Assembly (NCBI GenBank): GCA_964247055.1
Contig: OZ176053.1
Location: forward strand, 806,001-870,000
Origin: Paragordius varius
Taxonomy: Eukaryota; Animalia; Nematomorpha
Reading direction: 5' to 3'
Length of the DNA stretch: 64,000 nt
Each line of letters begins with the position of its first letter. The stretch's first letter is position 1. Below, one piece after another: positions 1 through 64,000 of the stretch. A model generated the notes under the pieces. That model did no database searches. It saw only the letters and a list, made by a program, of their open reading frames with translations, and had not been told where the DNA came from. The translations under genes and the position numbers were made by a program.

Positions 1-3000
1 GAACCGAAATTTCTGACGAAGATATTAGCAATATCATTTTTATGTGTGGACAGGTTTAAAGATTTATATTTCTAAAAGAGATTTATTTAAAAATTTAAAA
101 AAAATTCAATTATTTGAAAATAATTTTCCAGAAAAGTTTAATATTTTCATATATAGACTGGTTGATAATATTGATTTTTAACACAAATTTATTTAAGATT
201 ATTAAAAAATCTATTTTAAACTTATATTATGCATGTAATAAAAACTTTATACATTAAAAATGAAATTAAGAAATGTAAAAACTAAAATACAAATATTTTT
301 TTTCAACAAAAATATTTCATACTCCCTTGCCTGTATTTTTTGTGAATTTTTTACCCAATTTTTTGTAAGATAATCTATCGTTTTGAATTAAATTTCAATA
401 CACTCAATTATATTATATTTAATTATGGAAGAAAAATCTAGTTGTAAGGGTATGCTCTTTTATTCGTATAATTTCAATTGTTACTCTATTTATTTGTCCA
501 AATGTATTATTAAGCTAATCGAAATAGCAAAAAATTAATTTTGAAAAACAATTGACTATATATATACTATTGGACCATTCAAACTTTTTTATTATTTTTC
601 TTTAGATTCTAGAAATGGTGGATTATAGAGCACAACTGTTTGAGTATTTGAGAAATCGTGTAATGGCAATTGCTCCTAATTTAGCTGTCCTGGTTGGCGA
701 ATTAGTTGCGGCCAGGCTTATAGCTCATGCGGGTAAATTCGTTTTATTTTTTGTAACAATTAGTATTGATAATATTTAAAGCGTTGAGAATTTTTTAAAT
801 TTCTAATAAAATATTGGTGAAAGATTATAATATGGTATATTCTTAAGTAATTTTTGTTACCATTTTACAGTAAAAATGAAATAATAATGTAGACAAAACT
901 TGAAAACATAAAGACAAATAATATTTTTTGAAAAAAAAGACAAAAAATTATACTTTTTTAAACTTGATTTTTTTCACATATAATTCATTGTTGTAATCTG
1001 CAAAGTATAAAATAAAAATTTAAAATGGTAACATACATTCAATTATATATTTTACAATTGTAATAATTTAGGTTATGGAAAAAAATCAAGGTGGTTAGTA
1101 AAATATGGCTGCCATTTTTTTTAAGTTTGCATTTATAATTTTTACCCAATCTATTTTTTCCCCCTAAATTTTTATATTTCTGTGATAGAGAATTCGTTTT
1201 AATTTTATATTTTAACCCCTTTTAATCAAGGTTCCCTAATAAATTTGGCCAAATGTCCAGCATCTACCGTTCAAATTCTGGGTTCTGAAAAGGCCATGTT
1301 CCGCGCCCTTAAAACGAAGCACAATACCCCCAAGTATGGACTTTTATTTCATGCTACGCTTGTGGGCCAAGCTACTCAAAAGAATAAAGGAAGGGTAAGT
1401 TTTCGATAATATAAAAGTTAATTTGTACGGGCAAAATGTTAAAATATACCATTTACAGTTCAAATTCACCCTTGAACAATTCAAATTTACCCTCGTACAA
1501 TTCAAATTCACCCTTGAACAATTCAAATTTATCCTCGAAAAATTCAAATTCACCCTAAAAATAAATTGTGTATTTTCGAACTAATATAACTCATTATTTT
1601 TATGAAATATATGTTTATGTTATAGTTTATTATTTTTTCAGTATTATTTAAATTTAAATCAAAATTTTTATTTTTTAAAAATATATAAAAATATTGGTAA
1701 TTTTTAATCTCAAAAACATATATTTTATTTGAGGGTGAATTTGAATTGTTCGAGGGTGAATTTGAATTGTTTAAAGGTAAAATTGAATTGTAAATGTTAA
1801 AATATAAATACAAATATTTTTTTTGAAAAAGACTAACTTACTTTTTTAAACTTTAGTAGTTTTTCTAATATAAAATATTTAATTACGCCTGGAATATGTA
1901 AAGTTGATTGTGTTACCAATATACATATATAATACATATACTTATAAATTTAAAACAATAAACAATAATTAAAAAAATTAAGATTGAAAAAGTATGGTTT
2001 TCTTTTAGAAAAAATATTTGTCTTTATATTTTTTTATGCAAAAACTAACATAATAATACACAATAAATTTAAAATTACAGTAAAATTTGAAATTATACTA
2101 TGGACAAAAGGTAAAAATTAGTATAATTTCAACTTTTACTGTAATTTTAAATTTAATTTGTATTATTATTAAGTTTGTTTATAAATATAGCATTTTAGGT
2201 TTGAATTATAAAAGAATATAAGTACAGTAAAAATTGGAATTATACGGGGGACAAAAAGTGAAAATATAAAGACAAATATTTTTTTCAAAAAAAAACAACC
2301 ATACTTTTTTAATCTTGATTTTTTTATAATATAACTCATTGTTTTAAACTACAAAGTTAGAATAGTAAATTGGTAACACAATCAATTATGTAATTTACGA
2401 TTTTAATTAAATGTTTTTTATAAAATAAATTAAGGTTTATAAAAGTATGGTTGTTGTTTTTTAAAAAAAATTTTGTCTTTATATTTATACATTTTGTCCG
2501 TATAATTTCAATTTTTACTGTATATGTATTAATGTGTGTGTTATGAAATCGATTTTGAAAGGGTTTTTTGGATTGAACTGATAAGTTTAAGCCATTTAAC
2601 GATTTAATTAAAATATTTTAAAAAATAAAGAATTTTTTTAAAATTTATTTGCAAATTTTCTTTACTGTTATTTTTATTAAAATTACAAATAAATAAATAA
2701 ATATAATTATGGACACAAATAATATTAGCGCCTCAAAATTCTTGTGCTACAATGTAGAGTTTTTAATCTAAATTTTTTAGAACATTTAACGTATAAAATA
2801 AACTACTTTATCCCTAATTTTATTTCATACAGGAAAAAAATATAAAAAGTTATGGGGGGGTTTAAGAGGTGGGTATTCTGTTTTTTTTGTATATCCAAAA
2901 TATAGGTTGATTACAGTTGTGTATTCTTTATTTTATCAAAAATTTATTTTTTTCGTTAAATGCGTATAAATATTTGTTTATAAATGGAAAAAACAAGAGC

Positions 3001-6000
3001 TCTATGGTATTAACAATATCTATCAGATTCATCAAAAAGTATAAGAATTACCACCATAGAGCTCTTGTTTTTTTCCATTCTTTACATCAAATATTTATAC
3101 TACCTACCCATTTAACGAAAAAAATATAAATTTTTATCGGTAAAAAAAGGATACATGACTGTATATATATATATACCATTTACAGTTCAAATTCGCCCTT
3201 GAACAATTCAAATTCATCGTTAAATAATTCAAATTCACCTTAAAAATAAATTATGTGTGTTCGAACTAATATAACTAATTATTAGTATGAAATATAAGTT
3301 TATGGTATAGTTTATTATTTTTTAAGTTTCTATTTTAATTTAAAACACAATTTTTACTTTTTGTAAAAAAAAAACATATAAAATATAGGTAGGTATCTTA
3401 AAAACCTTTTATTTTTTGAGGTTGAATTTGAATTGTTCAAGGGCCAATTTGAATTGTAAAAGGGTGAATTTGAATTGTTCAAGGGTGAATTTGAATTGTT
3501 CAAGGGTGAAAATGAATTGTTTAAGGGTGAATTTGAATTGTTCAATGGTGAATTTGAATTGTTCAAGGGTGAAATTGAATTTTAAATGGTGAAATAAAAT
3601 TGTTCCAGGGTGAAATTAAATTGTTCAAGGGTGAAATTGAATTGTTCGAGGGTGAATTTGAATTGTTCCAGGGTGAAATAAAATTGTTCCAGGGTGAAAT
3701 TAAATTGTTCAAGGGTGAATTTGAATTGTTTAAGGGTGAAATTGAATTCTAAATGGTATATAAATTTTTCTGTAGATTAGCCGTATGTTAGCAACTAAAG
3801 CAGCTATAGCTACGCGTTTCGATGCCCTCGGGGATGGAACAAGCACCACGACTGGCCCCATGGATTTAGGTCTTGAACATAAGGCAAAACTCGAAATCCG
3901 CTTGAGATATTTGGAACAAAATCAGGTTAAATTAAACATTTACAGTAAAAATTGAAATTATATATATACGGACAAGTTAGTAGAAATATATAAAGACAAA
4001 TAATTTTTTTTTTCGTCAAAGGTAAACCATACTTTTTGTATACCTTAATTCATTCTTATTTAAATTATACAATTTGAATTATAAAGTATTAAATGTTTGA
4101 TTGAGTTACCAATATACTTCTCTAATTTTTACTTTGCAATTTTTAAGCATTATTTAAATTTAAAAAAAAAACAAGATTTAAAAAGTATAGAGTTGTCTTA
4201 AAATTACATTTTGTCCGTATAATATTAATTTTTACTGATATTTAATTAATTAATTACATTGTGTTTATTGATTGCGGTTTTTTCTAGAATAAAAAAATGA
4301 GTGGAACGAAAAAACCGACCTTTGCACCCCGATATGAAGACACAGAAGAGTAATTATTTGGATATAAATTTTTATTTTTTATCATAATATATTTTATAGA
4401 CCAAAAAATATTTTAATATTGTAGTGAAAAAATATTATAATAAATGAAGTTTTTTAACTTATTATATTATAAAATATTGATAAATCAATTGTTAAATAAA
4501 ACTATTTTTTATATTTTTATTTTAATTCTTACAATTCCAATATTGTCTTATAATATTATTGTTAATAATTAGTCAAAATAAGGTCCCTTATGATACAAGA
4601 TTGGATTCTACACTACCTACTGGGGCGGTCAAACGAAAAGCTCTAAATTTAACGCTAGAAAACGAAAATGGTATGCATAATTTAAATTTAATAGTTTCAA
4701 ATATATTATGTAAAATTTTAACGGTTATGTAATTTAAAACCAATTAAAATAATAAAAAGTTTTTATTGTGATTTTTTATGAATTATAATTTCTTAAATAT
4801 TATTTATCATTTTGTTGTGATTTTATTAAAACAAGAATAAATTTTATTTTATATTGGGAATATTATCGCCTCTATTACACTTATATATATAAAATTTTAA
4901 TTTTTTTGAGTCATAAATGATTTTTTATATCTATTTGTTGTTCCCAAAGAGCTTAGTTTTTTTAAGATTGTCATACGAGATTGTTATTATTACTAAGCTT
5001 TACAGTAAAATAAAATTATACAGGAAAAACGTGAAAACTAAAAGAGGCATCATTTTTAACCATATTTTTACACTTTAATATTTCCTCCATATACTATATA
5101 CTAATTATAGTAAAAATTGAAATTATACGGACAAAACGTAAAATATAAAGACAAATATTTTTTTTAAAAAAGACAACAACCATACTTTTTAAAAGCATAA
5201 TGTTTTCCATATAAGCTACTTAGTTACAATTGTAAAATATAGAATTGATTTTGGTAGTATATTTATTTCACACTTTGCCATTTATAATAATGAGTTATAT
5301 TGATATAAATCTAGATTTGAAAAGAATAGTTAGTTGTCTTTTAGAAAAGAATATTTGTCTTTATATTTTTACGTTTTGTCCGTATAATTTCAGTTTTTAC
5401 TGTTTTTAAATATATAATTGTGTGCTTTACCAAAAATTTCTATTCTCTATATGGCAAAAAAATCAAGGTTAAGAAAAGAGTTGTCTTTTTAAAAGATGTA
5501 TTCAATAAAAATTATTATACTATGGACAAAACTGAAATTATAAAGACAAATAAATATTTTTTTCAAAAGAGAATCATACTTTTGTAATCCTAATTTTTAG
5601 CATATAACTCATTGTTTAAAATGCAAAATACGAAATTGATATGTATATTGGTAATACAATCAATTATATATTTTACAACTATATTTAAATAATTTATATG
5701 GGACAAATTAAAGTGAAAAAAAGTATGGTTGTCATTTCGTTCGTATAATTTTAAGTTTTACTGTACGTTTTGGTTTGTATAATTTTAATTTTTAATGATT
5801 ATCTTTATTATATGTACCTTAGCTGATGATTTATAATTAAATAGTTTTTTTTATAAAAGGTCAAGATACCTGTTATTATAAATCTCGTGTATTGATAATT
5901 TTTTTTAAATCATAAATAATTATTTTTTTTCGCATCATTGGTGGAATATATAATGAATATAAAGAGTTAAGGTTAATATTTATAATGGTTTTACTAAAAA

Positions 6001-7124
6001 TAAAATTTTCTTTTTATATTACAGGACAAATTATAATTATACAAACAAAACGTAACAATATTTCTTTTTAAAAAGTCAAACATACTTTTCTTGAATAACA
6101 TTTGTTAAAATCCGTAAGATAACGATAAAGCAAAATTAAATGAAAGTATAAATAGAAATTATAAACGATATGTGAACCCTTCGTCAATAGTAATCGCAGA
6201 CTAGTTTCGTGCTTGTTAGCACTCATCAGTACGACACAACTATTTGACTAATTGGGGTTTTCACATATCGATTACGTATATATATCCAACTTTGCAATTT
6301 TGGTATAAATGCAGTTGGTTATACGAATTTAAATTAAATTTAATGGAATTGTATATATATATACGAAATCGATATGTGAAAACCCAAAGTAGACAAATAG
6401 TTGTGTCGTACTGATGAGTGCTAACAAGCACGAAACTAGTCTGCGATTACTATTGACGAAGGGTTTCACATATCGTTTATAATTTCTATTTATACTTTCA
6501 TTTAATTTTCCTTTATCGTTATCTTACGGATTTTAACAACTGTTATTACAAAACAAACATAACCAATCCGTTATTTGCCATAACAATACTTTTCTTGATT
6601 TTTTCATTGATTTAATTTCCAGAGTAATATAAAATAGAGTAGCATATGGGTAACTCAATCATTTGTTATCTTACACTTCAAAAATAATTTACAGAGGATA
6701 ATTAAAGTGTAAAAAGCATATTTGTTTTTTTGAAAAAATATTTGTCTTTATATTTTTACTTTTTGTTCTTTCGTATTTCTTTTTTTATTGTAATGTTTTA
6801 ATTGTGATATTAACAACCATAAATTTCTAATATTAATATTTAAAATTATATTTAATGATATAATTTTTGTTTGTAGAAACAAACATTGTCAAAAAATTAA
6901 AAATGTCCGATGAATCAGTAGTCAATGTTATGGAAACATCTTCTGTCTCAATTTCTACGAATAGTACGGAGATAACTGAAGGAAAAATTAAAAGTTATCA
7001 TTACACGTTTTTTGAAAATATATACCATTTACAATTCAATTTCACCCTTAAACAATTTAAATTCACGCTTGAACAACCCTTGAACAATTCAAATTCACCC
7101 TCAAATAAAATATATGTTTTTTAA
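1..7124 (+). CDS. NOP58: Nucleolar protein 58 (box C/D snoRNP), 5'-partial, 7 exons in window
   Basis: Phase-consistent GT-AG exons <1-53 ([17 protein letters not shown]), 606-732 ([26 protein letters not shown]), 1231-1394 ([38 protein letters not shown]), 3776-3925 ([19 protein letters not shown]), 4288-4349, 4573-4670 ([17 protein letters not shown]), 6877-? Nop domain plus the NOP58-type DSTLPT..KRK motif. End of the last exon is uncertain (open to 7124, running into a repeat). Confidence 0.93.
1445..1800. mobile_element. Foldback-type non-autonomous TIR element with 21-bp subterminal arrays (family B)
   Basis: Begins TATACCATTTACA, tandem TTGAACAATTCAAATTCACCC units, mirrored at the right end; whole element is an imperfect palindrome. 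Confidence 0.8.
2225..2520. mobile_element. TA-flanked MITE, Tc1/mariner-like (family A, representative copy)
   Basis: TA|CAGTAAAAATTG...~100-bp TIR...CAATTTTTACTG|TA. About 30 complete or partial copies, approximately 868-1145, 3943-4238, 5108-5402, 5500-5764, 6020-6793, 8662-8946, 17960-18240, 23472-23768, 24979-25174, 28991-29190, 31075-31378, 31570-31865, 32412-32647, 32955-33255, 34075-34350, 35635-35878, 41510-41758, 41783-42067, 44276-44575, 45370-45600, 49062-49490, 50977-51250, 51510-51755, 52120-52372, 52845-53120, 57863-58159, 58236-58537, 60442-60711. Confidence 0.88.
3172..3760. mobile_element. Family B foldback element with expanded right-arm 21-bp array
   Basis: TATACCATTTA...TAAATGGTATA termini; about 3 units on the left arm and about 15 units of GGGTGAATTTGAATTGTTCAA on the right (~3420-3750). 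Confidence 0.85.
6193..6235 (-). ncRNA. Minimal type I hammerhead ribozyme motif (antisense copy)
   Basis: Exact reverse complement of 6405-6447. Confidence 0.85.
6405..6447 (+). ncRNA. Minimal type I hammerhead ribozyme motif
   Basis: GUCGUA-CUGAUGA(6411-6417)-stem II GUGCU/AACA/AGCAC-GAAA-C-UA-G-U-C(6441, predicted cleavage 3' of C)-UGCGAU. All core nucleotides present; stem III is the palindrome ACUAGU; stem I GUCGUA/UGCGAU is extended by AAUAGU/ACUAUU and by a 15-bp helix 6370-6385/6461-6475. Confidence 0.88.
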
Positions 7125-7330
7125 GATTAAAAATACCTATATTTTATATATTTTTAAAAAATAAAAATTCTATTTTAAATTAAAATAATACTGAAAAAAT
7201 AATAAACTATACCATAAACATATATTTTATATTAATAATGAATTATATTAGTTCGAAAACACATAATTTATTTTTAGGGTTAATTTGAATTGTTCAAGGG
7301 TGAATTTGAATTGTTTAAGGGTGAATTTGA
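7021..7330. mobile_element. Family B foldback element (right end truncated)
   Basis: TATACCATTTACAATTCAA start, 21-bp units on both arms. Confidence 0.75.
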
Positions 7331-9591
7331 ATAATCTGTTTTTTATTTACATGACCTATTTTCACGGTCTTGGAAATGATTTTTTTTTGTAAATTATGTT
7401 TTTTTGAAGGCTATTATATTACTATATTTAAATGAGGTTTGATTGTCCAACCTAAAATGGCTTCGGTGGACCGCATTTCTAAAATACAGGGGGGCCGTAA
7501 AAACATATTTTATTAGATTTAAAACATTAGAAGACTGTGAGTAAAGGTAAACAATATAACTGCTAATGTTTCTTTAATATAATTGCTAATCCGTTTATTA
7601 ACTGGAGACTTAATTAAAAATTTGTTTAAGAAATATCAATTTCAATAGATTTTATGTGGTCCCTGTGGGCCGCGTGGACATCATTTAATAAATAATTGCA
7701 TGTTATTTGCCCTGTTTTGTTAATGTTTAAATTATTTTGTTTACCCCAATTTTATAAATTCTTATTTGGGTAAGCTTGTTTTGCCATTTTTACCTGGTAA
7801 TTTTATACATTGAAGTGCTATCAAAATTCAAAAATATTTCTTTTATAAATATTGCAAATTATTATCATTTACACAAAACTTATTATTTATTAATCATTAA
7901 ATTTTTATAATTAATTTTAAAAAACAAGTGGTAACTATATATATCGTAATTTTTTTTGGTTAAGTTTACTTTTTTGTATGGGCAATAGATATGGCATCTT
8001 TATAAAACTATTTTTTCTCATATATTTTTTCGATTCACACTTAATATTTTACATTGTGTTGACTTTAAGAACATTGTCTTTTTTAAACATGACATTTCGC
8101 ATAAATAGAAATTATTTTAAAAGTTTTAAAACCTGTATTTAACGGGAATGAATTTTAACAAAAACATAAATACATGCTTATTTTAAAATTGTATATGCTA
8201 ATTTTTATAAAAAATTATTGTTACATTGCAAGTTGATTTAAAAATTTTTAAGCCTTAGTTATAAACTAAATATAATAGATGTTTTTTATTTAATAATGTT
8301 CAAGTTTTTTATCAATTATGTTAGCTTTTGAATTTCTAGTATTGAAGTCATAGGATAAAAAATTATTTTTTAAAGAGTTTCCCAGTTTTTAAGCAATTTT
8401 TTATCATCGATGACATTAACCATTAATTACAACTTTAAGTTATTTATTTTTAACTCTTAATCACTTAACCCTTAATTCGGAAAACATACATTTTTACAGA
8501 TAATGATACCAGCGAGCTAAATAAAAGTTATGTCAAAATTTTAATATTTAGCCAAAATTAAAAAATGTAACCGCACATTTAGAAATAATTTATTTGCTAA
8601 ATATTAAAAATAATTTAATATATAAAAAATTTTTTATGAGTTCTAAATATCCAAATTATTACAGTAACAACTGAAATTATATACGGACAAAACGTAACAA
8701 CAAGACAAATCTTTTTTTTCTAAAAAACCATACTTTTTTAAACCTTAATTGTTGTCATATAAATTATATAATTACAATTTTAAAATATATAATTTATTGT
8801 GTCACCAATATAGATATAAATTATTATGCAATTTGAAACAATGAGTTATATATAAAAATTGAAGTAAGACAAGTATGGTTGTCTTTTTAAAAAAAAAGTT
8901 GTCTTTATATTTTAACGTTTTGTCCGTATAATTTCTGTTTTTACTGTAATAAACTCTTTCTTAAAATTGCAAGATAGCCGCATTCTAGCGACAAATTATA
9001 CGAAACAAATATTTAAATTTTTTATTAACAACATCGTTAGAGGGTTTAAGTTTTTATTAAGCTGGACGTTATATAATATATTATAAAACATGACTTTAAC
9101 AATTTGAGACTAAAGATATCTAGTACCTCAAAATTTTAATTGAAAAAGTAATTTTATTAAACAACTTATATAATAGTAAGCCATTTCATTAACGGGCTTT
9201 TAAATTTTTATTTTTGTTGGGCATGAGAAGTCATTGGTTAATTTTTGTTTTTTGTTGAGTTATATTAAAATATTGTGTGTCGACAATATTATCTCAAATT
9301 GACAATGTTAAAAAAATAGGCCTTTAATATGTAAAATAAGCGATAAAGAAAATTTATTTTTTAATCATTCTTTCGAGATTAATCTGAGTTATTAACCGTC
9401 TTCCAAAAAATATATAATAAAACATACATGTTTAATCCAAAGTTTTTGTAGGAAATACATTTTTTTAAGCCATATTTTTAGGATTTATTGATGTTTCGAT
9501 TGAAATATTTGCACCATTTTTGCATTTTTAAGATCTTGTTAGGACAAATTCTTAAATATAATCTTTAACGTTTTATATATTTTTTTACCCT

Positions 9592-10254
9592 AAATCATTG
9601 GTCTCGTCATACTGGGATTCAGCGCGTCGGCTAAATATCTTAGAAATATTTCGCATAACGTTTCCAGGTTAAATACATCTTTTTTGGATCTTAAATATAA
9701 ATAAAATATCTCACACTCACATATTTATAATATGGAAAAAATAATTCAATTTGTTAGAATTCAACAACCGATGCAGAAACATTAATGATACATTGGTTAA
9801 AAATTATTATATATAGATTTAACTAATCTTAAAATAGATACAAAATTAAAATCTATATTTGATTAAATATAAATTTATTTATGCTAATATTTTTAGTTTT
9901 GGCTTTATCAATATTTTTCTTCAAATTTTGCACGAATTCTACTAATTATAATAACTTTTAATAAAGTAATTCAATGTTAGATATGATTTCCAAGTTCAAT
10001 ATCATCTAATAAATCGTTCGCAAGTCCTACATATAATATACAATAATTTTTATTAAGATTTAAACGCTCAATAAGCCTTAATGTTACTAAAACATTATTA
10101 ATATCCATCCCAGATACTGTCAAATTTATAGAATTTGATATATTTTTTATAAATCCTACACTCATTTAACGAAGAGTATTTTTAAGCTCCAAACCCTGCG
10201 TGTAGTTTTTCTAAGATATTAGCTGACATTGAATTATGGAGAGACCAATGATTT
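9592..10254. mobile_element. Degenerate TIR element, ~660 bp
   Basis: AAATCATTGGTCTC...CTAAATATCTTAGAAA at 9592-9650 is mirrored by TTTCTAAGATATTAG...GAGACCAATGATTT at ~10207-10254. Confidence 0.5.
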
Positions 10255-10284
10255 TGAGAAAAACGATATTTTTATATTAAGAAA

Positions 10285-10597
10285 TATACCATTTATATAA
10301 TTCACCCTCGAACAATTCAAATTCACCATTGAACAATTCAAAATCACTCTAAAAATAAATTATGCGTTTTCGAACTAATATAACTCATTATTAATATAAA
10401 ATATATCTATATGTCATAGTTTATTATTTATTCAGTATTATTATAATTTAAAACAAATTTTTATTTTTTAAAAATATGTTTAATTTTAAAAACATATAAT
10501 TTTTTTGGGGGTGAGTTTGAATTGTTCGAGGGAGAATTTGAACTGTTCAGGGGTGAATTTGAACTGTTTAAGGGTGAATTTAAATTGTAATTGCCAT
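10285..10597. mobile_element. Family B foldback element
   Basis: TATACCATTTA start and 21-bp units on both arms. Further copies at ~24089-24340, ~31943-32223 and ~37745-37994. Confidence 0.75.
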
Positions 10598-13500
10598 ATG
10601 TATAACGGTACAAAATGAGCTTTTGTACTAAGGCTTTGTCCCAATCATGTTTTAAATAGCTAAAAGTGCGCAAATATATCAATCGGGATGACATCAAATA
10701 AATCAAAATATAGTTAAAAGGTATTTATGTACATGTCTTCTTAACAACTTAAAATTATCCATATTTTTGAACATACAAAATTTTTGGAGGAGTTTGGTAA
10801 ACTCAGATTTGTGTCGAACAAATTACGCAATTTTATTCACCTATCAATATGTAAAAAATATTTGACTTTCTTTCTACATTTTACATAATTCAAAATTGAA
10901 AGTAGGTTTATGATGAAATTTTACAGGTAAGCATAAGTAGTATAATTGCGTATTTGTTTAGAAACACAAGTGGGTTACGGCAGTTTTAACCCTTTATAAA
11001 AGAAAATTATTGAAACAAAAAAAGTTGGATAAAAATAAACAATTTTTTACTTGAATATCCTCCATATTAAAATTTTTTTCGCTCATTACTGTAAAACTCG
11101 TGTTTTAGGGCTTTTCGCTAATAAAATATATCATTGGTTATATGTATGTGTTTTTTATTTGTATGTCGGGTTATTTTTTTTGCCAGCCAGACGGTAATAA
11201 CTAGTTGATTTATACTACCAATGGAATGTTATGTTGCAATAATAAAGTGGCACTTAAATAATTAGTGTTATACCATTTTATAAATTATTTAAAAGACTTT
11301 TTATTTTCAAAAGTAGTCACTATCCCGGTTAGGAATGTATTTGTAACTAGTCCGACCCGACCTTAATTTTATATAGGAATATAATTTATACCTATTTTAA
11401 TAACATGGTCCTTTACTGTAATTTTATAAACAAATAAAATTTAGAAAAAAAGAAAAAAGTAAAGACGTCCGAAGAATAGCAAAACATTACATCCATGATT
11501 CAAAATTTTGATTCCCATCAAAATATTTTGTACAAATAATCAATTAGCAAATATTCCCCTCATTTTAATTATATGTCTTAAACTGTATACATGACATGCA
11601 CAACATTAATCAACATTGTATAGACTTTAATCAATAAATTTAGTTTGTTTCGAGTTTTGATATTGAATGGTTTTTACATAATTAGGTTGATGGAGATTTC
11701 TTAATTATGTTAAATTTGAAATAGCATTTTTTTACAAAATATACCCAGGATAGTAGATGATGGTTGTATACAATGTATTACCGTACCAAAAACATACGCA
11801 CACATATTAACAACTTCCGGTCATTAAATTGTGTGTGTTTTTTTCGATTTTTGGAGCAAGGGGGGTTGGTTAGGATATGGCATCAAAATAAAGCAGTATT
11901 AAAAGATAGATGTTCTTTTTTATTTTAGAATATTTTCTTTCGATTTATTTAACATATTTATTTAATCAAAATTGAAATTTAGATACAATATATTGTTTAT
12001 AAGAGTTAAATATAAACTTTATTATAAGGAAAACGATTACAGTTCAAAAACTAAAACAAAGGATGACAAAAATGTTCCAAAATTTACCTGTACATATATA
12101 TGTGTACATTTTTCGTTATCATATTAATACATGGTACACATACTAAAAATAAATTGTTAAGATTAAAAACATTTTTTGAATATTTTGAGGGGAGTAAATT
12201 TTTTATCTTTTTTTTCGTAATCTTTTTTTCCCTGTTATATATGTATCCAGGCAAATTAAATTTAAAATTGTAATATAATTATTTATAAAATTATCTAATT
12301 GTTTTTAAATAATAAATTAAAATATAATTTAAAATAATTAAATAAAAAAATATTTTATAAACATGCGAGTTTTTCTCAAGTATTTGGCGCGTTTTTGCAA
12401 CATTGTATGTATATATATGTTGATTCTCTAAGTGTGTGTTTCTGTTTTTTTTTTTTCATATTTATACTTACATAATTATTTTCTGTTTTTTATTTTCCGT
12501 TTTTATAAAATAAATAAATATATAAATATATTTTAATCTCTTCGTTTTTTTTGTATACAATTTATAAATCAGGTGGGTTTTTATTCTTAAATATATATAT
12601 AATTTATATAATTTCATATGTTAGCAATAATGTGGAAAAAAGGTTGAAACCTAACCTATTATACACTCTCCCTCTATTCATGCTGCATATTTAATCATAA
12701 ATTCGATTTTTTTCGCTAAAAATTCATATATTATATTAATACTCAATCATTTTTATTTTATTGTAAAAAAATATCTGACAATTCATAATTTATAAACACC
12801 ACAAAAATATCGTACAGTTTAGCTGAAATTATTACTTTTTCCAGATTGTCTTATCAATCAAAAGTAATCGCGAATTATAAACGTCAAATAATTCGATTTA
12901 TACCAGCGAACTAACGTTTTTTTACATTTTCTTGGTTCAAAATAATAATATCGAATTTTAGAAGAAAATTAATTGAATTTTTCCATTTTCTTCGGTATAC
13001 TTTACAGTAATATTTTCATTCAAATTACATATAATCAACAATAGCAAATAATATATGAAAGTTCAACACTAAATAATAATTAATAATATATGCGTTTATG
13101 GCCAAAAGTTCAGATGATTAACCTGCAATTCGAATATTAGAAATGGGATTTTATCAAATGTCAAAAAAAGTTTTAAGGCCTTATGGAATGCTCAATTAAA
13201 AACCAGCTAAAATAGCTCAATAAAACGATATCAAGGTTTATGTTTATTTAAATTAGAAATAATTTCGAATACAAGTTTTTATGGGTTTTGAATTTTTATG
13301 ATGTTTTTAATCCGGCGTGTGTGTGTGAGTCGAAAAAACGGAAGCTTGTATTAAAAAATTTACATTGTCTGTGTTTTCATTCATACACGCAGAAAAAACA
13401 AAAATTATAACATTTATTTAGGCTTAAAACTTTTTTTTTCGAATTAAATATCATTTTTATAATCGCATTAATACTAAAATTGAAATAAAAGTTACATATA

Positions 13501-13670
13501 TAAACAAGTATTGATTACCCTTATAACAATTCAAACAGTTGAAACTCGTTTTCAGATTCAAAAAACCTGCATGAAGGATCTAACTGGTTCAGATAAGCAA
13601 AAAACGGAAAAGTAAATCATTCGACCCTTTTTTTAACCTAAATCCTAAAAAAAACTCTTTCCCTTCTCTA

Positions 13671-16600
13671 ATGAATCCTATTTCCGGTGTTCCTGGGGTT
13701 CGTCAACCGTCATGTCTTTATAACAACAATAATAATCCGATAGTTACCATGGCAACATTTTATCCTGGCCAAACGACGCTAACCACAACATTGTGTAACA
13801 ACAATGTTGCAGCATCAATGTGTGAAACTACACCCATAGCTAACGCTCAAAACATGTACGTTAATTATAAAGAGGGAGATTTCCTTCAATCCTTTAATGC
13901 AAACCCGGGGATGGTAAAACGCAAACCTGAAATACTAAAGAACTTACATAATCTAGTTACCATGGCAACTGACCCACCCGCACAAACTTTTAATGTTAAT
14001 ATGGATAATGCCATAAACAGTTTAAATTACCAACAAATTTTTGCGAACCCTAATGCTAACAATAATCAAATCAATGTCAACATTGATGAACTCATTGGTC
14101 AGCTGATTGACCGGAAACGATCTGGGTTGCCATCGCAACCATCTGCTCTCCCAGATTCAACGTATCACATGACTTCAGTATTACACAATTTGTTGGAATC
14201 GGAAAACCGGTACCGACCCTTACCTCATTATTTTGCTGCGGTTCAAACGGAAATTGAACCTTACATGAGAAAAACTTTAGTTACATGGATGTTTGAAGTT
14301 AATTTTTTTTTATAAACAATGTTTAACTTTTTTTTTATTATAACTACTTTACATGAGAAATGTTTTAAATAATGTTTAACAAGTAAGTAAGGAAGAAGCC
14401 CTATAATTTATCTCTCATCAAAATTACATTGTAGTTAAAGTATTTCGAATGAACTCAAAATATCCCAAATACCATTATTTCAAACAAAAAAACTATTTGC
14501 TTTAACTAAACCACCATTGCACCAATTATGCCAAGACTTTTTTGACACATCTAAGCTGTTTTTTAGTCTTTTTGTGTAAATTGCATTCTCAACAAAATAT
14601 TTTTACATATTAGTATTTGTATAATTGGGCTCATTTTCTTTTTTGAGGTGAAAGGCAAAAATGTATGTTTGTAAATACAAAACAATAAGATTACAAGTAT
14701 AATTTATATATGATTTTAACCCAGTTGGTGGTAAATTGGTTAAATATATAATCGTATGTGTGTTAAATAAATTCGTAGCTTAAGAAAAAATTTTTCTGTA
14801 ACTTTCTAGCTAGATTTTGTTTGAGATTCAAGGATATCTTTTCAAATTTTTAACATTGTACAAAGTATCTCTTTATACATATATATGTATCGCAAGAATT
14901 ATGTTTGTCTTTATGCGTTAATATGACTCAAACTTTTTGATAAGAACACAAAGAGCCCGAAAAAATATTTTTAAAACAGCAAAAATTTTATGACACAAAT
15001 CGAAATTCCTTCATACATATGTATAAAAAATGAATCGGTTGAAATGCCTATTTTGTCATATATACCAACCATCTGGTTTTTAATACTTAACTCATAATTC
15101 AAATGTGTTTATAGGTTTTTTTTAAATAGAAAATATAAAATTTATTGTTTTAGTTATTTATATAAAAAATTCCTGCCTACAATTTTGGATAATTAAAAAC
15201 TGTAATGTCGTTCGTTTTTCATGTGACAGTTGACACCGGTCTTGTTAATGTTGCTAAAAAACTTTTCAAAAATTCTAAATAATTATTTAAGTTTTTTGTT
15301 AAAAATTTTTTAGGACTTTTTTATATAGTTTATATATTTTCACTTAAATTCATTCACAAAATTTTGAATGTTCGCACGTGGTTTTACTGTTTTTTATGAA
15401 TGAATGTTATATACTTACAAAAATATTTGAAGCATTTTTGTTTTTCTGCGCACACGCAAATACAAACAACAATTAACATTTTTTACACTTATTTTTATTG
15501 CTAGAGATTATTTTTACAAAATTACTAAAATATATATCAAAGTATTAACACTTGTATACAACACACTCATTTTAGTCCTTCGATTCAAATTGGGGTAGTT
15601 GGATACCCCATGCCTATTTAAAATCAAATATTTTAAAAAGTAGGAGGAAATTGAAACCATGGCAAAATTTTGCACTTAGATAACATCAATAAACCGAAAT
15701 ATATAAAAAATTCTATTCAAAAATATTTGATATTACTTATTTTAAGCTAAAACCGAAAGGTAAAAATTTCGTCAACGTGACATGTGTGAAATAATAAACT
15801 TATAAAATAACACAAAATAAACCGCTTTTTCTATATCTATCAATGTTAGATGTAATTTAAATAAAAAATTTGCTTTAATTTTACCTTTAAAATTACATTA
15901 AGACGATATTTTGCAAAAAAATTTAAAATAAAAATGGCGTCGAAGTAGTTTGACATGGAACTTTTTTTTTCAACACAAAATTTTATTAAGATATTTTGGC
16001 ATATTTATATAATTTTCATTAAGATAGAAGCATAAATTTAAATTGGGACCGTTTCCTTCAGTAGTTTTTTAAAAAATTTAATTTAAATTTAGTCTGGGGT
16101 ATTTAAAATACCCCAATTTGAATCGAAGTGTTAAAAATAAAGTTAAAAGGTTTAAATGTCCAAAATTTTGCGTTCATATAAATATTACGAATTTATCAGC
16201 TAATTACTCAGATACAGTTTTACTAGAAATAATATTATATATGAATAAGACTAAACTTATTCCCGGAAAACTTGGCATTAAATCTATTTTTACGTGAAAT
16301 TTTATCAAAAATTTTCAATTAGTAAAATTTGCCAAATTAATAAATGCTATATAATAATACATCCTATATATCTAAAAGTTTTTCGGTAAACGCACAAATT
16401 TTTCGCAGAAAAAAAAAGTTTGTTAATACCAACTTTTAAACTTGTTGTTGAATTTTTTCCATGATAAAAGTTAAAAATTATAAAATAACATTTTTTTATA
16501 GGTTTGTGAAGAACTTAAACGCAGAAAAGACGTCTTTCAACTGGCCGTTAATTTTTTGGACCGGTTTCTTTCCACGATAAATACGCCAAAATGCAATTTG

Positions 16601-19600
16601 CAACTCCTGGGAACAGCCTGTATGTTACTTGCCTCTAAATTTAAGGAAGCCCTACCTATTAGTTCTGATGTCCTTGTAGTTTATACGGACCATTCGATAA
16701 CACTTACCGACCTATTGGTCAGTCCCATATATGTTTTTATTTTATTTTCCTCTTAGACTATAAAATTTATTTGTAGATAATAAAAAATCAATTTGGATAT
16801 GTAAACTATCGTTATTTCCGTGGTATCATGATAATAACATCTAAGTAAATAATTTAAAAGTTAATTAAAAACTACACTGCTTGTTAGCATTCATCTGTCC
16901 GACCCAACTATTTGACTTGGGATTTTTTACTTATTAATTTTAGTATACATATATCCAACTTTGTAATTTTGCTAAAACAAATGGTAAAAATTAATTATTG
17001 AATCATGTTAAACGTAGTTAATTGAAAATATGTACCCTCTTGAACAGGGGTGGGTGTTCAACACAAATGGCTTTGCGGGCCGCATTTTTCGAATCAAATA
17101 TAATCAAACGAGCTGGCCCCATTCCCCAAATATATGGGCATTAACAATTTTATTAGATTTTAAACATATTAAAATTTTATCATTTTTTTCTACTTTATTG
17201 CCAAAATTCGGAAAATTTATTCAGAAAATTTGTTAATTTTACTTAAACATCATATTATTTTGTATGAAATTTCTCGCAGGCTACATAAGTATTTAGAGGC
17301 CGCGTGTTATGACACCCCTGTTCTTAAACAGCACTTTTTTATTATGTTATAAGCCAAGGTAAAATTGTTTTCATGTTAAAATTTTAACATAGCTAAAATT
17401 CTAGTTTTGATTAATGCATTTCACAAAAATTTTATCTAGCAAACACTTTATGTATATCAAAGAATTTAGTTGACAAAATATTATTAAATGTGCCTTACTC
17501 CATCCTATGCATAAATATTCAGCTGTCTCAAAAGTTTCCAATAAAAACTTAATTTTACAATTTTGTATTTGCTGTTTTTTCTCAAATTACTTTTTCGTAA
17601 TGCTGCTATATTATAGTGAAATAATATATATACTGTGCGGAACCAGGTCATTAACATACATTAAATATATTTTTATAGGTAGGTATGCAATAAAAAAAAT
17701 AACTTTTGACTTTTTTTGCAATGAAATAATATAAAATTTGTTTCGAAAAATTCCCTTTGAAAAAAACGCAAACGAAAATGTTTCAGAATATTTGTGCGTC
17801 TAGGTATGAGAGAGTACAGGTGTAAAAACTTTCAGGGAGATATGTAAATATGCGCTCTTTTTAATAACTTAAAAATATATTCACCTAAGAATGTGTGTTT
17901 TGCCTTTTGCCATAAGTATTAATACCGAATTTAGAAATTATATTGTTGTGCTTTAAACATTAAAAATACATTAAATTAATACTATACGGACAAAAACAAA
18001 TATTTTTTTTTCAAAATTAAACATTTTTAAATCTTATTTTTCCTATTTAAACTTTTTATTTACAATTGTAAAATTTAATTTTGTTACCAATGTAAGCTAT
18101 TTCTGATATAGCAGTTTGAAACAATGACTTACATAAAAAACCAGCATTTTCCATTTTTATAAATATATAGGTCTAAATTAGCGGTCTTTTGAATTATCTT
18201 TATGTTTTTTACGTTTTGTCGGTATAATACCAAAGCATATGATAATAAAACATAATGTAAAAAAAAGTTCTTGAAAAAATTTAAAAAAGTAAAATAAAAA
18301 ATATTATTTTTTAAATTGCCTATAGAAATGGGAAATTTTGCTGGCAAACATATTGGATTGGGATATAGCTGCACCCACGCCCATGACTCTATTGGAACTT
18401 TTCATTCAACAACATTGTTTATTCACAAACATTGTTGCAAAAACCCAACTTAATAATAATAATTCTATTGCTTTTGATAGCTTAAACATTTTGCTGGAAC
18501 AATTTACACAACAATTATCTACCCTGGCTCAATACCTGATTGATAAATGTCTCCTAGGTTTTATTTTTTTTTAATAAATACAATTTTTATCATTTAAATG
18601 TTTTTTTGTGAAAAAATTACAATATATATATATCTAACAACAACAATGTGCGACAGTTTTATTCTAGTTTATGTTTTTAATTCTGTTATTATGTCATCAT
18701 ACCATACTTTTTTTATAAAAAAAACTTTGTATTTATGGTGTGTAATATTATACATATTGAATGAGGATACCAGGAAAATTTTAACGTTACAATCAATCAT
18801 AAACCATATTAGAAATAATTAAAAAAATATGTGTAATATTAATTTTGATAAGTTGTAAACAACTTAAAGTGTCTTTGGCTATGTTCTATTACTAAATTTA
18901 TAAACTTGTTTGTTTCACCACAAATCAAATGCAACAAATATCGTGATTACTGTAATTTAATCTTTTTCATTCTAAAATGGTATATGAAAAGCTCTTTGAT
19001 CTTATCATTGCTTATCTGCACCTATAATCATTTTATTACATAATAATACATTTTGCGTTAGTTAAATACTAACCGGACCGATTGTTATATCAATTTTAAA
19101 CTATAAAACTTAAAATTCAAATATTAGTCGAAACCGGCTTTCTACAAATCCATATTAAGAAAACATAACATTGTTACATTGTTGTATTAACGAATCGCTT
19201 CGGATTTGTTTAATACATAAAAGGCACACATAAAGTGTTAATTTCCTAAGTCGTCCATACTTGAGAAGGGTTAAGTATCGGATATTAAAAATATTTTATA
19301 ATAGCATCAATAAATGTCAACATGATAATTTTGAATAGAATACCACTCTACGCATTTTATTTCAGTTATTTTAATTTTTTAAAAAAAATAAGCTTAATAT
19401 ACATTGCTTTAAAATTTTTACGAATTATTCCATCATCAATTACAATCGATATGGAATTAAAAAGAAAACTATTTGACTCTAAAAGCAATGTGTCCAACTT
19501 TTTTTTTAAAACACTGGCACCCTTTGGAACCGGAATTATTGGATTTAGAAACGTTTTTATGACAAAAATTAAACAGGTATAGGTATCAAATTTTTTTTAA

Positions 19601-21733
19601 ATAGATGAAACCTTTTAATTTACAATAAAACTAAGAAACTATCTTTTTTCTGTGACTAAGTGGTTGGTTTAAAAACAAATAATTGGCGGTTTACGGTTAA
19701 AATTTGTTTTTTAGACCAAAGAAACGGTTATCTATTTTAGTTTAAATTTTTATATTTCATTATGTGAAAAGTTTGGACATTATACATTAGTGATAAACAT
19801 ATGATTAAAGATTTTCAATTGGTTATTTTTAACCGGTCAGACCTAAATCTACCTATATGCCCATTTATAAAAACAGATAATTATATTTTAAAAGCAACTT
19901 TAGTTATTTATAATGTATGAATAATACAGAATATGAATACGCTATGCTAACGACATCTATGCTGACGGCCACATGCCTTTGCCTTGCATTTATCATAACT
20001 CTCATGTGTGGAGATCAGCTGATTCAAATCCTCTCACTATTTTTGTTTGAGAATTGTCAGGGTCGACTTGCTCATAACCGTTTTCAGCTACAAAGTTTTG
20101 AGAAACAATGTTGCGTTTGTGATACTATTTTTCTTTATAACAATAACCTTTCCATGGGCTCAACAACGACGCAACAAACAACAAATTTTATACTAATGCA
20201 ACATTTTATACGACATATCTGTCACCTTGTTGGCCTTAATCTGGTTTTACTTTATAATAATTAATTTTTACCTGAAAACTAATACTGACATAGATATTGA
20301 TAATTTTAACTAGTTTTGGCGTCTTCCTTATATATCGTTTAAAAACTAGGGATTTATATGTTCCCATATTTGACTAAAAACTAATTTATTTTTAACCATA
20401 TATCTACCATTTTATGTAATTTTGTAATTACCTGAATCCAACCATAATATGCAAAAATAAAATTGGGGGAATGTAAACGGAAATTTTATATAGTTTTATT
20501 TTTCGTTAAATTTATCTTTCAAGATTGGTTAAAGGAGCGTTAACCTTCGCTTTCAGAAGCAACTCTCATCGGGAGTATAGACGTTTATTGCTCATTTTAT
20601 ATATATAACATTTTTAAAACATTAATTATATATATGTGGTATAAATTATAAAAAAAGCTAGCCAGCCTCCTTGAAAAGATGTATTGTATGATATGATTAC
20701 AAGGAAATTAACCTCTAATATTTACATTCATCAATCTCAATAAGATGCCAAGAGTTGTTGCATTTAAAACACACGTCGTTTTACGTATTTCAATTAAAAC
20801 CCGGAAACACGAATCCTTATTTTTTAAATAAAATTTAACATATACTAACGAAATTTTAGTTTTCACACAAAATTGATAAATTAGTATTTCAACGTTACAT
20901 CTATGTAAAAATATTGTCATTAAAATAAATGTTTTTTACCTGTGTTACAGAATGCAATGCTGACAAATTTGGTGTCCGTTTCATCACACATTGTAACTAT
21001 CCCAGAGTTATCCCATAAAACTGGTCCAAATTTACCTTGTTTCATTCAAAATATAGCCTCCGTTCTTTTAAACATTGAAATACAACGGAATAATGAGAAA
21101 CAATGTTATAATAATGGCATTAATTCTTCAATAAATTCCGTGACACCCAATCAGTCTGATACCATCACCACTAACAATATTAATTATAATGTTTACCAAA
21201 ATAATGGAAAAACTTTTTCAGTACCTTTGACACCGGAATCTCCTGAGGGACCACCTCCTTTCCTAACCAATCCTGGTGGTGCCGCCATAAATTATCCAAT
21301 CGATTCGCAAAATAACGTGTTGTCTTCCAACAATTTTGACATGGCTCTCGTCGCCATATCACAACGAGCAGCAGACGATATAAATTTGAATGTGGCTAAC
21401 GGCTATTTCTTATTGGATCAAAATGGTCATGATTATTGTCGTCTGCCTGTATCATCATACGATATCCGTTATCAAACACTAATTCAAGCTAACACCTCCA
21501 CAATTTCAACAACAATGTATAACGCCGAAAATGCTCAATTAATCCCTGCTAATCCTAATCAAATCCAAGAAAAACGCTGCACTCCTGATCAACTTCATGC
21601 TAATGAGCCTATGGTCTGTCAGATACAAAATGAAATTCCGGAACCAAAAGAGTTTAATTCAAATGGTTCTGTCATACTAACAACAACAACTAACAGTATT
21701 TATCCCACACCGCCATCTTTTAATAAATATTAA
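13671..21733 (+). CDS. CycD: Cyclin D with long N- and C-terminal extensions (~723 aa, 5 exons)
   Basis: Exons 13671-14297, 16502-16717, 18326-18557, 19930-20243, 20951-21733 (2172 nt, in frame). Cyclin D box YFAAVQTEIEPYMRKTLVTWMFE|VCEE...FQLAVNFLDRFLS...LQLLGTACMLLASKFKE...YTDHSI...|KWEILLANILDWD; C-terminal YPTPP. Confidence 0.92.
15578..16130. mobile_element. MITE with ~20-bp TIRs, possibly piggyBac-like
   Basis: CTTCGATTCAAATTGGGGTA / TACCCCAATTTGAATCGAAG(TG)|TTAA. Degenerate relatives at ~54190-54755 and a left end at ~42715. Confidence 0.55.
16879..16971 (-). repeat. Decayed partial copy of the hammerhead-bearing element
   Basis: GCTTGTTAGCATTCATCTGTCCGACCCAACTATTTGACT...ATATCCAACTTTGTAATTTTG aligns to ~6210-6302; core changed to CAGAUGA and the GAAAC half is missing. 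Confidence 0.75.
17045..17320. mobile_element. hAT-like MITE (CAGGGGTG...CACCCCTG)
   Basis: Short TIRs; degenerate 8-bp TSD CTCTTGAA/TTCTTAAA; GCGGGCCGCA subterminal motif. Relatives at ~7445-7685, ~35351-35602, 56791-56993 (ATTTAAAA/ATCTAAAT) and ~62625-62892. Confidence 0.7.
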
Positions 21734-24700
21734 CTCTAAACCGATATGCGCGCACATCTTTATTTTTTATAAATATCCAAATATGCCAAATTTATTATTA
21801 CATATATGCATCTTTTTGATTAGAGAAAAAACAGGTAAATTAAAAAAGAGATACTTTTTTTAAATTTCTATTATATATACCTCAATTCAATTTTTATATT
21901 CCAAAATGGCTTTGATTTTTATTACTATCCACTATATACAAATGACAAAGTAGTGTTAACATGCCAAAAACTCAAAAAAATGTTACTTTTAAATATTTTT
22001 ATATGCATACCGAACTAATAATATTAATATAATTTAAAAAAATTATCAAAATCAAAAAATATTTATAACTCTTGTATATTTATTCTTATTATTATATGGA
22101 AGCATTTCACCTGTGATACATGTTTTTTTTACAATTTAAACCTTTTTAATTTGTAGCTTCAGAAATATTTTTACATTTGATATTTTTACTTTTGCTGCTC
22201 ATTACAAATTTTTATTGATTGATTTTTAATTATTGAAAACATATTCCTCCCACATTTAACCGTTTGATCAAATTCCATGGTGATTAACTTTATTTTCGGT
22301 GTTTACAAAAAAAATTACCCAAACCCACAAAGCAGAAAAGAGAAAATCCGGATGTAACCCCCCTTTCCTGCCTACACCTATTGAAAAACTTTTCATTTCT
22401 TATTTTTATAATCCGTTGTGAATTTGAAAAAAAACCTGTTTATTACATTAAAGAACACACTCTCATTGGTTAACTTTTCCGGTTTTTCCCGTTTTTTATA
22501 ATTTAAATTTTCTTTATTTTATATGCAACATAGTATGTGTGTATGTATAAATTATATTTTTAAAATAATTTCCATTCTTAACTGATAAGGTTAACACACA
22601 CATACATTTCATCAATTATATTTTTTGGTTTTTATTTTGGCTTTTTATTAAATTTTCATAATATATATATATATATATGAATTTATATTTACCCAAATTT
22701 TTTCACACCGCAAAATGCGTACCTTAGCTGGCGTTTTTCCTTTTCAATGCAAAAATTAAATATAAAAACACTAAGTACGCACTTATTGATTTGATTGCAT
22801 TTTAAGTTGTTTGAAATTCCCGACTATGAAATAACCCCAATACGTCTGTGATATTTGTGATAACACCACAAAAATGGATAATAATTATCCATATTTTATT
22901 TTTTCCTATATATGAATGGTTCCTAATAATTAATGAAAACGCATTTTCCATTATTTTTAATAAACTCTTACAATGCTCTTCTTTTTTAATGGTTTTTTAA
23001 TAGATTTTTAACGATTTTTTATATTCATCCATACCAAGTTAAATTTGAGACTTTTAATAATTAATATTTAAATATGTTTATGAGCATGTCTAATTTATAT
23101 TTATTAAATAGGCGCACTATCATATATATTCCTAGATAGATACAAGCAGCAGTTAACCCGCTTTTTTTAAATATTATCATCCTTCTTTATTAATATTAAA
23201 AACCCAACAATTTTAACCGTATTATAAAACACACATTTTAACTGCATATATCATACTAAAAATATCAATAATACAATAAATACAATATTCAACTTAAATA
23301 CCCCAACCAATAAAAATATATAATTTTATTTGATTTAAATATCTTTAACAAATTTGCTAAATAACCCATATTAGAGGCTAAATTCGAATCACGCAACAAT
23401 ATGTTTAATAGATATATAGCTACCAAATATTTTTTAAAAGCTTTTTTAAATCATCGTTAAAACAAATAAATACCGTAAAAATTGAATTATACGGACAAAA
23501 CGTAAAAATATAAAGACAAATACTTTTATCTAAAAGACAATGATACTTTTCTAAAACCTTAATTTTTCCTATATAAATTATTTAATTATACAATTGTGAA
23601 ATATATAATTGATTGTTTTACCAATATACATCTCTATTTCATACTTTGCACATTTAAACAATGATATAAATTATAAATTATAAAACCTAAGATTCAAAGA
23701 TTATGATTTTCTTTTAGAAAAAGATTTTTGCCTTTACGTTTTGTCCGTATAATTCCAATTTTTACTGTAATATCAACAAAATCGTTGGTTTCTATAAGGA
23801 TTAAAACTACCAACGAATGTTAGAAAGTGAACAAAAGATATTTTTAGTGGAATTGTATCACTACAAATAATTGTGACGTACTCAAGAGGGTAAAACGATT
23901 AATTTTGAACGATAAATGGTCATATCTGCGTTTTTGCCAACTTTTTTAAAATTATATTAATTTAATTTGAGTTTTAATAATCTATTATTTATGTGTGTTA
24001 TTAAAACACAATATTTTTTTATTATAACAGGAATAGTGGACTTCTACGCATCTATACATATGACATTATCCACATCATGACCCTAAAAAATATTGCATTT
24101 ACAATTCAACGCTTAAACAATTCAAATTCACCCTAAAAATAAATTATGTGTGTTTTGGCTACTATAAACTCATTTTTAATAAAAAATATATTATGGCATT
24201 TATTATTTTTTTTTAGTATTATATTAATTTTAAACAAATTGCTTTTTTATATAGATAATTTTTAACTTAAAAAAACACATAATTTAGTTTAGGGTGAAAT
24301 TGAATTCTTTCGAGGGTAAATTTGAAACGTAAATGGTATATAAAACTATTTTTTTATTAAAATTAAATTTATAAATTATATTAAATACTAGTATCAAATA
24401 AATAACCATGATCGAATTACCAATTATTTTTGGTTTCTTTTATGAGGGTTTTGGGTGAGGGATAATGTTTTCAACTTTAAATAAACAATCAATCGTAAGT
24501 TTAATATTAGGGCCTTATTTAAATATTGGAAGAGTGCATGATAGCATACATAATCTAATTTGTTAATAGGCCCTGTGGTATTCTAAAAAAGCTTAACTGT
24601 AATGTATTCTTGAAAATTATGGTTATAATATATATTTTTGTGCAAGGATGATTAATTTTGAGCCAATAAAATTTCGCCTCTGTATTTGTTCATATCGAAA

Positions 24701-25974
24701 AAAAACAAAAAATCCAAACAATATCTACTATAATTTAAGGGCCTTCAACGATATACTGGCAAAAAATGTTTGGTTTTAATGGCAAACTTGCTATACATGA
24801 ATTGTATTATAAAATTAATCAACAGAAGATTTTTTTTGCAATTTTGCAAAAGATTTTAAAGAAAAGAACGTTAGCCTAATTGGGTGTGATTTATATTTAG
24901 CCGTTAAGGACTAAGATTTAAATCGGTTTAATATTTGAAAAAGAGATTACAATCCAAGCTAGGCAAAAAATTTTACATACAGTAAAAACTGAAATTATAT
25001 GGACAAAAAGTAAAAATATAAAGACAAATATTTTTTTCTAAAATACAACCATACTTAATGTAACTAAATAGTTTAGATAGGAAAATTAAGGTTTAAAACT
25101 ATGGTTCTCTTTAAAATAAAAATATTTGTTTTTATATTTTCAGGTTTTGTCCGTATAATCTCAATTTTTACCGTAAGTTAAATGCAATAAGAATTTACAT
25201 CCACATGAGCTAACAATATAATATAGAAATTATACTATTCTAGATGAAAACCGTTTAAGCAAAAAACTGGCTTAGTACTTATTAATTTTGCAATTTTTTA
25301 AGGGTTTCGAATATTTTAGATAGAAAATTTTCAACTGAATCTTAATATAATGGAAAATATCAAATTTATTTTATACAACATGTTAAAAAATTCCAGAAAC
25401 CCAATTTTGAGTTATTAAAAATATAGATAGGTATGATATTTTTTTGAACATTAGGTTTTAAAAGGTCATCTTATAAAAAAATAAAAATTTGTGCAAAGCT
25501 ATAGGGTAATTATTATAAGTAAGGTCATATAACTTGCACCTGGCTTGTTTATATAATCTGTTTAGTTGTTTAAAAATAGCCTTTCCTTTCGAAATTGGGT
25601 AATTAGTGTCAAATAATATTACCCTAATTTTAACTTTGCACACATATTAACTTAAAAGCTAAAAAAGTTAGTTTCATTATAATAGTTTCGATGAAGAACA
25701 GGTGTCCTTTTTTTACCACAGATATAATAAATACTGAAAAGCTTTTTATAAATCCGGAAGTTGTTTATAAAATATTTCACATAATATTTCGCATGACATT
25801 TGTTATCTGTCACATAGTTTTAAATATACAACCATTGAAAACAATCAAATTTGTTGTATGGCCCAATTAAGTTTGCTATGGAAAAAAATTTTTTTTGGAT
25901 CGGAGGTAGGTAGGTAAATAATTCTTTAGGTCGAGGTCGACCCCTTGAAAATTAAAATAACCATGCTTAAATCT

Positions 25975-26100
25975 ACCAGATTTCTTCTTTACAGTGTCCA
26001 ATCATCTTAACATCGCCTTTTATTTATTTCGCTTGAACTTTCCCAAAAATCAAGTCCCTCTCACGTCTCCTCAATATGTGCCCAATGTACGTAAACTTTC
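25975..26100 (-). mobile_element. RTE-clade LINE 3' fragment
   Basis: Minus strand gives YIGHILRRRERDLIFGKVQAK, matching the RTE C-terminal FGH..R...GK..G.R motif. Confidence 0.55.
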
Positions 26101-26826
26101 TTTTATTATAGCTTCCATATTAAATGACTCCCAATATTTATTTTTTTTCTTATTGTTTTATGCTTAACCTGTGCTATTGTAAATTGCCCAACTATAGGGT
26201 GAAATAAGCAACCATTAAAATGCATACATACTCAAATAACTCAGAAACCTAATGGGAATAAATAATATTTTCAATAATTAAGAAAGACAGCACAAAAAAT
26301 ATTTACCAATTAACCAAAAACAGGAAAGGAAAATGAATGATGATCTAGAAAAATAGTGGAATGATCAATCTACAATTATTATTAAAAAAATTAAATGAAT
26401 AAAGTGGTCTAAAGAAATCTCTCTTTCAAACCATCACAAGTGTAACAAATCAATACTAACACCCCATCAATTACTTTTTTTAAAAGGCTTTATAATATAT
26501 ATATATAACAAAAAATAAACCTAATTTGTGATTCAATTATGTTTGATGTCAAAATATTTGATTTTATTTTGTAGATATATACATATATATAAATAGACAA
26601 AACCAAAACATTCATAAATGGATAAAATTACATTACACGATATATGTTTCATTTCGTTTTCGATATTGAATATGAAATGTAATTGATTGATTAATAAGGG
26701 ATCGCATCTAACATAAAAATTACAACTTCTAAAGTATGAAATATTATGGGTTATAAAATGTTTAAAAATTTAAAAAGAATAAAGAAAAACAAATTTATAA
26801 AAAAGGTATCTAAACATTTATTTACT

Positions 26827-28393
26827 CACTGTGTGTAAAATAGAGGGTTAATTATTTTAAAGAAAATTTTTTTCATGAAGTAGCTTATGACCAGCATATT
26901 CATTTGCCGCAAAATTTTTTATTTGATGACAACCTAGTTTTTGGAATATTGAGAGAAAATCGAAAACTGGTAAAAAGTGAAAATTAAGGATAATTCAAAA
27001 AATAATGATAAAATTTGAGATATTATGTTTAATTATCATTTTAGGATACATTTTCAATATATAAATAGCTAAAATAATATAGTTAGGGTTTTAAATTTTA
27101 GCTCAAAAGATGGCGTTTTTCTTTTAACATGTTAAAAGACAAATATTTTTAATGAAACTATATTTAACAAATTTTTTTTAATTATTTACCATTTCTCACT
27201 ATTATAATTTTAACATTCATATTTTATTCAGTAAAAAACTTAATCAAAATAAAACCAAAAATATTGTTTTTTATTTTTGCATTTTTTTGTCATTGGTTTA
27301 TGAGTTATAAAAATTTTATACTGTCTTATTTTGGAATATTACATGAGTGGGAATTACTAAGTATATAAATCATGAAAATAGGATTTAATATCAACCAACA
27401 ATCCTTACAAATCGCTATAAAATATTAATTTATCTTAAACAGACTTGTTACAGGGATTGGTAAGGATTGTTGGTTGATTTTCCACTACTTTTAAATCCTA
27501 TTTTGCATAAATTATATACTTAAAATTCCCACTCATGTATAAATTCAAAATAAAACATTATGAATTTTTTATACATAATACAAAACCACATTTTTGGTTT
27601 TATTTTTGGTTATATTGTTAAGATTTAAAATAGTGAGTTTAGGTAGTAAATAATTAAAAAAAAATTATTTTTATATAGTTTCATTTAAAATATTTGTCTT
27701 TTAGGTAAGTTAAGTTGGACAAAATAAAAAGGATGACACACGATACATTAACGCCCTACAAATTAATCACCTGGAGAGACAAATATAACGAACATCTTAA
27801 TCCTTGACAAAATAAATCTCGAACCGAGATACACCTGATATCGGCATGTGCCTTAAAATGTAAAATTATCATTATACTTTGGTTACATTACCAACTTGGA
27901 ATTCCAACTAATGACAGTCAAGGGGGTCGAAGGATCTCTAGGAAACGTGGACGCTGTAAGATGCGCTGAATCGAAAACTACCTAAAAGAAACCAATCTCA
28001 CTCTATAACAGCTAACAGCATTCTTGTTTACAAACGAATAAACTGGAGAAAATATATATACTTTCCAAAAAAGCAATAAATCGACTACAGTTTATGCTAT
28101 ATAAGGTTATTAGAAAAATGCCATCTTTTGAGCTGAAATTTTATAGAAACTCTAACTATATGATTTTACAGGCTATTTATATATTGAAAATATATTCTAA
28201 AATGATAATAAACCACAATATCTCAAATTTTATCATTGAATTATCCTTAATTATCCTTAATTTTCACATTTTGCCCTATTTCGATTTTCTCTTAACATTT
28301 CAAAAACTAGGTTGTCAACAAATAAAATTTTTGCGGCAAATGAATACGCTGGTCATAAGCTATATCTAGAAAAAAATTTTTTTGCACACAATG
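26827..28393. mobile_element. Large palindromic foldback element (family C) interrupted by a LINE fragment
   Basis: CACTGTG...CACAATG termini; arms mirror each other to a centre at ~27385-27480; ~400-bp insertion in the right arm. Confidence 0.75.
27715..28095 (+). mobile_element. RTE-clade LINE 3' fragment nested in the family C element
   Basis: Frameshifted reading ITWRDK...YFGYIT...KGVEG...RKRGRCKMR. Confidence 0.6.
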
Positions 28394-31300
28394 TTTTAAA
28401 TGCTTATAATACTGTAAAATTGCTTTTTTACAGAATCAAAATCGTGATAAAACGAAGGGCGCTGTTTTTTTAAGCAAAGAAAACAAATTACAAATTTCTC
28501 CTTATAATATTCAATATCTTTATATATTAGAAATTGTTTATAGTTTTGTTTATAAATAATTTACAGTATGAGTAATTATATATTGCTAGAAAGATGGCAT
28601 GTGTAGCAAAGAGAATTATTATTGGCTTATAATAATAAAAAGCGAAAAAAATAACGCTAAACCAATATTAATGCCCCCTTTGTTGTACATGATGCTATTT
28701 GGCAATAATTAATAACTTTCTAACAATGTATACTTATTCATACTGTAAGTATTTTTTACTTGAAATTGGATAGTTTTATTTTCAATATCCGAAACATACA
28801 GGACCATATGCTTGTTTTCTTCATTAGATTTATAAGTGTGATTTAACTCTAAAAAAAAAAATAGCATTAATAATAATGATAATAATATAATTATATAAAC
28901 ATCAAAATTTATTTCAAACCATATTATAGGGGGCCAAGAAATAGCAAACTAACTTGTTTTTAAAAAAAATAATATGAAATTGAGATATCTACAGTAAAAA
29001 ATAACTACTCTTAATCTTGATTTTTTTCTACATACAGTTGTGATTACTTGTAAGGCTTGAATCATAGATTGGGCACCAAGTTATATTAATATCTGCAACC
29101 CAAATATATAATTTTTACAAATCAAGGTTTAAAAAATATGGTTGTCTTTTATTTTTTATGCTTTGTCCGTATAATTTTGATTTTGACAATTATGGTAATA
29201 ATAATTGACTATTAAATCACTCCAACCAAATTTTCCATTCATTACACTGCTCAACAAGGTTTTGCACCACCCCATTATTTTTGCATTTTCTGATACCTAA
29301 TGGCATGGATAGGCCAAAACAAAAAAGAAAATTGAGGCCACCAATATGATTTTTCCAAAATTTAATTTTTAAATTTGTATTTAATACAAAAATAAAAATC
29401 ATTCCTCGTGCATATGTTTAAATATTCAAACAAGCAAGTCGATACAAGTAATTTTTCATGCATGGATAATAAATTCTAGTCATTACATAAGATACTAAAC
29501 AAGCTAAGAGCCAAAGTATTAAAAATCTAAAAGGGCTTAGTATAGTGTGATAGATCCGGGCGGCTGCACAAGCTCTGCATATCCCCCAAGCGATCCTATA
29601 ATTATGCCAGATGTGGCAAAGATAACAATAAGTAATCGTAAAGTCCGATAAGAGAGACTTGCAAGCAAAATCCAGGCAAATTGACATGTTAAATTAACCA
29701 ATTTACAGAATAAAGTTAGATAAATACAATTAAATTGAATATAAATTAGGTAAATACAAATGGTCCAACCCCATAACAGTAATACTAAAAGTGGCTAAAC
29801 AACATCCACCTGAAATTCAAAATACAAAACAACCAATAATTTTAAAAAAATAAGGTATATCCATTAGGTATAAATAAAGGATTTTTTATAAGAACCAACT
29901 CAAGAGAAAAAGTCTAATAAGTACTCGAAAGAACGAAAACTAACAAAAAAATATAGCCTATCTGAAAGCCGAAGGTTTAAACCATAGAATGCCTTTTTTA
30001 GTATTTTTTTAAAAAAAATTTTTATGTGTTAAAAATTCACTTGAAAAAAAAGACTAAATTTTGACGTTTAAGTCCGTACTATTTTTTTCTCTCTGTTATT
30101 TAATTGACATATTTATATTCAAAAGATAGAGTTTAAAACGCTTTATTAAATGATATTAAGTTTATTATAATAACATTTTATTATAAAGTTATATTTAATT
30201 TTCTCTCGATTTTCACTTGTTTTTGAAAAATTTAAAAACCTATAAAATTTTAAAATTCTGATTGGCGGGATCAATTTTATTTTTCAAATTCGGTTTTAAA
30301 ACACTGAAATTAGTCATAATTTAAAAAGTTTGAGTGGTGGTACTTAAAAATGTCCAAATTTGTCGACTAGTGTTAATATAAAAATTGTGTAAAAACGGTC
30401 GTTAATTATTAAAACGAATTTAGTTAAAACGGGGGCAGCATTTTGACCTTAAGCACGGGTCCATTTCTTTTAACCCAAATGTTCAAAACTTACCAGAAAA
30501 AAAATTTGTAAATACGAAATTCTTTAATGATTAGCTTTTGTTCTTTTATAATAATAATAATAATTTAAAACAAAATACCAATTGGGGTAACTAGAGGCCA
30601 CCTTTTTAATTGATATTATTTAAATCCTAATAAAAAGTGCGACCTTAATACATTTATACTTTATCTTAAAAATAAGCCAAAAAGCCAAAATTTCTATAAA
30701 GTTTATTTTTTGAAAAAAGCTTCATCTTATACTTCGAAGCTATAATATTGCATTTATAATATATCGCGTAATTAGATTTTAACGCTATTTTTTTTATAAC
30801 GAAATAGTAATAAGTGAAAGCTTATTAAGCAATAAATATTTTATTTTTAACAGGTCTAGGGTCAGACTCTATATAAATTTGAATTTAAGTGTTAGAACTC
30901 CATTATATTTATGAGAAAAAAGTTGTTAACACTACCATAATCATTGCACCAACAAAAAAATTTTTTTAATACGATTCCGCGTGTCATATATTGAGAAATA
31001 GAAAAATTGAAAACAATTTGCTTATGAGAATCTTAGTTTTATATATTTAAATTTCTAAGCTACCCCTCTTAAAATAGTAAAAACTGAAATTAAACGACAA
31101 AATGTAAAAATATAAAGACAAATATTTTTATCTAAAAGACAACCATACATTTTACTAAATTTATATCAATATAACTCATTGTTTTTTAATATCAAAGTCT
31201 GAAATAGAGATTTATATATTTCTAACTTAATCAATTCTATATTTTACAATTGCAACTAAATAGCTTATATGACAAAATTTATTTAAAAAGTATGGGGTTG

Positions 31301-31403
31301 TTGTATTTTAGACAAAAAAAGTTTGTCTTTATATTTTTACGTTTTGTCCTTCCGTATAATTTCAATTTTTACTGTAAAAGTATTATGAAAGCTTATAGAT
31401 TAC

Positions 31404-33263
31404 TGAAATTAGCCAATACTACATCAGAGCCATTCACCATTGCTTTTTTTAGAAAAGAGATTTTGACGTCCCAAATATGTGGAGGAAAATCCTTGATTAT
31501 TGTATAATTTCTGTGGTCTAACAAAGCATGGTTTTAAACAATATAAATAAAATATTTATATTGATGTATAAATACAAAAATTTAAATTATACGGACAAAA
31601 CGTAAAAATATAAAGACAAATATTTTTTGTTAAAAGACAACCAACCATACTTTTTAAATCTTGATTTTTTAAGATTTAAATAATTGCTAAAAATTGCTAA
31701 GTATGGAATAGAGATGTATATTGTTAACACAATCAATTATATATTTAATAATTGTAAATAAATCATCTATACGGGAAAGATTGAGACTTAAAAAAGTATG
31801 GTTGTCTTCTGAAAAAAATATTTGTTTTTATATTTGTACGTTTTGTCCGTATTCAGTTTTTTTGAAAAATGTTCTTTGCCATAAAATTAACAAAAATACG
31901 CAAATTTAACCTTTACTTAAAGTGAGTTACTTATATTATGAGAATTCACCCTTGAACATTTCAAATTCACCCTTAGACAATTCAAATCCTCAAACGATTC
32001 AGATTCATTCACCCTAAAATATGTTTTAAAATTAAATATTACTATATTTTTTTCTATAAAAATGAAAAATTTTGTTCCATAAATATTTACTGAAAAAATA
32101 AAAAACTATGTGATAAGAATATATCTTCTATTAATGATAAATTATATTGGCTCGAAAACACAATAAATTATTTTTAGTGTGAATTTGAATTGTTTAAGGA
32201 TGAACTTGAATTATAAATGGTATTTTTTATTAGATTAACACAAGACTGTTAAATAAATTACAAACTACTCAATGTTTTAAATTCATTGCCAAAACGTAGA
32301 GTTTAATAAATATTAATTTCTTTTACTAAATAAATAGCAAATTTTGCCCTGATTTAACCAAGTAGAAATTTACTTTATAGAGACAAAATCTAAAAATTAA
32401 AAGACATATTTACAGTTAAAATTAAAATTGTACGGACAAAACGTAAAAAAAGACAAATATTTTTTTTTAAAAAACCATACTATTCAAATCTTAATTTTTC
32501 ATGTCAATTTAATAATGATGTAAAAATATAATCAATTTTGCTCTTAATAACTTTGCAATATTAAATAATGAGTTATATTTAAAAAAAAAGATTTAATTTG
32601 TCGTTATATTTTTACTTTTTCTCCGTATAATTTTAATTTTCATTGTAGAAGCAAATCTATATTTTTCAAAATTTTAATTTTAATTGTATTTAATAAGTTA
32701 CATAAGAAAGGCTTAAAAAGTATATTTATCTTTTTTACATTAATAAATGTTTGTCATTTAGATTTTAAATTTTGTCTGTATATTTTAACTTTAACTGTAA
32801 AACTTACAAACTAATTGCAAAATTACCATGGAACTGTTTGATGATGTTTGATTTAATTTGATAGCATGATTTATTATTTCCCCCACACACTCTACATATA
32901 TCATATTTTGCGCTGAATATATTATTATCACATCCCAATTCCTAAAATATAAAACAGTAAAAATTGGAATTATACGGACAAAATGTTAAAATATAAAGAC
33001 AAATAAATATTTTTTTCTAAAAGACAACAACCAAACTATTTAAATTTTGATATATTTCAATATTACTCACTCATTTTTTTGAATGTCAAAATTGAAATAG
33101 AGATATATATTAACACAATCGATTCTATATTTTACAATTTAATTAAATAACTTATATGAGGAAAATTAAGATTATAAAAACCATGGTTGTCTTTTAGATA
33201 AAAATATTTGTCTTTATATTTTTACGTTTTGTCCGTATAATTTCAATTTTTACTGTAAATACC

Positions 33264-33295
<32 letters not shown>

Positions 33296-36200
33296 TATAT
33301 TATTTACAATTCAAGAATGTCCTTAAACACTTCAAGTTAGTCCTTATTTGAGGGGTATAACCGTAATTTTTGCATGTAATTAACTATTTATTTTAATCTA
33401 ATATCATTTATTTTTATTTTTTATTCAAAATTAACATTTTTCATATTAAATAATTTTTGTTTCGGACAGTTTTTTTAATTGAACAATATTTTATACTTAT
33501 TGATGCATTAGACGGAAAATACAATCAATAACTCGCAAGCTTATGTATATTTTAATTAAAACCTTAATATTTTATAAGAAATTAATAAAAAAATACGGTT
33601 CTTCAAATAAAAAAAATTGATTTTTATGTTTTTAGATTAAATAAAGAAAACAGGTTAAAATGATAGGATAGATGAACGATACATGGTTTGATTAATAATT
33701 TGAAACAAAATAAAAATGTTGAGAGGTTGAAATTGAAATGTTCAAGGACCGAATTTGCAACTTTAAGTGTTAAATGACATTCTTAAAGTGCAAATGGTCT
33801 ATGCCAAAAGGTTTTTTCCCATAAAAAAATGAAAATTATTTTTACCAATTCGACTCCTTTATAACATAAGCCATTGTATGAACCTGAGCTAAAATGTGTA
33901 CCAATCTTAAAATGGAGAGTTGAATTTATGTTGATCTTTTTATCTAACACACGCACACTACAGAACTATATCATTTTTTTAAAAAAAATATCTTATAAAA
34001 TTTGAATACTACTTTAAAAGAAAATGCTTACCCTGCGATCCTATTTTTATGACATATAAATAATTAGTATGGTAACAAAAATTGAAAAATTAGTAAAAAT
34101 TGAAGTTCGCAAATAAAAAACAAAACCATTTTTTTAAATCTTAATTTATTCTATAATAAATCTTTAAATACAATCGTAAAATACATAATTGATTGTGTTA
34201 CCAATTTACATCTCTATATTATACTTTGTAGTTTAAAACTATGAGTTATATTAAATTAATAGAGATTTAAAATGTATGATTGGTTGTCTCTTTTTTAAAA
34301 ATATTTGTCTTTTATTTTACGTTTTGTCCGTGTTATTTCAATTTTTACTAAAGTTTACAGTAACGCGTGTATCCATTATATGGGTCATTAACAAGGTTAA
34401 AAAAAATTTAATTGTATGTGTTAGCAGTTTTGTTTTATATTTACATATTTGATTGTTATAATGGAATTAACCAGTAGCCACCGAATTGGTTCGCAATGAA
34501 ATAATAATAAAATTAAATATGTTATTATCAGGTGTACTGGTTAAGAAACTAAGAGAGGTCAGCGAAAGTACGCAGACGATCGATTCTACGACTCCATTTT
34601 GTATACATCTAACAGGAATGTTATCGAAAGCCCTATCGATTTAATCTCTATGTCGTTATTCACATTCAAAATTTTAAATTTTAAAGACTAAACATATAAA
34701 GAAAAGGCTAATAGCTTTTAAGAAAATCTTATTTTAAATTTTTTACTGGAGATGTTTTCCATTGATTTCTATTTTTATTCGCAACCCCAAACGATTACAT
34801 TAAACATATGACGTAAATTTTATATTTTTTTTAGACTTTACCTTTTTATGGTTGGTTTTTTAGTGTTAATTACTGTAAAATATATATAACTTACCCAAAA
34901 TATATAATTTGTATTGTTGAGAATATGATAATTATATCGATCCCAAGAGATACGATGTTTCTATAATTATATTAATAAAATGGATATATAATGAAAATTT
35001 GAAATATTTGTTATAATAGTCAAACGCTTTTTATATAAAATTTGGATATATTCAAGTTATATTCCGGAAAAGTTCGCAGCACTCTTTGAACTTATTTTAG
35101 AATAATTTAATTGATAAATGCGGCTTAGAATAATCGGGAGGGCGAAGTTTTATATTAAGTCACAACGACGCTACATTATTAAATTAGGCTTATTCACCTA
35201 ACCCCTGTTTTATAGTGTTTTGCTTTAGTAAAGAATAATTTAACTCATGACATTGCGATTTATTATAGAAATGTTATTAAAATATCAAAATTGATCCATA
35301 TTTTTTATCATTCAAATTTTAAAGGAAGTTTATGGCAGATGCCTTATATAAAGAGTTTCCGCCACCCTAGATATTAAGTTGGACCCGCGAAAAATTTGGA
35401 AATTCATTATTTTAAAGAATATGCTTATAAATTTTAAAAAAGAGATTTTCAAAACAAATTATCTGAATAGATAAATTTGATTGACTACGGGCTAGAAAAA
35501 ATTGTTATATTGTGTTTGCATTTTACAGCCCTATGTTTGAATTAATGAATGCTTATAAAATTTCGAATGCGGTCCGCGAAGCCTTTGTGTCGGACATCCC
35601 TGCCTTAAACGATTTGTGGTATTTTGTAAATATATAGTAAAAATTGAAATTATACGGACAAAAAGTAAAAATATAAGGACAAATATTTTTTTCTACAGAC
35701 AACCATATTTATGTTAACTTTTCATTTTTTTCATTATAATCCTTGTAAAATGGCAAAATATGAAATATATATATATATTTCTAATTTTACAAATGGTAAC
35801 TAGATAGCTTATACAAAAAAGCGTTTAATTTATCTTTATATTTTCCCGTTTTGTCCGTATAATGTCAATTTTTACTGTAAAAAGTATAGATGGCAACTCA
35901 TACTCTTTTGGGAAGGGAATTTTTACATGTAGCAATTTCAATAGGCTTTCCAATACATGAAACCAGCTTTCTTCCATCTTTTTTGCCATCCCTATGGATT
36001 AAAAATATATAAGAATGAATTTCATTTAAGTAAGAAAGATACTATCAGATTTACATTAAACATCTTCGTTTTCTTATAGTTAAACCAACATGACTGTTCC
36101 CTTTGCATTTTGTCCATCTAGTCCATTTCTCCCAAGAAACAGTTACAGTAGAATCAGGGTTTGGTTGTGAAACACACTTGCCTTTCTTACACTAGAAGAA

Positions 36201-39200
36201 TAAATATAAAGACAAAACAGTTAAAGTTCCTAGCTAAAACCAATGAAATCCTTAACCATGATTATTTTAATAAAACCAACCAATTGTTTTGGGACGAGAA
36301 ATAAAAAGTTTAATGGATTTTTTAAAACATTCCATTTTATAATCATGAGAATGTAAATTATATTAAAACATATTTTTGCTTTGAAAAAATATCAGTCCTT
36401 TACTTTGATTTTAATGTTTTATTATTTTAATTTATTATATTTACAGTATGCATTTTAATGGTTGCTTATTTCACACTATAATAGTTAGACAATTTGCAAC
36501 TAGGGTTGTGCATTTGACTGCTTTTTCAAAATAGTCCGGTCAGACCATGGTCATGATCACGGTCATGACCACTTAAGTATGTATCATGCAATATTGGATT
36601 GTCAAAATAATGTTAGAATTACACTTGCGTTTCATTAATGTCAGGTTTTTTCTTAAAAGTTTGTATTAAACATTTTTTGATATTTATTATTTACAAATAT
36701 TTTTAATTAAATTTAATCAAGAAATTTATATTCATATGAATTTTGCCATATGTTTATGGCCTTCTGAAGCTATACATAGCTTTTAATACTGGATACACAT
36801 AAATATTTACCTATTTTGTTTTACACTTTCTTTCATCTATAAATATCCAATTATAGAATATTATTTGGAACACTATATGGAATAATTGCATGCAAGGTGC
36901 TTGATTATTTTGTTTTACGAAATACCTGGATATGCTTAAATGCTAATGTTAAAAGGATGCATGTTTAGCAATTTTTAATAATTATTAAATATGCATAATT
37001 AAATATTTAATTTTTAAAAATTTATTAAACTATAAAATGTTACTATCTCGCTTCCAAGAAAATTTACTAGCAATTTTTTAAAATAAAGCTGTTTTTTTAA
37101 TTGACCATGGTCAAAAAATAAATAGTCACTGACCTGGTCATGACCCGGTTAATTGACCGGGTCAGGACTTGGTCAGCACAACCCTATTTGCAACACATTA
37201 GTGTCTGGAGAAAACAACAAAATGTTGAAAAAACAATTTTTTCCTTTCTTTTTTCCATACACTCATGTGTTGCGAATTGCCCAACTATAGTGTAAAAGTA
37301 AATTAAGCAACCATTAAAATGTACACTGTAATCAAAAAATATTAACCACAAAATCTTCATTCTTTTCTTCCAAAAGTTCATTTGTTGTTTGATTGCATGA
37401 ATAATTATCCATGTTAGTGCGTACGATTTCGGTTTCATTGATACTTAATTTGCAATAATAGTTTAAGCAGTTTATCTATATTAAATAGACCACATGTGTA
37501 TTAAAAGAATATACAAAGTTAATTCATTTAATATGCCAATTACATAACAAATTTCAAGCCGACGAAAACTCAGTCCAGCAATAACATGGGCAATAACATT
37601 ACCCCAAGACCTACAGGCCAAAAACATAAAAGCCAGGGATTGGTTAAACAAAAAATCCTTCAATGCAATGATCAAACACCTAAACCCCGCCTCGAAGGGA
37701 TGCCAAGGAATCCCTTAACAACGGCCAATCTCTTATCTACACGTTTACTTTACCCTTGAACAATCTAAATCACCCTTGAGCAATTCAAATTCACCCTACA
37801 AATCATATATGAATTTTCTGGCTAATATAACTCATCATTAATATAAAATAAGTCTGGCTAGTTTATTATTTTTTCTTTATTATTTTAAACAATATCTCAT
37901 TATTAAAATTATAAAAAAATACAGGTAATTTTTAATCTTTAAAACATCGTTCGAAAGTGAAATTTCAAGGGTGGTTTCGAAGTGTTAATGGTATATATAT
38001 GTGTGCAACAAAAATTTTTTTTTCATGAGATAGCTTATGACCAGCGTATTCATTTGCCGCAAAATTTTTATTTGTTGACAACCTAGTTTTTGAAATTTTG
38101 AGAGAAAATCGAAATCGGGCAAAAAGTGAAAATTAAGGATAATTAAGGAAATTCAAAACATAATAATAAATTTGAAATATTATTGTTTAATATCCTTTTA
38201 GGGGATATTTTCAATATACAAATAGCCTAAAATCATAGAGTTAGGGTTTCTATTAAATTTTAGCTTAAAAGGGCAGATTTTAATGAAACTATATTAAATT
38301 AATTATTTTTAATTATTTACCACGTAAACTCACTATTAAAATGTTAATATTCATATTTTATTCAGGAAAAATACTTATATATCAAAATAAAACCAAAAAT
38401 ATGTTTTTTATTTTTGCATTTTTTTGTCATCTGGTTTATGAGTGTATAAAAAATTTATACTGTTTGATTTTGGATTCTTACAGGAGTGAGAATTATTAAA
38501 TATATATTTCATGCAAAATAGGATTTAAAAGTAGTGGTATATCAACCAACAATCATTACAAATCCCTGTAACAAGTTGTTTTATCACAAATTAATATTTT
38601 TACTGGGATTTGTACGGATTTTTGGTTGATATTCCACTACTTGAAAATCAATTTACTTTATAATTCTCGCTCATGTGAAATCCAAAATAAGACAGTAAAT
38701 TTTTTATATCAAACCAGATGATAAAAAATTGAATAATAAAAAACGATGTTTTATAGTTTATTTTAAGATAGAACGTTTTTTACTGAATAAAATATGATGT
38801 TAAGATTTTAATAGTGTGTTTAGCTAGTAAATAATTAAATATTTTATTATAGTTACATATAAATTTTTTTGATTTTGAGTGTGTTGAAAGAAAAACGCCA
38901 TCTGAATTGAGATTTTATATAAATCCTGTTAGGATTTTATATATAATCATAATATCTCAACTTTTATCATTATTTTTTGAATGATCCTATCGTTAATTTT
39001 CAATTTTTGCCCAATTTTGATTTTCTTTTTATATTATAAAAACTAGGTCGTCAACAAATTAAATTTTTTGCGGCAAATGAATTCACTGGTCACAAGCTAT
39101 CTCATAATAACCCTCTTTTTTTGCACACAGTTTATATAGAGTTTTAATAATGAATTGAGAATGGCTAAATGGAATCTTTCTCCTTAGTACGGATTTGGTT

Positions 39201-42200
39201 GGTTTCGTTGAAGATGTTATCTATCAAACGAATTCTTCTTCCTGTTATACGAGCCCTATTCATTTTTTCCAGCATCAGTGACTTTTCAAGTGAAGTAGAT
39301 CTCATAATGTGACCAAAATAGAATAGTTTTTGCCGTATCAGCCTGGTCAGCAGTGACATTTCCGGATTAATTTTATTTAAAATAGTGGCGTTAGGGATTT
39401 CGTCCGATTATTTTGCTTGGAGAAGTTTCCTTTAAACTCATAGTTTGAAAGAATTAATTAGTCGTTTGTTATATTTTTTTCAGCGTCCAGCATTAATCTG
39501 ATTTTGGTTTTTTTAGTCTCATGTCATGTGACGTCCAAAGCTTAATGTATTTGAATGTTCCTGCTTTTGCAATATATGGCAATTCTTCATTTTATTTCTG
39601 GAGGAGAGTTGTAGCCATTGTTTATAATGCTGCCTAATGTAACTGTTTACGGGTTTGAGTTGGTTGTTTGAACCGGGTTGATTTGTTTTATTTTGCCTTT
39701 TTAAGGTTGATTATTAATCCGTATTCATCGCATTCAATTTTAGCATTCTTATATAGGCTTTATATTATAACCAAAGTTGGTCCGACATTTTTAAAAATTT
39801 GTGGTTTTGGCAAGTTTAATGGCTCTAACATTTAATAGCCACCGAACCAGTGACTTTCGAAACTAAATATAAGCAGGCATTCCAATAGAGCTAACCAAAG
39901 TTTGGTCTGTTTTTTGCGTATATTACTATGATCAGCAAAAAAGTTAAACTAATTAAATTGCGCACTTTGACTTTTACTGGTTTACTGATTAATTTATTTG
40001 TCGAGAGATCCTCATTTTTTTGTGTCACGTTCATGTAATAACCAATGCAAAGAAAACAACGGAAAATTTTGAAAAACTTGAATAGTACCCATTACTTAAC
40101 CTTACGAGTAAACTCCCATAATTCAGTATAAGAAATAAAAACTCTATTCATAAGTTAGGCGCGAAAGTTCTGGATGATTCAGAAGATTTTTTAATTCTTC
40201 AAAGACAAAGGGTCCCCCACATTATAATTTTCACAGAGGTTTATTACTATCTAGGTAATTTTTATTAGGTTTGACCTTTGTTAGTTAAAAATATTTCGGC
40301 AATAGGCCTAGATATGCACAAAAATTAATGCATCATTAGGAGGCTGCATGGATTACATACTTCTCCGTACCATTTAGTTTACCAATAAAAGGGTCCTATA
40401 AAAAAATGAACCAATTATAAAATAGCTTTGTTTGCCTAAAAATCTCGCTAGCGCTTCGTATCGTATTTAAACCAAAACTTACATAAACTATAATCATTTT
40501 ACAACCATAATATGCAATAAATTTACATAAATCAAATTTTCTATCAGCAATAATCTCTTATAGCCAAAAAATATTGACCTTACTATTCGAAATATCTGGA
40601 TATGCATCTAATTTACAAAAGTTTTTAAAATCCCTGACAACCAGATTGGCAGTATTTAACAAGGGATATTGTTTATATTTCCGACTGTAAAAACTGTTTG
40701 GATTGTTGTCTAATAAACAGTGAGCCCGATTAGAAATCAAAAATTTTGTTATCCCCTTAATTGCAGGACTAGTCCAAACCCAAAAATTATGGGTTTGAGA
40801 ATTCATGATGCCAGTTTCGTTGTTTTTACAATACTTATCATCGTGTGAAACGCCCATTCTAATAACAAAAATATAGTAATTATATTAAATATGTAAGAAA
40901 AAATTGATAAAAAGTGAAGGTTGTGTATTTTTGTACCATAATTTTTTATAGTTCATCTATCGTTTTAAGTTAAAAATATACATAATTTGAATTTGTACAG
41001 ATAAAAAGAAGAATAAAAGACTATTTGCAAAATACAAGCGCATATTATTTAATCTAATTTACTTAAAATATAACGCATTGTTTTGATTTTCCAAAATGGG
41101 AAAACAGACGTAAAATGGTAATACACCTAATTATATAATTTCAAGTTTTTTTGTCCGTATAACAATTATTACTGTATATGACAATTGTTAAAATATGATT
41201 GTCTTTATCAATATTTCGCACTTACATTTTACGCTTTTTATAGTTTTTGCCTATTAAAACCAATAATATGAAAGATTTATGTAAAATCTATTTGTTTGTT
41301 ATAAACTAATAGTTTTATTACAGTGTACTGTTCTTTCCTTATAAAAGCGAAATTGGGTTACGAATATTTTATATATTTTGTTAAATCCATTTTTATGTAA
41401 TTTTATGATTCTTAAAAAATATCTTTTTATAATGAAAACCCCTTGTGGAAAACGCAACATTTAGCGGTAGCATAATATATAAACCAAGCTTTTAGGTTTG
41501 ATCTTAATTTAAGGGATGTATGTGCAGACAAAAAAAACTAAAAGTTAAATATTTCAAAAAAAAAACAGCCATACTTTTTCAAACCTTAATATTTCCCACA
41601 TAAACAATTTTTAAAATGTATAACTTGTGTTACCAATATAGATTTCAATTCCATATTTTGCAAGACAAAGATTGTTTTCAAAAACAAAATTTTATTTTAC
41701 TTTTTACATTTTGTCTTTTACTTAAATTTTGTCTGCGCATACTTGTAAATTTTACTGTAAAACCATTTTATATAATTATTTACAGTTAAAACTGAAATTA
41801 TGCGGACCAAACCTATAAACATAAAGACAAATGTTTTTTTCAAAAAGACAACCACATTTTTTTAAGGTCCATTTTAAAAAAACTCATTGTTTTATATTGC
41901 AAAGTATAAAATTGATATGTATATTGGTTACACAATTAATTATATATTTAACAGTTTTAATTATATAATTTATATGAAAAAAAATAAAAGTATGGTTGTC
42001 TTATGAAAAAAAAACATTTGTCTTTACATTTCTACGTATTGTCCTCGTATAATTTTAATTTTTACTGTAAATACAGCAGTTAAACAGAACTTACAAATGT
42101 CCGATTTCATGGGCAATGGTTGTCGCGGTTCCAAAATGTTTGGGATGAACGATAGCGCAACTCACTTCAATGTTACAAAGTCCAAATAAATTAGCAATAC

Positions 42201-45200
42201 CTTTCAAAAGTAAAATCCATATAACAAAAATTTTTTTAATGATTAATTTACATATTTTTTCTAGAGATTTTAAATAACCTTCTATTATGTATGTATAGTA
42301 AAGTGATAGAGAAAAATATTAATTCGAGAAGATTCGATCATTAGCTAGAGTTAGAATTTTAGATTTTGGGTTAAGAGCATTACGTTAGAAAAGGACATTT
42401 TTTTAAATGTAACTTTTATTTTAATTTTGCGACAGAAGGATGATGTATTATATTTTAATTTAAAGGAGCAATAAAATATAAACCAGATTAATTTCCTTTT
42501 GATTCTGTCAGCCAAAATTAAAATTATAATTTTACTTTCATTATTATGTAATTATATAGAAAAAGCTCAAAAGTATTAAACGTGTCATCTGAATTTTTTT
42601 ACTATGCATTATATGGGTTGTCGTGAGGACCGCATTAATTTTATAAGGTCACTGTTATGAAATATCCAAACAAAAAAACTGCGTTTCTACACATTAAAAA
42701 GTTATTCATTTCTTCGATACGAATCGGGGTAGCTAATGACACATGGCCTATTTAAAATTAAATATTTTTTATGAATATAAAGTGTGCATTCACTAACCCA
42801 CATTGATGTCCCACATTGTATAATCAAATCAACCAAAATGACTTATTTCATGGATAATTTTGAGACAAATATTTTAGAACCATAACATGAATGCAATGAC
42901 TAAATCCATAAATAATTTAACCTCCTTTTCTATTATGATATTAATTTTAATTAAAATAAAGAATAAACTTAGATTTTAGCGGTAAATTTATAATTCAATA
43001 TTTATCCTAAATTTATTAAAAATAGTGTCAAAGTTATAGCTAATACTTTCTATAAATTTTTTTATAAACTTTAATGAAAATAGAAGTAAAAAATTAAAAC
43101 AACCCTTTTTACCAGTTCTTCAATATTAATTTAAAGTTCATGGGGTATCGAGTTATCTCCTTATGTATCAAAGGATAGCCAAATAGCATATATATACAGT
43201 AAAATTAAATATGATTGGCTTAAATTGGAAAATATATAGATTTTTGCTTCCAGTAAATTTGCTCGTTACAATAAATTCTCAACGCATGACCTAAACACTT
43301 TTTTTAATATAATTTACTTTCTTATGATGAAAATATATATATCATTCCTTTCCTTATTAATAACTAATTATGTGAGCAGTTTCTATATATTTATAGGAAA
43401 AATTCGAAATTATACGGACGAAAGGTGTAAATTAAAGGACAACCATTTTTTTCTAAAAGACATGCTTTTTAAAACCTTGATTATTTCAAATATAACCTAT
43501 CTTTTTGGGTTGCATAATTAAAAATAGTAATGTAAATTGATAACCATTTATAAATTACAAAATATGTCATTATACTTTTGAAATATATAAATAAATGCAT
43601 GTAACCAATTACATTTATTATATTTTTTAACCAAAACCAACGATATAAGGTTTAAATTCAGAAATTTTTTATAGTTTTATTTTTTAATGTATAATACACT
43701 AAAATACATACCTAGAGTTGAACCATTGCGCCATTCTCTATACAGTAAAATTAGTTAACATGTTTTACAATATGCATTTTAATGGTTGCTTATTTCACAC
43801 TATAGTAGGGGGGGGGGGGAATTTGCCACACACAGTAATGTATGGAAAAAACAATAAAATGTTGTTGAATAAACAATTATTACCTTTCTTTTGTACATAC
43901 ACTCCTGTGTTGCAAATTGCCCGCCCTACTACAGTGTGAAATAAACTATCTATAAAATGCATACTGTAATGAAGTAACGTGAATGCTTTAGTTTTATAAA
44001 TTTCTAGATACAATCTTTGTTAAAGGTTTTTTAGATGGCTACATGTTAATCGTTAAATATATATCTATATATATATATATGTACGTATGGGTAGTATAAA
44101 AGTTAAAATTTCAATATAATACAACCGATCTAATAGAAGAGACACGTCTTCCAAACGATCTTTGCGATTTTTTTTGGTTAGATTACAAAATTCATAGAAT
44201 GCTTGATGCTGTGTAAGTCGTCGTTGGCGATTAAAAAATTTCTAATTTGGAAAAATGACATTATCACCAAAATACATTTAAAAACTGAAATTATACGGAC
44301 AAAACCTAAAAATATAAAGACAAATATTTTTATCTACAAGACAACCAACCATACTTTTTCCAAATCTTGATTTATTTCAATAAACCTCATTGTTTTAATT
44401 GAAAAACTTTGAAATAGAGACATATTACTAACACAATCAATTCTATAGTTTACAAATGTAACTAATTAGCTTATATGAGAAAAATTAAGGTTTTTAAAAA
44501 GTATGGGGTTGTCTTTAAGAAAAATATTTGTACTTAAAATTTTACGTTGTTTCCGTATAATTCAATTTTTACTGTATGTATATAGTCTTATATATTTTAT
44601 CAAATTAGTTTCGTCGTTGATATTAAATAATTAAATTCATTAGCTTTAATGGTTCATTATAGTAAAATGATAAAATGTAAATACTTTTAAGTACCATGAA
44701 TTAACTCAAAGGCGTAGCTAGGGTGAAGAAAGGGGGGATCATGCACCCCAGCGCCATAATTAAAAGTGCCCAGGAAATTACAAATTTTTTAGATTAAAAA
44801 ATACTTTTAAGCTATTATTTTAAATAATACATGTAAAAATCACCCCCATTTACGAGTGGCGTCATGACCACGCTTTTAACTTCGATTATTTCTTTAAAAT
44901 GCAAGAGATTGCATGGAGGGTGATGGGAGGGGGGGCATAATACAAGCTACGCCTCTGCATATAACTAAGCTGAAAAAAGGATTAAATTTATCAGCAAATT
45001 TGGCAATTTTGCATTTTATTAGATAAAATTCGGTATGTTTGAATAATGTTAGTACATCAATAAAGGCAAAAAGGAATAAAAATACCAAATCAGTCGTCTT
45101 TATCATGATATTTATATTGTTGTTTAGCTTGGGATCTTTAAATAGGCGATGAACCTATTATTAGCAAAAAAATGTTTTAGTCAATCTGAAATAATAATAA

Positions 45201-48200
45201 ATACTGGTCACTGATAAAATTTTGTCATTATTTTTTCAGTTTGGTTTTAGCCTACACAGTGTCTCACACTCTTTTTACCCTAAAAAGATCTGTGGGATAG
45301 AGTCCAAAGAAAAAAAATTAACTAGGCAATGGGTTAATTGGGTTTTGTCACATTTTAGCAAAAAAACTACAGTTAATATTGAAGTTATACGGACAAATCG
45401 TAGAAATATAAGTTAAATATTTTGTTTAAAAGACAACCATACTTTTTCCCATCATCGTAATTTTTCCTTTATAAGCTGGTTAATTTGAATTGTAAAATAT
45501 AAAATTTATTGTGTTACTAATACACTGGTTCACACTTTGTCATTTAAAACAAAGAGTTATTTTTTAATTTATAAAAGTATGGTTGTCTTTTAGAAAAAAT
45601 TTTTATTTTAAGTTATTAATCTCATGTGTCAAACAACAAATATTCCCTGGTCAATGTAAAAATATTTATGCACAAAAAAAGTTTATTTAAATTATATAGC
45701 CATGTCTTTCGAATGATTTGGTTTCTTAGTTATTTAAATGGTTGAAATATCATATGTCTAAAATTATATTGAAAAAGTTTTGTTCAAATATTTATAATTA
45801 AAAACTAAGAAAGACTTTTACAAGTTGTATTTTGAGAGCCGGCTTATTCTTTTCAACCCTCAAAATTGGATTGGTAGTTCATCCATACTAAATTAATTGT
45901 TCCTTTTCAAAAAATGTGCCAGGAAAACATGTAATGATGCTCAAATTTTTTGCAAAACAATTAACTGCTTAACTAACTCTAAATAGGTCAATTTTTAATT
46001 TTTTTGTTTGGCGTAAAATAATAAACAACGCAAAATTTTAAATAAAATCAATCCCGATATGTCATTGCTTGGAATTTCTGTCCGCACACCAAAGTATCCT
46101 GCTTTGGCCACATACTGACTTCTAACTCACTGGAAAAATCCTTTATGTTGGGAAAGAGTGGTAGTGCACGTAAAAGGGGCCGAAGAAGGATAAGGTATAT
46201 GGACAATATTCTACAAGAAACTCATGCAACTATTGGCAGTCGCAACCTGTGAAGAAGAATAAGTTTTACTTAAAATATTCTAAAAAGTCGACCTCGACTC
46301 TATTACAGCAAATATCTGATATTAATCTGTTAAAGCAAATCGAAAAACGGCTATTTCAACATTTCAAATATTGAGTTGTTGTTGAGCTTGTAGTCGGTTA
46401 TCGACCATTAGCGAAAAACTTCCTCCACTCGGTTCTGTCGGGGGTTTAGATAGTTGCAGTGACAATTTGGAAAGATTTTGTCTATCCAGCCAATACGTCT
46501 TCGTCCTCTTCCTCTCTTGCCATTTAATTTTCCTAACATAATATCATTTTCCAAAGAATGTCCCCGAATAATGTGTCTAAAGGAACCGAATTTTTATTTT
46601 ATAATTTTACCCCTAAGCGTTGTTTGTGCGTTAATTTTATTTACAATGTCGATGTTCTTTATTTTGTCCTTCCATGTTATACCAAGTATTTTTCTCCAGC
46701 AAAAGATTTCAAAAGCGTTTATTCTTTTTTCGTCTTCACGTTAAATAGTCCAGCTTCACATCCGTATAACATGATAGGAAATATTAATGCTTTTATTAGT
46801 CAGTTTTTTGTTTTTAGATTTATGTCATGAGATCTCCATATCTTGTAGTGTGAGGCTAGAGCGCATTTGGCGATAGCTATGCGTCTTCTTATTTCTTGGG
46901 AACTGGAGTTTGAGTTGTTAATAATGTTTCCAAGGTATGTGTATTCGTTGACTACTTGAATTGTTTCGTTATTAATCCGAAGTGAGTCATAGGAATGAGG
47001 GGAGTTGATATGCAATATTTTAGTTTTGTTATGGTTTAATGTAAGGTTGTATTTTTTGCACACATTTATAAAAGTTCGGAGACTGTTTTTAAGGTTCGTT
47101 TGTGAATTTGTTATGATTACCGTGTCGTCTGCGTAGTGGAGAATCGTCAGAGTTGGACCCCCTACTTTTATTCTTGGTAGATTTAGATCCCTCATGATAC
47201 ATTCCAAATATATGTTAAACAACAAGGGGGATAAAATGCAGCCTTGACGCTGACCTATGTTCATTGGGCTCCTAGAGGTCGGGCCATGCGGAGTGTTTAG
47301 TAATAGGTAGGAGTTGGAGTATATGGATTTAATTAGTTTGATTAAGTGATCGGAAACTCCTATTTGTTTAAGGGCCTTCCAGAGAATGTCATGTTGAACG
47401 GTATCAAAGGCTTTAGAAAAATCCACGAAACATAAATGTAGCTCATTTTGGAATTCACAGTTTTTTTCCATTATCCATCTAAGGTTTGAGATCATGTCTC
47501 GGCATCCTCTTTTTTCTCTAGAGCCTGCCTGTGTCATTGATATTTCCGGTTTGACATATGTTTGTAGACGGTTTTGTATTATTAAGAACACTTTAGAGGT
47601 TTGAGTGATTAATGCTATCATGCGGAAAAGTTCTATATTGAGTTACAAATGGCTCTCTGTGAAACATCCAAAAAAGACATAACTTTCATCATCGGCGATT
47701 TTAACGCTATTATAGCTAACGATAAAACAGACAAGGTCACTGGTGGAAAAGGCTTTGATAAAGTCAAAAACCCCCGTGGTGAAAGGCTAATTGATTTTTG
47801 CCAACAGCACAATCTCTTAATAGCGAACTCGTTTTTCAAACAGCCTAACAGACGGCTCTACACCTGGACCTCCTCGTGTCGTAAATACAGGAATCAAATA
47901 GATTACATATTGGAATGCAAAAATACAAAAGCTCATTTCAAAACATCCGGTGCTACTCGAGTGCAGACTGCAACTCAGATCATAACCTATTAATGGCCAA
48001 AATCAAAATAAAGCTACAACTTCCCCAGCCGCAAAAAAACTTTTCCAAAACTAAATTGAACTACAAACTTATACCTGCCGATTTTACTCCAATCCTTAAC
48101 AATAAATTTGAATCCTTAAATTACGAAACATTCAACACAGATGATCTTTGGTCCACTATTCACAAAATTACCACCGAAACAGCCAAAGAATATATACCGC

Positions 48201-50238
48201 CTGCCGCAACTAAAAACAAAAAATTTACCATATCACAACAAAGCATCGACTTAATTGAACAGAGAAGAGTAGCAAAATCCAAGGGCACTCCCCTTGAGTA
48301 TAAAAATATTAATAATGAACTACAAAAAAGTATAAGATCCGACAAAGAATCTCATTATAATAGAATCTGCGCTAACCTAGAGCAAGCTGCTAAACTTAAT
48401 CACAACTACTTCTCTTATATTGAAGACATTCAACCGCGCAAAAAACAAATGTACAAAGGTCCTATGTCTCATTCAAACGGAAAACTTCTAACCGATTAGA
48501 AAGAAGTAATTAAACTTTGGAAAGAATACATCCAAAATTTATTCACAAAACAATCAACTATATAATCGCCACGAACCTTGAATATACTTATGACCCACCA
48601 ATACTAAAAGAAGAAATTGAATGGGCCCTGAGGCACTCATCAACCGGCAAAGCAGAGGCATTCAATGACATCCCTACAGAGCTACAAAGACAAATTACCA
48701 TAAAATTAATTCATTCATCATTCCAAAAAATGTTTAGTGAGGCAACATTCCCGGCGGACTGGAACAAATAGTGGTCCCGATATTTAAAAAGAGCGATCCA
48801 AAATTATGTTAAAAATTGAGTAGTTAAAGATAATAAATTATTATAATTTGGTTATATTGGGAAATTTAGTATCATTAATTAATTTAACAAAGTAAATAAA
48901 ATTCATAAAGGATTAAAGATAATTTTCAAAATTAGTCCGCAAAATTAGAGGATAGCAGATATAAAATCACTCAAAAATAGAGGTCATTTAGTGTAAAAAG
49001 TCAAATTATCCAAAAATCACCCAAATTTAAGGGTCGATTAGACACTACAAATAAAGATATACAGTAAAAATTTAAATTATACATACAAAATGAATAAATA
49101 TACGGACTTTTCTCCAAAGACAAAATTATATTTTTAAAACTTGTTCATTTTTAATATAACTATTGTTTTAATTTGCAAATAAAGGAGGAATAGAAGCGTA
49201 ATTGGTGACACACTCAATAATATAATATAACAGAAACAAAAAAAATTAAAACGAAATTCAAAAAAATAAATATAAAATGGTGAAAATGTCATAATGATTA
49301 ATAACTCTGAAAAAAACCAGTCTCTATATATATATATATATATATATATGCGTGATATCTTACTTTTTTCAATATACCTTAACGAATAAATAATAGTTTA
49401 TGTAGAAAAAATAAGCTTCAAAAAAATATGGTTGTCTTTTTGAAAAATGTTTGTCTTTCTACCTTGACACTTTGTCTGTATATGTCATTTTAAAAATTTA
49501 CCTACCATGGTAAAAATTTTATTCAATTGTTCCGGGGTGTAATAGGCTTTAACATTTTTCGTAATGTAGATATTGAGACACAAGTAAAAGATATCACTTC
49601 TGAATGCGTGTTTAGGTAAGGATTGAATATCCCGCAAATTCCATTTTCTGTCCGACAAGATTTTAGTATAATTCTCATAAAAGATTGGAGAAATTTTTTT
49701 GCTTTTCTTTACCTGCAAATACAATTAAAATATGAATATGACATAAAGATAATTTTTTTTCATCAAAACACCGCCAAAGATTTTAAAAGTTGTTTTTTTT
49801 CAATTATTCCAACTCTTTGTTTTAAACTGCAAATTAGGCAATATAAATGTCATTTAGCAACATAATCAATTTAGCATTATATATAACAAGCATAACGAAA
49901 TAAATGAAGGTTTTAAAAAGTATGGTAGGGTGGGGTTGTCTTTTGATAAAAAAATATTTATCATCATGTTTTTTACATTTTGTCTGTTTTATGCCAACTA
50001 TTTTTGCTAAAAATTATTATTGATTACTAACCTCTCTGGAATATCTTGAGGGTCGTAAGTTTGAATTTATAATATTTTTACATGGCTTTTGGAGGGGTGA
50101 AGTTGGTCCTTCCTCGTAATCAATTATTAATTCGGGTTTATTTTCGTATTGATCAGGAATATATTTTAGGTGTTGCCCTTCGATATCGCCATTAAACTGC
50201 ATAAAGCGAATCAAAAACGATGCTAAAATTATCAACAT
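31404..50238 (-). CDS. ADAMTS-type (M12B) secreted zinc metalloprotease, at least 616 aa; 3' end unresolved
   Basis: Phase-consistent exons 50238-50032, 49712-49506, 45154-45086 (VHRLFKDPKL), 44241-44126 (AFYEFC...DVSLLLDR), 43737-43712 (NGSTLG), 42200-42095 (CAIV...TIAHEIGH), 40858-40584 (LMGVSHDD...GIMNS...HCLLD), 40556-40483, 37475-37347, 36191-36055 (CKKGKC...WEKWTRWTKC...IRKRRC, TSP1), 35991-35904, 34960-34895, 33965-33846, 32941-32827 (LGCD...DICRVCGGNNKSC), 31517-31404 (spacer-like). Intact HEXXHXXGXXHD and Met-turn. Exons 40556-40483 and 34960-34895 and the true first exon are less certain. Confidence 0.87.
36444..37328. mobile_element. TA-flanked MITE (family D) split by a nested hAT element
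   Basis: TA|CAGTATGCATTTTAATGGTTGCTTA...AAGCAACCATTAAAATGTACACTG|TA. Uninterrupted relative at ~43741-43968; partial at ~26170-26230. Confidence 0.75.
36501..37186. mobile_element. Non-autonomous hAT element, 686 bp
   Basis: 11-bp TIR TAGGGTTGTGC/GCACAACCCTA, perfect 8-bp TSD TTTGCAAC (36493-36500, 37187-37194), clustered GGTCA/TGACC subterminal motifs at both ends. Confidence 0.88.
37540..37720 (+). mobile_element. Possible CR1/L2-type LINE 3' relic
   Basis: Plus frame ITWAITLPQDLQ...KSFNAMIKHL loosely resembles the WNxLP...FK..LK.HL LINE C-terminus; weak. Confidence 0.3.
37997..39132. mobile_element. Family C palindromic foldback element, second copy (~1.13 kb)
   Basis: Collinear with 26827-28393 minus the insertion; hairpin centre at ~38530-38630. 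Confidence 0.8.
39140..39900 (-). mobile_element. RTE-clade LINE 3' fragment
   Basis: ECDEYGLIINLKK (end of RT) and KLFYFGHIMRSTSLEKSLMLEK...RRIRLIDNI, with stops and frameshifts. Confidence 0.75.
44707..44957. mobile_element. MITE with GGCGTAGCT-type TIRs
   Basis: CAAAGGCGTAGCT / AGCTACGCCTCTG termini with G-rich subtermini; TSD not resolved. Confidence 0.55.
46055..46265 (+). mobile_element. RTE-clade LINE 3' fragment
   Basis: CFGHILTSNSLEKSFMLGKS...RGRRRIRYMDNI. Confidence 0.7.
46377..48810 (-). mobile_element. RTE (BovB-like) LINE, 5'-truncated with an inverted 5' segment; inactive
   Basis: Minus strand ~47630-46377: RT (CFVDFSKAFDTV, GQRQGCILSPLLFNIY, LHYADD), C-terminal LYGCE...WRKILGITW...DRTEWR, (CAA)n tail. 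Plus strand ~47622-48810: APE endonuclease (IIGDFNA, NQIDYIL, SDHNLL) through FPADWNK..PIFKKSDPKLC. Candidate TSD AAATATTGAGT (46366-46376) / AAAAATTGAGT (48811-48821). Confidence 0.9.
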
Positions 50239-51846
50239 TACATCAAATACTAAATTTTTTTTTCAAATAAACTATAAAAAGATATTTTTTTTGCAATAAA
50301 AATTAACGCTTGTCTGGGCTTTACTTTTCATTAACAATAAAGTAAATAGAAACTAAATTGTATTATTGGATGTATTAATTTTTTTTACTACCTTTCAATA
50401 TCGAGCCAAAGAGTTAAAAAAGGGGGGGGGGGGAACGCCGGTATTTTTATATTTTGTTCGATACTATTGTGTAAGAAATGTTTTTTACATGTTAAATTAG
50501 TTTTTACCTTCAATAAAAATTGTTTAAAAATTAAGAAAAGATAAAATAATGATAGTATGTTGCAAGGGCTACCAAAAATTATCTATATCAACATAACTAA
50601 ACTTTGTATAAATAGAAACACGTAAATTATTTGATTAGCTATGGTATTAGATGTAATAAATTATTATTGATTGGGTATTTATTTTTATTATTATTATTAT
50701 TATTATGATTGACCAAAGTTTTTTTTGTTCAATCAATAATATTGTAAAAATTTGTTAAATTTGTTTTATCATTAATTTCTGCTTTGTAAAATAATAAATC
50801 GTTGCTTATTATTAATACTTTATATGGTTTATTTTTGAAATAATAAAAAAATATTTTTTAAAGAACGGTTGAACATTCGTGTATTAAAACACTTTCAAAC
50901 CTTTTAACACTTAGGAGCCCCAACAACCAATTTAACATTTTATTAAACGTAAAGTATCTCTAATATAATTTCATGCAGTAAAAATTAAAATTATACGGAC
51001 AAAACGTAAAAATATAAGGACAAATATTTTTTTCGAAGAGACAACCACACTTTTTTAATATTGATACATTTAAATAAAACTCATTGTTTAAAATGACAAA
51101 ATGTAAATTAAAGACATATATAACTAACACAATCAATTCTATATTTAAAATTTTTAATTAAATAGCTAATATTAAATTAAGGTTTAAAAAAGTATGGTTG
51201 TCTTTTCAATAAAAACATTTGGCATTATAATTTTACGTTTTCCGTATAAAATCTGTGACTGTAATTGCAATTGTAAAAAATATAACTGATTGCGTTATCT
51301 GTATACATCTGATCTATTTCACACTTTGCATTTATTACAAACAATGATTTATATATCAAAAATCAGGATTATAAAAGTATGGTTCTCTTTTAAAAAAGCA
51401 ATTTTGTCTTTATATTTTTACGTTTTGTCCGTATATAATTTCAATTTTTACTGCACATATAATGTTTTAGCTATCAAACATTTTTTTACATTGAAAATTA
51501 TCTACAAAATATAGACAAAAGGAATTGATATACGGACAAAAGGCAAAAATTAGGCGACAATTTTTTTTAAAAAGTCAACCGCAATTAAGCCAAATGTTTT
51601 GCGACGCAAAATAAACAAAAGAGTCATATATTTTAAAATCGTAATTATTTAGTTTATTTGGTAAATTTCAAGGTTCAAAAAAAGTATGGTTATCTTTTTT
51701 AAAATTTTTTTTTTTGATTTTTACAATTTGCTGTATAAGTTCAATTTTTACTGTATTTATCAATGTTTAAAACCTATAATATATAAATAAATATATATAG
51801 AAGATAAAATTCTAAAGCATTTTTATGATTTTAATTAATATGGTAA

Positions 51847-53793
51847 ATGGGTTTATTTCATCTTTCCCATCTAATACAATGGATAGTTATTCTATTATTC
51901 ATTCAGAATGAAGGATTCATATGGGCCCGCCGTAATATAATATATATTTAATACTTAATTTAACAGTATTTTAACCATAAAACTCGCATTAAGTAGAAAG
52001 AAAAAATTAATAAATAATATTTCAGGATTCAGAAGGAGATATTAAAATTTAAAAATATTTATTAGGCTCAAACACCGTTTTACCATAACATACAACACAA
52101 TAAAAATAAAAAAATGCCCAAATAAGTACAAAATGTAAAAATATAAAGACATGTATTTTTTTCTAAAAGACAACCCTACTTTTTATTTCCTTGTTTTTAT
52201 AAATATACAACGATTGTTTTCTCTAAAGTATTTTTTATAATAGAGATTTAAATTGGTAAAACAATCAGGTTTCTATTTTATGATTGTATTTAAGTGCTGT
52301 TTCATTAATATCCTTGAAAAAAAATGTCTTTATATTTTAACGTTTTGTCCGTATAATTTCAATTTTTACTGTAAATGGACCTTAGATAAAATCGCATTTT
52401 TTTCTTTCAATCAAATTGACGTAAAACTCTAATTATAAACTTACAACTAATTTGGCATATTGTCTTTGATCAGCAATAACCAATATAGATACGTTTTATT
52501 TTGGAAACGTTAAAATGGAAAAAATATGATGGAAAAAGATAAAATGCGGACATTTTTTAACATAGCAAAGGAGACTAAAACTATTCCGCTAACACTTATT
52601 TGTATCTTCAAATGCATTTTTGTGAGTTTAATAAATGAAAAAGTATTATGGCTATTCTAATAACATTTTCTAAATTCATTACAAAAATTTGTTTATCAAC
52701 AACTGTTTAACGACTATAGGTTGGTTTGCATTCATATCGCTTATGTGGCCATGAACCCTAATTTTTTTACATAGTTTCAAATCAATAACTATACACAAAT
52801 TTAATTATAATTTAATAAACATCCAAAGTTAATTATATATTGTTAATTATAAAATTATGCGAACAAAACGCAAAAATATAGAGACAAATATTTTTTTCAA
52901 AAGACAACCACACTTTTTTGAATCTTAATTTTTCGAATATAGCTTATATAATTACAATTGTAAAATATATAATTGTTTTTTTACCAATATACATAACAAT
53001 TTTTACTTTGCAATTTCAAACATTCAGTTATATTTAAAAAATCAAAGTTTAAAAAGTATGGTTGTCTTTTAGAAAAAAATAATTGTCCATATATTTATAC
53101 GTTTTGTCCGTATTTTACTCTAAATTTAATTACAGATATAGAGAAACTTTATTGTAACGTTCCCGCAACGTTTGGTGGTGGGAAGTTAGGGCAATTTGAT
53201 GTCCTTTATCCTCCGAATCTTTGCATGAGGTGCTTTTGCACAAAACCATACAAAATACGAAGCGTGGCATGTTACAAGTATTGACATATAATATTTCATT
53301 ACTTTTTGGGGTAGTTTTATATGCCAGAGCGATATAAATTTTGAATATATTAAAAAGTATTTAAGGAATTGGGCTAATATAAAAAATAGGAAATATTTGG
53401 CTTAATAGGCGAAGGGTTAAAAAATTAATTTTGCTTGTATGTCGAAATGCAAAAATTCTCATCCCAAACTTTTGGCCGCCATTTGTTTTTTCAGTTCGGG
53501 AGCTTTTTTAATTGTGAATATATAAGCTTTTTTCATGTTTGATAATTAGAAACAACTTCCCAAAACAATAGTGGATTTCTCTTGTATAAGACTATAAAAT
53601 GTAATAAAAACAATGAAAATTTAAATTGGGTTGTAAGATTAATTTTGTTTTAGAAATATCTCATTTTGTCTTTATGTATTTGAGGTGCAAAGACTTGACC
53701 CAAACAACGTGTGGAAATATTCAAAATGGAAACAGAACTGCCCATTATCCCGATTGCTGTGATAAATGTCTCCAACTTAACACAATGTTATGA
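51847..53793 (+). CDS. Small secreted single von Willebrand factor type C domain protein (~111 aa, 3 exons)
   Basis: Exons 51847-51931 (hydrophobic LIQWIVILLFI, signal-like), 53136-53277, 53685-53793 give CNVP...PPNLCMRCFCTK...VACYKCKD...TCGN...HYPDCCDKC: 10 Cys in VWC spacing with a YPDCC motif; AATAAA at 53830. Exon 1 and the exon 3 acceptor (GAG) are less certain. Confidence 0.72.
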
Positions 53794-55418
53794 TTATTAG
53801 ATTAATAATTTTGTCAATATTATTATCCTAATAAAAAATTTTAAGATATTAATAAAAAATAAAAAATCGTTTAGCAAAGGATGCGGTTTATTCATTTCCG
53901 AGAATGGGTTACTTGGATTTAAAATTTAACTGAGCAGGGTTAGGTAGTTAATGACATATTTTAGTGATATTTTTTGGAATGGGGCATTTAGCTTATATCA
54001 AAAAAACATTATGTATGCGCACACATTTCTATTTCTGACATGGAACACTTATTAGAAAAGTATGCTCTCTTATACCACTCATAAGGGGCTAAACTAAAAG
54101 CAGCATCAGGATCATACACATTTTATATATCAATATAATATATATATTTCATCAAGTTTTTCTACCACCCCCCCCCCCCTTTTCGCACGCGATGTTATAT
54201 AACAATAATAATATCCCCAAATAAAAAAGTATTAATTTAAAAATATGTGATATTATGTATTAAGGTAAAACACAAAGGTAAAAATTTAAGCAACACGTGT
54301 GCACAAGCTAAAATTATATGTAAAATATACCACTTTTTCTGTTTAATTTAATGTTAGTGATTTTAATAAAAAAAGTAAACTTAAATTCAGCATGTAAACT
54401 AAATAAATACGATATTTTGCAAAAAAGTTGTTAAATAAAAATAGCGTTGAATCAATTTGATATGAAACATTTTTTCACAACTAAATATTATTTAGATAAT
54501 TCGGCTTATTTGTATAATTTTAATTAGTATATAATCAATGTATATTAGGACCGTTTCTTTCAAAAAATTTAAAAAAATCAACTATGGGGTATTTAGATAC
54601 TCAATTTCATTCAACATGAAAAAACTATTTTTAAGATATCTTAGTTTATTTTTTATTAGGATAGAAGCAAAATTTTGCACCCGTTTCCTTTAGTAATTTT
54701 AAAAAATAGTAAACTCTGGGGTATATAAATAGCCCAATTAAAATCGAAGTCATAAATCGCTAAAACATAGGCATATAAATGTATATTAGGATTGAAAACG
54801 TATAAATTTAGTAAGTTTTATATTAGGGTTGAAAACGTATATAAAATTTAGTAAGTTTTCAGATTGCATAGCAAAATCTTGTAGTTTATGATATAAAGCT
54901 GTTAAGTTTGATCGGGATTTGGAGCTGACCCAATTTTAGCCATTAGAAGTCAAAAACTATAAAACTGTATCTATAAGCTTTAAGAACTTAGAGCAATGTT
55001 TGATAAAACAACAAGTAGATTATTTTAATTTGGGATTTACAACTAACCCAATATGTTATCGCGAACAAAAAAGTGAATAGATAATGAAATTTTAAGCGAA
55101 ATTCATTTTCGTTTTATTTCAATCAAATAAATGAATAGAACGCAAGTTTTTTAATCCTTATTAGTTAATAAATAATAACATAAAAATTCGAAATTTCATC
55201 ATATTTGGAGAATTGATAGCATACTCTACAATCTTTTTAAATATTACTTTGGTTTATTCTATAATTTAAAAAGTTGTTTTAAATAATTTTAAAATATGTT
55301 GTTTTTTTGTTCAATAAAAAAATTTATATAAATAAACAAGTTTTTTTTTGTTTGGGATACGGTTTACCGATTTTTTTGATCACTGCACTCTCGTAAATTA
55401 CACATTCACTAAATCCAC

Positions 55419-58400
55419 ATGGGGACTGATTTTGAATTGGGACACAATTATCAAAGTTTTGTTTCAGCTTTTAAAGCTAAATCAAAGTTAAATTACCATT
55501 TAATATGTTAGTAATAAAGCTGTTTTTGAGATATTTGTAAGAGAAACTTACTTACATAGTTTGGAGGTAGTACTTTTTGCTCTACATTAGATTTCGGATT
55601 CATCCACCAATTTAATAACTTTTGTTGAGAATGTTATACAAGGAGTTCAAGATGGTATTTTTTACGGCATAATTAAAATATACAGATATTTGTACAAATA
55701 CATTGCCCTTTGTTTTGTTACAAGATACTTTTGACATTTTAAATAAGGAACTATGTGGAGACATATTTGGATTTATCGAAAATAAATTACCGCTCTGGAA
55801 GAATGTAGGTCCTTCCAAATAATTTTAATAGGAACCATATTATTCTGCTGGGAAAAATTATTTGCTAAGAATGTGTAACGGACTCCTGAAACGGTTATCA
55901 CCATCGCAAGATACCTTACTTTGTGGTAGAATACAAATTTTTCTAGCAAAGCTATTCCCTATATCAGATCGTTCTGGTGAGCAATATCTTTTTTTTTTAA
56001 TTATTCATAAAATAGACAATTATTAATGTTAAGCTATTCAAAAACTTTTTTTAGATTAAATCATTAATCTTTTTATATGAACCTTGATAATTCAGTTATA
56101 AATATGCGGTGAATAATTTATCGTTATAATTTTACAACCATAATTATTTAGCTATTCAAAAAAAAATGAATTTATCTTTATATGTACTTCTTTTTTAAAT
56201 TGCTATAATTTTAATTTTTGTTTTTATTCTATAAAGGTTTAAATTTAAACGGTCAATTTAATTTGGAAAATGTAACGCATTACGAAACCGAACAAGAATT
56301 CGAACAATTAAAACAGCACACTTCATTCCTCAATCAACATAATCAAGATTTTTCTCACGATTATCCCGATGATATCAAGTAAAAAAATTGTTTATAAAAA
56401 CTTATCAATAATAACTTATTAAAATGGCTTTTACAATATTTTCAGAATGAAATAACATGTTTTATGGTTTATGCTTAACAACATTTTTTCTTCAGGAGTA
56501 TAAATAGTCTTTTAAATGGTTAAATTTAAACATTGCTTTTTATTAAAACGCGCTCTTTATGCACATTCAGGCAAAAGATTGAAAGTTATCAATTTTACAG
56601 CGATTTCTGGTCCCTACAAAAAGTGTTCCGTGATCCAATCACCTGTTTTGATTCGACCGTTTGGGATTCGTTTATTAAAGTAGTAGCCAATTATATACAT
56701 AATTTTTTTTGCAAATTTACTCTTTCTTTATTGTATATAATAGAATGATTTGAATTATTTTTGACATGTATCATTAAGGTTTATTTAAAACAGGGGGGTG
56801 TATCACAAATAGGTTTTTTTTAAATTACTTTAATAATTTTTGGTGTTTTTAAATTAGTTTGAACCCAATTTTGTATAATATAACTTTTAAATAATCCTCA
56901 ATTTTTGATTGAATCCATTTTTTTAGTTTTTTTAAACATTGTTTAAATCACTTATTTTCGGGGACAGAGAACAAAGCGTGTTGTACACACCTGATCTAAA
57001 TTTTGAAAAATTCTTGCATACCTAAATCCCTTAATAAGCATAATTTGGGTTTATTGCGCACGATAAATGATTAATTTGATAAATATAATAATTAAACAAC
57101 TATAAAAGTGCTTAAAAATATTTCATTCAAAAATAGATGACCTAATAATATTAATCATTTGTATTAAAAATTAACTGATTTTATGAGATAAAAAATGAAT
57201 AATCAAAACTTTTACATTGCTTATCATTTTAGCAGTTTAACACTTCCCCAAAATAACTAGTCAATAAAAAAAACGATTAATATTTTAAAATCTTGTGCTC
57301 TAAAATAAATGTTTAAGGTATAAATAGACACAATAAATTTTTAGATTGAAATGGAAATTATAGGCTAAATACGTTGTTCAAGTACCACAATATATATATC
57401 TTTATATATATATTGTTAAAAGAATTAAATTAAAGTCATCAGCATATAAATGGGAAAAAATATTCAATTTAAATTTTGTTTTTGTAATGCGCTATAGAAA
57501 GTAGACGAAGTCCTTACCATTTTTGCCGTTATAAAAACTGCCAAAATTAAACTTCAAACTGCCATGCTTTTACAATCATCCCCAAGCAAAAAGGGACGAC
57601 AACCCTCTGAAAACAATATAAATTCTAGTTCAAAAAAACTTTCAAACTTAACTTTAAGCTTTCCAAACAACAATCCTTCAAGCAAAGTCTCTGGAAGACG
57701 TGACCTTAAAACGGAACAGTTGAGACGGTTAGAGCTTAAAAATGCCATCGCCTCGTCGTTAGCTCTTAAAACAACCAACAATTTGTCACCTCTTTTTTTA
57801 AACAATGATGCCAATACCTTTTTTGCCAAATACCTAACCGGATCTAATGTAATAATTGTTTTTACAATAAAAATTGAAATTATACTAAGGATAAAACGTA
57901 AAAATATAAAGACAAGCATTTTTGTCTAAAAGAAAACAACCATACTTTTTAAATCCTGATTTATTTCAATATAACTCACTGTTTTATATGGCAAAGTTTG
58001 AGTGAATATATATTACTAAGATAATTAATTCTATATTTTAATGTAACTAAATAGCCTATAAAATTAAGGTTGTTTTAAAAAGTATGATTATTTTTTAGAT
58101 AAAAATATTTGTCTTTATATTTCTACGTTTTGTCCGTATAATCAAAATTTTTACTTTTAAAATTTTTTTTAAGGTAAATAAATTTTACAGGAGGGTTGGT
58201 TATATATTTAAGATAAGATTTTGGATGTCCTTAATTACGGTAAAAACTGAAATTATACGGAAATACAAAACGTAAAAATATAAAGACAAATATTTTTTTC
58301 CAAAAAGACATCAACCATACTTTTTAAACTTTAATTTTTTTCAATTCCTATTATAAAATATATAATTGATTGTGTTACCAATATACATAATCTCTATTTC

Positions 58401-61400
58401 ATACTTTGCCATTTTTAACAATCATTTATGCTAAAAAAATCAGTTAAGTATGGGGTTGTTGTTTTTTGAACAAAAAAATATTTGTCTTTATAACATTTTT
58501 ACGTTTTGCCCGAAGTATAATTTCACTTTTTACTGTAATATTTTTCAGCTGTTTAAAATGCAATTGGAAGATAACGAATTCCGTACAACCATAATTGTCC
58601 AATGCTTGCTAACTCTGACATTTTTAACGTGTGAATCAAGATTCAAAACCGGACAACAGAGCCTTACACCTGAACAGAAAAGCAAATGTCAAGCTTTGCA
58701 AAAAACGCTATTTAACGTAAAAATTATATACATACATATTAAAATTTTGAAAAAGTTTAGGTTTTTTAATATATACCATTTACAACTCAAATTCACCCTC
58801 GAACAATTCGAATTTAGCCTTGAACAATTTAGATTCACCCTCTAACAATTTTTTACCCTTAAACAATTCAAATTCCACCTTCAAACAAGTCAAATTCACC
58901 CTTGAACTCTTGAATAATTCAAATTCACCCTCGAACAATTCAAATTACCCTTGAACAATTAAAATTCACCCTAAAATATATTATGTTTTTTTTAGATTAA
59001 ATGTTGCCTATATTTTTTTCATGATTCTTAAAAAGGAAATCTTGTTTGTAATTAAAATAATACTGAAAAATAATAAACTAAGCCATAAAGATATATTTCA
59101 TATATTAATAATGAGTTATTTAGCTGCCCGAAAACATTATTTATTTTAGGGGGAATATGAATCGTTCAAGGGCGAATTTGAATTGTTTAAGGGTGAATTT
59201 GAATTGTAAATGGTATATATAGTGATAATTTTATTTTATTTTATATAGTCTATATTAACCATTATTTTGGTCTGTAATAATTTGATTTATTATGAAAAAA
59301 AGTAAAAATATAAGATATGGTTTGACAAAGTTTTTTCATTTTTCCATATATAAATTTTATTGTATTGAACAGTTTTTTTTATTTAAAAAAATATTTTTTC
59401 ACATTTCAATTTATAAATTTTTTTACTTCTTTAAAAATGAAATGAATAGCTTTTGGACGAAAATATGTTAAATACCATCAATAATAGCAATAATAGTACC
59501 TTTAATACCCCTGGATGTCAAAAACAGCCCTCTATATCAACAATGCCAGCTGGAAGCAAATATATTGCTAGTGGAACGACTTCCTCATACTTACCCAGAT
59601 TGACGGCCCCCATACTAAATGGTATAAAACTTTTTTTACAAAGAAACAAATTTACTAGCATTTTTGAAAAAAGGGAATATAATAGTATGCTAAATATTTT
59701 ATATATATATATCTTTTTCAGAATCATGATTTTAGTATATATTATCGTTTTAAGTAAAATTTCTCTAACGATACTATGTATATATTTTCATTAAAAAAGA
59801 TGTATTGTATAGTATTTTTTTGGGGTACTGTAATTAACAAGGAAAAATATTTAGTAGAAATCTCCTAAAATATTGCTTGAGTTATGTAAAATTGAACGAA
59901 ATAAGCTATAAAATTTATGTTTAAAACGTTTTTTTAGCAATAATTTTAATTTTTTACTGATCTATTTATCTATCTATATATTCGTAGGATCAATTACCCC
60001 AGTAGAAAGTGCCCATAACCCGATCACATTTAAGGGCAGAATTCAATCCATACTTGCTCATGAAGGTCGATGTTGGAATGATTGGAAAAATAACGGGTGT
60101 CCGGCTTTTGTCACACTTCAAACCATACAGGAACAGCAATCTACATTAAGCAATGCAAAAAATGGTGATGATTTTAACAACATTGGAATTAATGATGATA
60201 AGAATAAAGTTACTTATGCCAACTATTTCGAACGCCGTATCCATGGCAACGTATTTTGCAGTCAAAATAAATTAGCTCTGAGATCACGTTTCCCGACCCA
60301 TTATCATACAACGACAACAACACCTATTAATCAACACGCAAAAAATGTGGATAATTCTTGTACTACATGTGTACCTTTTTACGAAGATCTTGGGAAGTAA
60401 GATTTAGTTTACGTACACATTTATTGGATTCCTTAGAAATACAGTAAAAATTGAAATTATAAGGAAATGTAAAAATATAAAGATAAACAACATTTGATTT
60501 CAAAAGACAACTACAAAATCTTATAAAAATCTTTCAATCGTAAAATATGTAGTTAATATTGTTACCAATATACATGTCTATTTTATACTTTGGAATTTAA
60601 AACAATGAGTTATCTTTGGATTAACCACTATTTAAAACGATGGTTATTTTTTTAAAAAAATATTTGTCTTTATATATTTACGTTTTGTCCGTATAATTTC
60701 ATTTTTTACTGTTAAAATGTTTTTAAATAAACCTCAGATGCCAGATTGAATTTTATTGCATGTCTTTTATAAATGTTTTAGGATTAGTTAAACCTTAAAA
60801 AAATAAAATAAAAGGAAATATTTTTTAACTAGATATTTTATATAACCCATATAACGGTTCTATCCCAAAACAATAAACAATTAAGGTACAAAAAATATGT
60901 TTTAAATTATATAGATACCTAACCTTTGTTTTACGATTTAAGTTTTGTTTCAATATTAATTATGGCACCATAGCCCTGATCTAAACATCCTTTGGAACTT
61001 TGAACCGGACAATATGAAAGCGTGCGCCTCAAAAAATCGAAATTTTAAACCTGAACTAAGGACAGCTCTAGCATTTTCAGGCTTTGGGAATGGACAGGTC
61101 AATCATTACACTACTAAAAATCCTGGGTATATTTTTGTTATTTACATTATTTTTGGAAGGAGTTTTTGATTAACAGAAATTACCTATAATTTTTTAAATT
61201 TATTATTCAATTTTTTGTGAAAAAAAAATCAAAAAATTAATCTCTAAATTTTACTAGATTTTTTTTTCACTTAATTTGCATTTTATCTTAGCTATAAATA
61301 ACCTGAAATACAATCTTACGATTAATTTTTTTGTAAATATTAAAAATTTTGAATTCAAAAATCAGCTGTTATTATTATTTTAAAGATTTGCAAACAAAGT

Positions 61401-62411
61401 TAATTAAAAAGCGTTTTAAATAGTTAATAATTGTAGCGAAAGCAAAATTTAAACCTAAATATTGCTATTTTTTAAACCTTTAAAATAATCTAATTATTTT
61501 TATATATATTAAAATTTTTAAAATACTCTTTTTGTCATTAAATATCAATTTTTTTATTCTATTAGATGTGACACTTTAAGTCGAGATTGGAAAATTTTAA
61601 GGTTAATGAGTCGTGAAACAAAACATTTTTTTTACCCATACTTTTCAGCGCCTGCCAAACAAACCCCAAGTATATATTTGTTCTATGCCCACTCATATCA
61701 ATTTTTTCATAAATATTTTATTAGTTTTTTTTGCAATATACTGAATTGCTATTTTTTAAAAAACTTAATTTTGTGTTTTTGAAATCTTAAAAAAGACACA
61801 AACCCAAAGAATGCCATCTCAGAATTCCTGGAAACCGTGGCTAAACGCATGAAAATGGATCCACCCTCAGAAATTAATGTTGCCGGATTACCAAAACCTG
61901 TCACAAAATCTAGTATATATATTTTTAAATTCTAAAATCAAGTCGATATTTTTGTTAATGCTCTTTATTAAAGCAATGAGCTCAAATATGTAATGATAAA
62001 AACTTTTTTGATATAGTATGGATGCACAATTAATGAGATTATTTTTCTAGTTAACTATATTTTCAGACCCCTAATGGTTTTTAATATCGCGAACGAATAT
62101 ATGTACTTAAAAGATTTTAAACAACGCTTCTTAGTTCTAAAACTCTACAAACTTTAATTAAACGTAAGGGTCTAAAAAAATATTCGCTTTGCAAAAAACC
62201 CTTTTTCCTATCTAAAAACTAATTATTTTACATATTTTACAATTTAATTTAATAAATTTTAGTTAACAGTGAAATTGTTCAAGATATGAATGTGAATGAA
62301 GGGACCATTTCAAAAACACCTGTTCAAAATTTATCAAATAAATTAGAAAATAATGGCCCCAATAAAACAACTAACGTTTCATCACCAAAACGGCTAAAAA
62401 CGGGGGAATAA
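55419..62411 (+). CDS. THOC1: THO complex subunit 1 (HPR1), ~774 aa, 15 exons
   Basis: Exons 55419-55486, 55512-55566, 55591-55654, 55686-55804, 55832-55976, 56237-56378, 56571-56679, 57498-57848, 58549-58716, 59450-59621, 59988-60396, 60974-61126, 61566-61669, 61796-61912, 62263-62411 (2325 nt, in frame). Motifs YSAGKNYLLRMCN, LCGRIQIFLAKLFPISDRSGLNL..QFN, FWSLQ, FAKYLT, WNDWKNNGCPAF, LWN..PDN, WKILRL. Start codon uncertain. Confidence 0.93.
58772..59217. mobile_element. Family B foldback element with expanded left-arm array
   Basis: TATACCATTTACA...TGTAAATGGTATA termini; about 8 units on the left and 2-3 on the right. Confidence 0.85.
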
Positions 62412-63161
62412 TTTTGCTATATATATATATATATACATAAAAATTATTATTATTTAGTGTATTAATAAATGTTTTATACATATAACACATTTAATTGACT
62501 GAGTAAAATTTATATGTCACACATTTTGATTCAATCAATTATATAGTAAAAATAAAATTATAAGGACAAAACGTAAAAAGTAGGACGAATATTTTTACAC
62601 CTTTTCTTTCTTCCAAATAACCTAAATTATCAACACAAATGGTTATGCACGCCGCATTGAAGGCATATATATATATGGGCATTATTACATTTTAATCTTA
62701 AGACTGTAAAATGCAAATGTAATATAGCAATTTTTTCTAGTTTCTGCCAATCGGATAGATTACTTAAAAATTTTTTTATTTGGAAATATTGTAATGAAAT
62801 TTTATAAGCATATTTTTGAGAATTATGGATTTACAGATTTTTCGCAGGCCGCACATAGAGTCTAGGAGGGCCGTGTGTGTTGTACACCCCTGATAAATGA
62901 TAACAATTAACATGCATAAGACATGTGTCCTTATTTTGCGACACAAAGTTTAAAAATTTTATGGTTTATAAAGTATAGTTGTCTATATAAGATAACAGTA
63001 TTTTCTGTATAGATTTCACATTTTTTTCCGTTAACTTTTAATTTTCTTTTTTGTAATGTAATGAATAATGTATGTAAATAGATTGCAATGGTGATTGTTT
63101 TTAGAATCTTTAATTTACATTTTTCGGTTAAAATTTAACAAACTCTATAAATTGCGAGGGA

Positions 63162-63743
63162 CTAATGAGGTTCAGGTTTATGGCCATCGACATAAAAATT
63201 GCGCGTTGCTGGTGGCAACGTGACAGTTAGTCCTTCCAGGTCATGGCTCAGAATGATTTGACAGCTGAGTCGAGAGGTGGGCCGAAGGAATGCAGCTAAA
63301 TCTAACATGTCTTCCTCCGCGTCCTCAGGTGCTGGCAATTTATCAAAGAATTTGGGATCAACGTACACGTGACAGGTAGAACAAGCAAGAGATGCTTCAC
63401 AAGCGCCCTCAATTTCAATTTTGTAACGATGAGCCAAATACATAAGATTATCTCCAACTTTACCTTTCACTTTGTGTTCCGTGCCATTTTTATCGATATA
63501 AGTGACATTTACAATGTCATCCGGTGATTTAGGATCTTGCATTTCATATTCACCTGATAAAAGACGTGATGTAGTGAATAAAAATCTTTTTGGTAAAATA
63601 GTTGATAAGTAAGCATAATTGTACAGAAATGAATAATGTTTCTTTGGTGATAAGTATCGAAAAAATTTAATCATAAATGTCCATCGGCATATATCCACAC
63701 TCAACTTTTTTGAAATAAAACCAAAAAATAAATGGCAAAACAC
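63162..63743 (-). CDS. FDX2: Mitochondrial 2Fe-2S ferredoxin (adrenodoxin-like 2), single exon
   Basis: EGACEASLACSTCHVYV, EEDMLDLA, SRLSCQI and the FDX2-type C-terminus TRNFYVDGHKPEPH; basic N-terminal presequence; true start may be the second Met (MIKFF). Confidence 0.95.
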   Translation of the reverse strand: MFCHLFFGFISKKLSVDICRWTFMIKFFRYLSPKKHYSFLYNYAYLSTILPKRFLFTTSRLLSGEYEMQDPKSPDDIVNVTYIDKNGTEHKVKGKVGDNLMYLAHRYKIEIEGACEASLACSTCHVYVDPKFFDKLPAPEDAEEDMLDLAAFLRPTSRLSCQIILSHDLEGLTVTLPPATRNFYVDGHKPEPH

Positions 63744-64000
63744 ATGATACTTTGCTAAAATTTATGATAGTAAAATCCATAAAATATGAATTTTAATGCT
63801 TACTTTATCCACAAAACATTATTTTTACCATACCCTTTCATTACTATCTCGTCGCAAAAATTTATTGGCAACATCCCATTATAACATTACGAAAAACGAT
63901 AAGTGCAATTACTCAGCATTTAATAATTGTATTATAAATCGTTATCCAGTTTCACCTATAAGTAACCCTTGTGATAAAAATCAGCCATTCATATTACCAT

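Follow-up and report, generated by a model that had tools for sequence, protein, structure and literature searches.

Penelope-like elements (PLEs) leave insertions of a recognizable form, in which an inverted 5'-truncated copy is present and a tail of 30–40 bp is found at one end (Craig et al. 2021, PMC8557442). The tail is the interval between two start sites of the reverse transcriptase (RT) (Frangieh et al. 2024, PMC11167929). A PLE protein has been shown in vitro to nick both strands and to extend them, and priming from both strands is so far documented only in vitro, for one vertebrate PLE (PMC11167929). Animal retrozymes are 150–450 bp long and low in GC, have target site duplications (TSDs) of >4 bp, and coexist with PLEs (PMC7229834; bioRxiv 10.64898/2026.07.22.740005). 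Hammerhead ribozymes whose palindromic helix III is short work as dimers; where that helix has 2 bp, a second sense ribozyme in tandem is normally required (PMC4209133).

The insert studied here spans 491 bp (6095–6585) of a 64-kb window of Paragordius varius contig OZ176053.1, the window being the whole stretch of DNA that was analyzed and the source of all coordinates below. As a preliminary description of the locus had stated, it holds no RT or GIY-YIG ORF (the longest ORF within it is ≤56 aa), and the 444-nt unit of its repeat family holds none either; for this reason we do not file it as an autonomous PLE. With a probability of roughly 0.8, we take it to be a dead-end copy of a family of non-coding hammerhead retroelements that matches the animal non-LTR retrozymes, which are non-autonomous PLE derivatives. 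The unit is non-coding, its insertions carry PLE signatures, and it coexists with dissimilar coding PLEs, and it therefore fits that class. The parts of the insertion are these:

6082–6094, no strand: left TSD copy, ATACTTTTCTTGA, a direct repeat identical to the right copy at 13/13 positions
6095–6350, minus strand: left arm, unit positions 1–261 (6350 down to 6094/6095), by blastn against the 444-nt L008 unit
6189–6240, minus strand: left-arm hammerhead motif, with its 31-nt core motif at 6199–6229, identified by a Hammerhead_HH9 match and the exact motif
6351–6585, plus strand: right arm, a 5'-truncated partial unit, positions ~66–293, by blastn against the L008 unit
6400–6451, plus strand: right-arm hammerhead motif, with its 31-nt core motif at 6411–6441 and a predicted cut after C6441, at unit position 149/150
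6526–6571, plus strand: predicted stem-loop, ACGGAUU/AAUCCGU pairing with an A/C-rich loop, −6.9 kcal/mol
6548–6585, plus strand: one-sided tail of 38 nt, on the right arm only, the interval from one alternative 3' end of the family to the other
6586–6598, no strand: right TSD copy, ATACTTTTCTTGA

The inverted repeat (6094–6285 against 6355–6547, ~192 nt each) aligns in blocks of 111 nt (96% identical) and 86 nt (97%) with a 1-nt indel between them. A perfect 13-bp TSD, a 491-bp insert with ~192-nt inverted arms ~96% identical and a 38-nt tail on one side only had all been reported in the preliminary description, and all were recovered. That description also called the insertion intact, which it is not: it consists of two 5'-truncated partial units (1–261 and 66–293) and is missing unit positions 294–444. 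The right arm does start at a (TA)n run, as had been said, but the run (6351–6364) is internal to the family unit, at positions ~66–74, and is not target DNA. End clustering across the family identifies the outer end of the left arm as the "short" 3' end, while the right arm extends from the (TA)n run that belongs to the unit itself to the "long" 3' end. Thirteen derived differences from the family majority, among them a shared deletion of ~10 nt, are common to both arms, which therefore stem from one template lineage and one event. The sequence is that of an unremarkable family member, with ~1–2% private changes and no sign of special conservation. Among sequencing runs, those holding the locus behave as DNA contigs, and none of them is on record as RNA. 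They contain both insert junctions in two organism A samples, and a single contig of low depth, labelled organism B, contains the right junction; an empty-site joint was not listed for any of these runs. Within the loop of the predicted stem-loop lies the family's short 3' end; the fold is only weakly better than shuffles (z −2.4, with 4 of 200 shuffles equally good), and it showed no compensatory changes.

Genome-wide the family has at least 134 matches, and the exact hammerhead motif occurs 129 times, against 0 for the reversed pattern. The 444-nt unit is the period of natural partial tandems; our reference was a natural copy (L008:905–1348, minus strand), not a consensus, and majority letters served for counting only. 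Ends, TSDs and junctions were censused in 21 insertions. Sixteen of these are head-to-head pairs of 5'-truncated copies in which both outer ends are 3' ends, and both they and the insert have the PLE-type arrangement of an inverted 5'-truncated copy beside a direct copy, with variable truncation. The remaining five are simple 5'-truncated partial tandems that span the unit boundary and have no inverted arm. Perfect TSDs of 13–16 bp flank 10 of the 21 insertions, compared to 0 of 419 shifted-boundary controls; 11 have no clear TSD. Short outer ends cluster at unit positions 257–263 and long ends at 286–293, ~26–31 nt apart, with AT-rich short microhomologies blurring the exact position of several long ends, and each cluster sits in a copy of the heptamer ATTACAA. 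Two alternative 3' ends and an optional tail, 38 nt in this copy where PLE insertions have 30–40 bp, are thus both present. Unit position 1 is a recurrent 5' end, and 5' ends at unit positions ~1–15, ~51–77 and ~376–400 mark candidate hot spots. Inner junctions and arm lengths vary in every family copy, and neither poly(A) nor a simple-repeat 3' tail was present at any family end inspected.

Taken alone, this copy could pass for a foldback or MITE-type DNA transposon, since it has long inverted arms within a flanking direct duplication, as such elements do, and gives hairpin-type matches to several microRNA models; the hammerhead-like motif would then lie in the arms by chance. The anatomy of the family already contradicts that reading, and we consider it extremely improbable. 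Each copy has its own arm lengths and inner junctions, five are without any inverted arm, and the arms are stretches of the tandem 444-nt unit rather than conserved terminal inverted repeats. The preliminary description had likewise argued against a DNA transposon, for which it expected TA or 8-bp TSDs and symmetric ends; the TSDs are instead of no fixed length (13–16 bp), the ends are asymmetric (one short, one long) and the junctions variable.

Tandem copies bear on another possibility. At a few loci, such as L008 and L016, there are 2–3 same-sense hammerheads ~444 nt apart, in short arrays of about 3 units at most. These arrays, and the insertions that cross the unit boundary, would also be allowed by a circular or tandem DNA intermediate, so that the family could be a hammerhead-bearing tandem repeat, satellite-like in kind, that spreads by DNA recombination or by re-integration of circular DNA. 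Recombination of that kind predicts neither outer ends fixed at two sites nor the many head-to-head, 5'-truncated copies, and TSDs of 13–16 bp are typical of staggered nicks; we find this explanation very unlikely.

Autonomous PLEs coexist with the family, as evidenced by 59 matches, in several identity classes, to a 787-aa ORF with RT and, at its C-terminal end, GIY-YIG. In Pfam, RVT_1 and GIY-YIG both scored above cut-offs when the halves of this ORF were searched separately, and the full-length search returned none. One coding PLE has copies 95–99% identical to each other and the same head-to-head architecture, with a tail of ~35 nt. Neither the 444-nt unit nor its hammerhead was found by blastn in the loci fetched, which cover 4–5 families of coding PLEs and a part of all PLE copies; the unit gave only short, AT-rich, chance-level matches there, and the repeats of these coding PLEs carry hammerhead variants different from that of the unit. 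The genome search proposed in the preliminary description, for further copies and for a coding master, was successful on the first count, and on the second yielded no RT/GIY-YIG master carrying the unit among the fetched PLE loci. At a distance of 240 bp from one family copy (L049) lies a degraded PLE fragment that seems to have inserted separately. The window also holds a separate RVT_1 ORF at 46800–47621.

That ORF could be compatible with a different explanation, that the family is SINE-like and mobilized by a LINE, its inverted arm arising by twin priming as in L1 5' inversions. Variable TSDs (13–16 bp) and 5' truncation fit target-primed reverse transcription of the LINE type, and L1 inversions also join an inverted 5' segment to a direct 3' segment within one TSD pair. 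In L1 twin priming, however, the inverted piece can have any internal position as its outer end, and poly(A) stands at the opposite end, whereas here both outer ends are specific 3' sites of the element itself, that of the inverted arm being one of the same two, and the inspected ends have no poly(A) or simple-repeat tail. A coding PLE with the same architecture in the same genome likewise speaks against a LINE, and we rate this explanation as unlikely.

The hammerhead core had been described as full in each arm, and so it is: the 31-nt motif is identical in the two arms (0 expected in 100 shuffles), and CUGAUGA, GAAA and GUC follow in canonical order in both, in agreement with the type I catalytic core (CUGANGA, GAAA, UH triplet). 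Helix II (GUGC/GCAC) has 4 bp, with a G-C closing pair (G10.1-C11.1) and a 6-nt loop; helix I has 6 bp, including two G-U pairs, and beyond it lie an internal loop and another helix of 6 bp; and helix III is the palindromic mini helix ACUAGU, of 2 bp. Judged by its sequence, the motif belongs to the canonical metazoan type I, in the form whose palindromic helix III has 2 bp. The covariance-model search suggested in the preliminary description produced only a sub-threshold match, to Hammerhead_HH9 as the best of Rfam, at 26.7 bits where the gathering score is 52 (E 5.7e-4, searching 1.7 kb) and with the model's helix III deleted in the alignment; no Rfam model reached its gathering score anywhere in the 64-kb window. 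Matches to microRNA models at the insert (mir-5014 and others) are artefacts of the long hairpin, and a SNORD27-like match at 6615–6685 (E 2.7), which has no C box, was taken as chance. Across copies, conservation within the unit is highest in the hammerhead block, with 0.9% minority letters against 5.0% elsewhere (Fisher p ~1e-21, from cells that are not independent).

For the RNA of this particular copy, the prediction is different. Folding of the complete insert gives a hairpin of −297 kcal/mol (z −37), and an RNA spanning it is predicted to form a near-perfect hairpin of ~190 bp in which the ribozyme is paired to its antisense copy. Each strand has one sense hammerhead, and there is no second sense ribozyme in the insert with which to form a dimer. 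Because of these two features, the ribozyme of this copy is probably inactive. The preliminary description had a complete hammerhead lying sense within the NOP58 pre-mRNA; its core is indeed complete and in the same sense as NOP58, but the predicted hairpin and the missing tandem partner weigh against its activity, and its place in the pre-mRNA is putative. We mapped NOP58 as follows:

615–779, 1245–1409, 3785–3925, 4288–4351 and ~4572–4670, plus strand: recognizable NOP58 exons, from an exon-by-exon search with no joined model

Two of these exons match the Pfam Nop domain. PDB matches for 1245–1409 had NOP58 as best, with NOP56 close behind, and those for 3785–3925 were to NOP58 only. A donor-like GTATGC closes the last recognizable exon; if unspliced, its frame would meet a stop at 4730–4732. 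No NOP58 exon was recognized downstream of 6598, nor any K/E/D-rich frame on the plus strand up to 16000; a candidate exon at ~6877–6990 was rejected, as a repeat of very high copy number overlaps it and Pfam gave no match. Placement of the insertion inside a NOP58 intron is consequently putative. The same exon map bears on whether the insert might have been co-opted, either with its sense hammerhead cutting the NOP58 precursor or with its hairpin yielding small RNAs that regulate NOP58 or silence the family. A plus-strand hammerhead in the sense of NOP58 and a predicted near-perfect double-stranded RNA of ~190 bp would suit such a role, but recognizable exons end ~4670 with none recognized beyond the insert, ribozyme folding would face competition from the hairpin, a dimer would lack its second sense partner, and nothing in this unremarkable copy points to special conservation. 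We think co-option highly improbable.

Our preferred reading, a non-coding family of the retrozyme class, rests on comparison with several described systems, and the class of element is itself already described (PMC7229834; bioRxiv 10.64898/2026.07.22.740005). Like animal non-LTR retrozymes (Cervera & de la Pena 2020, PMC7229834; Li, Clavereau & Pollet 2026, bioRxiv 10.64898/2026.07.22.740005), the family has a non-coding, AT-rich unit, at 444 nt within the range of ~150–450 bp, a type-I hammerhead with 6-bp helix I, 4-bp helix II and mini palindromic helix III, tandem copies at a few loci, and TSDs of >4 bp, and it shares the genome with autonomous PLEs that have other, more minimal hammerhead variants. 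GC is 20–25% in the window around the insert, and there is no LTR, PBS or PPT (the latter two judged by eye). Published retrozymes typically form long tandem arrays, unlike this family, most copies of which are dispersed, 5'-truncated and head-to-head. Retrozymes are also defined experimentally by unit-length linear and circular RNA, which would be expected of source copies in this family, and its tails and inverted arms are absent from the retrozyme descriptions (PMC7229834; bioRxiv 10.64898/2026.07.22.740005).

Those tails and arms are shared with PLE insertions (PMC8557442, PMC11167929), as are 5' truncation, partial tandems, an adjoining inverted 5'-truncated copy, a one-sided tail (26–38 nt in the family) between two alternative 3' ends, a repeat that contains a hammerhead, and targets rich in AT. 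Unlike PLEs, the family has no RT/GIY-YIG ORF, its unit has no detectable similarity to the fetched coding PLE loci of the genome, and its hammerhead is canonical and not of the "min-HHR" type. Schistosome and newt hammerhead repeats, as far as they are cited in PMC4209133 and PMC7229834, are similar short, dispersed or tandem non-coding units, with a type-I hammerhead that has an unstable helix III and functions as a dimer in multimeric transcripts; compared by these published descriptions, they appear unrelated to the family in sequence as far as is testable. The preliminary proposal of a Penelope-type, non-coding, hammerhead-bearing retro-insertion mobilized in trans thus finds support in the ends, tails and TSDs of the whole family. 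Since the family is non-coding, mobilization must be in trans.

We infer the following course of events. In source copies, the hammerhead would process tandem multimeric transcripts to unit-length RNA able to circularize. The mobilizing enzyme would be a PLE RT/GIY-YIG endonuclease encoded elsewhere in the genome, and an AT-rich target would be nicked on both strands, 13 bp apart. Each nick would then prime cDNA at one of two internal RNA start sites, the left arm at the short site near unit position 262 and the right arm at the long site near 290–293, giving the 38-nt tail. The left cDNA would extend to unit position 1 and the right one stop in the (TA)n run at position 66, and the two would converge and join head-to-head at 6350/6351.

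To our knowledge, the link between retrozymes and PLEs has so far consisted of co-occurrence and phylogeny. It is possible, though we put it at somewhat short of an even chance, that this family is the first integration-site evidence of a canonical-hammerhead retrozyme mobilized by Penelope-type machinery. Such mobilization is supported because copies carry a tail signature described as PLE-specific, because in most insertions each outer end is an RT start site, which would be expected if both nicked strands prime cDNA synthesis, and because the two start sites lie in the repeated heptamer ATTACAA.

At the level of the locus, a decaying repeat copy, the significance is small. Family copies, by contrast, are preserved well enough for a genome-based reading of the integration mechanism. 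Their two discrete 3' ends, head-to-head arms and 13–16-bp TSDs support the view that animal retrozymes are carried by Penelope-type enzymes, and the same features support priming from both strands by those enzymes. The 444-nt unit, with its two candidate start sites, offers a compact natural substrate for in vitro tests.

Counting copies genome-wide, as the preliminary description had proposed, showed that the insert belongs to a repeat family with at least 134 matches (436 first-look candidates) in the 110.6-Mb, 44-contig genome. The exact hammerhead pattern occurs 129 times and its reversal not at all. Natural partial tandems of the family have a period of 444 nt, and one such unit (L008:905–1348, minus strand) served as the ruler for unit positions. 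The window itself has a G+C content of about 25%. The parts of the window copy are as follows.

6082–6094: left copy of the 13-bp direct repeat, the target-site duplication (TSD), ATACTTTTCTTGA
6095–6585: 491-bp insert, bracketed by the TSD copies
6094–6285 and 6355–6547: inverted arms, from repeat comparison
6350 down to 6094/6095, minus strand: left arm, unit positions 1–261, from match to the L008 unit
Right arm, plus strand: unit positions ∼66–293, from match to the L008 unit
6548–6585: 38-nt one-sided extension, right arm only
6586–6598: right copy of the 13-bp direct repeat, ATACTTTTCTTGA
6411–6441, plus strand: 31-nt hammerhead motif of the right arm, exact
6199–6229, minus strand: 31-nt motif of the left arm, identical to that of the right arm

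The TSD, the paired arms with their tail, and a hammerhead core with the palindrome ACUAGU in each arm were thus all found as first described. The arms align in a 111-nt block (96%) and an 86-nt block (97%) with a 1-nt indel between. The term "intact" was too strong: unit positions 294–444 are missing, so that the copy consists of two partial units joined head to head at 6350/6351. The (TA)n run opening the right arm is unit positions ∼66–74 rather than target sequence. Both arms depart from the family majority in the same 13 features, one of them a ∼10-nt deletion, and each arm has only 1–7 private differences, which indicates that the copy would stem from a single insertion event and one template lineage, followed by about 1–2% divergence. 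Sub-threshold matches to microRNA precursor models (mir-5014, mir-1277, mir-4536) at 6208–6432 and 6248–6390 were rejected as microRNA genes, the long inverted arms explaining them. A weak SNORD27-like match just past the insert (6615–6685, plus strand, 20.4 bits, E 2.7) has no visible C box and is probably due to chance.

Judged from 100 shuffles, no occurrence of the 31-nt motif is expected by chance. Its core letters are all canonical (CUGAUGA, GAAA, GUC). Helix I has 6 bp, followed by a small internal loop and a second 6-bp helix; helix II has 4 bp with a G-C closing pair and a 6-nt loop; helix III, of 2 bp with a 2-nt loop, makes up the palindrome. The cut site is predicted after C6441. 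The covariance-model search gave a sub-threshold match at best, to Hammerhead_HH9 in Rfam, with 26.7 bits (E 5.7e-4, 1.7 kb searched) against a gathering score of 52, and no Rfam model reached its gathering score anywhere in the 64-kb window; the shortfall is probably due in part to deletion of the model's helix III in the alignment. Across copies the hammerhead block (unit positions 105–160) is the best conserved stretch of the unit, with 0.9% minority letters vs 5.0% elsewhere (cells not independent), and this conservation suggests selection on active templates. A functional ribozyme in a pre-mRNA, as first envisaged, overstates the case for the window copy. Activity in this copy is unlikely: each strand carries only one sense hammerhead, so a tandem dimer cannot form, and the structure predicted for a transcript spanning the insert is a ∼190-bp hairpin (−297 kcal/mol, z −37) in which the ribozyme pairs with its own antisense copy.

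We compared 21 insertions (20 loci and the window copy). Sixteen are head-to-head pairs, in which both outer ends are 3′ ends of the unit. The other 5 of 21 are simple 5′-truncated copies that cross the unit boundary, implying that the template was either circular or exceeded one unit in length. Outer ends group closely around two places, unit positions 257–263 (short end) and 286–293 (long end), each lying in a copy of the heptamer ATTACAA; the exact base is blurred by a few AT-rich letters common to unit and target. Perfect TSDs of 13–16 bp flank 10 of the 21 insertions, whereas among 419 controls with one boundary shifted there were none of 13 bp or more and only two of 10 bp or more. Inner junctions differ in nearly all copies, with apparent clusters near unit positions 1–15, 51–77 and 376–400, which may mark transcription starts or sites where reverse transcriptase stops. 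Inner (5′) ends seemed to recur there, for example at window 6350/6351 and at family loci L002, L010, L011, L025, L027 and L029, among only about 37 ends. A single junction lies close to the ribozyme cut site (unit position 149/150), which argues that most templates would have been either uncut or re-ligated by the time of copying.

Because the family itself lacks an ORF, we looked for coding partners in the rest of the genome. Several Penelope-like element (PLE) families, one with a 787-aa open frame, came up in a search for GIY-YIG and a protein search that followed it.

G000:C1:4914348–4916705 (L041:2346–4709), minus strand: 787-aa frame, reverse transcriptase (RT) and C-terminal GIY-YIG
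C6:307157–309292; C5:5848026–5850125; C3:3780414–3782045: related copies

These copies are 95–99% identical. Pfam gave no match to the whole frame, and both RT and GIY-YIG domains when it was split. At L041 the element is arranged head to head, as in the hammerhead family, and its two ends differ in length by about 35 nt; its repeat holds a degenerate hammerhead-like stretch only. More distant PLEs at L047, L048, L050 and L051 (C10:2.82 Mb, C5:10.19 Mb, C7:8.19 Mb and C5:5.89 Mb), L052 and L055 have 31–41% protein identity to the 787-aa PLE, and their hammerheads are variants of their own in which helix II is longer. CUGAGGA with a long helix II occurs in one, CUGAUGA and then a GCC/GGC stem in another, and neither is like the retrozyme-type motif of the 444-nt family. 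An RT/GIY-YIG-encoding master had been anticipated; coding PLEs do exist, but no coding locus fetched resembles the 444-nt unit, and we therefore infer a PLE as the mobilising element by architecture, not by sequence. A 273-aa ORF within the window (46800–47621, minus strand) has a strong RVT_1 match (118.7 bits) and belongs to a retroelement other than the hammerhead family.

Placement of the insert within a NOP58 intron also went too far. From searches with single exons, we recognized the following, all on the plus strand.

615–779: NOP58 exon, Pfam Nop domain
1245–1409: NOP58 exon, Pfam Nop domain; best PDB match NOP58, NOP56 close behind
3785–3925: NOP58 exon, PDB matches to NOP58 chains only
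4288–4351: NOP58 exon, readable frame
∼4572–4670: last recognizable NOP58 exon, readable frame

The last exon ends in a donor-like GTATGC, with a stop at 4730–4732 if unspliced. No NOP58 exon was recognized 3′ of the insert, and no K/E/D-rich frame up to 16000; the sole candidate, at ∼6877–6990, coincides in part with a very high-copy repeat and matched no Pfam family. The insert, 1.4 kb past the last recognizable exon, is in either an intron or the 3′ flank. The next recognizable plus-strand gene is cyclin-like (13671–14315 and 16556–16756, cyclin-box-like MRKTLVTWMFEV), about 9 kb of repeat-rich sequence past the last recognizable NOP58 exon. Extremely high-copy repeats lie at 3700–3833, 5040–5440 and 6916–7450, and also at 1344–1813, 3354–3752 and 10461–10706. 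Contig depth there is 100–1000 times that of unique flanks and some translate into runs of the kind NSNSP or, read from the opposite strand, FKFTLEQ, which suggests a short tandem period within a very abundant dispersed element.

Sequencing runs holding the locus behave as DNA contigs. Contigs of two organism A samples cover both insert junctions without differences. A 151-nt contig of depth ∼2 from run X5, labelled organism B, matches the right junction (6554–6704) without difference; it could reflect an insertion common to a close relative, the same species otherwise labelled, or carry-over. No empty-site joint was among the joints listed in run contigs.

The window copy is a member of an already known kind of element. 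Animal non-LTR retrozymes are defined as non-coding, low-GC tandem units of ∼150–450 bp (PMC7229834). Metazoan type-I hammerheads have a 6-bp helix I, a 4-bp helix II and a helix III of 1–2 bp closed by a small palindromic loop, and are thought to work as dimers in tandem transcripts (PMC4209133). PLEs are strongly 5′-truncated and form partial tandems, with an inverted 5′-truncated copy adjoining the upstream repeat and a 30–40 bp tail, often at one end only (PMC8557442). A lizard PLE has two adjacent internal reverse-transcription starts, the tail being the interval between them, its purified protein nicked and extended both DNA strands, and its targets are AT-rich (PMC11167929). The family matches these PLE features in its truncation, head-to-head arms, tail and two 3′ ends, and the short start site lies in a weakly predicted stem-loop whose loop is A/C-rich (−6.9 kcal/mol, z −2.4); without covariation support, it is reminiscent of the AC-rich one in the lizard element. 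The original reading was right in kind: a retro-insertion of Penelope type that bears a hammerhead, is non-coding and would be mobilised in trans.

That retrozymes are non-autonomous PLE derivatives has been argued from co-occurrence and phylogeny (2026 preprint, 10.64898/2026.07.22.740005), and neither tails nor inverted arms were found described in the retrozyme texts consulted. The main interest lies at the level of the family rather than the single copy: its copies bear the tail of PLEs and start sites at both ends, a signature that would be direct mechanistic evidence that retrozymes are mobilised by PLEs.
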